The notes beneath the pieces are model-generated. The model made no database searches, was not told the DNA's origin, and worked only from the letters and a program-made list of their open reading frames with translations. From a virus (taxonomy: Duplodnaviria; Caudoviricetes), in the IMG/VR virus record IMGVR_UViG_3300028599_000007, positions 1-46,091 of that record: a DNA stretch of 46,091 nt; one strand, given 5' to 3'. Of this stretch, positions 1-46,091 are shown piece after piece (within the stretch, counting starts at the first letter, position 1; every line of letters begins with the position of its first letter). The position numbers and the translations under genes are program-made.

Positions 1-127
1 ACTCCAGCTGCATTTAGTGTTATGTCACCTGAAACTGTGGTGTTATCCCATGTATCCACACCATCGTAAATTGGAAGTTGTCCTGCAGATGGTGTAACAA
101 TGTCGGTGTCTGTAAGTCCTGCAAACG
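1..127 (+). repeat. End repeat A, matches 45776-45902
   Basis: 1-110 identical to 45776-45885, then 3 mismatches up to 127. Confidence 0.95.
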
Positions 128-2795
128 AACTTGAAGTTCCAGCTGCATTAATCCATGCAGAACCATTGAATGTCAAAACGTTTCCATTGGTTGGAGTAGT
201 CAGAATAACATCAGATAGATCATCTAAAGCAATAGTTGCAGTTTCCAATGCATCAAGTCTCGTTTGTACTGATGCCCCAACAGGATAGCCAGTTAGTGCA
301 TTTGCCAACTCTGCACTAGTTATGGCAGAAACTATCAAGTTTCCAGATACATCAGAAATTAACACCCTGCTCGCAGTCAGTCCAGTTACAGTTCCAACGT
401 CTGAAAGATTTCTTAGAGCACCACCTGAAAATACCAATACATCATCTCCGTTTCTTCTGAATTGTCCGTTTACAGTTGGATCGGTTGCAGCATCAGTGAA
501 AAACAACTGGTCATCAGCTTGTAAGATATTTGCAACTATAGCGTCAATGTTTAACTGGCCAGAGCTTGCGCCAATTCTAGATATTGAACCAAGTAGCTCA
601 CCAGCTGCATACCATGCGTGAACATCAGTTATCAGTCCCACATTATATTTTAGAAAGTTTAATGCGGTGTCAAATCCTATCGTTGTTGCAACAGTCGGAC
701 TAAATGCTGTTGTAGTGTCAAACTGCGTTTCTCCAATTGTATTGATTGCATTTTTGCCCATGTTGATTACATGAGTGCCAAGCATCGTCAGTCCTGTGGC
801 ATCTGTAAATTCTGCAATGTCTGTAATGACATCAGAAATTATAAACTTCCCACCGCTTGCAGTTGCTAACCTTAATGCTGCTGCACCTGCATCTCCTGAA
901 ATGGTTCCACGTGGAACACTTCCTGAGTCGACATATTGCAAGGATGCAAGGTTTGTAATTGACATTGTAGCCCAGTCCTTGTTTGCATCAATAGTTAGAT
1001 CAGATAATAATCCAGAGAAAATGTTGGCGATATCAGAAAGATTTACCACACCACCGCCAGTATTTGCAAAGAGATCTGATCCGTCAGAGTATAATGAGAC
1101 TGCAGCTGCTGGAGTTGCAAGATTATCGATAAAATCTAGATGGCCTATGTTTGTCATTCCCTGACCAGCCCCTCCACCAAGAATATCAAATCCACCAGTT
1201 GTTAGATCAACGTCTGTTGATGCTGGGAATTCAGCCCATCTACTTGGAAGCATGTTTGTTACAACGCCAAGCTCGTCCTCCCAGAATGGTTCGGAGTGAG
1301 TTCCATTAGCTTCTTTTGCATATGCCCATCCAGTATTGGCAGCTGGATTTCCAACAGGTGCAGTAATCTCTGTAAATTCTGCCTTGTCTCCAACACCTGC
1401 AATTCCTAGAATGTTGACATTGCCTGCAAGCGTGGTCAAGGTTCCAGACATGGTTGCCTTTGTTACGGAATCAACTGAGATTGTAAATGAGTCTCCTATA
1501 CCGTCAACTGTGATTCCACCACCACCAGTATTGAAATCCAATCTTCTGTTAGTATCAAACTCAAATGTTGCTGCAAATACTGCAAGATATCGCAATGCTG
1601 TACCGCCTAAATTTATCGTTCCATTAATATTTGGAAGGATGTTTTTCAGAGTTTCAATTCTGTTCTCATCAAAATTAAAAACCTCTTCAGTTCCAGATCC
1701 AAAGAAGTGAAACCTGTTTGGTGAGAATAGTTCTGCTTGTCCAGTAAGTCCAGAAAATTGAGTTAATGTTAATGTGTTATCTGGATTAGTTGCATGTTGT
1801 GCTCTTAGTTTGATTCCAACTATGCCATTATTAGATTCCGTAAAGTCAAAGAAATCTGCAGAGTCTACCTTTAGTTCAAGGTTTCCGTCATCCGCAGAAT
1901 TTCTTGCAGATAGCATAATCTCGTCATTTGCAAATCTGTTGAATCCAGAATCAGCAAATGGGCCAGTTGATCCAAATGTGAAAGCTTGACTGGCCAACCA
2001 GACGCCTCCAGTATTATCCCATTCTAGATGATCATTTTCTGCGGTTCCATTTGGTATGGTTCCAGCTCCACCTGCAATTGTAACAACTGATGCAGTGCCT
2101 GGACCATCATTGGTTACTACAACTCCTGGTCCGACAAAATTCAGAATTGGTTGCTGAGGTAATCCGATCCCCTCATCCTGGATAGTATGACCATTTGCAC
2201 CAGTAACTACGGCACTTGTTGACTCTACCCTCCATGTACCACCAGTGTTTGCATGGACAACTAGAGACTCATCAAAACGAAGTGTTATTGTCTGCAAGTC
2301 GCCAACTATCAGATCATTTGAATCACCTGTCTGGATGTTTCCACCGTTGCCAAGTGTGGCCTGAGATATGGTGTATGGTAACGTGGGAGCAAAAGTTCTG
2401 ATGACCAACTCCTGACCGTCAAATGCTGCATTGGCAATTACATCCAAGACAGAAGAATTTGGTTGCAAGTCATCAAGCTGAATGTTGCTAGAGTATTGTG
2501 GATTGTCATTTAGTGGGCCAATATCGATTGTATTGTTTGCATCAACTTCCACAGTAAAATCAACAGGTGGTCCCAATGCAAACGGACCAATCATTGAATC
2601 ACCCTCCCTTGCCAGATAGTTTCCTGTAGGAGTATTTGGTGAATTGTTTATTGAACCTCCTGCAGAACCTGCAGTGGGATTTGCTTCTCCGAATTTCTTC
2701 AGTGATGCTATGAATGCCTTGTCAGCTTCAATGAGTGCCTCGTTTGCACGAGACTGAACGTCTCTTTGCTTTCTGGTTCCAGTGCTGCTGCTCAT
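1..2795 (-). CDS. 5' part of a large tail fibre/adhesin gene, not in the ORF track because it runs off the contig end; continues in 45775-44731 (about 1279 aa in total)
   Basis: ATG at 2793-2795 overlaps the stop of the 990-aa gene (ATGA). Reads MSSSTGTRKQRDVQSRANEA... and at position 1 reads ...WDNTTVSGDITLNAAG, identical to and in frame with ORF 44731-46026; 2795+1045 nt = 1280 codons. Frame spot-checked by hand, not every codon. Confidence 0.85.
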   Translation of the reverse strand, partial: MSSSTGTRKQRDVQSRANEALIEADKAFIASLKKFGEANPTAGSAGGSINNSPNTPTGNYLAREGDSMIGPFALGPPVDFTVEVDANNTIDIGPLNDNPQYSSNIQLDDLQPNSSVLDVIANAAFDGQELVIRTFAPTLPYTISQATLGNGGNIQTGDSNDLIVGDLQTITLRFDESLVVHANTGGTWRVESTSAVVTGANGHTIQDEGIGLPQQPILNFVGPGVVVTNDGPGTASVVTIAGGAGTIPNGTAENDHLEWDNTGGVWLASQAFTFGSTGPFADSGFNRFANDEIMLSARNSADDGNLELKVDSADFFDFTESNNGIVGIKLRAQHATNPDNTLTLTQFSGLTGQAELFSPNRFHFFGSGTEEVFNFDENRIETLKNILPNINGTINLGGTALRYLAVFAATFEFDTNRRLDFNTGGGGITVDGIGDSFTISVDSVTKATMSGTLTTLAGNVNILGIAGVGDKAEFTEITAPVGNPAANTGWAYAKEANGTHSEPFWEDELGVVTNMLPSRWAEFPASTDVDLTTGGFDILGGGAGQGMTNIGHLDFIDNLATPAAAVSLYSDGSDLFANTGGGVVNLSDIANIFSGLLSDLTIDANKDWATMSITNLASLQYVDSGSVPRGTISGDAGAAALRLATASGGKFIISDVITDIAEFTDATGLTMLGTHVINMGKNAINTIGETQFDTTTAFSPTVATTIGFDTALNFLKYNVGLITDVHAWYAAGELLGSISRIGASSGQLNIDAIVANILQADDQLFFTDAATDPTVNGQFRRNGDDVLVFSGGALRNLSDVGTVTGLTASRVLISDVSGNLIVSAITSAELANALTGYPVGASVQTRLDALETATIALDDLSDVILTTPTNGNVLTFNGSAWINAAGTSSSFAGLTDTDIVTPSAGQLPIYDGVDTWDNTTVSGDITLNAAG
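401..571 (+). repeat. End repeat B, matches 45921-46091
   Basis: 451-571 identical to 45971-46091; 401-450 has 3 mismatches (416, 420, 450). Confidence 0.95.
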
Positions 2796-5764
2796 GTTGG
2801 CCAAATCCTCGTTGTCAAGTCAAACTTGTTTGTCATGCCTCCAGGTCCGTTCTTTCCCTTTGATAGTGAGATCACGTTTTTGGTGTTTACTCCCTTTATC
2901 GTGTTTGGTAGAGAGTCAGTGGTGTCGTTGATTTCCTCAGAATCTGTATAGTATACGGAATCACCAAACGCAATGTCGCATCGTCCTCCAGTCTCTTCTG
3001 TGTACACCTTTCTTTCAAAGTTGAAAATCTTGTCCAATCCTAGTACGAGATTTTTTGCCTGTGCATAGCTTACGATGCTTTGCTTCTTGATTAGCTGTGT
3101 TCCGATGTTTCGTGTTGGTTTAGCTTGCAACACATCTGCATTTGTGGCAACTATTGGCTTTCCCATTCTGTATCCGTCCATGTTAAATTGCATCTCAGTG
3201 GCATTTCTGAATCTTGATTTTACACCAAGATATCTGCCTTGACCATCAAATGAATCTCTAGTATAGATTCCACCCATCCAAAATCGTCTAGGATCAAATG
3301 CATCTGTAGGATCTACATTCGCTGCAGAAAATATTGTGGATGCACCAGGAATTCCTTTGTATGGATCTCCAGGAAGATCTCCTTTTTGTGGAAGTATGTC
3401 TGTTTTTCTTGTTTGGTTAATGTTCTTGATAATTCTCACATTGTCGCGCGTGTCAACCATCCAGATTCCAAGCTCAAAGTCACCTTCTGTCAAGTTGACT
3501 ATTTCAGATAAAGGATTTCTTGTTAGCAAGAACTGCATCCAAAAAAGAAATCTCTGGATTGGCAAAAAGTCTTCAGACTGTGGACCAAACCAGGACGGAA
3601 CTCCAAAGTGATCACGAAACATGTTGTTAAAGTCAAACGTAGGTAATGCAATATCACTTCCTGCAGCTCCACTTCCTGGAAACTCTGCATCGTCCTGACC
3701 TGTAAGTGGATTCAATGCATGAATCATAAAGCCAAGGAAAAATGGATTCTGGTCTTTGCCTCCTTGTATCAATGTAGGTGCGGATTTTATGAAGACTGCA
3801 GAATCTCCGTCAGTATCATCATCAATAATTTGTGTGGTTCCCATGTCTACATGATGATTTATCAAATCCCATTTTACAGAGTGTGCGCATTCCATCTGCC
3901 TGTTCTCAAAGAACACGCCGAACTGGCCAACAAGAGGAACCTGTTGTATTGCATAAGAACCAATTACCCATATTGCACTTCTTGCTGCTGGTGCGCCACC
4001 GACAGTAAAGACACATGCACCAGCATTATCTACATACCTGTCAGGTATTCCAAGTGTGAATGTTGGATTGCATGGATTCTTTATCCAAGGCTCTGCTCTG
4101 TTGTAATCAAATATTTCCTGGTCATCTGCCAATACTTTGGATTTGAATACTATCCATTCGCCAACTCCATCAAGATCAGTATCAACCCATTCAATGACGT
4201 TGCCACCAAACAATACTCCATTTGAGTCTGTTAACCCTGGTCCCCAGATTCCACTTGTAGGAGCTGCACCTGTTGCTGGATCTATTGCCAACACTCTGTA
4301 TGCATCTGGAATGTCCACCCCTGCTATCTTGTGTATGGTGGGAATGTTTGCAGGATCATCTGTGACAATTCTTACAACTGTTCTAGGATGTAATGCATCA
4401 CCAACAAAGGCATTTGGATCTAATGAACATACCCTTCCTTGATTTACATCAGTTGCATCTACTGCAAACTGTGAGCCAGCTAATGCATTTAGCCAAAGCT
4501 GTGTGTTTGCCTTTGTTAACGGGGAATAGTCAACGGCTGGTGCAAAAAATATTCTTACCCAAAACTCAGAGTTTGGTGGCTCGTTAACACTATCTGCGGT
4601 GTGAGCTTGTATGCATTTCCATGAGATGTTTAGCCTTCGAACTAAATTATTCAGACCGTATGAATTTCCAAAAGTCCAGATTGCAGGTTTTACAAATGTT
4701 CTGTTAATCCATATTGTGGGCGAAGTGGATGGAGGGTTTCCTCCACTGGATGTATGATCAGTTATAGACTCGTAGACAAGTCCCAGATAATTCACGAGAC
4801 TTCCAAATTTATAGAATATACTACTACCATTCCATTCTTTTGCATTATTGAATACATCTTTTGCCCCTTGGAATTGCGACCAGTTAACAAGATAGCTTCC
4901 CGAATCCTGATCAGCTACCACATGAAGGTTTGTTGCAAGCTCTGGATCTTCATCTGTGTCAAGTGTGAGAACATTGGTTTTCGGTAATGCAGCACTTTCC
5001 AATGGTTGATGAATTAGTGTAACGTTTGGTATGTTTGAAAATACTCCAGTATTATCTTGGAATCCTTGAGGGAACGCCTGGACCTGTACCGTATTGAGAT
5101 CAGCATCAGATGGACTATCATGATTATACTTTGACTTGAACCGAATGAATACTGCCTCAAAGGAACCACCGCCCTCGATAGGTTGTTGTTCAATATCTTT
5201 TATCTCATCAAATGCAGTCTGAAGTTTTACTGCCTCAAAGATATAGTTGTTAGACGTGTTAGGATCCAAATTGTTTCCAACCTTTGTCGTAATGTTAAAG
5301 GGTGTTGGAATCTCAACGTCTGGATCATCTGATCCCTTGTTTTGTGGTAAGTTTAGAATTCCGACAAGTTGGTTTAGTGCCTCAGCCCCAGCTGTTCTTT
5401 TTGCGGTAAGTGAGATTGTTCTCTTCCAAAGATGCTCAGACTGGTGAGGACAAAACAATACAAGCTGCTTGCTCTTTCCTGGTTTTCTTGGACGCTTAAT
5501 TTTTCTTACATGAAACACGTCCTGGATGATCCTGCCTCTTGCATCTACAATTTTAACAAAAATTTTGTCATACTTTACAATGATTGGACCTCTTGTAGAA
5601 AATAATCCAAATGGTGATGTCAGAGTAATCTTGCAGCTTTGTGGTAATGCATCCTCGTATTCTATTGTGCTCCAGGCTTCCGACAAATCCACATCAGCCT
5701 CACCTGCCCTTTTTAGAATTACCAGTACCTCAGTGTACGGTGTAAAATTTGGCACTACGGACAC
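2792..5764 (-). CDS. Tail tip/baseplate hub-like protein with two CBM5/12-like carbohydrate-binding repeats
   Basis: 990 aa, directly upstream of the fibre gene; repeats WNGSSIFYKFGSLVNYLGLVYESITDHTS..PPSTSPTIW and WTFGNSYGLNNLVRRLNISWKCIQAHTADSVNEPPNSEFW. Confidence 0.65.
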   Translation of the reverse strand: MSVVPNFTPYTEVLVILKRAGEADVDLSEAWSTIEYEDALPQSCKITLTSPFGLFSTRGPIIVKYDKIFVKIVDARGRIIQDVFHVRKIKRPRKPGKSKQLVLFCPHQSEHLWKRTISLTAKRTAGAEALNQLVGILNLPQNKGSDDPDVEIPTPFNITTKVGNNLDPNTSNNYIFEAVKLQTAFDEIKDIEQQPIEGGGSFEAVFIRFKSKYNHDSPSDADLNTVQVQAFPQGFQDNTGVFSNIPNVTLIHQPLESAALPKTNVLTLDTDEDPELATNLHVVADQDSGSYLVNWSQFQGAKDVFNNAKEWNGSSIFYKFGSLVNYLGLVYESITDHTSSGGNPPSTSPTIWINRTFVKPAIWTFGNSYGLNNLVRRLNISWKCIQAHTADSVNEPPNSEFWVRIFFAPAVDYSPLTKANTQLWLNALAGSQFAVDATDVNQGRVCSLDPNAFVGDALHPRTVVRIVTDDPANIPTIHKIAGVDIPDAYRVLAIDPATGAAPTSGIWGPGLTDSNGVLFGGNVIEWVDTDLDGVGEWIVFKSKVLADDQEIFDYNRAEPWIKNPCNPTFTLGIPDRYVDNAGACVFTVGGAPAARSAIWVIGSYAIQQVPLVGQFGVFFENRQMECAHSVKWDLINHHVDMGTTQIIDDDTDGDSAVFIKSAPTLIQGGKDQNPFFLGFMIHALNPLTGQDDAEFPGSGAAGSDIALPTFDFNNMFRDHFGVPSWFGPQSEDFLPIQRFLFWMQFLLTRNPLSEIVNLTEGDFELGIWMVDTRDNVRIIKNINQTRKTDILPQKGDLPGDPYKGIPGASTIFSAANVDPTDAFDPRRFWMGGIYTRDSFDGQGRYLGVKSRFRNATEMQFNMDGYRMGKPIVATNADVLQAKPTRNIGTQLIKKQSIVSYAQAKNLVLGLDKIFNFERKVYTEETGGRCDIAFGDSVYYTDSEEINDTTDSLPNTIKGVNTKNVISLSKGKNGPGGMTNKFDLTTRIWPT

Positions 5765-6516
5765 TAGATGTCAAGACCCCTACTTCTTCTGAATATTAGC
5801 TCAACGTCAATTCTGTTGCGGTTGTAATCATCAATTTTTTTAAAATTTTCAAAGATTAGTCCTACTGCATTTGGACCAGTCCCAATTGGTGTGAGGTTGT
5901 TATCGGTATCACTAGAGTCAACAAAGCCAAATGTTCCAGCTTCCCATACTCCTAAAATTGCCTGTGCTTGGGATTTCCATGCTCTTAGTTTTGCCACAAT
6001 TGGATTACCACCAGCAATTTCAACGGCAGGTGTTGAGGTATAACCAGAGCCTCCACTAACCACATTGACTGCCGTGACTTCACCACCTACGACTGTGGCA
6101 TTGGCAGTGGCTCCAGTTCCGACTCCAGTAATTGTTACAGCTGGAGTTGCAGTATAACCAGTCCCTCCATCTATGACAGTAAATGATGTGACTGCTCCAC
6201 CTGAGATTAAGGCAACGGCTGCAGCTCCTGTGCCACCATCACCACGCATGTTTGAAATGAATCCCTTTACAATGAATGTTCCCTCTACAATTCCTAATGG
6301 CTGAGTGTTGCCATCTGTTTTTTCTGCAGCTTGGTTGTTCCCTATGCCTTCAGGGTCGCCTCTTTCCAAAGTCAGAATATATGCTCCCTCTTTTGCAGTA
6401 TCCTTGAAGTTTGCATCATCAGCATTGTTAAACAAAATAAAATCATCAGTTGCATTGTCAGTTAACGCAGTAAGATTGAAAATCCTAAATGACTTTGCAA
6501 CAAGACCTACACCCAT
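5764..6516 (-). CDS. Tail protein (distal-tail position) with inserted Gly/Thr-rich beta repeats
   Basis: Two tandem GGxVTxxxVxxGGxGYTxTPAVxIxG repeats of the kind seen in virion proteins; synteny. Confidence 0.55.
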   Translation of the reverse strand: MGVGLVAKSFRIFNLTALTDNATDDFILFNNADDANFKDTAKEGAYILTLERGDPEGIGNNQAAEKTDGNTQPLGIVEGTFIVKGFISNMRGDGGTGAAAVALISGGAVTSFTVIDGGTGYTATPAVTITGVGTGATANATVVGGEVTAVNVVSGGSGYTSTPAVEIAGGNPIVAKLRAWKSQAQAILGVWEAGTFGFVDSSDTDNNLTPIGTGPNAVGLIFENFKKIDDYNRNRIDVELIFRRSRGLDI

Positions 6517-6518
6517 TA

Positions 6519-7079
6519 TTAGTCCACTCCTGCGGTATCACTGATTCTAAAGTTAGCCTCTATTTTGGACTGGTCTTCGTTGAATACTGAAAACGTATTG
6601 TATGCATCTCGTGGTTCTGCACTACCAGCTTCTGACGTGATGATTAACTGCGTTAGTCCAGCTTGAATCTCTGCTTGTTTTTCCTTGCTTCTAAACAGAT
6701 TGATTCTGCCATCCACGTTATCGATAAACTTCTTTTGAAAGTCATCCACTTTTTTGATGAATGCAGCTATTACTCCAGTAACTGCAAGTGCGGTTCCGAT
6801 AAATGGGATTAGTCTTGTGACGCTTCCCTGGATAAATGATGCTGGATTCGAACCAAAACTCAGAAGATTAGAAAATGTCTGCCTTCCAAAAATCTTTCTC
6901 AGTCCCTCTTCTTTCTGACTGTTTGGAATTGTTAGTGGGTCTGCAAACTTTTCTTTGACTGAACGTGTGTCTCTGTTTTCAAATTCACCAAGTAGTCTGT
7001 CTACTTGCTTGTCAATTGCCTCAAGTGATTGCGGTGTAAGATTGTTTAAGTCAATTTCTAAAACTTGATCTACTACCAT
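6519..7079 (-). CDS. Short helical tail protein, candidate miniature tape measure
   Basis: 186 aa with hydrophobic segment LIPFIGTALAVTGVIAAFI, in the tape-measure position before distal tail and hub. Confidence 0.4.
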   Translation of the reverse strand: MVVDQVLEIDLNNLTPQSLEAIDKQVDRLLGEFENRDTRSVKEKFADPLTIPNSQKEEGLRKIFGRQTFSNLLSFGSNPASFIQGSVTRLIPFIGTALAVTGVIAAFIKKVDDFQKKFIDNVDGRINLFRSKEKQAEIQAGLTQLIITSEAGSAEPRDAYNTFSVFNEDQSKIEANFRISDTAGVD

Positions 7080-7085
7080 TATTCA

Positions 7086-7598
7086 TCATACTCCCAGAAT
7101 CTTGGAATACAGTGAACCAAGCTCCGTCTGGACGTTTTGCGTAATTTCGTTTTGTGCTCTTGTTACAGTCTTTTTTATTATCTGCAGCCTTTCAATTCCT
7201 TTTGGAGTAGCAAACTTTCTAAATATTATTTCTCCAGTAGGTAGGGGAATTTTCAAAGCTCCGTCTGGATTCTTTGGTCTTCTTGTTACGTTGTTTTCAG
7301 TTCCTTCCTCACGTCCTTTTGAGACATCAAACCCAGTCTTGGGATCTACATAGTTTGAGATAAAGTGAGTCCTGAACTTGTTTCCAACTTTCTCAGTCTT
7401 TCCCACAAATGTTGCATCAATTATTTTCTCAGAGAAATCATTCTGTCTCATCTTTTGGTGAATGTCTTCCAGGATTTCCTCGTTTGCTATTTTGTCTACT
7501 GCCTGCTTTTGTAATGTAGGTAAAACACTTTTGAGAATTTTAATCCTTGACTGAAAAACTTTCAATTGAGCTGTAGAGCTAATTATTATTCTGGTCAT
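7086..7598 (-). CDS. Neck/tail completion protein (HK97 gp10-like)
   Basis: Basic 170-aa protein with EEGT...RRPKNPDGALKIP...IIFRKFATPKGI motif; synteny. Confidence 0.55.
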   Translation of the reverse strand: MTRIIISSTAQLKVFQSRIKILKSVLPTLQKQAVDKIANEEILEDIHQKMRQNDFSEKIIDATFVGKTEKVGNKFRTHFISNYVDPKTGFDVSKGREEGTENNVTRRPKNPDGALKIPLPTGEIIFRKFATPKGIERLQIIKKTVTRAQNEITQNVQTELGSLYSKILGV

Positions 7599-7599
7599 T

Positions 7600-8103
7600 C
7601 TATGGTGGTACTGGTGTCGCAGTCCTCGTAATTGGGCCTATTGATGTTATTTCTCCGTTGACTCTGAAAGTATGTGGGCCTGTCTCGTCAACTCTGTCAA
7701 GTGGAATTGACATTATTCGGCCAATGTATGTTATGTCAACTTCAGCATCACCAGCAGTTTTTGGCGCATGCATCCTTAGAAGAAAAGTCACAGATGGAGG
7801 TTCTCCTAGTGCAAGTTGTGTAGCCCACCACTTGTATGTAGTAGGATTGGCTGCACTGCCATCCTCGTAAAAATCAACGGTGTTTACAGTGTTAAAGTTG
7901 AATGTACCTAAAACGTCACTTTTTTTTGTAAATATGGGAGCAGCGGTATCTATTCTGTCAATGTCAAAGTCAGATATGTTTGGAGTGAAATTCCAATTCT
8001 TAATCATCAGGAGTTGTTTTGTTCCTTCCGCATCGACAAATTGGAAAGGTGAATTCTCATAAACAAAAGTACGATCAGCTGGTGTGTTAATCTGCAAAGA
8101 CAT
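7600..8103 (-). CDS. Putative major tail tube protein
   Basis: 167 aa, beta-rich, own upstream late motif, first gene of the tail operon. Confidence 0.5.
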   Translation of the reverse strand: MSLQINTPADRTFVYENSPFQFVDAEGTKQLLMIKNWNFTPNISDFDIDRIDTAAPIFTKKSDVLGTFNFNTVNTVDFYEDGSAANPTTYKWWATQLALGEPPSVTFLLRMHAPKTAGDAEVDITYIGRIMSIPLDRVDETGPHTFRVNGEITSIGPITRTATPVPP

Positions 8104-8142
8104 GCAATGAAATACTAATTATAGTTTTTTTAACTAGCTATT

Positions 8143-8152
8143 TTCTTATTAA
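8143..8152 (-). promoter_or_regulatory. Late-gene upstream motif TTCTTAwTAA (representative copy; others at 12821, 13691, 15713, 19127, 19147, 27113, 29049, 43245, 44090, 44136)
   Basis: Constant 40-41 bp distance from the start codons of seven - strand late genes. Confidence 0.7.
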
Positions 8153-8268
8153 TTTTCCTGATGTAAAATTAGTATAAAGAACTCATTGTAAGTCATCTTT
8201 TTCTTTCGTAGTTTAATCAATCTTCTGACTTCTGAGTGTACTGGTATGTTCACCATTCTTTCTGACAT
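8149..8268 (-). CDS. 39-aa RHH-like DNA-binding protein (below ORF-track cutoff)
   Basis: MSERMVNIPVHSEVRRLIKLRKKKMTYNEFFILILHQEN*; strand-helix-TY-helix pattern. Confidence 0.5.
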   Translation of the reverse strand: MSERMVNIPVHSEVRRLIKLRKKKMTYNEFFILILHQEN

Positions 8269-8307
8269 GAATAAGAAAAGGAATGTGATAGTATTAAGAA
8301 ACGGGAT

Positions 8308-8347
8308 TTTTTGTTATAACTTTGTGGAGAATCTCCACTATGTTTCT
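8308..8347. repeat. Palindrome-containing repeat, copy 1 (40 bp)
   Basis: tttttgttataactttGTGGAGAaTCTCCACtatgtttct, identical to 19169-19208. Confidence 0.95.
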
Positions 8348-8353
8348 TAATTT

Positions 8354-8569
8354 TTATTTTGTATTGGGAAATCTTTCATCATTCTCTGCATAGATGCTGA
8401 CATGATACTTGTCATCAACCATAAAAGAAATCAAACGTCCTTCAAAAGAAGTTTCTATATTACTGGGATCTAAACCGTTACCATAAACAAATTTTGAATT
8501 TTCACCAAACAGATATTCCTGCTTATCTTTTCTATTTGTCTTTGTTACTTTGTTTACTATCAAGTCCAA
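8354..8569 (-). CDS. Hypothetical protein
   Basis: 71-aa ORF overlapping the end of the upstream gene; start uncertain. Confidence 0.5.
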   Translation of the reverse strand: MDLIVNKVTKTNRKDKQEYLFGENSKFVYGNGLDPSNIETSFEGRLISFMVDDKYHVSIYAENDERFPNTK

Positions 8570-9351
8570 TCTTTTACGTCCATTGTTAGAATGGTAGTCC
8601 TTACAGATTGCCTTGTGGATGAAGCTGCAGTATCTATGTAATTTACCAACATGGTCCTGTTTGTTCCGTTGAGATCAAGAGTTATAGTTGCATCATCTCC
8701 CAATATCACCTGGTCTTTTAGAGTGACTTCTTCTGCAGGAGACAATGCCATCTCCAGAGACAGTACACCACCCTCGTGTATTCTCGTATAGATTTCCTCA
8801 GTGGTAGCTCCCAGTGCTTTAAGATCCAATTGCTTTGTGACTCCAAACTGATCCACTGGGACATCAATCACCTTGAAGGTTCCAACAGAAGGAATCGTCA
8901 CGTTGATTTTATCTCCAGGTGTTGCAGAAGTAGCTGGGTCTGTTGCTGAAAGTTCTTCTGCAGTAACTGTAAGAACACTGTGAGAACGTCTTACTGGAAA
9001 ATTTTCAGAGTCCCTTCGCCATCCTTGTGTAACTGAAATTTTAACATCAGTTGAATAATTTGCATTGGTATCTATGGTGTCAAATATGACAGTCTCTATT
9101 GCCTCTATGTCAGGCTCGTGCTGCGGACCAAATGAACGATACCTGTAAAACAGGTGGACCAGAAATGTTTGTCCTAATACAGAAGTAGGAAAATCTTTTA
9201 TTTTTTCATTACCAGTAATGTTTTGCACATCAATTGATGGGTACTTTCTTCTTTCGTCATTTTGCATTAATGCTGCATTGATTTGAACTGTCTCAGGATA
9301 TGTTGCAGCATCAAGAATTGTCTTGATTTGTGCTGCAGTTAGATTAGCCAT
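8560..9351 (-). CDS. Virion structural protein, possible tail terminator with a second domain
   Basis: 263 aa, YPSIDV motif, alpha/beta N-domain plus beta-rich C-domain; between head and tail genes. Confidence 0.45.
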   Translation of the reverse strand: MANLTAAQIKTILDAATYPETVQINAALMQNDERRKYPSIDVQNITGNEKIKDFPTSVLGQTFLVHLFYRYRSFGPQHEPDIEAIETVIFDTIDTNANYSTDVKISVTQGWRRDSENFPVRRSHSVLTVTAEELSATDPATSATPGDKINVTIPSVGTFKVIDVPVDQFGVTKQLDLKALGATTEEIYTRIHEGGVLSLEMALSPAEEVTLKDQVILGDDATITLDLNGTNRTMLVNYIDTAASSTRQSVRTTILTMDVKDWT

Positions 9352-9585
9352 TTACCTTAGCTCCTTTTTTCCTCTGATCACCAGTAGGGAATCACAATTG
9401 TAAATCTGACCTTCATCCAATCTTATTGCCTCGTCTAATCTCTCTACTATCTCTTGCAATTCTTTGACTTGTTTTGATTTGTAAATAAGAGGCAAACCAC
9501 ATTCTTTACATGATGCTAGTTCTGGTTCAACAAATTCACCAGTCATAACACCGCCAGCTCTGGAAAAAAATTCACCTGGCATTGT

Positions 9586-9777
9586 CTACCGCTTCATGTC
9601 AGGTATTATTACCTGTAAAAATTTCTCGACTTTCTGTGATAGCTTGTCTTCAGGATGTGTGAACATGTAGTATCTAAGATTGGTAATCATTTTTTCTGAA
9701 AAGGAAAAAGAATATGAATGCTTTTTGAATTTTTTAACCATGACTCTTGGGTGGACTCTTTTTGATCTTTTCGACAT
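9586..9777 (-). CDS. Small basic RHH-like protein
   Basis: KKHSYSFSFSEKMITNL...LSQKVEKFL pattern; true start probably downstream. Confidence 0.4.
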   Translation of the reverse strand: MSKRSKRVHPRVMVKKFKKHSYSFSFSEKMITNLRYYMFTHPEDKLSQKVEKFLQVIIPDMKR

Positions 9778-10330
9778 TCATTAACTTTAGCGTATCAAGA
9801 TATTCCTTTACTGAAGTTTGCCAGAATGTTTCGGGGTCTACAGCAAGTGGTGGCACTGCTCCATACACAAATAGAAATTGCGTCTCCTGGTTTAGTGATA
9901 CTGCACCAGCAATTGACTGCATCCTTTTTGTATTTTCAGGAGTTACCTTGATTGTATATTCATAGATTGTCTTGCCGTCTACAAGGACTTCCCTTGTGGT
10001 GGGCTTTCCTTTATCATCTTCTTCTTCAATGATTTCAGTTATTGGTTGAGTCCAGATTCTTTTTCCGAATGTCTTAGAATCTCTATCTAAATCCGTAACC
10101 CTCTTTCCAACAAACTTTTCATTTCTACCAAGCCATGCAGATTCTGCAATTGTATCTCCTATATCATAATCATGAGAGTCATCTTTCTCACCATAATATC
10201 GTATAATACTGGCAAAGTAATATTCTCCATCAACACGTTTTTCTTTAACTATACGAGATGCTCGCCAGTCCTTATCCCAGCTGAAATTCTCCAAGTCTGT
10301 AACAAAATTTTGTTTTATTGACATTGACAT
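9734..10330 (-). CDS. Hypothetical protein
   Basis: 198-aa ORF downstream of the capsid gene with an upstream TCTTATTAA motif. Confidence 0.7.
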   Translation of the reverse strand: MSMSIKQNFVTDLENFSWDKDWRASRIVKEKRVDGEYYFASIIRYYGEKDDSHDYDIGDTIAESAWLGRNEKFVGKRVTDLDRDSKTFGKRIWTQPITEIIEEEDDKGKPTTREVLVDGKTIYEYTIKVTPENTKRMQSIAGAVSLNQETQFLFVYGAVPPLAVDPETFWQTSVKEYLDTLKLMNVEKIKKSPPKSHG

Positions 10331-10418
10331 ATGTTATTAACATCACAATACGTATGTATTAAATCTTATTAACAATTCATTCAATTCTTAATAACAATTA
10401 AAGAAAGAAGAAAATCTT

Positions 10419-11603
10419 CTAGGCTGGTGCGATTGGTACTTGTACACCAGTGATTATTCGACCAGTGTCTGGATTGATTACCTTTGCCAAGTGATGACTC
10501 ATTGTGACATATGTCTGGGTTCCAGTTAACTCATCAGTCTTTGTTGCGACTCTAGTTGGTCCCTCTAACATGATTCCACATGATTCCACACCGTTATCTG
10601 TTAGGATGGCTACACCCTGCTCGATAAATTGGTCTTGAACCATTGTTACTCCATCAAGGCCTCGTGCTGGTCTTGTTCCTGGTTTAGGTTCAAATGATGG
10701 GGTTGGTTGAATCCATCCTCTCAAGTAGGAGTTGTTATCATAAATTTTACCAGTAATGGCATTTACACCCATTGTGTTGAATATTCCACCAACGTTTGTT
10801 CCTTCGATGGTTGAATTAACTACTCTCATGATGTCTTTTGTTGGATCAACTACTGAACGGTCAGAGTCTATAGAAGTAAATGCTTCCCAGTCACCCAAGG
10901 CCACTACTGCGGTTATTCCATTACGTGCTTCTGTAACCACATCAAATGCCTTTCTTTGCATTACTTTGGTAGATGCAGTTGTGATGCTGTCTTGGAATGG
11001 ATTGTGAACATTTCTTCGCATTGCTTCATCAGTAACACGAGACATGAGTCCGTATTTCTTGGTGTTTAGTGTAACTCTTTCATATTTGATTTCCTTGTTT
11101 CTAGGTAAGGTGTTCTCTGGAATTTGTTCCATGCCGTTTTGTTTAAGAACTTTGTCAAAGTTTAAGACAAGCTCTTCAGTTGGAACTCTTTCGAAAAGTT
11201 CTACTCCAGCATAGTTTCTGTCTTTTAATCCGTATAGTCTTTCAAATATCTTTACAACATCTACTGCCCTGTTTTCTGTGGATAACATTGCAGCTTCTTT
11301 TATTCTGTCGTTCTTTACGAAACTATCATAAGCTATTGAAGCCTCTCTTAGTTCTGGATCATGATATGGATTAGATAGGCTATCAACTAGACTCTGTGTT
11401 AGTGAACCGTCCATTGATGCCTTTTCAATTACTGATCTGTTATGAGATGCAACTGCAGGGTCATAGATTTTAGATGCTCCTACTTCGTTAGTGAAACCAT
11501 TGTCTGGTGAATATACAGTAGAGTAAACCTGATGGTCTACTGGGTTTAGCCAGATTTGCTCTGTTGAGTTTCTTCTGAGTTTTGATTCGATTATTTGTGC
11601 CAT
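10419..11603 (-). CDS. Major capsid protein (HK97 fold)
   Basis: About 394 aa from MAQIIESK; E-loop/backbone-like segment QIPENTLPRNKEIKYERVTLNTKKYGLMSRVTDEAMRR; follows protease, scaffold and decoration genes. Confidence 0.85.
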   Translation of the reverse strand: MAQIIESKLRRNSTEQIWLNPVDHQVYSTVYSPDNGFTNEVGASKIYDPAVASHNRSVIEKASMDGSLTQSLVDSLSNPYHDPELREASIAYDSFVKNDRIKEAAMLSTENRAVDVVKIFERLYGLKDRNYAGVELFERVPTEELVLNFDKVLKQNGMEQIPENTLPRNKEIKYERVTLNTKKYGLMSRVTDEAMRRNVHNPFQDSITTASTKVMQRKAFDVVTEARNGITAVVALGDWEAFTSIDSDRSVVDPTKDIMRVVNSTIEGTNVGGIFNTMGVNAITGKIYDNNSYLRGWIQPTPSFEPKPGTRPARGLDGVTMVQDQFIEQGVAILTDNGVESCGIMLEGPTRVATKTDELTGTQTYVTMSHHLAKVINPDTGRIITGVQVPIAPA

Positions 11604-11608
11604 TATGA

Positions 11609-12163
11609 TTATGCTCCTGGGTTCTCCACTAATTGGAACCAACCGACAAATTGGTCTGTGTCAGCTCCTGTAACTGATTGATCAGGGACTATACCTGGTG
11701 TTAATGTCTCATTAAATGGAGTTGATGCATCCTTGTCTAACAATGCAGCTTCAATTCCTAGGAATCTACAATACTTTAAGCCTGCAGCATCAGTGCCGTC
11801 AAGCCATTTGTTTACAATACCTGCAACGGTAGTTGAAATTTTACAATAATCTCCTGGGAATAATGTCAATGCTGCAGTAATTGTCTCAAAGGTCAATGCG
11901 ACTCTTTGTGGTGCTGCAACTCCACTCATCTCGGTATCGCCTGGAGAGCCTCCAGAGTTATCAACTGATTCAGTTGGTACAAATGGTGCGTGGCCTTCTG
12001 CAGCTAATGCTGTAGTTCCTATGGTTACATCACCATCTACAAGATAACATGCAACTCCACGTGCAATGTTTTCTGCAGCTTGAGGTCTTGATAGTTGGCC
12101 GTCATTAAGATCAGGAGTATCTCCTGGTTGAACGTTTCTGGTTGGGCCTACTTGGAATGACAT
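11609..12163 (-). CDS. Capsid decoration/cement protein
   Basis: 184 aa, AAENIARGVACYL motif, Gly/Ala/Thr-rich, between scaffold and MCP. Confidence 0.6.
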   Translation of the reverse strand: MSFQVGPTRNVQPGDTPDLNDGQLSRPQAAENIARGVACYLVDGDVTIGTTALAAEGHAPFVPTESVDNSGGSPGDTEMSGVAAPQRVALTFETITAALTLFPGDYCKISTTVAGIVNKWLDGTDAAGLKYCRFLGIEAALLDKDASTPFNETLTPGIVPDQSVTGADTDQFVGWFQLVENPGA

Positions 12164-12165
12164 TT

Positions 12166-12780
12166 CTAAATCACACTCGAGATGTTAATCTCGTCTCCAT
12201 CACTTGTATCATTGTCATAGATTGAATCATTCATCGATGCAATCTTGACCATTGTTTTATTGCTGATAATATCACTTGCTTCTTGGATTTTTGCCTCTAC
12301 GATTCCGAGGGATTGTTTTGAATTTATAATTTCATTCATTTTAGCTTCATGCATTGATTGCGGAAATAGGCTGGCATACTTTGGTGCTAGTTTTGCGAGT
12401 TTTGTTTCTCGCTGCATTCTTTCCATTGATGCCTCTAAATTCTTAATTTTTTTATCTTTATCATCTTCTTCTTCATTTGCTGCAGTTTTTTCCATTCTTT
12501 TCTTTTTCTCTTCTTCTGTCTCTTCTGCAGCTACCTCAATTTGTTCTGGTTCCTCTTCACGTGTGCTTAATGCATCTCGTGATTCTTCTTCTGCAGGAAC
12601 TCCTTCTGCAATTTCGGTTGCAAGTTCATTTGCAACTGCTGCAATTTCTCCAATCTCTAAAGCAATTTCTTGCACTGATTCTGGAGTTAAAGTTTCTCCA
12701 CCAATCTGTGCGCTCTTAACTTTATTTGAAAAGTCGCTTAGTATGGAAGCTGTTTTTAGCAGTTGTGTTTTAGTTCTCAC
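12166..12780 (-). CDS. Capsid scaffolding protein
   Basis: Acidic coiled coil (EETEEEKKKR, EEEDDKDKKIKNLEASMERM). GTG at 12780 preferred over the track start 12870 because it avoids overlap with the protease and lies 41 bp from the late motif. Confidence 0.7.
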   Translation of the reverse strand: MRTKTQLLKTASILSDFSNKVKSAQIGGETLTPESVQEIALEIGEIAAVANELATEIAEGVPAEEESRDALSTREEEPEQIEVAAEETEEEKKKRMEKTAANEEEDDKDKKIKNLEASMERMQRETKLAKLAPKYASLFPQSMHEAKMNEIINSKQSLGIVEAKIQEASDIISNKTMVKIASMNDSIYDNDTSDGDEINISSVI

Positions 12781-12838
12781 GAATTCAACTAAATTAATTT
12801 TGGATATAAGGCGTTTGTTTTTCTTAATAATATTTTTC

Positions 12839-13651
12839 TTAATAATTTCTGTTCTTTCTTTTTGCAACAATTACTTTGTCAACGTTTTTGTTTTCAGTGG
12901 ATAGCATAGCTGCGATTCTTGTAACGTCTGATTTGAATTCGTTTGCAGCTCCTGCAAACTGTGTCTTGCATGCAGCTCCAGTTCCAAAACATGTTCCGTT
13001 TAACAATGCAATGTTTCCATAAGCTGGCCTTTGATCAAGTGCAGCCAAATGAAGTCCAGTCCATTTTGTAATTCTTCCTTCTGGTTCTGTCATGTCAAGC
13101 TGGTACAATGCTGGAGAACAGAATGGTGGAAGGTCGCTAAACTCTATTCCCTCTGCAAGTTTTACTGATGCGTTCCATACGTTTTTGTCAGAATTAAAAA
13201 ACACGTCATCGATTGTCCCTATCTTGAATCTGTCCTGGAATTCCTTGATATGATCCATGTCTAGAGGATTTAATCCAGCTACTAATTCAGGTGATCTTTT
13301 TATGAAATGCGATATGCTAGGGTGTAAAAACTGTGCTCCATACGGTGAATCATTGACGAATTTACTACTGGTGGCAACAAGAGGCATTCCCTTGAATGTT
13401 CCAATGTTTGCAGGAATTGATGGAGACGTTACTCCCCATTCTCTTCCGTTAATCTCATCGCCTTTCAGCAAGAAGTAACTTGCATGGTGTTCTTGTTTTT
13501 CTGGGTCTGGTATGAAACTAGTATCAAGTGAAGCTGTAAGATACGGTTGTTTTAATTTAAAAATTATTTTTTCACATGCAAGCTTTAGCTTTATTGTATC
13601 AAGGGATAACGAAGCTTGTTTGTATTTGCATCCTTGCAGTGGCGTCATCAT
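12839..13651 (-). CDS. Prohead maturation protease
   Basis: DEINGREW, FKGMPLV, H, FCSP and HLAALDQRPAYG motifs of assemblin-like head proteases; synteny. Confidence 0.75.
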   Translation of the reverse strand: MMTPLQGCKYKQASLSLDTIKLKLACEKIIFKLKQPYLTASLDTSFIPDPEKQEHHASYFLLKGDEINGREWGVTSPSIPANIGTFKGMPLVATSSKFVNDSPYGAQFLHPSISHFIKRSPELVAGLNPLDMDHIKEFQDRFKIGTIDDVFFNSDKNVWNASVKLAEGIEFSDLPPFCSPALYQLDMTEPEGRITKWTGLHLAALDQRPAYGNIALLNGTCFGTGAACKTQFAGAANEFKSDVTRIAAMLSTENKNVDKVIVAKRKNRNY

Positions 13652-13707
13652 AGAAACGATTGCATGTTAATCGAGTTAATGGTTTTGAAATTCTTATTAA
13701 TTTTTAA

Positions 13708-14049
13708 TTAGAACTGTCCGAGGTTCTGGCCAGTGATTGCCTTAATCCAGAAACACCTGCAGTTTGGATGTGTCGATGCTGGAATCTTTGGCCTGTTAGG
13801 ATCTCCCTGGTCCCATACAGTTCCCTCCAATGGCAGACAAATTTTGTCATCAACCTTCGAATCCATCCGTGTCATAAAGATTAGCGGAGTCTTGTCTTGC
13901 TGTAGTAATTCTGGAATCCTTTCCTCTTCGCCTGTTGCTTCTGTAATTGCTATTGCCAACGCTGCAGAGAAACCTGAGCTAAGTAGGATTGAAAATAATC
14001 CACTAAAGAGAGAATCACTTTCTTGTTGTGTTTGTTCTTGACTTGACAT
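13708..14049 (-). CDS. Minor head protein, short SPP1 gp7/MuF-like
   Basis: DSKVDDKICLPLEG...IPASTHPNCRC motif right after the portal. Confidence 0.75.
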   Translation of the reverse strand: MSSQEQTQQESDSLFSGLFSILLSSGFSAALAIAITEATGEEERIPELLQQDKTPLIFMTRMDSKVDDKICLPLEGTVWDQGDPNRPKIPASTHPNCRCFWIKAITGQNLGQF

Positions 14050-15673
14050 TCTTCTTACCCTTTAGTGAGCTTGTAGCTGCTTGCAACAGTTGTAACTTTG
14101 CATTGTGCATCTTTTGCTGATGATCATCAATCTGGTTGGACACTGGCCATGTCTTTTCTCCTGGACTTGAATCACCGCCAGTTGATGAAGTGTCCTCCAG
14201 CAACATGTCACGCATTCCCATATTATCCATAGCTTTCTCCATGCTTGTCGCACCCCTGTCCACAAGATTCATGTTCATGTTGAATTTTGCAGGATCCACC
14301 TTTGTTTGGATTATGGGTTTTTCAAACGTGTGTAATATTCTTAGTGGCACAACACCGATTTCTCTTGGCTCGATATCAAATATTATGGCCAAAACTCTAT
14401 CGTAAGCTTGTCTTTCTATTACCTGTGACAAGTTTTCCTGTTCTGGATTTATTTCGTCCTCGATGAATCCATCAGCTTCTTCCTGGTTTGCATCTCCACC
14501 CATATTTCCAGTCTTTCCTTTTGATAGCAAGAATAATGGTATGCCAGTCTTGCCAGCAATTGTCTCTATTTGCTGATTGTCTATTCCAATTAGACCTGTA
14601 ATGTCACCAGGGTTGGATCCTGATGGGTTTAGTAAATCTACATTGTGTGAGACTGAAATGTCCTTGCCAAGATTATTGGCCAAATCTCTGTTAAAGTTAT
14701 CCATGATTTTGTTAATCTGTGAGTAGTCTTTTCCTGGAACTGTATGCTTGAAGATGTATGGTGTATGGTACGTGTTGATAGCAACATTAAGATAATCTCT
14801 ACTGTACAATACCAGTCCTACTTTGCCAATGTCAACAAGGGAACGAATGTCACTCTTTCCGTAAAAGTCACTGAACAGATCATGGTTCTTTCCCTTTTGG
14901 ATGTAGATCATTCTGTTGGCATCAAACCGTGAGCCATTGGATGTAAGGCCAGTTACCTCAACTGCAATAAGTTCTGATGTTCCAAAATCCACAATGGGTC
15001 TTCTTAGTAGTTCTGGTCTGATCAATCGCAAAGCTTGTGGCATCTGATATTTTCCATCTTCGCCTCTCTGCTCTGGAAACATGCCAATTGCCGTTCTTCC
15101 CTGCTCTCGTGCAAACAGGTATGCATCAAAAATTAAATCTTTAAGATCAAGTGTCTTGAAAAGATGGTCTACCCATTTCTTGATTTGTGTGGGTGTCACA
15201 GGATCATCAAAGAAAGGAACCTCTATTGCAGTCTCCTGCCATTTCTGTAATTTTTCTGGATCCATATTCTCAGCATCTCGTGGAACAACTTCTGTTGTGA
15301 ATTTTCTTACAACAAGCTTTTGAATGATTATCTGGGATTTTTCTATCCAGGGGTTTTCCTCGTTTAGTATTCTTAGTAACTGGCGAAGCTCTGCAGGATA
15401 AGGGTCAACTGATGGGAATATCTGAAAGTTTGCAAACGGGTCTAGTTTTTTGAGCCACTTTGTATTATTACTGGTTGGAAGACCTCTTGCACTTGATGGT
15501 CTTATCTGGCCGTCTTGCGCCCATGCAGGTGCTTGTGCAAACTTTACGGGTCCTGCCTTCCAAATTGAGTCATCAATGTCTAATTTGTACTCAACATCTC
15601 TTACTTTGACTATGGAAATGCCTTCTATCTGATTGATGTTTTCATCGCTAGGTGTGGATTCTTTCTTGCTCAC
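14015..15673 (-). CDS. Portal protein
   Basis: 552 aa; LRLIRPE, DFYGKSDIRSL, IAGKTGIPLFLL, INPEQENL motifs; between terminase and head genes. Confidence 0.85.
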   Translation of the reverse strand: MSKKESTPSDENINQIEGISIVKVRDVEYKLDIDDSIWKAGPVKFAQAPAWAQDGQIRPSSARGLPTSNNTKWLKKLDPFANFQIFPSVDPYPAELRQLLRILNEENPWIEKSQIIIQKLVVRKFTTEVVPRDAENMDPEKLQKWQETAIEVPFFDDPVTPTQIKKWVDHLFKTLDLKDLIFDAYLFAREQGRTAIGMFPEQRGEDGKYQMPQALRLIRPELLRRPIVDFGTSELIAVEVTGLTSNGSRFDANRMIYIQKGKNHDLFSDFYGKSDIRSLVDIGKVGLVLYSRDYLNVAINTYHTPYIFKHTVPGKDYSQINKIMDNFNRDLANNLGKDISVSHNVDLLNPSGSNPGDITGLIGIDNQQIETIAGKTGIPLFLLSKGKTGNMGGDANQEEADGFIEDEINPEQENLSQVIERQAYDRVLAIIFDIEPREIGVVPLRILHTFEKPIIQTKVDPAKFNMNMNLVDRGATSMEKAMDNMGMRDMLLEDTSSTGGDSSPGEKTWPVSNQIDDHQQKMHNAKLQLLQAATSSLKGKKNVKSRTNTTRK

Positions 15674-15732
15674 GCAGGTATTGTTTTATGAATTGAAATA
15701 AACAGTATTATTTTCTTATTAATTTTTCATTA

Positions 15733-17162
15733 TTACTTAAGATCGGGAATTCTGTATTCTAATTTAGGTACTGGTATCATGCCACAAGCTGCATTATTCA
15801 TATCCTGCCCGTGTATGATTCCCAATTCTGTCTCTTCTCTGTCTGCACGAATAATATCAGTTTGTAGTTTTACCTGTTCTTTTGTAGGCTGTGGTTTTCT
15901 TGGCAATTTCTCATATTCTGGCTGTGTAATAATTTCAGTATAACTATCATCCCCATATCCTTCTTCCTTAGTGTAAACCGCACTTTTGCATCCACAGTTA
16001 CAATAAGATCCATCAACTAGCTCAAAGTCTTCTTTGTAATCTATGGAATTATTGTATGTGAAAGTGTCTGGATTTCTATTTCTTTTTGAATATCTCATAT
16101 AACAAGTATTGTCAAGACCAAAAACTGTGGACATGACATTTAATACTTGAAATCCAGGTTCCATCTTAATCAAACACCTTTGATCCAACTGCAGCTAAAT
16201 GAAGGCTCTCAAATTGATAAGGACTATCACGACATGGGGAAATACACACATGTATGGGCCTCTTTTGTTTTACTTCATACTCATGGTTTTTGCATAATTT
16301 AACAACAATGTAAGGAGAATCAATTTCTACAATAATGCACCCACAATCTATGTAACCACAATTCGAGATATTTCTATTGAATATTTTAACATAGAATGAA
16401 TCAGGGTCCATCATTGTTGATTGTCCTTAACATCATGACCATAATAACTTGGAGAAACAAATTCATTTGATTTACAGATTAGGTGTATTCTGTCATTAGG
16501 AATTATTGTAATACGTTTAGGAACAATCGAATGAAACCCACATTTGTAAATACCATTGCAGGGACAGTTCAGTGAGTCTTCTGTTCTAATCATGGATACA
16601 TCCTCAGATAACAATCCGTATGAAAGCATTTACCAGCATCAATATTTGGAAAATCAATATCTATTGAATACTGAGCTTCTGCAACAATCATTAATTTTTT
16701 ACAGTACATACATCGTTTCAATAAAGGCATCATGATTATCACGTATCGGGATTGGTTTTGAGCATGTATTTTTTACACATGTGATTGTACATGAATGTCA
16801 GTCCCATCAATGCCCAGTCAATCCTTTCGGATCTTATGTGATTGTCAAGATCACCATTGGTTTTGGTTGCTATTTGATTTTGATTTACTTTAATGAATAG
16901 CTGCCATACACTGTTTAGTTCCTCGTTATTCATTCTTTATTACTTTCCCTACAGTCACATACAAGTTTAATCCTCCGTTCTCAATATCGGTCAACCATTC
17001 CATATCCAAAATAATGAATCCGTTTCTATACGCTTTCATAGCTTGCCTTTCTTCTATTATTGGTTTTATATCGTGGATATTGTGAAACAATGCTTCTTCA
17101 GATATGTGATCAGCATTATACCTCTTTACAGATTTTATCTTAAATTCTATTGTTAATGACAT
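15733..17162 (-). other. Cluster of small hypothetical genes (15733-16188, 16166-16414, 16411-16629, 16739-16933, 16926-17162), several Cys-rich
   Basis: Abutting or overlapping - strand ORFs between the terminase nuclease paralog and portal. Confidence 0.55.
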
Positions 17163-17184
17163 GATTCTTAATAATTTATAAGCA

Positions 17185-17928
17185 TTAAAATATTTTCCTA
17201 GGCTGAAACAATCTGTTGCGAGTGCGTGGATTATTCAAGCTAGCTGCAGTCAGACCACCATAAGTCTCTGTTCCCAATATCTTTTCTATTACGTCATCAA
17301 AGGACTGATCTGCAGTTTGTGGCTGCGTGGCTCCGTTAATTATTACTACAGGTGAATCTCCATGCTGCAAAGACATCCTACCAACAAAGCAACAAATCAT
17401 CAGTGCCTTTGTCAGACCATCTAACTCTTCGCCTGGTGCATAGTATGATACAGTTCCCTGCTCTGTGACGTGCTCTGTGAACATCTCCATCTGTTTGACT
17501 AAATCCTGCATGTCCTTTGTGCGTACCTTCTTTTCATCAATTGGAGGAAACTGTATTGAGTGATTTTGTTTTAGAGATAATGTAAGCTGCGTCATTTCTG
17601 TCATATCCATTACTTTGATTAGCTCAATATCTTCAGGGTCTTTGAGATTCTTTTGTGTGGTTATTGTCTGCACTTCAAACTTTAGTGCGTTTTCCACTGA
17701 GCGAATCAGATGCTGCCCAATTAACTGATCTGCAAATGTCATGTGCCATTTTACCTTATCAAAAATTTGCTTGACGTCATCAGGGATTTGGTTCATCTGT
17801 TCTCTTTTCCATTGCTTGGCTAGCCTGACATATGCCAGCTTCTTGTATGGATCAATTTCTATTCCAACCATACCAAACACTGTTCTTTGTTTTGTGTAGG
17901 ATAGTGCAACGATTAGTTGGTTCTTCAT
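17185..17928 (-). CDS. Degenerate terminase nuclease-like (RNase H fold) paralog
   Basis: Colinear similarity with 18198-18749 (FGMVGI..KKLAYVRLAKQWKREQ; LVKQME..GTVSY..ELDGLTKAL); first catalytic Asp absent. Confidence 0.6.
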   Translation of the reverse strand: MKNQLIVALSYTKQRTVFGMVGIEIDPYKKLAYVRLAKQWKREQMNQIPDDVKQIFDKVKWHMTFADQLIGQHLIRSVENALKFEVQTITTQKNLKDPEDIELIKVMDMTEMTQLTLSLKQNHSIQFPPIDEKKVRTKDMQDLVKQMEMFTEHVTEQGTVSYYAPGEELDGLTKALMICCFVGRMSLQHGDSPVVIINGATQPQTADQSFDDVIEKILGTETYGGLTAASLNNPRTRNRLFQPRKIF

Positions 17929-18119
17929 TGTTTGGAAACCTTCACCAGTGCATCAGCCAATAATTCTAACCATCTATCGTAAGATTGTTTTGCCTCTAAT
18001 AGATTCTTTTCAGCTTCTATAACATTATTTTTTGAAGTGTTAACACCTTCCTTTATTTGGTCTAGCAATGTGGCATTTTTACTCATGTTTTTTCCACTTC
18101 TGTCTTTTCGCAATGCCAT
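17925..18119 (-). CDS. Small coiled-coil hypothetical protein
   Basis: 64-aa ORF with ATGA overlap to the next gene. Confidence 0.55.
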   Translation of the reverse strand: MALRKDRSGKNMSKNATLLDQIKEGVNTSKNNVIEAEKNLLEAKQSYDRWLELLADALVKVSKQ

Positions 18120-18197
18120 TTGTTGTAGTATGGTTGACTGGTAACAACCATGTCTCCTGCAGGTAACTTGCCAATTTCATAAGCCATACGATCAAGT

Positions 18198-18749
18198 TCA
18201 TCTTTGCTGATCCCACCAAATTCTAATTGCATTACATCCTATTAGCTCGCACATAAATAAATCATCATGCCTTCCTCTCTGCCTCTTGTAAGATACGTGG
18301 CCTGATGGTGAAGTTATCCCGACTATCTGATTTCTTTGGTTGATCAGCTCTGCGATGCCATCAGATTTCTTATCATGGTATTGTACAGTGTGTTTCTTGT
18401 ATTCTGTCTTTAACCATTTTATCATGAATGGCTTGTCAACTACCCAGCCATCAGCGTTTGTCTCTTCGGTCAGTCCTGCAGATGTTGAGACGTATTTAAT
18501 TGGAAGGTGTGAAAATGCCTTTGAAACATCCTCATAGTCAAAGTTCTTTTCTAGCATCATCAGGTGAAAGTTAATCTTTTTGTTCATTGATTCAAAATGA
18601 TTTGCAACAGTAGAGTATTTTTCCCTCTTAAACTCAATTGCATGTCTGACGTATATTTTTCTTTCAGGCCAAGTTCCTTGCATTCCAACCACACCAAATG
18701 AATCTCCTGCCTTTGCAGGATCACCTATTAGCAGATTAAGACTTTTCAT
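18198..18749 (-). CDS. Terminase large subunit nuclease domain, stand-alone
   Basis: IGDPAKAGDSFGVV, MMLEKN and GRHDDLFMC: the acidic triad pattern of TerL C-terminal nucleases. Confidence 0.8.
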   Translation of the reverse strand: MKSLNLLIGDPAKAGDSFGVVGMQGTWPERKIYVRHAIEFKREKYSTVANHFESMNKKINFHLMMLEKNFDYEDVSKAFSHLPIKYVSTSAGLTEETNADGWVVDKPFMIKWLKTEYKKHTVQYHDKKSDGIAELINQRNQIVGITSPSGHVSYKRQRGRHDDLFMCELIGCNAIRIWWDQQR

Positions 18750-18875
18750 ATAATTTGATTGGTTCTAAATTGTGTGCATGGTTTAGATATTTGGTTAACA
18801 GTGCTTTCATTTCAGATTCGTTCATTGTTTGTATCACGGTCCGAAATTGGTTTATCGTCAGGTTTATTCCAGGGA

Positions 18876-19106
18876 TCATGATTTTTCGATATCCTCCATA
18901 CTCATAGGTAATGCTGAGAGGATTCTGTTTGTATTTTTTGTGGTTATGATTATCTGTATCTCATCACCTGTATCTTTTACAATTTTTTCTATTTCCTGCA
19001 GTCTATGATAGGTCATCCTTCTTTGCATATCAGAAAGTTTGTAATTGATACATTCCATGAGACAGTGAAGATACTCGGATTTTTGTGCAGCTAGGATTGT
19101 TTTCAT
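18876..19106 (-). CDS. Hypothetical protein between the terminase halves
   Basis: 76 aa, preceded by two TTCTTATTAA motifs. Confidence 0.6.
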   Translation of the reverse strand: MKTILAAQKSEYLHCLMECINYKLSDMQRRMTYHRLQEIEKIVKDTGDEIQIIITTKNTNRILSALPMSMEDIEKS

Positions 19107-19168
19107 GAAAATGATTAGAGTGTATTTTCTTATTAAGACTAATATTTTCTTATTAATTTATCCTAGTC

Positions 19169-19208
19169 TTTTTGTTATAACTTTGTGGAGAATCTCCACT
19201 ATGTTTCT
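19169..19208. repeat. Palindrome-containing repeat, copy 2 (40 bp), overlapping the TerL ATPase stop codon
   Basis: Identical to 8308-8347. Confidence 0.95.
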
Positions 19209-20263
19209 GTTTTTTTCTCATGCCAAAATATTCCATCTGGATCTTTTTCCTCATCATAATCGTCATTATCGTCATTATCGTCATCTGTTAACCATTCAGG
19301 TCTTCCTTGCTGGTCTTCTACAGATACGGTTCCAAAGATTGAATCTCTTCCTGCCTTGTATTGGCATAGATATTCTTGTTCTGGATCTTCTGCAGACGAA
19401 GCAATCATTTCATTTATCTCATCTGTAGTGTAGAGATTTCCCTCAGCTTCCCAGATGTCATAGACAAAGAATACAAAGTCACTTTCGTTATGATCCATGT
19501 CTATCTTGTAAAACATCTTGAGTGGTCCCTTTGGTGTGGATACCAAAAACAGGTCCGCACCGTTTGTTCTTACAATTGGGAGAATTGAATTGAATACTGG
19601 CGTATCATCAACTGTTCTCCATTTGGCTGCCTCATCCATGAATATGCACTTGTATTTTGTGTCACCAGTCAGTGCCTCTTCTGATGCAGAGTATGCCCAG
19701 ACTACAGTGTTATTGACAAGCTTGATGCATATGCCTTCCTTGGTGGACTTCATCCATTGTTCTACTACTGCAGGAATTGACTTGAGCAGTACTGCAAATC
19801 TTCTAAGATCCTTTCTGGCAAGCGTTCCAGTTGTAGCTGCAATGATTGCAACGTTTGCCCCTGCATATCTTGAGAAACAAAGATGTAAAATTATGCGCAA
19901 TACTATTTCAGTAAATCCCATCTGTCTACCTTTCTTGATGTGCATCTTCAGGGCCTTTCTCATCTGGGCTATTGCATCACCAAATGATTTTCTGCCATTG
20001 AAGACTTTGTTTGCAAGATCCACCTGGTATGGTGTGAGTGGCATCTCTTCGTTTGTAGCTGGATGCCTTGGCAATCCTACGATGTGCGTTGTGCAGCATG
20101 TCGCAGTATGTTTGTAATCAGGATTCCTCTCATGTAGTGTATCGTCATCACACCAGAAAGGCAACGTTGCTAACCATTCACATAATTGAAGAGGGGTGGC
20201 CTGTTGATGATCTGTTTGGTCTTTTTGTTCTAGCTCCTCTAGACGAGAATCAAGTGATATCAT
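19199..20263 (-). CDS. terL: Terminase large subunit ATPase domain, stand-alone
   Basis: LTPYQ adenine-binding motif, deviant Walker A KKGRQMGFT, Walker B CIFMDEAA, coupling motif VSTPKG, linker QEYLCQY, then an acidic tail and stop. Confidence 0.88.
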   Translation of the reverse strand: MISLDSRLEELEQKDQTDHQQATPLQLCEWLATLPFWCDDDTLHERNPDYKHTATCCTTHIVGLPRHPATNEEMPLTPYQVDLANKVFNGRKSFGDAIAQMRKALKMHIKKGRQMGFTEIVLRIILHLCFSRYAGANVAIIAATTGTLARKDLRRFAVLLKSIPAVVEQWMKSTKEGICIKLVNNTVVWAYSASEEALTGDTKYKCIFMDEAAKWRTVDDTPVFNSILPIVRTNGADLFLVSTPKGPLKMFYKIDMDHNESDFVFFVYDIWEAEGNLYTTDEINEMIASSAEDPEQEYLCQYKAGRDSIFGTVSVEDQQGRPEWLTDDDNDDNDDYDEEKDPDGIFWHEKKTET

Positions 20264-20276
20264 TGTAATTCAGGTA

Positions 20277-22190
20277 TTACTTGGATAGTCCAATCAATGA
20301 CAGATCTGCTTTCCACTTTCCTTTACTGACAGTGATTAGTTTCATGTCTCGTAATTTTTTAAAACCAACACTTGTCATTGATGCAGCTTGAGAATATCCT
20401 AGCAAGATGGCAAGACCTTCCTTTGTAAATTCCTGGCCCTCTCTTTGATATAGCAGTCTAACCAGTTCTCTTTCCTTGTCCCTTAGAGTTATCACTTTTT
20501 TCTGAATCCCTGGAAGTGATAGAATTGGATGTGATTTCTCAAAGTCATTTAGCTGGATATTCTGTTTTGGTTCTGTATTTGATGCAGATGCAACCTTTCT
20601 TTTTACAGTCTTAATTTTTGCTGGTTTGTCCTTCATCTGTTGGATCACTTTCTCTGAGATTCCTTCCCTGTGCAATACAATCTTGAATCCCTTATCCATG
20701 ATTCCAAAGAGTCTCTTGTGATCCTTTTGATATTCCAAGACGGTCATGACAATATGCCCTTCACCGTCAGTTCCTTGACCATGTAACAATCTTGTAAATC
20801 TCTGAAGCTCTTGTCTTCTGGAACCATGCAGCCAGGAAATCTCTATTACTCTCTTGATGTCAGGCAATGAAACTCCCTCATCTCCAACCCTTGATACTAT
20901 TGTAACTAAATTCTCGTGAATCTTATCCAACCTTTGTTTTGTATCACCGTAAACATGAGGTATGTTAAATTTCTTAGAGTATTGTTTTCCCATCTCGATT
21001 GAATCTGCAAAGACAATTGTCTTCATTGGTTCCTGTAATAGCTCACCTACCTGTTTTAGTCTGTCAGAATCATTCTTTACAATCCATACGTGCAACGGAG
21101 GATTTGCAATTATTTTCATCTGTTTGAAATATTCCCAGTTCATTCCTGTTGGTCTACCAGTAAGTGCAAAGATGAATTCCTCTCGGTTATCCTCTCTTTG
21201 TGGAGTGGCTGACAGTCCTATGGTATAATCAGTGGGAACCATTGCAAGTTTTGAGAATTCATTTGATGGTAAATGGTGTACCTCATCAATTATCTTTCCC
21301 TTGTATTTTTTGTCCTTCTTGACTCCTGCATAATATGTCATCACGTCATATTCATGAGGCTCCAAATCAGTGTAAAGCTCGATTCGTTCCTTCCACTGTT
21401 CTATCAGTAACCTTGATGGTACCACAACTAACCAGGGTCCACGTACATGCGTCATTGCCCACAGTCCAAGGAATGTCTTTCCCGTTGATGGTGGCAAAAA
21501 TGCGCCAATGTTTGAATACTTTAGAAACTCATCGTAGCAATCTTTCTGGTAATCCCTTTGATCAAAGTCGCATCTCCTGTTAACCAGGTCTTCCTTTGCC
21601 ACAGGTTTTGGAACAAATGGGAGTATTCCGTCCTTGATTAATGCAGCTAGTAATTCAAAATGTCTTTGCTTGTCTACTAATAGCCTACCGTCCTTTTCTT
21701 TTCGTTTAATGAAATTTCCATATTTCTCCCTGGCCTTTTTCAAATCATTACCAACCAAGTGATCGCCTTCAAGATAGATGTCAAGTGGATCAGGGAATTT
21801 CAGCTCGTCCTTTAATGCCTGTGGAATTCCACCAAGCCAGTCCACGTATTTGTTTACAAGAAAGATGTTGTAAGATGGAGTGACCTTTTCGAGCCACCCA
21901 AACTGGACATCTACAAATTTAGGAATAGAAAGATAGTATTCTCCCTCGTGTTTTCCAGGTAATATTACGTATGGATATTTGAAGAAATTGTCCAGTTCAT
22001 CCTTGTCAATCTTTGCAGTCTTGATTGACATTGCATATTTTGTTACCTCATTTTGTGCCCAATCTCTGACCTCTTCTGAGCCTTCAGCTAGTTTTGTGAA
22101 TTCCTGTAATGAATGGGTTGCAGTGTCTAGTGTACGGTTTAACTGCTCAATTTTTAGAGAAATGGATAGATCTTTAACTTCCTGAGTCAA
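20277..22190 (-). CDS. SF2 helicase (XPB/Rad25-like) with C-terminal wHTH-like region
   Basis: RDYQ, PPSTGKT, DEVH, LSATPQRED, GDEGVSLPD, QRFTRLL motifs. Confidence 0.85.
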   Translation of the reverse strand: MTQEVKDLSISLKIEQLNRTLDTATHSLQEFTKLAEGSEEVRDWAQNEVTKYAMSIKTAKIDKDELDNFFKYPYVILPGKHEGEYYLSIPKFVDVQFGWLEKVTPSYNIFLVNKYVDWLGGIPQALKDELKFPDPLDIYLEGDHLVGNDLKKAREKYGNFIKRKEKDGRLLVDKQRHFELLAALIKDGILPFVPKPVAKEDLVNRRCDFDQRDYQKDCYDEFLKYSNIGAFLPPSTGKTFLGLWAMTHVRGPWLVVVPSRLLIEQWKERIELYTDLEPHEYDVMTYYAGVKKDKKYKGKIIDEVHHLPSNEFSKLAMVPTDYTIGLSATPQREDNREEFIFALTGRPTGMNWEYFKQMKIIANPPLHVWIVKNDSDRLKQVGELLQEPMKTIVFADSIEMGKQYSKKFNIPHVYGDTKQRLDKIHENLVTIVSRVGDEGVSLPDIKRVIEISWLHGSRRQELQRFTRLLHGQGTDGEGHIVMTVLEYQKDHKRLFGIMDKGFKIVLHREGISEKVIQQMKDKPAKIKTVKRKVASASNTEPKQNIQLNDFEKSHPILSLPGIQKKVITLRDKERELVRLLYQREGQEFTKEGLAILLGYSQAASMTSVGFKKLRDMKLITVSKGKWKADLSLIGLSK

Positions 22191-22516
22191 TTCAACAGCT
22201 TTCCGTTGTGATCCCTGATTACTGTAAGCATAATATCTGGATTGAATATGTATTCCTTTTTGACATTATCAGGTATTGGATCACCTTTTTTCTTTTCAAG
22301 TTCCATTATTCTCTCTTCATAGTTCCACGTCTTGGTAGCTCCAACGGATATGTTTACAAGGTATCCTAATTTGCCTGCCAACATAGATAGATGCTCGTCT
22401 TTCTCTGTAGAACTTCCCTCTTCTTTTTTGTGCTTATGAAATATGGTGGCCATTTCGTTTATGATGCCATCGATCAATCTCAGGTTGTGCTCTACATTGG
22501 ACTGGCCTTTATTCAT
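22187..22516 (-). CDS. Candidate terminase small subunit
   Basis: 109 aa helical protein with YEERIMELEKK, first gene of the packaging operon. Confidence 0.45.
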   Translation of the reverse strand: MNKGQSNVEHNLRLIDGIINEMATIFHKHKKEEGSSTEKDEHLSMLAGKLGYLVNISVGATKTWNYEERIMELEKKKGDPIPDNVKKEYIFNPDIMLTVIRDHNGKLLN

Positions 22517-22577
22517 GCAATATATGGTACCCCCTAATCTATTAAATCTTATTAAGAATCAGACTGATTGTTAATAA

Positions 22578-22940
22578 TTAACGGAACAGCTGCCTTAGTG
22601 TCTGGTCATCTGCAAACTTGTTTGTAGTCCATGTACTGATGCGGTTTGGATTGTTTGTAGGCAGTACGTAATAGTTGTGCGTTACTGCATCTCCTTTTGG
22701 GAATCCGTCAGTTACTCTGATTCTACCATCATCAGTTACTCTTGTCAATGTAGGAGGATCTGTAATTCTTATGAGTCTCTGCTTGTCAAACTCATCTCTC
22801 ATTATTCTAAAGTTCTCAAAAGTCAATGGTTGTGTTATCGAGTCACCTACCTTTGGTCTTAACTGCGGTGCTTGTTTGAACGAATAGAGAAATTGTTCTG
22901 ATGGAGTATCCAGAAATACTTTGTAGATTTGCGTATCCAT
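22578..22940 (-). CDS. Hypothetical protein
   Basis: 120-aa ORF following the fibre gene. Confidence 0.65.
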   Translation of the reverse strand: MDTQIYKVFLDTPSEQFLYSFKQAPQLRPKVGDSITQPLTFENFRIMRDEFDKQRLIRITDPPTLTRVTDDGRIRVTDGFPKGDAVTHNYYVLPTNNPNRISTWTTNKFADDQTLRQLFR

Positions 22941-22966
22941 TGTGTTGTTTTATCCCCCTAGACTGA

Positions 22967-25900
22967 TCATGGTGCAGCCCATACACCATCAGCTCTTAAG
23001 AAATTGGTAGTTCCTCCACCAGATGCAGGCACTAATCCTTTGAGTGCGCTTGTAAAGAGATTAAGTAATGCCGTTGCTCTTGCCAATGTCAATGATTCTG
23101 GAACTCCTGTTCCCGCTGTATCTCTTCCAATGAATGAATTAGTTCCAATGTTTGCCATTTTTGCTAATGTAACTTGTGCATCAGTTATGTTTGCAGTATT
23201 TACTGCATTATTGCCAAGTTCAGTTGTTGTAATTGCATTGGTAGCGATTTGTGCAGCTGTAATTGTATCATTTGATATGTTTGCAGCAGTAATTGTAGTA
23301 GCTGCAATATCGCCACCTGTAACGGAACCAGCTACAATTTGAGATCCTCCGACTGAGTTTGTAGCCATTTGATTAATACCAATAGTTCCATTTGCAATGT
23401 TGGCGTTTGTTATTGTAAGGGCTGCAATTTTTGCACCTGTAACTGCAGCTGTTGCAATTTTCGTACCTGTAACTGCATTGGTTGCTAATACGTCTGCATC
23501 TACAATTCCATTTCCCAAGTTTGCATTTGTAATAGTTCCTGCAGCAATCTTTGCACCTGTAACTGCAGCTGTTGCTATCTTTGTACCTGTAACTGCATTG
23601 GTTGCTAGTTTGTCTGCGGTTACAGCTTGAGTCCCAAGAATTGCAGACGTTACAGTCAAGAGTGCCATCTTTGAACCAGTAACTGTTGCGTTTGCTAATT
23701 TTACACCTGTAATTGTGTTACCTGCAATTTTGTCTGTGGTTACAGCATTGGTTGCAAGCTTTGCACCCGATACTGCCAAGTCTATAAGTTCGCCTGTACC
23801 AACAGCGTTGTTAGCGATTTGAGATGCTCCGACTGAGTTGGCAGCTAGTTGTGTAGCTGTGATAACTCCGTTTCCGATCTTTGCTGCGGTAACTGCAAGA
23901 TCTACTAATTCACCTGTACCAACAGCAGCGTTACCAATTTGAGATATCCCTACAGAGTTGGCAGCTAGTTGAGCAGATGTAATAGTTCCTGCAGCAATCT
24001 TTGCTGCGGTAACTGCCAAAGCTGCTATGTTTACGCCCTCAACTGCATTATTGGCTAGTTCAGATGTTGTAACTGCATTGGTAGCGATTTCAGTGGTTCC
24101 AACAGCTCCTGCATCAATATTCCAGACTGTGCCTCCTGATGAAACGGTTATGTCACCTTTATCTCCATCTGAGACTCCTGCAGCTGCTGCTCCGAAATCA
24201 ACATTTGCACCGTTGGCTCTTCCAAAGAATTGATTTGTAGTTGAGTTATACCATATGGATCCATCTGTTAATACTGAAGGGGTTCCAGCTACATCTCCAA
24301 GTGAAATTCCTGGATTGGTTGCACTATGAGGAAATGTTTGTGTCAATCCTGCAGTGTAGGTATTGGTTTGATCTGTTTGCACTACAGTTGCAGGTAATGT
24401 CAAAGTGACAACACCTGCATTATCCATTGTAGCATCTCCAGACATTGTAACTGCAGTTGCAACACCAGATGCATTTCCTAACCAAAAGTTAGCTGATGCA
24501 ATATTTGGCAGAGATGCATATCTTGAATTGATGAAAACATTCAAAACTCCGTTTGTTGGATTAGCCCTTCCAATTCTGCCAAGAACCTGAATGCTTGCAG
24601 TTCCAGTTGGCCTAACATTTGTAAGTGTGTTGCCAGTTGTTCCAGATGTAGAAAGATAGATTGTTTGATTTGTAGAAAATGCACTTGTATCAAAATCTTC
24701 TAGATTTCCAGTCTCTACTATGAGACCAGTTTGACCATTTGAGATATCCTCTTCAACTATTCCTAGTGCTGGGGTTGGGTCATTGGCATCAGCTAATACT
24801 ACATTTGCCCTGCCAAGACCAACATTCCATGTGTCTTCCCTTACAGCATCGCCTTTTGCCAGAACAGCCCCTGAAGTATTCTGAACTTGAATGTGAACTT
24901 GGTTTGCGTCTATCTTATTTGTGATATCAGTCGCATTAAATCCAACTACATTACCTTGTATGAAATCATGTTCACCGTCACTACTCAGTTTGTATCTTAT
25001 TGTAGGATTCACTGAACCAGTTGGTGTTAGGAAAATTGAATATCTTCCTGGAGTTGAAGTTGCAGAAAAATCGTCATCAGCTGCAATCTGTACTGCCCCA
25101 CCTCTACGCCATGCAGCAACAACATCTCCATCCCATCCATATCCTGTTAAATCAAATAATGTATCATCAAGAGCCGTTACAAGTGGAGAGGCAATTGTTC
25201 CGTTTGCACTTCTTCCTATGAAATTTGCACCATTTCCACCGCCATCATATGTCCTTACATCAACATCGGCAGTTAGTCCTTCAGCCACTACAGTTACAGT
25301 TTCTTGTAAAGTTGGGTTTCCTGCAAATACTAGAGGGCCACCGCCAGTTTCATCATCAATAATTCCTGCGAGTTGTGCAGAAGTTGTATTTGCAAAGAAT
25401 GAAAGGTTATCCGTGTTTCTGGCAATTGATGCATCTAAAGTTACAACTCCTGTGCTTGACATGGTTGCATCACCGCTTACAGTTTGTGGCAATCCATTGG
25501 TTCCAGCGTCACCGATTAGAATTTGTCCGTCTGGAATTTCAACTCCTAGCTGTACAGCTGTAGAACTTGCAAGTGTTATTTTTATTCCCTGAGTTACAGT
25601 CATAGTTTTGAATTGCATCAGTTTTGTAACTGCATCAACAGAATCATACCAATTGATTATTCCAGGACCAGATGCTATATTTTCTCCACCAGCTATTCCA
25701 TAGGGTAAAAACACCAAGTCAGTTGTATCAATAACAATAGGAGCTGGTGTAGTTAGCTGCCATGATGTATCTTTATTCACTAAGCCTTGTGTGATGACAA
25801 TGACTGCCCCAGCTAAGAAATCAACACTGGTTGCATTGAAATCTCCTGGTCTTGTCCAAGCTCCTGCACCTTGAGTAATCCAAACTCCGTTTTCTGATTG

Positions 25901-26743
25901 GTCTGTTTGGCCTACAAGAAGTATTCTATCAAAAGTTGTTAGTACTCCATCAATTGTTTGTTCACCTGACAACGTTGCAATGTTTGTAGTTGCAACAAGT
26001 TCTGCGGATCTTTTCCATGTATTTTCCGCATCAATAAAAACATCTGTTCTATTGTCAAAAGTATTATTGATGGCAAATACTCTGTTGCCAGTAAAGTTTA
26101 ATCGAGGTTGTTCAGGAAGATCAACACCTTCGTTTTGTATAATGTGTCCACTTGAAGCGGGTGTTTGCCAATTAGCGTTTACACCATCACTTGTGAATAC
26201 TGTGCCAGCTGGACCTATTAGTAATTGAGTCCATCTAATCCCACCAAAACCATCTGTTCCAACAACTACTCCCCCTTCAGTTACCGCAGAGGCAAGAGTA
26301 TCTGGATGAGTTATAGAAAGCAAGTCATGAGGTCCTGATGGAGGAACAGCTAATGTTCCGTCATCTCTAAGGAATTGCGTTCCGTCAGGAGTTCCAGTAC
26401 CGAGATTTGCAATTGGTACTAAGCTACTAGCATTTAATGGAGCATATCCATTAGCTACTCCCTTGTTTGCTGAATCTTCCTTTGCGTCTATCTGTGGTTG
26501 AATTGCTGAAGTTACTCCATTTACAAAACCTATTTCATCGGCAGTTGTTACTGATGAAACAATTATCCCTGATCCATCACTAACCATTGCAGCGTTTGGA
26601 GCTTGAAGTGAATTAGCTCTAACATATGCAAGTATTCTGGAAATAGAAGTATTGAAACTTCCTGTCCCTCCTTCTGAGATTTCAAGTATCTCGGTTCCGT
26701 CCAGTGTTACCTTTGGATTTAGAGAATTAATTGTTGCAGTCAT
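22967..26743 (-). CDS. Modular fibre/adhesin protein with a long decapeptide-repeat region
   Basis: 1258 aa, T/G/A-rich; phage fibre module LSGEQTIDGV..DRILLVGQTDQSENGVW; roughly 30 IAxxAVTxxK-type repeats. Confidence 0.8.
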   Translation of the reverse strand: MTATINSLNPKVTLDGTEILEISEGGTGSFNTSISRILAYVRANSLQAPNAAMVSDGSGIIVSSVTTADEIGFVNGVTSAIQPQIDAKEDSANKGVANGYAPLNASSLVPIANLGTGTPDGTQFLRDDGTLAVPPSGPHDLLSITHPDTLASAVTEGGVVVGTDGFGGIRWTQLLIGPAGTVFTSDGVNANWQTPASSGHIIQNEGVDLPEQPRLNFTGNRVFAINNTFDNRTDVFIDAENTWKRSAELVATTNIATLSGEQTIDGVLTTFDRILLVGQTDQSENGVWITQGAGAWTRPGDFNATSVDFLAGAVIVITQGLVNKDTSWQLTTPAPIVIDTTDLVFLPYGIAGGENIASGPGIINWYDSVDAVTKLMQFKTMTVTQGIKITLASSTAVQLGVEIPDGQILIGDAGTNGLPQTVSGDATMSSTGVVTLDASIARNTDNLSFFANTTSAQLAGIIDDETGGGPLVFAGNPTLQETVTVVAEGLTADVDVRTYDGGGNGANFIGRSANGTIASPLVTALDDTLFDLTGYGWDGDVVAAWRRGGAVQIAADDDFSATSTPGRYSIFLTPTGSVNPTIRYKLSSDGEHDFIQGNVVGFNATDITNKIDANQVHIQVQNTSGAVLAKGDAVREDTWNVGLGRANVVLADANDPTPALGIVEEDISNGQTGLIVETGNLEDFDTSAFSTNQTIYLSTSGTTGNTLTNVRPTGTASIQVLGRIGRANPTNGVLNVFINSRYASLPNIASANFWLGNASGVATAVTMSGDATMDNAGVVTLTLPATVVQTDQTNTYTAGLTQTFPHSATNPGISLGDVAGTPSVLTDGSIWYNSTTNQFFGRANGANVDFGAAAAGVSDGDKGDITVSSGGTVWNIDAGAVGTTEIATNAVTTSELANNAVEGVNIAALAVTAAKIAAGTITSAQLAANSVGISQIGNAAVGTGELVDLAVTAAKIGNGVITATQLAANSVGASQIANNAVGTGELIDLAVSGAKLATNAVTTDKIAGNTITGVKLANATVTGSKMALLTVTSAILGTQAVTADKLATNAVTGTKIATAAVTGAKIAAGTITNANLGNGIVDADVLATNAVTGTKIATAAVTGAKIAALTITNANIANGTIGINQMATNSVGGSQIVAGSVTGGDIAATTITAANISNDTITAAQIATNAITTTELGNNAVNTANITDAQVTLAKMANIGTNSFIGRDTAGTGVPESLTLARATALLNLFTSALKGLVPASGGGTTNFLRADGVWAAP

Positions 26744-26745
26744 TG

Positions 26746-27072
26746 TTATGCCCTGCTCCCTACTGGTTGGAATCTTTGAATTAGAATCTCTTTGGCCTTT
26801 TGGTAAACCCCTTCAGCTTGCAGTTTAGCCTGGTCCGTCCCAGTGGATTTTTTCCAAAACAAGGCAGTGGCATATTCGGTAGTAATTGCCACAAACCAGC
26901 TCTCTAAATTATCAGGATCAAAATTGTTTAAAAATAATGCTTCCATTGCCATGCTTGCATCTTCGTTTGCCCTCTTGATTTTCTCAAGGATTATATCATC
27001 TACAGTACCCACTTCGGCAATGTCTTCTTCGATTCTTTCATCATCGGCATACAGTGGAATTACTACTGACAT
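26746..27072 (-). CDS. Head-tail adaptor-like protein
   Basis: 108 aa helical, N-terminal YA, KRANEDAS, AITTEYATALFW pattern of gp6/gp15/gp36-type adaptors. Confidence 0.6.
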   Translation of the reverse strand: MSVVIPLYADDERIEEDIAEVGTVDDIILEKIKRANEDASMAMEALFLNNFDPDNLESWFVAITTEYATALFWKKSTGTDQAKLQAEGVYQKAKEILIQRFQPVGSRA

Positions 27073-27778
27073 GCATAATTTTTTGTATTAATTAGATTTA
27101 CATATATTTAATTTCTTATTAAGAATGACACAAGCATTGACATTTTTTCCAAGTGCATAGATCATGTTTATGCTGCGCACATTTGAAACTAAAATAATGC
27201 AATGGTGTCTGTATCCAGATGGATTCATCTGGTTTGTCTTGTCTATTTGACATTGTTCTTGTCCTTTATCTTTTGGATAATTTTTTCAAGGTAGACAATC
27301 TTTGTTTTGTCATTTACGTTCATGTAGTTCATTATTTCATCTATCTTGGCATGGATGTTGGTTATCCTCATTTCATGAAGCTGCATGTTTGAGATCATCA
27401 ATTTCTAACCTTCTTTTTGTAAAACATTCTCCAAACATGATCACATTCAAGGCATTGCCAACGATCATAATTGGATTTATTATCTGTAAATGACACATGC
27501 TCACTATCACATTTAGGACATTCCATTATTTCTTACCATCCAATTGCTTACAAGCTGTTGCGGTTCTTTGATGAATGGGTACATTCTGAAAATATCTTTT
27601 ACATCGTGGGCATTGAGTTTTAGCATATTTGCCAGGTTTTACAAGTCCAGTTAATCTAGGCATCAGGTTACATCCTCGAATTCTAAAATTATTTCTCCAA
27701 GTCTGTCATATTCGTCCCATTCTCCAACAAAATTGGATTGTCTTTTTTTGAGACTGGCTATTTTGTCTTGGAGGTTCA

Positions 27779-28081
27779 TTAGTTCACTCCCATTTCTCTA
27801 ACAATCATCTCAGATAGTCCGTCTGCATAGATGTCTTCATGTCTGTCTGAGCCATTGAAAATTACTGTGTATGTGTCAGATCCATTTTCATATTGAATCA
27901 ATACGTTTGAAATTTTCTTTGGATTTCTTGGGACTTTGAGATATAATGCGGTTTCACTGAAAATTTGTGGTTTTACTCCAGTGTATGCAAAGAATGGAAA
28001 TCCATTTACACGAGAAGCTTTAAGTTGTCTAAAAATCTCTTCTGCTACTTCGTTGTTTTGTGTTGTAATTGTTTTATTCAT
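27779..28081 (-). CDS. Conserved-looking phage hypothetical protein
   Basis: AEEIFRQL..FFAYTGVK..DTYTVIF..DIYADGL pattern; start at MNKTITT inferred. Confidence 0.6.
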   Translation of the reverse strand: MNKTITTQNNEVAEEIFRQLKASRVNGFPFFAYTGVKPQIFSETALYLKVPRNPKKISNVLIQYENGSDTYTVIFNGSDRHEDIYADGLSEMIVREMGVN

Positions 28082-28174
28082 ACGTATACTGTACAATACA
28101 CCATATATTAATTATACGTATAATGTATAGTATGTCATTAAATACTTTATATTAGATACCATGTTATGAAATGT

Positions 28175-28288
28175 GTGAGTAAAAGAATAGTGATAACGCC
28201 TTGCTGTGAGCATGAGCAGGCCACCCAGAAGAAAAAGAAAGAGATAATATATTGTACACGATGTCATAATCCGTTTGTTGAAAATTAA
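28175..28288 (+). CDS. 37-aa zinc-ribbon protein, divergent (below track cutoff)
   Basis: VSKRIVITPCCEHEQATQKKKKEIIYCTRCHNPFVEN*. Confidence 0.5.
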   Translation: MSKRIVITPCCEHEQATQKKKKEIIYCTRCHNPFVEN

Positions 28289-28296
28289 TTTTTACC

Positions 28297-29533
28297 TTAT
28301 GTTTCCTTGCACAATATTTCTTCTATTTCGTCAAACAGTTCCCTGGCATGGAAATCGCTTCCATTATGGGTCTTGATTAGTTCTTTAATCGTGTGAATAT
28401 CTTTGACACACCAAGGACAGATACATTCAATCACTGCTGCTTTTCCACGTGTAATTATGCCCTTCAGATACCAATCATCCAAACTGATTGCTTCAGTTTG
28501 ACAGATTAAACATGAATCAGTCACTTACTTTCCTGATCTTTCATGAAAGTTATAACAACACTTGCATTCTCTTTCTCTGCACTCCGAATTAAGAATATGC
28601 TCACAGATTCCACAATCACACATTTTTTACGTGTCTCCAGTTTTGTTTAAGAGCTGAATTATTGTCTCTTGGTTGGAAATAATCTGTTGACTAGAATCCA
28701 GTAATACCCATTGATGTATTGTCAATACAAAAAACAATAGCCCAAACATTATTCCTGTCTGTATAATTATGAGTCCAGAGCTAGAAGTCATGGTTAGTTT
28801 TTGAGTCCAAGATCTGGTAGATAATCACGTCTGAGGTATTCTTTACCTTGATCCAATCTAATGTCTACCTCAATCATACTGATCATTCTTTCTATTTTCC
28901 ATAGTTTTTCCTCCATATATTCAGGAGAATAGAATTTGTCTTTGATCATAAATCCCTCTTTTGGGAGTCTGTTGTTTTCATTCATTGCCCCAGTGATATT
29001 ACATCGCATGGTTCTCATCCAGCATTCCAGGTGTTCCTGTGTTATCATTTCTTATTAAGAAATATTATCATATTAAAGTCATACGTATATTATAAAGCAG
29101 CTCAGGGCTATTTCATTTTGTGTTTTCTCCATCGTGTTTCCTTGGACAGGGAACATTACAATCAATTCAGGGAGATTTCATACTCGCCTGTTAAATTGTC
29201 AGACATTTCGAGACTGTGGATCCCATTGAAATGCTCTAGCTTTTTCATCATCGCTGCTGGAATAATCTAATGTCTAAAAACTGTAATTCGTAGTTTAGAT
29301 TTTCTGTCTACTGGTTTTGTTCTCATTCTTCCACCACAGCAAGGACACCAAAGCCCTTCCCATTTTACATGTCTTTCGCAGTTTCCACACCATCTGTTCT
29401 CAGGATAATATGACCCATTTCTGGTTCGATGGGCTTTGTACATAGACCTGCATTTTGACACACACCAATTCATATTCTTATCTTCGCCTTGTAAACTGGG
29501 TCCAGGACTTGATAAAAGGATTTGTAGTTCCAT
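28297..29533 (-). other. Small hypothetical genes, several CxxC zinc fingers (28297-28524, 28794-29048, 29267-29533)
   Basis: CLIC..CPWC; WCGNCE..WCPCCGGRMRTKP. Confidence 0.6.
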
Positions 29534-29865
29534 TGTTCAAAAAAGAGATTTGGCGCATCTCGTTCATCAATGTTGATTACTATTACACCGTTTTCTTCCA
29601 TGTCTCTTTGCTGTTCTGCATCCTTTGTCGATGTCTTGTCCCCTGTATGATGCTTGTCCTGCACTCGGATTGCATGGAGTTTTTCCTTGTCAAACATTCC
29701 AATATCAATAGATGCCTTTTTGTAGATCTCGTTGTAGAGACTGTAACATTCTTCTGAGACAAAATCACTAATTGATTGCTGTGTCCAAAACAATGCATTT
29801 GGAAATACTATCTTTAGAATTCTCAGTGTTGTTCTTTCCCCACGTCCTATGAATTGCGCACTCAT
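29470..29865 (-). CDS. Restriction-endonuclease-like (Vsr/DUF559-type) protein
   Basis: GRGE...SIDI...AIRVQDKHH...KDAEQQRDMEENGVIVINIDE pattern. Confidence 0.55.
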   Translation of the reverse strand: MSAQFIGRGERTTLRILKIVFPNALFWTQQSISDFVSEECYSLYNEIYKKASIDIGMFDKEKLHAIRVQDKHHTGDKTSTKDAEQQRDMEENGVIVINIDERDAPNLFFEQWNYKSFYQVLDPVYKAKIRI

Positions 29866-31575
29866 TGAAAGTATCCTTTTCCTTCAAACAGTTGCAGTCT
29901 GCTCTTGTCATAAATTTCGTAAATGTCATCGTAATCGGTAACTCCTTCTATTGTTTTTAACAGATCTAGGGCTTTTTTCCATGCAATGTTTCTTTCTGGA
30001 GCTGTGCATTTTGCAGAGCATTTCTCCACATGAGGATATTCAAAGCCAGGTGAGTTTAGCTTGAACAGTACCTCCTGAATTAGATCATAGTTAAACGGGA
30101 TTGTTTCCAGGGCTTCATCCATTTTATGTAATATCTCCATGCATGCCTTGTCATCGGCATGATTTGGTTTGTAATTTGGATTAAGGATTGGTTTTCTCAT
30201 TTTAGCTATTTTTTAGCTTTCTCAAAAATAACTTTATATTTTTCATTTCTCATGTTTAGTTGTTTGATGTGTTCCTGGCATCTCTTGAATTTTTGATTAT
30301 TTACAGTAATTATGGTTGCTGATTTTCCACACATAGAGCATTGCACTGTCTTGCACTGTGTTGGAAGTCTTATTTTCTTCATGTATTTTTTCTGGTTTTT
30401 TCTTTTCTCGGTTGGCCTGTCATCAGCATATGCCTTTTTTGGCATTGGATACCAACTCATTGGTCAAAACACCATTTACAGTCAGGAGGATGATTTTTGT
30501 ACAGTTTGATTTGGTCCTTTACCTTTTCTTGATTTTTATGTAAAAATTTTATGATTCTTCTGAATCCAGTGTGTGTGATTATGGTAGTTTGAAATTTCAA
30601 ACCATTGTAGGAAGTGTAAGTTTCAGGCATCGTGTAAGTCAAGGGATATATCCACCACAATTTTCATAATCCCTAACAAACCTATTGTATTGTTTCCATT
30701 CAAGAACTTGACTAAATGTAATTCCGTTAGGTTGTAGTTTTCTTTCCATTTGTAGAATCTTTTGATTTGTGTCGCTCCAATATTCTTCATCATCTTCTTT
30801 TGTGGTGCTCCAAAATTGTTTATCTTGTTGTGGCATTTTAATTAAAATACATCCAGTTTTGTCTGGTCTCTGCATTGCTTTGCATGCATTTCTTGCTGGT
30901 ATGCATCTAGATTATTGAGATCCTTTCCGCAAAGATTGCACTTGGAATCTTTTAGAGTCCCAGGATATTGTGATTTTGACACGGGTCTATCATTCTTTAC
31001 TCTTGGTGATAAGAGCTAATTCGTGGATTGCATGCCAGGAATCACAATCAACACATTTTGTAAATATCCGACTGTCAGGACTAATAGTGTAATTTTCAGG
31101 GTTTTTCATCATAGCTTCACCAATAATCTTTATTTCTTCATTGGAAAAACTCATCAGTATTCAGAACTCCTTTTTCTGATCTGTTCATCCATTAGTTTTT
31201 GATTAAAAACTTCAAGCTTCTTAATCTTATCGGTTATAATTTCAAATCTTTTTTCAAACGAGTTATTAGAGTCTACCAATTCGTTTACTACTTCAGGTTC
31301 GAGTACTCTTTTTTTAATTATCATTTTTTCTTTGGTTCTCTAATTAACAAGATAGTGTTTTTGTTTGGAAACCACCAAGATATAATTTGATGAACCTCAA
31401 AGTTATGTTTTTTTAAAATTGGCAGTATTGGATTTAAACTCACGGACCCATCTTTATCATACTTGATATGAATTCTTTCCATGTCCGTATCACATACTCC
31501 AAGCATTACAGATATTCCCAATTTACGATTTGTCATCTTTTTTGAAATTAACTGTTTAACTTGTCTAGATTTCAT
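29862..31575 (-). other. Small hypothetical genes (29862-30200, 30206-30460, 30457-30660, 30639-30875, 31321-31575)
   Basis: Abutting - strand ORFs, several Cys-rich. Confidence 0.55.
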
Positions 31576-31640
31576 TTTATTTTATTATTATTATATTATT
31601 GTAATACATACAACATACATACATACATACAACATGCAGT

Positions 31641-31982
31641 TTAGTTAAACTTCTTTTGTTCAAATCTTTTGTCTTTTTCCATCTTCAAGTGCATCATAAA
31701 TCCGTCAAGTTGGCCTGCAGTTAGTGCCTGCGACCACTGATCAATGTTTTCTGTTTGGATCATTTCTTGCATTTTCTCCCTGAACTCATTGGCTTTATCA
31801 GGGTCTTTCATCATTTCTTGATAATCCATTACCTTGTTTCCCACCTTAGCTAGTTCCCGTATGCACTCTGAAAGATTTGAAAATTGGCCTTCAGGGTTTT
31901 GGTGTGTTCGAACCTTTTTTTCGTATTCGTCAAGGTCCCTCATGTCAAGCCTCAAGCTGATACTAATGGATCTTTTTATCAT
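31641..31982 (-). CDS. RHH-domain transcription regulator
   Basis: SISISLRL...FSNLSECIREL. Confidence 0.6.
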   Translation of the reverse strand: MIKRSISISLRLDMRDLDEYEKKVRTHQNPEGQFSNLSECIRELAKVGNKVMDYQEMMKDPDKANEFREKMQEMIQTENIDQWSQALTAGQLDGFMMHLKMEKDKRFEQKKFN

Positions 31983-32350
31983 GATTGATTTCCCTGTATT
32001 TCACATACTTGAGGAATTGAGGCGCAGTATCCCACATGTCTACACTCTTTACTTTCACAGAACATACATTCCAATCTATTTTGGACAAATTTTATCTCAA
32101 TGACTCGGTTCATTTTATTATCTTTTAATAATACACGATCTGGATCAATTGAAATTTGTTCAATTACTGGACTAAATTTTGCAAATGTTTCATCTTTTTT
32201 CATCATTTCTTCCAACATATACGTGAGATATCCTGCAAAACTGTTGACTCCTTTACTGTACATATTTTCTTTATTTGCCTGATAGACATTGAAGAATTTA
32301 TCATAAATTGTATCCTTGACGGTAATTGATTTGAATCCAGCTTTAGGCAT
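31979..32350 (-). CDS. Thaumarchaeal-type conserved protein (RHH-like N-terminus, C-terminal CxxC-CxH finger)
   Basis: MPKAGFKSITVKDTIYDKF..GVNSFAGYLTYMLEEMM..CMFCESKECRHVGY resembles from memory a conserved Nitrosopumilus hypothetical protein. Confidence 0.65.
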   Translation of the reverse strand: MPKAGFKSITVKDTIYDKFFNVYQANKENMYSKGVNSFAGYLTYMLEEMMKKDETFAKFSPVIEQISIDPDRVLLKDNKMNRVIEIKFVQNRLECMFCESKECRHVGYCASIPQVCEIQGNQS

Positions 32351-32501
32351 TAACTTTTCTCCTTTTTTGTTAACCAAATCTTGTTTAGTTCCTCGGCTTT
32401 TCTAATTGCTTTCTCTTTGATTGTATCTGGCATGGAATTCAAGACAACATAGTATATTTTATCAGGAGTTTCTAGTACTGCAAACTCAACAATCTTTGCC
32501 A

Positions 32502-32810
32502 TTAGTTTAATCTCTTCCAGACTTCAGGTTTGTAAGCTGCTTTCATTATCAGCCAGACCAGGATTCCTTCTTTCTTCTTTTCTTGTGCATAATCATAGAG
32601 TAACTGAGATTCCTTTGGGCCGATGTATGGTTTCACGCTTGAGAATTTTAACTGTGCCTCGTGCTTGTATCCTTCCGCATCAGTCCATTCCACATCAGTT
32701 TTACCGAGGGATAATGGATGACGAAGAATTTTTGTTGCACCTTGCTTTTTCATTCTTTTGAGGAATCGTGTCTCATAGGAATTCCCTTTCCTTTTGTTTG
32801 GATGTGTCAT
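32502..32810 (-). CDS. Archaeal-type Holliday junction resolvase (Hjc-like)
   Basis: NKRKGNSYE...TDV...EAQLKFS PD-(D/E)XK pattern, 102 aa. Confidence 0.65.
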   Translation of the reverse strand: MTHPNKRKGNSYETRFLKRMKKQGATKILRHPLSLGKTDVEWTDAEGYKHEAQLKFSSVKPYIGPKESQLLYDYAQEKKKEGILVWLIMKAAYKPEVWKRLN

Positions 32811-33149
32811 TTTATAATCACGTAAGGTTCGCCATCAATACTAATACCCACATAATTTTCAAACCAGCCTCCCATTCTGTGGTATTCAACTCTTTCAGTC
32901 ATTTCCTTTTCTTTGTTTGGATGTGTCATTTCTCAGTATACCTCTTACCGCATAGACAGATGAAGATTTGGCATGAATCGCCTGAGCATGTAATCTTTTG
33001 AAGATGCATTGAACAAGACAAACAGTGTGGAATCATTCAAGTTTGCCTGTCCATTTTTCACATAAAAATAGTTTGTGTGCGGTCAACTCGGCAAGTCCAT
33101 TAAGAGTATCAATAAATCTTTTTCCACATTTGTCACATTCCATAAGTAA

Positions 33150-33704
33150 TCATTTTGCGGTCTCAGAAAATTCTCTAAGATATTCTTCATCCAATACCAC
33201 GTATGGATCACCGCTTCCTTTGGTGTTGGGCATGGAAATGAAATTAACATTATCAATACAGGATCTTATCTCATCCTTGAAGAATTTATGAAAAGGATCA
33301 TGATATTTTTCAGGTACATAGATTGTTTGTATTTGCATAATTTGTGCAGGAATGTTGAATTCTGGAAATGAGTAAATCACATTTACGCCCATGCGACACA
33401 ACTGTTGATTAAAAAACAATTGTACAGCTTCTGCAGTATTGGCTCTCTGTTTTGCCTCGATAAGATATGAGGATTTACCCTTAGTTATGAAAAAATCTGG
33501 CCTGGTCCTTACAAACAGTGAGGACGTGTTATAATATTTTTGCAAGTCAAGTATTTGATTTGCATTAAACTGCTTCTCATATCCGTAATCAATTACCATG
33601 TCATTATCAGAGAGACCAAACCTTTCTCTGATCTCTTGCTCAGTTACTGTGAAACTTTCAGGTTTTATTGTTTGCAATTGCAAGCAGCCTCCGTGCATTC
33701 TCAA
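33150..33704 (-). CDS. PD-(D/E)XK nuclease-family protein
   Basis: RTRPDFFI...LIEAKQR; directly downstream of the MTase; true start probably slightly downstream of the track start. Confidence 0.65.
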   Translation of the reverse strand: MRMHGGCLQLQTIKPESFTVTEQEIRERFGLSDNDMVIDYGYEKQFNANQILDLQKYYNTSSLFVRTRPDFFITKGKSSYLIEAKQRANTAEAVQLFFNQQLCRMGVNVIYSFPEFNIPAQIMQIQTIYVPEKYHDPFHKFFKDEIRSCIDNVNFISMPNTKGSGDPYVVLDEEYLREFSETAK

Positions 33705-34899
33705 AGTGATCTTTGTCTACTTCACAACCAATGAATTGTCTTTCCAGTTTGTTGGCAGAGATTCCAAATGTCCCAGATCCTAAGAATGGATCATAGACAA
33801 TTTCATTTTCTACTGTTGTATGTTTAATGTAATAGTCAGATTCTGCAGTCGATTGAGCCCATTCATGTTCGTCCTTGTCAGGTTTTGTGGATTTGACAAG
33901 ATCAGAAACATAGTCTCCCTCATACTTTCCTTTTGTAAACCATAGCATGGGTTTCCATGCAACCATTGTCTTTGACGCATGAACCGATGTGGATGGTCCT
34001 GAATGAATTATTGCAAGAGGCCAATGAAAGTCCAATCCGTATTTTTTCATAAAATTACAAATTTCAGGTATGTTTTTCTGGCCTACAAAAGTGATTAGAG
34101 AGCCACCATCTTTTAGAACTCTTGCAGCTTGTTTTGCCAGGTCTTCAAACAGGGGAAGAAATTCATCATGGTATGGAGGGTCTGTAAAGATTAGAGATAT
34201 TGAACCATCAGGAATTGGAGCTTTTTGAAATTCACAATTATGAAGGGTGATTGATTCGGGAAGAATAATTTGATCATGTTGAATCTGATCTTCACGTATA
34301 CGTTTCTTTTTTAATTTTTTTAGTTTAATGTAGACTGAATTTGTAGTGGTTTTATTTTCATTGTTATCTATGGCCTCAAACAGCTTGGCAAATTTGGGAT
34401 TTGTTTCAGACTCTTCCTTAATTTCCTCTAATTTTTTGATTGTGTTTGAGGACAATCCAGTATATTCTGCAATCACATCTCTAGATTTCTTCTGTGAACT
34501 TTGTGGAGAATCTCCACTATGTTGATTTATATCATTTCTGTTTCCTTGACGTTTTTTAGCTTCTTTTTTAATCTCAGGCTCTAAGGCATTTTTTATTGAT
34601 AAAACTTCTGACTTTGTAAAATTCTTGCGTACACTATTTTCATGAAATTCACCTAGCGTTAAATCTTCAAGATTTACAATATGAACAGGTATTTCAGTCC
34701 AGCCAATCTTTTTACAAGCTTCAACCCTTCTTTGACCTGCAATCAGATTATAGTTTTCATCAACTACAATCGGATGAAGTAGGCCAATTTCCTTAATGCT
34801 TGAAACCATCATTTCAAGATCTCCAAACTCCTTTCGGAATCTAATACCAATTTGTATTTCAGATATTGGGAGTTTTGGAGTATCTAGTTTTTGTCTCAT
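33658..34899 (-). CDS. ParB/Srx domain + HTH + beta-class N6A/N4C DNA methyltransferase fusion
   Basis: SIKEIGLLHPIVV..LIAGQRRVEA..ENSVRKNF (ParB); SRDVIAEYTGLSSNTI (HTH); FTDPPY preceding YDPFLGSGT (MTase motif IV then I). Confidence 0.9.
   Translation of the reverse strand: MRQKLDTPKLPISEIQIGIRFRKEFGDLEMMVSSIKEIGLLHPIVVDENYNLIAGQRRVEACKKIGWTEIPVHIVNLEDLTLGEFHENSVRKNFTKSEVLSIKNALEPEIKKEAKKRQGNRNDINQHSGDSPQSSQKKSRDVIAEYTGLSSNTIKKLEEIKEESETNPKFAKLFEAIDNNENKTTTNSVYIKLKKLKKKRIREDQIQHDQIILPESITLHNCEFQKAPIPDGSISLIFTDPPYHDEFLPLFEDLAKQAARVLKDGGSLITFVGQKNIPEICNFMKKYGLDFHWPLAIIHSGPSTSVHASKTMVAWKPMLWFTKGKYEGDYVSDLVKSTKPDKDEHEWAQSTAESDYYIKHTTVENEIVYDPFLGSGTFGISANKLERQFIGCEVDKDHFENARRLLAIANNKT
34497..34523. 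repeat. Palindrome-containing repeat, copy 3 (27 bp), inside the ParB-MTase CDS
   Basis: aactttGTGGAGAaTCTCCACtatgtt; encodes (Q)HSGDSPQS just before the HTH. Confidence 0.95.
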
Positions 34900-35792
34900 G
34901 CTAGGTTCCTCACTACTGCAATTTTCTTGAATTGCTTTTCGTCTGTCTTTAACAGCATTATCTTTGAGAGTAAAGAGTCACCTGTAGGAAGTCCAATTTC
35001 TTTTGAGATGACACACATTGATCTTACATAGTTGCCATTTTTTACTTCCTGGACTGTTGCAATAGGATCTCTCTTTACGATGTAGATTGTTTCCAGGTCT
35101 TCCTTTGACTGGATTTCCATCTCACCCTTGCTTGTAAGTTCTGCGAATTCCTCAACTGTGAGCCAGTCCTTGACCAGCTCCCATGATTTCTTTTCTGCCT
35201 TTTCATGTTGAATCTCTTCTGCGGTTCTGTTAAGTTTCAAAAATTTGTTTATTTTGCTAAGATGATATCGTATCTTTCTGAATTGTCTTCTGTCATACCA
35301 TTTTCTTGTTGATTGTAATCTGTCAAGGTCTGATGTAACCGTCCAGGTCCCATCAGCTCTTAGGAACATAGAAGCTGATCCAGCTGTAGCGGTGTAAGTT
35401 TGATTTCTCAGTGGATCATAAGTTGTGCCATCAGTACAACTGTTTTCCCAAATATCGTGTCGTTGATTCATCAATAATTGTTGATTGTGATAATTAGAAT
35501 CGGTCTCCAACCTGGTTCTCCATTGTTCGAATCGATCAGGTTCTGACTCTTGCATCTCATCCAATGGTGCAAAGTCCCAGGTTCCAGTATTGTCTTGATT
35601 GCTTCCAAACCATGCAAAAGAAAAAGTATTGGTGGCGGTACTATCCGCATTGAAATCAAGGTTGCCTGAGGTTCTCAACCTCCAACCGTCAAACCGTGAT
35701 CTCAATCTGTTGCCTGAATCCAATGGTCTGAACACATGCCTAACGTACACATTTTTTTGGTTGCAAACTCTTCGCATCCTTTGATGCAGCAA
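34896..35792 (-). CDS. Hypothetical protein with conserved-looking C-terminal Cys domain
   Basis: AEKKSWELVKDWLT..YIVKR..SMCVIS..LPTGDSLLSKIMLLKTDEKQFKKIA; real start probably downstream of 35702. Confidence 0.7.
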   Translation of the reverse strand: MLHQRMRRVCNQKNVYVRHVFRPLDSGNRLRSRFDGWRLRTSGNLDFNADSTATNTFSFAWFGSNQDNTGTWDFAPLDEMQESEPDRFEQWRTRLETDSNYHNQQLLMNQRHDIWENSCTDGTTYDPLRNQTYTATAGSASMFLRADGTWTVTSDLDRLQSTRKWYDRRQFRKIRYHLSKINKFLKLNRTAEEIQHEKAEKKSWELVKDWLTVEEFAELTSKGEMEIQSKEDLETIYIVKRDPIATVQEVKNGNYVRSMCVISKEIGLPTGDSLLSKIMLLKTDEKQFKKIAVVRNLA

Positions 35793-35854
35793 GGTTTTGA
35801 CTTGATGATCTCAATTACATCCTCACCAAGGTCAAGATTGATTAATCTCCCCAT
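35702..35854 (-). CDS. 50-aa zinc-finger protein (below track cutoff)
   Basis: MGRLINLDLGEDVIEIIKSKPCCIKGCEEFATKKMCTLGMCSDHWIQATD*; ATG 1 nt after the upstream stop. Confidence 0.6.
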   Translation of the reverse strand: MGRLINLDLGEDVIEIIKSKPCCIKGCEEFATKKMCTLGMCSDHWIQATD

Positions 35855-35855
35855 C

Positions 35856-36122
35856 TCAACCACTCACCACTGGTTTTGCAATGAGACGTTTCTTGACATG
35901 CTTTGTCAGGATAAACTTGGTGAGTTTCTCATCAGTGACTTCCTTGGCATCGTGAAGTACCATAAACACACCTTCGGTTTCATGGTATCCATACAGATAG
36001 TACCCATCTTCGAGTTTTTCTGTTATCAATTTCTTGATGTCTCGAACATGTTTTTTGTTTGTAGGATCATAACGTTCTTCCTTATGTCCTTCTGTTTTTG
36101 TCATGATTTGTAATGTTTCCAT
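35856..36122 (-). CDS. 88-aa protein ending in ..LIAKPVVSG
   Basis: ORF with a C-terminal hydrophobic strand, Pro and terminal Gly. Confidence 0.75.
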   Translation of the reverse strand: METLQIMTKTEGHKEERYDPTNKKHVRDIKKLITEKLEDGYYLYGYHETEGVFMVLHDAKEVTDEKLTKFILTKHVKKRLIAKPVVSG

Positions 36123-36259
36123 GATTGTAATTTAGAAAATTGTTTTTAATTCGTTGCAGTGTTTATGCGTCCAAAAATAGACGGTATCATTCCCATAAAT
36201 CAAATTGCTGTTTCTTATGGTCAGCCCATTGACGATAAAATGATAATTATAATTCATGA

Positions 36260-36562
36260 TTAGTTCCAACCTCTTATTTTTTTTGCCTGCATCATATGCT
36301 TGCACTGCAAGACATGTCCATGCTCATTCTTGAAATTTTGTGTACTTCTGTTTAGAAAATCACCACACCCACAATACTCTGCCTCGGATGGATTTTTTGT
36401 TATTCTTCCAAGATATGCAATGTAATCCTCACGAAATAATTTTTCTGTCTTTATCACGTTGTAATAGCAAAACTTTTCAGTTTCGACAGTGAATTGTATC
36501 CTTACGTCTTCTGACTTTTGTACTCTCTTTTTCTGGGAGAATATCTGTTGTGAGGTTTCCAT
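36260..36562 (-). CDS. SWIM-type zinc-finger protein
   Basis: YCGCGDF...QCKHM (CxC-x(n)-CxH). Confidence 0.7.
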   Translation of the reverse strand: METSQQIFSQKKRVQKSEDVRIQFTVETEKFCYYNVIKTEKLFREDYIAYLGRITKNPSEAEYCGCGDFLNRSTQNFKNEHGHVLQCKHMMQAKKIRGWN

Positions 36563-37476
36563 TAGAATTTTCTCCTGTTGGTGTAATCGACTAATTCATT
36601 GACTTTTTCACGAAATTCTCCAAAAATGACTATTGCGTCTGTAAGACTATCTATTGTTTTTGCTTGTAATGGTTTTAGATTATAGATTTTTGAATTTTTT
36701 CTCTTTTCCTTTTCAGCTTGCTCAAGAAGTCCAGCTAATGCTGCAATTGCCTTTGGAATATTTCCTAGCTCCAGGAGCTTTATGACATCATCACAAAATA
36801 CTATGACTGCATCTGCGTGGACCATTATTTTTTATCCGCCTTATGATGATGAGTTTTCTGGTGTTCGTCACGTTCTTGTTCTATGAGAAAATGTCTGGTG
36901 CATCCACCGCAACCAAACTGAAATCCAATACCTGCCAATTTATCATTATTCAAGAGGCTATAAGCTCCTGCGCAAATTTTGTCACTTCGGATTGAAATTT
37001 TTCTGGGTCTTCAATTGCCGAAACCTCTAGCACTGCAATCTTTTGCATGGTTTTGTATGTTTGATCTTCCTTGTGCTTCTGACATACGATGTAGGTCTTA
37101 ATTCCGTGACTGAAATCAACCTTGATCAGAGATATGGCTGGATCCATACACACGAAGCATTGAGTCATGTATCTTCAGCAACCTCCATTTCCATTGTATC
37201 CTTGAGGCAATTGTACAAAAGATCAGAGTCACATGACTTTTCAAATAACACATTCATGATTGCGATTCCCTTTTGGTTTTTGGTCTGGAGGGTCTTTGTA
37301 AGAAGGCAGCTTGCCACTCGCAGAAATTTTGAAGCGTCTGGAGTATGACCTTTCTTGTATTGCTCGATGAAGAATGGATGATTTCTTAAAAGTTTGGTGA
37401 GCTCCTCAATGGTCTCAGGTACAACGGAAAATGAGATCTGAGGGTTCTGCTTGCGCAGTTCGGGTTTCTTGTGCAT
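36562..37476 (-). other. Small hypothetical genes (36562-36825, 36950-37168 Zn finger, 37165-37476 RHH-like)
   Basis: Abutting ORFs; PQISFSVVPETIEEL..ASKFLRVA in the last. Confidence 0.55.
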
Positions 37477-37884
37477 GTGGTATCCTAATACACAACAAGT
37501 TTCAATTTAAGTCTGTCTTATTATCTAGTCAGTCAAACAACATAAACAACAAATGCAACACAAGTAACTAAGGTAATGTTTTTATGATTAGATGTTGTCA
37601 AACTATGATGTAGTAGAATGGGTTAAGTGCATGTGGTGTGTTTACTGATCTGTTTTACTACAACTGTTTTTTTGTTATAGATTGATCTGTTAGTGGATTG
37701 GCTATTTATCAATTTCCATAAATGGTAATGAATAGTTGAAATAATACAAAAAAAGAATTTTGTAAACGCTAAAATAGCTTATTGAATAATTGCATTTACA
37801 AATAATGTAATTTCAATTATTGGAAAATTGTAATGTAACTTTTCATTTTATGGAATTGTGTTTTACAAAAAATGAAAAATGGAG

Positions 37885-39027
37885 TTATTTCTTATTCAAT
37901 ATCTCTTTTAGAAGAACTTCCATGTGCTGTATCTGTATTCCCTGGTGTATTGAATTCTCTTGTTGCAGTGATAATTTCTTTTGGAGGTCCTCAATTTCAT
38001 CTGACTTTGTTTCTAACTCTATTTGCTTTTCGCGTAATTCGGTATTCTCTTGCTCTTTTTTCTCTATCTCTATCTTGTCTCTTTGCGTGTCATCTATGGT
38101 AAGATCAAGAACAGCTTTTCTAAATTCCTCAAAACATTCCTCCATTGTGGGTTGCAGATAAGTTCCATCAAGACCTCTTTTGTGAGCCATTAATTTTTCT
38201 GCAATGTTTGAATTTACCGAGTTGTTTAGTTTTAGGATGGTGTTGAATCTCTTTCTAAATCCGTATATGGGAGCTTTGTCAAATCTGCGACCTACTCTGG
38301 TTCTTTTAATTCCTGCCTTTGGTATTGTTCTTTCCATTATTTCCCGTGCAGAAAGTACAGACATTGGCCCTCCTTTTGTAGATCTGCTATTGCTAACAAT
38401 GGCAAATAATGGTGATTCATCATCTATGATTTCACCGTTTATCTTTCTGGCATTGTGATATGATTTTAGTGCATCATAAGCTTCTGGTGTGAGAAATGCC
38501 CAATATCCTTCAATGGAGTTATCATAAATTCTAATGCCACAGCACCCGTCAGGCATCTCTACTATGTGCTTCATACGCAATACTGGGTCAGTAATTGAAC
38601 CAGGTCTTGCACCCGTTGAGGCAAGAAAGTGAATGAGTGCCTTTGACCTGAGATTTGGAACCACACTAAGCATTTTGTTAATCTCATCAGTCGTAAATGG
38701 AACTGCCCCTGCCAGGATGGATCCGTCCTCTGGTAACTGTTTTAGTAGTATTTTCTTGTGAATTGGAATGCGGTTCATTTCCAGCATTAAAAATACAGAG
38801 TTTAACATGCCCTTGATTGTGTGATTTTTTATCTTTCTTTTCTTGTGGTGATCGATATAATACATAATATGATCATGAATTGTGTCACTATTTTGAGCAA
38901 GGTATTTGTCCCAATCAGTAATCTCAAAGAGTCGTTCATACCTTCTGAGTGTTCTTTCATAGCCCTCTCTTGTTTTTTGACTGTTAATTGAGCTGCTAAA
39001 TACGTCAATGGCAGACAGTTTTAACAT
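37885..39027 (-). CDS. int: Tyrosine integrase/recombinase with C-terminal coiled coil
   Basis: N-terminal SQKTREGYERTLRRY; catalytic STGAR, YGFRKRF, LMAH..TY. Confidence 0.9.
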   Translation of the reverse strand: MLKLSAIDVFSSSINSQKTREGYERTLRRYERLFEITDWDKYLAQNSDTIHDHIMYYIDHHKKRKIKNHTIKGMLNSVFLMLEMNRIPIHKKILLKQLPEDGSILAGAVPFTTDEINKMLSVVPNLRSKALIHFLASTGARPGSITDPVLRMKHIVEMPDGCCGIRIYDNSIEGYWAFLTPEAYDALKSYHNARKINGEIIDDESPLFAIVSNSRSTKGGPMSVLSAREIMERTIPKAGIKRTRVGRRFDKAPIYGFRKRFNTILKLNNSVNSNIAEKLMAHKRGLDGTYLQPTMEECFEEFRKAVLDLTIDDTQRDKIEIEKKEQENTELREKQIELETKSDEIEDLQKKLSLQQENSIHQGIQIQHMEVLLKEILNKK

Positions 39028-39031
39028 GATT

Positions 39032-41162
39032 TCAAAAATCCTCTATAGTTAGTACAGTAGCACCTACTTGTTTACAATATGGAGTAACATCATCAGGATT
39101 TCTAGCATAAAGCCATTTGACTGTCAAATCAGGCATCTCAATTTTAACTTTATATTTAATGTCTTGTTCTATCAATTTCTTTCTAAGTTTAGCAATATTG
39201 TCTTTTGACCATCCTTTAGTCGTAATATCTAACCCTCTTTTCATATATTATCTAATAAAATAAAGTATAAAAATACTCACTTTTCACTTTAACACGTACA
39301 AATCTTACTGTAGTTTATGAGTAAAAAATGACTTTATTCATGTTGGATCTTCCCACAATGCCTGCATTTCAACGTGCATTTGTCACATAGTTCCCAAGGG
39401 TCCCATCCATGAGGACACGCATCATTAGTCAAAATGAGTCACTTTCATTCCTGGTTTTTATTGCTGGTAGACCTTCTTGAGATATGAATTTCTGACAACC
39501 ACATTTTTGGCCACCATCACAATATTGTTTTGTATCATCATGTAAGTGTCCACATTGGCAGCAATGATTTGGATGATAAACAGAATAACATTCAGAGTAT
39601 GGCCTCATTAAGAAACGTGCATATTGGCTACAAAGATCACATTCTTCTTCAGTCAAATCTAGTTATTCTCCCACAATCATCACAGACCATGATGAGTTTA
39701 CCCCAGTTATTCATACTTGTTATATCATGCATGTTTACACTCTTACAGAACTTGCAGATTTTTTCAGCCATCTAACCATTTCTCCTTTCATAGTCTTCAC
39801 AACTGCCTGCCTTTCCTGATTTGATATCCTTTGATGTGGCTCCGCAATATTCGCAGATACCTGTCCCATTAGTAGAATGCAATCTCATTTCTCCAGCACA
39901 ATGTAAATCAAGAGGATCCATCTAATCCCTTTCCTTCATTCCTTTTAGTGGGAAATAATTTCCACCATCTACGGTTACACCTGCTTGAATTAATCCATAT
40001 GAGACATAGTTACAATCTGGACTAAGACACTCCTGCTCGATACTTGGACCCAATTTGCGTAATTCGTCATAGCTTGGACTGCCATATCTTTTTGACTTGA
40101 ATTTTCCTTCTATAGCTAGTTTCATTATTTCTTTGCGAGATTGGCAATAATGGCAAATAGGGCATTCAAATACGTAATCATTAGGATCATCTCCAAACTT
40201 TTCTTGTGCAATTTGTAAATATTCTTCTTTCTTCATGGTATCACACTCATCTTTTGTCCTTTAAAATCTAAATTCACAATATTTTTTTCACATCGTATAC
40301 ACCATACTTGAAATCCTTTTTTGGTCCAACCACATTCTGTTCTTGCCCAGTCACGAGGACTGATATCTGCAGGTCTTTCTGGCATGCAAGTGTTACAATG
40401 AAAGTACATGCCAATATCACTGTCTTCGTATTTACCTTTCATATTGCTAGACACTCCATCTTTGCCACCAAGGGAGTTTTGATTTCCATTCAAGATAAGC
40501 CAAGAAGGCATCATATCTTGGGATTTGTTTTGGTGGACCTCTCACATATGCAGGGGAATCTATTACTTTAGATGTCATCCTATATGATGCGCAAATGTAT
40601 GTTGGTTTGGATTCTCTAAATGATTCAATCCTAACTGGTCCATCTGCAAGTTTGTCACTGTGTTCTTTTTTCATTTAATCATCATTTCCTTTTTCATCTT
40701 TCTCATAATATTCCGTAATTATATTAATAACAATATCAGTCATCTTTACGATTCCCTTTCCATTCTCATGCAGTCGAAGCTGATGCTTTAGAAGTGATAC
40801 GCCAACAAACTCATTTAGAACTATTGTTAACCTGTCTGGCTTGTGTTTTTTGGTTGATGATTTACTTTTCATTTCCATTGGCAGCTCTTCCATTCATTAG
40901 CTCCACAGACTCATTATACAGTTTCAGGTTTTTGAACTTTTTGCTGAATCTTAAGCTCGACAGAAACCTCTGCGCAGTCTGTATCTGGATCTTCAAGCCA
41001 TTCAACTTTTTTCTCCAATAGATGAAATGTTTCCATAACCTGGGTGGGGTCACTTGAATCAAATATTTCAACTATCTTTGCCTTTGATCTTACGATAACT
41101 TCCTTTGGATGGTTGAAACTCCTTACTGTGTTTTGGTTTTGGTCAACAACTTTAATTTTCAT
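39032..41162 (-). other. Leftward early operon of small genes (39032-39244, 39429-39656, 39922-40236, 40233-40514, 40447-40674, 40675-40893 RHH-like, 40914-41162)
   Basis: Closely packed ORFs, several CxxC; DRLTIVLNE...KMTDIVINII RHH-like pattern. Confidence 0.55.
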
Positions 41163-41267
41163 AGTATCTAATCATATCAACACATGTTAATAAATATGTG
41201 TAAACATGTGGGCAATAATGCCCTAATAGACAAATATAAGTATCCATGCGCATATTTCTAGTAAGAT
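41163..41267. promoter_or_regulatory. Divergent promoter/operator region, candidate lysogeny switch
   Basis: Main strand switch of the genome; inverted repeat CACATGTT(41181-41188)...AACATGTG(41203-41210); AT-rich TATA-like boxes. Confidence 0.55.
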
Positions 41268-41465
41268 ATGGCTACTGATAGAAATAAAGGAAATCGACAA
41301 ACTGTGAGTTTATACGATGATACAATCAAGTGTTTAAAAAAAATTGGTAAAATTATGGTTCCAGAAGATGTAAAACCACCAAGTTATGATAGTATAATTT
41401 TAAAGATATCAAAGGACTGGATCAAGCATCATGATTCCGTCAATGATGAGAAACAAAATGGTTGA
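41268..41465 (+). CDS. RHH-like regulator
   Basis: RQTVSLYDDTIKCLKKIG...PSYDSIILKI. Confidence 0.6.
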   Translation: MATDRNKGNRQTVSLYDDTIKCLKKIGKIMVPEDVKPPSYDSIILKISKDWIKHHDSVNDEKQNG

Positions 41466-42881
41466 TCGTACTGAAGACACTAATCAGGAATGCATAGATT
41501 CCCTAATTGAAATAATCAGAGTTGTGAAAGAAACCAAAGCTCAATTGAAACTATACGAACAGGTTTTGATAGAATCACAAAATGAATTTATCAGAAGATT
41601 TGCAAAAGAGTCACAAATTGAATTTCTCAAAAGGTTTGCAAAAGTGAAGTGATTAGATGAGTAACGAAACAGAAAATCAAATCACCACTAAACAAATGCA
41701 GCAATATTTTGAGAACAATGATGTCACTACTGCGGATATTTCATTTCTAATGGGAATGTATTCTGCTAAACATCCTAAAGATAAGAATTGGAATGATATC
41801 GTACAATACTATATTTTGAAACTTCAAGATGATTGGTATGGCACATATCTCAAAAAAGAACCAGAATATACCACTGACAAGAAAGAATGGATAGGCGTAA
41901 AGAAAGATGGGAATTAAAATTAGTGAACCAGTAATTGATGAAGAAGGAGGCTCCATTTCTGTCAGTATAGACTATGATGTAGGAAAGAAAGACTGTGATC
42001 ATGTGTGGTACAAATCACTATTACTTTTTGTAAAGACATGTGACAAATGTGGAAGAATAGAACCATTAGAGGATGAAGATTCCAAATGAAGACACAAAAA
42101 GAAATAGAGGAAAAATATGAAGAGCTCAATGAACGAATGAGAAAACAATCACCTTGGAACTTCTTTGGAATTGCATCAACTGACGGTCAGAGATACATAC
42201 TGGAATGGGTGTTGAGTGATGAAGAATAATGCCTGAATACGCAGGAGATCACAGACAATGTGATTGTTGTGAAATGGCAAAGTACACAAGTCAAGATATT
42301 TCATGGAATCCAAAATGTGTACTGTGTGGAAAAGACCTGGTAAATGCAAAGAAGGGAGATTTTTTTAAATGAAGAGTGATTGGCAATGCTCCCATTGTTT
42401 TAAGACATATAATTTTGAAGAATGGAGAAATCTGAAAACAGTATGGATAGATGAGAATCAAAGGCAATATGGAAAGACTATGGCCTGCACGTGTGGAAAG
42501 TTATTTCATGTAGACAAGTGGAAATTGAGGACAAGGCACAAACTGGGATATATTGTATCAACTGTACATCTTGAGCTTGCACATCCTAGTAACATGAATT
42601 TTTCAACACTAGATGAAGAAACAATGTGGTATGAGACCATGATATTTACAGCTGACAAGGCAGGGAAAACTCTTAATTTTCAAGTTCGATATCCAGACCA
42701 GAAAAGTGCAATAGAGGGACACATACTGACATACAAGATGCTGCCAAGAATTGCTGAGAAACCAGAAGATTTCCCACAAGATGAAATCAAAATATTTCTT
42801 GATGTGTTAGATAGAGACGAATACCAGGAAGAAAAAGAAGAATTTCAGAATACTATATTTAGAAAAGAAAAGAAGGTTTAA
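41431..42881 (+). other. Rightward operon of small hypothetical genes (41431-41652, 41657-41917, 41907-42089, 42369-42881)
   Basis: Abutting + strand ORFs; the 170-aa one has CSHC/CTC and VSTVHL..WYETMIF motifs. Confidence 0.6.
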
Positions 42882-43204
42882 GCCTTTTTGGTGGCTTTTG
42901 TGATTCCGCTTAATGCTGCTTTGAATCCGTTCTTTGCAAGAATATCAAATCCTGCAACAGTTGCAACCAAAGCTGCTAGAATCATAAATAATTCCACATC
43001 ACCAATACCTTCAGCCAGGTTGTTTACGGTATTGCCCACAAATGCAATTCCAGTGAACACAGCAATCATAGCGGAAGCTGCAGCTTGTCTTAGATCAAAT
43101 GACTCTATGCCATTTTTGAGAAATCCAAAGATGTTTTGCAGAAGTACCCCAGTTACAGTAATTATTACGATTACTCCAATTGGGTCTAATCCGAATATTT
43201 GCAT
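42878..43204 (-). CDS. Three-TM small membrane protein, holin-like
   Basis: Three hydrophobic segments, basic C-terminus, late motif 41 bp upstream. Confidence 0.55.
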   Translation of the reverse strand: MQIFGLDPIGVIVIITVTGVLLQNIFGFLKNGIESFDLRQAAASAMIAVFTGIAFVGNTVNNLAEGIGDVELFMILAALVATVAGFDILAKNGFKAALSGITKATKKA

Positions 43205-43299
43205 TGATCAATTCCCAGAAAAAATGCATATAGAGATTGTTTTTTTCTTATTAATTTTTCTCAGAGTAGACATTCACTTAACAGTCCAAGATAACCCTA

Positions 43300-43518
43300 T
43301 TGTTTATGAACTGGAAGAAAAGATTTGCAAAGATAATGGGCTCGTACATCACGGGATACAGTGGAGGTCTTGCATTACTATTTCCGCTTACTGCACTTAA
43401 TGACTGGAGACTTGACTGGCTATCGTTTGTAACCTATCCTGCAATTGCAGGCATATTGGTCGCAGGTCCGCAGTTAGGAAAAACTTTAATCGAATATGGA
43501 GTAACTGAAGAAGAATGA
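43300..43518 (+). CDS. Two-TM small membrane protein
   Basis: GGLALLFPLTAL and LSFVTYPAIAGILVAG. Confidence 0.6.
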   Translation: MFMNWKKRFAKIMGSYITGYSGGLALLFPLTALNDWRLDWLSFVTYPAIAGILVAGPQLGKTLIEYGVTEEE

Positions 43519-43631
43519 GCTTCATGAATTTCATAAGGAGGAATTTCTTCATCAGGAAAGCTGGTGAGTTAGAAATGACTGCATTTGCAATGTTTTGTGA
43601 AATGTTTGATCCACACGATGACTGAAAGATA

Positions 43632-44045
43632 TTAGTCAGCCGTTACCTTGATGAGCAAATCTTGTAGTTTGTTATACACCTGACCGTGAATGTTTACACT
43701 CAATGTTTCAGGCTTTGACTTTGTGAATATTTCCTGCAAGTCCAGTATCTCCTGTTTTTCTACTTGCCATTGTCCCTTGTCAGTTAGCATCTTGGTTCTG
43801 ACTTTTCCCAAGAGTCGTGATAGCTTGCTCATTTCCTCAACGTTCTCTGGCTTTCTTGTGTTGATAAGGCCGATAAGTGCTGCGCCTACTGTAAAATCAG
43901 GATAAGGTGCAAGTACTTGTGCAGGAGTTAATTTTTTGAGATCTTCTGGGGATCTGTCTTCTTTACTGCCATCTTTAAGATTTGTTCCATCGGGATTTAG
44001 TATGACATCTTTGAGATTTAGGATTGCAGTTTTTTCTGTAGGCAT
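43632..44045 (-). CDS. Hypothetical protein near the fibre gene
   Basis: 137-aa ORF. Confidence 0.65.
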   Translation of the reverse strand: MPTEKTAILNLKDVILNPDGTNLKDGSKEDRSPEDLKKLTPAQVLAPYPDFTVGAALIGLINTRKPENVEEMSKLSRLLGKVRTKMLTDKGQWQVEKQEILDLQEIFTKSKPETLSVNIHGQVYNKLQDLLIKVTAD

Positions 44046-44148
44046 TTCTTAATAGGAATATTTTGAAAAGTTATTAATAATTTACTTATTTCTTAATAAG
44101 AATTATTGGTTCTAAATATTTTAATACGATAATATTTCTTAATAAGAA

Positions 44149-44727
44149 ATGAGACTGATTCTTTCTTCTATAGTTGTTTTTACAGTGGCATTATCAATAT
44201 TATCGGCATCAGTATATGCACAACAAAATGAAGTAACAATTCCAGCATGGGTTAAGGGAGTCGCAAACTTTTGGGCTGAAGATAACATCAGTGATAGTGA
44301 ATATGCAGAGTCACTTACATTTTTGATTCAACAGGGAATTATCAAAATTGATTCTGAAGCAATGCCTCAAGCATCACAAATTTCCCTAGCTGATGAAGAA
44401 AAGAGGCTTTACGAATTAGAATTAGATCAAAAAGATGATAAAATCAATATATTGGAGAATGACCTTGAAGATACTGGATTGGACAACTCAAAATTACTCC
44501 AGAACATAGTTGAAAAAGATCAGGAAATTGAACATTTACAAGATGCACTTACTGCGTCTGATGAAAAGTTTGAGAATTGGAAGAAAGACAATCCTGTTAA
44601 AACTGGAAACATTGGTGGTAAAATGATCAATGCCGAGACAATAAAAGAAATGGAAGATGAAATTGATAAACTTAAGCAGACCAATGCAGAACTTGAAGAA
44701 GAGATACGTGAATTAAAATCCAAATAG
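44149..44727 (+). CDS. Secreted protein with Nitrosopumilus-type IPxWxK domain and coiled coil
   Basis: Signal peptide (..SASVYA); IPAWVKGVANFWAEDNISDSEYAESLTFLIQQGIIKI; acidic coiled coil. Confidence 0.75.
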   Translation: MRLILSSIVVFTVALSILSASVYAQQNEVTIPAWVKGVANFWAEDNISDSEYAESLTFLIQQGIIKIDSEAMPQASQISLADEEKRLYELELDQKDDKINILENDLEDTGLDNSKLLQNIVEKDQEIEHLQDALTASDEKFENWKKDNPVKTGNIGGKMINAETIKEMEDEIDKLKQTNAELEEEIRELKSK

Positions 44728-44730
44728 AAT

Positions 44731-46091
44731 CTAGTTTCCTAGATTTAGATTTCTCAATGCAGTGACAACTTGTATCAATGATGCTCCCACTGGTATTGTC
44801 TGCCTTGCAACAGGTGTTCCACCAAAGAATCCAATCAATGCACCGTTTGCATCTGATGTGCCTCCCTCAATATCTATTCCTGAGACAAGGGTTCCATCAG
44901 AAACTACGCCAAGTTGCACCAGTCCATCTTCTGTTCCACTTGTTATGTCCTGAGAACTGACAGATATTCTACCATAAACCTCATCAGAGCTAGCGGAATT
45001 TTCTGCCATAAAGTCAATGTTTCCCAAGGTTCTGCCATCTGCAGGAGTGTTATTGTTTTGGATTATTTGCAAAACCATTGCAGCGGAATCTATTGTCTCG
45101 GTTCTCCAAGTTGTCGTGGTGTCATTTACGTCAATGGTTGGGTTTGTTCTGCTTGCACCAGTCCATAATTCAACACTATCACCTAGGTTTTCAGATACTA
45201 TTTGGATGGATGTGGCTTGTGCATTAATCGCATGCTGTCTTCCAGATTGTAGGAATTCAATTACATCCTCGTCAATTCTAAAAAATGCATCTCCATTAAT
45301 GTAAAAGTCATGAGTGTTTCCATTCTCAGTTAAATATTTCATACCTCCTGCATCTGCCATTATTGCTTCCCTATTGCCAACTGCAGCTCCAGGGAAAAAC
45401 AGAACCTCTTCAACAAACGCATCGTCCCAAATATTTGATGCGCCTCCGAGATGGAGTGTTCCAGTAGGTACTGGAAGAAGACTTTGGTTTATTGCAGTAG
45501 TGATAAGATTAGACAAGGCAGTATTTGCGCCAACTGCTCCACCAGGAGGCGCAGCCCATGTTCCATCGGCTCGTAAGAAATTTGTAGTTCCTCCACCAGA
45601 ACCTGGAGCTACTCCCTGCAATGAAGTTGTAAAGATGTTAAGTAATGTTGTAGCTTGAGTCCCAGTTAACTCTTCTGTGTTTCCAGCTCCTGCAGTAATT
45701 CTTCCAAGGAATCTGGACGTTGCAGAAACATTTTGCATCTTTGCATATGTTACAGTGTCATTTGGAATCGTAGCTACTCCAGCTGCATTTAGTGTTATGT
45801 CACCTGAAACTGTGGTGTTATCCCATGTATCCACACCATCGTAAATTGGAAGTTGTCCTGCAGATGGTGTAACAATGTCGGTGTCGGTGAGTGCTGCAAA
45901 CGTGGTTGCAGCTACACTGGCTGAAAGATTTCTTACAGCGCCACCTGAAAATACCAATACATCATCTCCATTTCTTCTGAATTGTCCGTTTACAGTTGGA
46001 TCGGTTGCAGCATCAGTGAAAAACAACTGGTCATCAGCTTGTAAGATATTTGCAACTATAGCGTCAATGTTTAACTGGCCAGAGCTTGCGC
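44731..46091 (-). CDS. 3' part of the large tail fibre/adhesin gene (continuation of 2795-1)
   Basis: Same frame and peptide as the end of the 2795-1 ORF; C-terminus IGFFGGTPVARQT..LRNLNLGN. Confidence 0.85.
   Translation of the reverse strand, partial: ASSGQLNIDAIVANILQADDQLFFTDAATDPTVNGQFRRNGDDVLVFSGGAVRNLSASVAATTFAALTDTDIVTPSAGQLPIYDGVDTWDNTTVSGDITLNAAGVATIPNDTVTYAKMQNVSATSRFLGRITAGAGNTEELTGTQATTLLNIFTTSLQGVAPGSGGGTTNFLRADGTWAAPPGGAVGANTALSNLITTAINQSLLPVPTGTLHLGGASNIWDDAFVEEVLFFPGAAVGNREAIMADAGGMKYLTENGNTHDFYINGDAFFRIDEDVIEFLQSGRQHAINAQATSIQIVSENLGDSVELWTGASRTNPTIDVNDTTTTWRTETIDSAAMVLQIIQNNNTPADGRTLGNIDFMAENSASSDEVYGRISVSSQDITSGTEDGLVQLGVVSDGTLVSGIDIEGGTSDANGALIGFFGGTPVARQTIPVGASLIQVVTALRNLNLGN

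Follow-up and report, generated by a model that had tools for sequence, protein, structure and literature searches.

The best-described systems resembling the locus analysed here are ParB/Spo0J-parS and Noc-NBS; the specificity residues of ParB and Noc are said to be the subject of a published study, and in Bacillus subtilis the site parS359 reportedly lies within spo0J. The consulted part of PMC7614844 names parS359 as a site but does not give that location. These CTP clamps combine a ParB N-terminal domain carrying GxxR and ENxxR motifs with a helix-turn-helix (HTH) and a palindromic site of about 15-16 bp, as set out in the relevant sections of PMC7022226 and PMC12704722. The window, by which we mean the whole 46,091-nucleotide stretch of viral DNA analysed, likewise has a ParB N-terminal domain with these motifs, a predicted HTH and a palindrome of about this length. 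Unlike those systems, it has no ParA or ParA-binding peptide, places a palindrome-coded disordered linker before the HTH, carries a methyltransferase (MTase) instead of the C-terminal dimerisation domain, and belongs to a family in which the site varies by gene.

Comparison can also be drawn with KorB, a ParB-like clamp, and with Type II restriction-modification, in which the MTase acts on all DNA in the cell and which, like the window, sets a beta-class MTase fold beside a PD-(D/E)xK gene. Lambda O and other initiators have their origin inside their own gene, with the binding site in the linker codons of the binding protein; unlike the window, they use direct-repeat iterons to start replication and have neither a ParB domain nor an MTase. 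On mobile elements, BisD-bisS of ICEclc, HerB and KorB-OB resemble the window as ParB-like clamps with private palindromes, some of them intragenic, and long-range action, but in the sections concerned they are transcription regulators without an MTase, and bisS sites are found in genes other than bisD (PMC12409273; PMC13370423). Replicon-selective methylation exists in the plasmid-selective enzymes M.EcoGIX and M.BceJIII, although the selectivity of M.EcoGIX is attributed in the pertinent part of PMC7736820 to replication mode, not to a loading site.

The same domain fusion, with a similar phage and prophage spread, is found in phage ParB-N6/N4-MTase and ParB-HTH-Dam/MT-A70 proteins (PMC12704722, PMC4738411, both in the portions consulted). 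The main text of PMC12704722 contains neither "palindrom" nor "inverted repeat" and gives no target site; PMC4738411 ties ParB-terminase loci to packaging, and the portions consulted of these two papers describe no intragenic site, code or adjacent nuclease. A description of the intragenic site, the code or the arrays was likewise not found in the main texts and abstracts covered, among them parts of PMC7556043, PMC6563490 and PMC13371061. The ParB-MTase fusion is already known, and the intragenic site, the code and the arrays, all read from sequence, appear to be undescribed additions.

The window is a whole IMG/VR virus record whose gene content includes portal, capsid, terminase, helicase and integrase. 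Among genome-borne relatives of the ParB-MTase, the closest reside in Nitrosopumilus genomes, where the window's terminase and integrase also have relatives, and we therefore infer a host resembling this ammonia-oxidising archaeon. The IMG/VR topology class of the record is linear. The two ends of the record, 1-571 and 45776-46091, fall in the same tail-fibre-like gene and overlap there; they are 95-98% identical and differ by an indel of about 255 nt, and a circular genome of about 45.5-45.8 kb is therefore plausible. Positions 22971-23135 are similar to 45548-45712, which suggests shared tail-fibre modules. The terminase (17185-20263) is encoded in separate pieces, an ATPase gene followed by two paralogues that are likely nuclease domains, and this layout recurs in the complete related virus G001 and in the element L541. 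Small RHH-like proteins (labelled by eye) are also encoded, and positions 903-918, within a tail-fibre-like ORF, match the canonical bacterial parS (as given in the cited section of PMC12409273) at 15 of 16 positions, a single copy that is probably due to chance.

The central gene (33658-34899, minus strand) encodes a 413-residue fusion of ParB N-terminal domain, linker, HTH and N6/N4 methyltransferase (Pfam PF02195, E 2.6e-10; PF01555, E 4.7e-21). The ParB domain (residues 21-82; 34654-34839, minus strand) was matched by Pfam and by Noc, ParB and Spo0J chains (best E 7e-13), and its profile aligns the nucleotide motifs with those of PDB 7ng0, 6t1f and 6sdk. These motifs, G55-Q-R57-R58 and, just past the Pfam match, E87-N88-x-x-R91, align with Noc, and G55-R57-R58 and E87-N88-R91 are invariant among 18 aligned relatives; loose Box II GxxR and Box III ENxxR patterns are present in 124/124 and 116/124 family genes. 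In an AlphaFold model (mean pLDDT 78), a disordered linker (residues 119-135; 34495-34545, minus strand; pLDDT <50) is directly followed by helices 139-147 and 151-164, which we take as the HTH (residues 139-164; 34408-34485, minus strand) from the model and an alignment by eye, with no library match. The C-terminal part, where the ParB of ParABS systems has its dimerisation domain, is a beta-class amino-methyltransferase (33664-34251, minus strand) with a Rossmann fold and DPPY preceding FLGSG (the FxGxG motif), matching M1.HpyAVI (E 1e-14), M.BceJIV, CcrM and M.PvuII. By sequence, the nucleotide motifs and the catalytic motifs are both intact. The absence of a recognisable ParA, already remarked in an earlier note on this DNA, was borne out: none occurs among 64 ORFs in Pfam (ORFs of at least 70 aa, main frames) or among the PHROG matches listed, and the N-terminus of the ParB-MTase lacks the LG[RK]GL peptide, defined as the ParA-binding motif in the relevant passage of PMC12704722.

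An exact search of the window placed the palindrome GTGGAGA-A-TCTCCAC at 8324-8338, 19185-19199 and 34503-34517, always in one orientation and always within the same 27-mer, whose constituent 20-mers are the only ones occurring three times in the window. An order-2 Markov model predicts 1.4e-4 copies of the 15-mer. With up to 3 mismatches allowed, four matches were obtained, a count reached by 10 of 100 shuffles, so the palindrome signal consists of the three exact copies. The first (8318-8344) is intergenic, directly past the stop of the ORF at 8354-8569 (minus strand); the second (19179-19205) overlaps the terminase ATPase gene (19199-20263, minus strand) at its stop codon; and the third (34497-34523), a 27-bp imperfect palindrome with 11/13 arm pairs around the perfect 7+1+7 core, lies in the ParB-MTase gene. 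There it codes for H127-S134 (HSGDSPQS) in the disordered segment preceding the two helices. The earlier note had reported both the threefold palindrome in an identical 27-bp context and this ParB-HTH linker peptide, and both observations hold; its broader intervals 8308-8347 and 19169-19208 do contain the site, but the full 40 bp is common to copies 1 and 2 only.

The window has further sequence features. One of them is a caveat: a second palindrome of similar arm length is present within the ParB-MTase gene at about 34660-34676, with no other copy in the 21-kb locus tested. The motif TTAATAAG recurs at 8145, 10365, 13693, 15715, 19129, 19149, 22548, 27115, 29051, 43247, 44093 and 44139, mostly upstream of structural genes, and is a candidate late promoter or activator site. 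TTATAAC, found beside copies 1 and 2, was considered as a viral promoter box and set aside as weak, with three of its five occurrences lacking the palindrome; TTAATAAG is the recurring upstream motif.

To follow the linker palindrome across the family, we assembled two gene sets. Set 1 drew on viral, metagenome and genome scans (the best 80 of 457 for the metagenome) followed by a ParB-HTH profile search; after removal of matches short of the HTH and of identical domains it held 80 genes, including one near-identical copy of the window's gene. Set 2, from two viral scans with N-terminal alignments (the best 80 of 399 for the first), held 70 distinct genes after 33 ORFs with no HTH match were dropped. 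Full-length alignments had been rejected as viral-scan queries, yielding mostly MTase-only matches that were lost at the ParB-HTH profile step. Palindromes were scored over the 24 codons preceding the HTH, a score of at least 8 being called strong.

Strong linker palindromes were present in 44 of the 80 set 1 genes versus 0.8% of 1,092 control windows from the same genes, and in 50 of the 70 set 2 genes versus 1.1% of 902 control windows; both sets still contain near-identical genes, so the counts do not represent independent events. The linker palindrome exceeded synonymous recodings of the same peptide in 52/80 and 57/70 genes, respectively. The window's own gene scores 7 on the simple measure (synonymous p 0.10, with another window of the gene scoring 8) and reaches 15/5,000 in a stricter test devised afterwards. 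Each family gene carries its own palindrome sequence, with spacers of 1-2 nt. The intragenic linker palindrome is a family trait.

This trait extends across different C-terminal partners. The 45 set 2 proteins scanned end in an N6/N4, MT-A70 or Dam MTase or in none, and the ParB-HTH module is joined to three MTase families (PF01555, PF05063, PF05869). Among members with no MTase motif, 9/19 have a linker score of at least 8, so the site does not depend on methylation. Three cultured phages that played no part in the fitting likewise combine a linker palindrome, G at base 5 and Arg at the matching HTH position. Some family loci are unusual in layout: L244 and L246 (Nitrosopumilus MAGs) are minimal elements of integrase, ParB-MTase and an HNH-like gene, with the L244 ParB-MTase frameshifted, and in L170 (774-3190) two ParB-MTase paralogues stand in tandem, with a nuclease gene of the window's type after them.

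We then compared HTH residues with half-site bases. The ParB domain was complete in 143 of the 150 genes, and the site was clear in 124; these entered a FastTree phylogeny of 140 columns that excluded the linker and HTH. Mutual information was highest between two recognition-helix residues and bases 2-4 and between the second HTH residue and base 5. Among the 124 genes, the latter residue pairs Arg with G in 57/59, Lys with T in 12/13 and Gln with A in 6/7, and a recognition-helix residue pairs Asp with C at base 4 in 41/43 and Asn, Arg or Lys with G in 29/34. Across independent pairs, with residue classes picked after the data were viewed, Arg-G5 (p 0.004, 12 pairs) and N/R/K-G4 (p 0.008, 10 pairs) were significant; of the nine tests one was borderline and six were not significant, D-C4 (p 0.06), T-T4, R/K-C5, G-C3, Q-A5, D-C5 and K/N-T5 each having at most 7 pairs. 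None of four control pairings was significant.

The same pattern emerges from pairwise comparison. Genes with all three code residues in common at 35-50% ParB-domain identity agree at 99% of half-site bases 2-5, versus 39% of half-site bases for close kin (at least 70% identity) with no code residue in common. When 1,042 residue triplets were ranked, both code positions occurred in 11 of the top 12, and the agreement holds where the rest of the HTH is less than 60% identical (0.93 and 0.73 vs 0.29 and 0.22). In the window, R140 and N152 occupy the code positions for bases 5 and 4 and fit G5 and G4; its R+SSNT helix pairs with GGAGA, as it does in the distant bacterial-type phage genes L329 and L285. 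Because two HTH positions track half-site bases 4 and 5 across independent branches, the HTH very likely binds the palindrome. Co-inheritance of the linker-HTH cassette, whose parts lie about 15-20 codons apart, appears reduced as a source of the covariation.

The number of sites per genome is a separate matter. In the fetched flanks, an exact second copy was found at 2/39 loci versus 0.06 expected from foreign sites. Among whole or near-whole virus records, 3/32 (the window, G001 and G020) had a further copy with at most one mismatch versus 0.57 expected, a count that leaves out one weak-site record and three further fetched records; leaving out the window, it is 2/31. G001 has one exact and one two-mismatch copy. 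The three cultured phages have no extra copies (0/3, with 50 of 55 kb covered for phiAH14a), and the window's site is absent from 34 other virus records, occurring only in a fragment with the same gene. On these counts a multi-copy parS layout was rejected as a general rule. Because extra copies are found in only 3/32 records and 0/3 cultured phages, the single intragenic site is the conserved core and the three-site layout an optional extra. The proposal in the earlier note that site and specificity domain form one cassette is supported by homologues whose linker palindromes co-vary with HTH residues; its expectation that these palindromes would also recur elsewhere in the same genome is not supported as a general rule.

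A search of five gene-carrying Nitrosopumilus genomes for one site type led to palindromes outside the gene. Four non-coding chromosomal stretches in three genomes, all three picked for carrying a ParB-MTase gene elsewhere, each contain 3-6 different family-type palindromes within about 100-270 bp: L489 10141-10420 and L490 9640-9860 (both G006), L493 10200-10470 (G005) and L495 7000-7095 (G007). In 384 windows of 616 bp taken from 12 Nitrosopumilus regions, family-like sites were absent from 356 and single in 24; three or more occurred only in the 4 that contain the arrays. Three arrays adjoin small integrative elements with integrase-, primase-helicase- or HNH-like genes and one adjoins Cas-like genes (labels by eye), and no ParB-HTH gene lies within the 17-20 kb read around each.

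No arrays occurred at 23 other matches in a 301-genome sample (a tally that leaves out locus L525 of genome G256) or at 12 matches in a 401-genome sample. With none at these 35 other matches, arrays are rare, and they were set aside as a general host feature. One integrated G006 element (L541 5950-19056; C1 about 25-38 kb) contains an exact copy of the window's site together with an integrase, a primase-helicase and split-terminase genes that are duplicated and akin to those of the window; the 20 kb read has no ParB gene and no match to the window's capsid or portal. Across the 401 genomes the window's site has two exact copies, a number that chance alone could give. Because the arrays collect foreign sites, they suggest that a site benefits the DNA carrying it; alternatively, they could be decoys that titrate viral proteins.

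Downstream, the ParB-MTase gene overlaps a gene (33150-33704, minus strand) for a PD-(D/E)xK-fold protein with conserved PD...EAK. Pfam, PHROG and PDB gave no meaningful sequence match; the protein model (pLDDT 88) has weak structural matches to Hjc (E 6e-4; TMq 0.27-0.39), RecU and VRR-NUC, with similar Atlas leads. The best of these are Holliday-junction resolvases, not restriction enzymes. From the model, a nuclease fold is likely, and restriction activity would be a guess. A second small nuclease-like gene (32502-32810, minus strand), Hjc-like by eye with no library match, has a G001 homologue that directly follows the ParB-MTase gene.

Across the family, a downstream ORF was identified for 130/150 genes. 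A crude PD/HNH motif, written after the downstream genes had been viewed, was present in 46 of the 87 genes that follow MTase-bearing members within range (21 further genes were out of range) versus 107 of 710 control ORFs; at cluster level, 13 of the 33 clusters in range passed. Sequence searches of Pfam, PHROG and PDB left most downstream genes unnamed, one being HNH in PHROG; the nucleases come from many unrelated clusters, HNH types among them. Seven loci (L315, L357, L362, L363, L373, L377, L382) have a second ParB-like gene downstream instead of a nuclease; these second genes form one cluster, mostly behind MTase-less members, and the member tested matches ParB-like PHROGs.

Our preferred reading, to which we give a probability of about 0.52, is that the protein is a clamp methylase that loads at its own site and shields viral DNA from the neighbouring nuclease. 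The HTH would bind the palindrome written in the enzyme's own linker codons, the ParB domain would close on the site-bearing DNA as a nucleotide-dependent clamp, and the clamp would slide, carrying the MTase along the same molecule; parS-like loading and spreading of this kind is probable. Methylation would then be limited to DNA carrying the site, and such restriction in cis, also proposed in the earlier note, is slightly favoured, with some indirect support from the adjacent nucleases and the multi-site arrays. The methyl mark would protect viral DNA from the predicted nuclease of the neighbouring gene, and it is possible, at somewhat less than even odds, that this nuclease cuts unmarked host or competitor DNA. 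The two extra copies in the window would extend coverage of the 46-kb genome. A site placed in the disordered linker would let site and reading head move and change together, so that each virus may escape mimics.

In favour of such a clamp, ParB-like clamps on mobile elements spread over at least 50 kb according to the section consulted of PMC12409273. Other observations speak against the reading. Under the single-site norm, a lone site would need to cover as much as 135 kb of a record. ParB-fold/SAM-methyltransferase fusions bound ATP, not CTP, in one screen in which 17/28 proteins bound nothing (PMC12704722, in part), and the NTP residues are dispensable in a phage ParB that activates a T-dioxygenase (PMC13229309, in part). 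Because the virus has an integrase, an integrated viral copy would also mark host DNA. A broader and distinctly more speculative version would see a widespread viral self/non-self system, in which the clamp methylase loads at a password in its own gene and marks that molecule alone, the nuclease destroys unmarked DNA of host or rivals, satellites and host islands steal protection with arrays of passwords from many viruses, and a code of two to three residues drives rapid co-diversification of site and HTH.

The strongest rival, less likely but a serious one, is a KorB/BisD-like regulator that binds the site in its own gene, clamps or spreads, and represses the operon, thereby limiting a toxic MTase-nuclease pair; methylation would act in trans as in ordinary restriction-modification, and the extra copies would regulate packaging and tail promoters. 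The rule of a single intragenic site and its retention in MTase-less members are consistent with this, as is the position of copy 2, with two TTAATAAG motifs about 40 nt downstream of it on the minus strand so that it stands upstream of both, and of the G001 extra copy, 54 nt upstream of a small-terminase-like gene (label by eye). Mobile elements with ParB-like regulators are also known (PMC12409273; PMC13370423, in the sections consulted). However, an operator 380 nt into a mid-operon gene would be odd, and autoregulation alone leaves unexplained the fusion to three MTase families, the fast turnover of sites in close kin and the arrays of foreign sites lacking the gene.

A more improbable explanation gives the protein a role in packaging, in the timing of replication or, together with a host ATPase, in partition, for which it would form a mark in cis or a nucleoprotein complex; the nuclease would be a resolvase acting on replication intermediates and have nothing to do with the methyl mark. 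It draws on the resolvase-like best matches of the nuclease, the proximity of extra copies to terminase genes in the window and G001, the exact copy of the window's site in the terminase-bearing G006 element, and phage ParB-terminase loci whose MTases are predicted, in the part consulted of PMC4738411, to modify DNA for packaging. Against it, ParA and the LG[RK]GL peptide are absent, the ParB-MTase gene lies 13 kb from the terminase, the chance level of the two exact copies in 401 genomes weakens the G006 match, and the unrelated downstream nuclease clusters, HNH among them, would fit swapped restriction partners better than a fixed resolvase. Least probable is a palindrome that the protein does not bind and that is carried along with the adjacent HTH, as an mRNA hairpin or as a scar of recombination, the extra copies being duplications or sites of another regulator such as the RHH-like proteins: linker and HTH are indeed tightly linked, but 1-2 nt spacers are too short for a hairpin loop, the covariation is position-specific, absent in four controls and persistent across dissimilar HTHs, and the arrays carry sites without the gene.

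ParB-methyltransferase fusions are common in phages and have had no known target. Under the preferred reading of a self-loading clamp methylase, the site of each fusion can now be predicted by reading its gene, with a simple residue-base code to go with it, and binding and local methylation become directly testable, including in the cultured Methanoculleus virus Blf4 and Pseudomonas phage phiAH14a. Should methylation prove to be limited to DNA in cis, self and non-self would be told apart by molecule rather than by cell, and the family would constitute a natural set of DNA-marking enzymes, orthogonal to one another and addressed by site. As for the multi-site arrays, they would be a new form of mobile-element mimicry.
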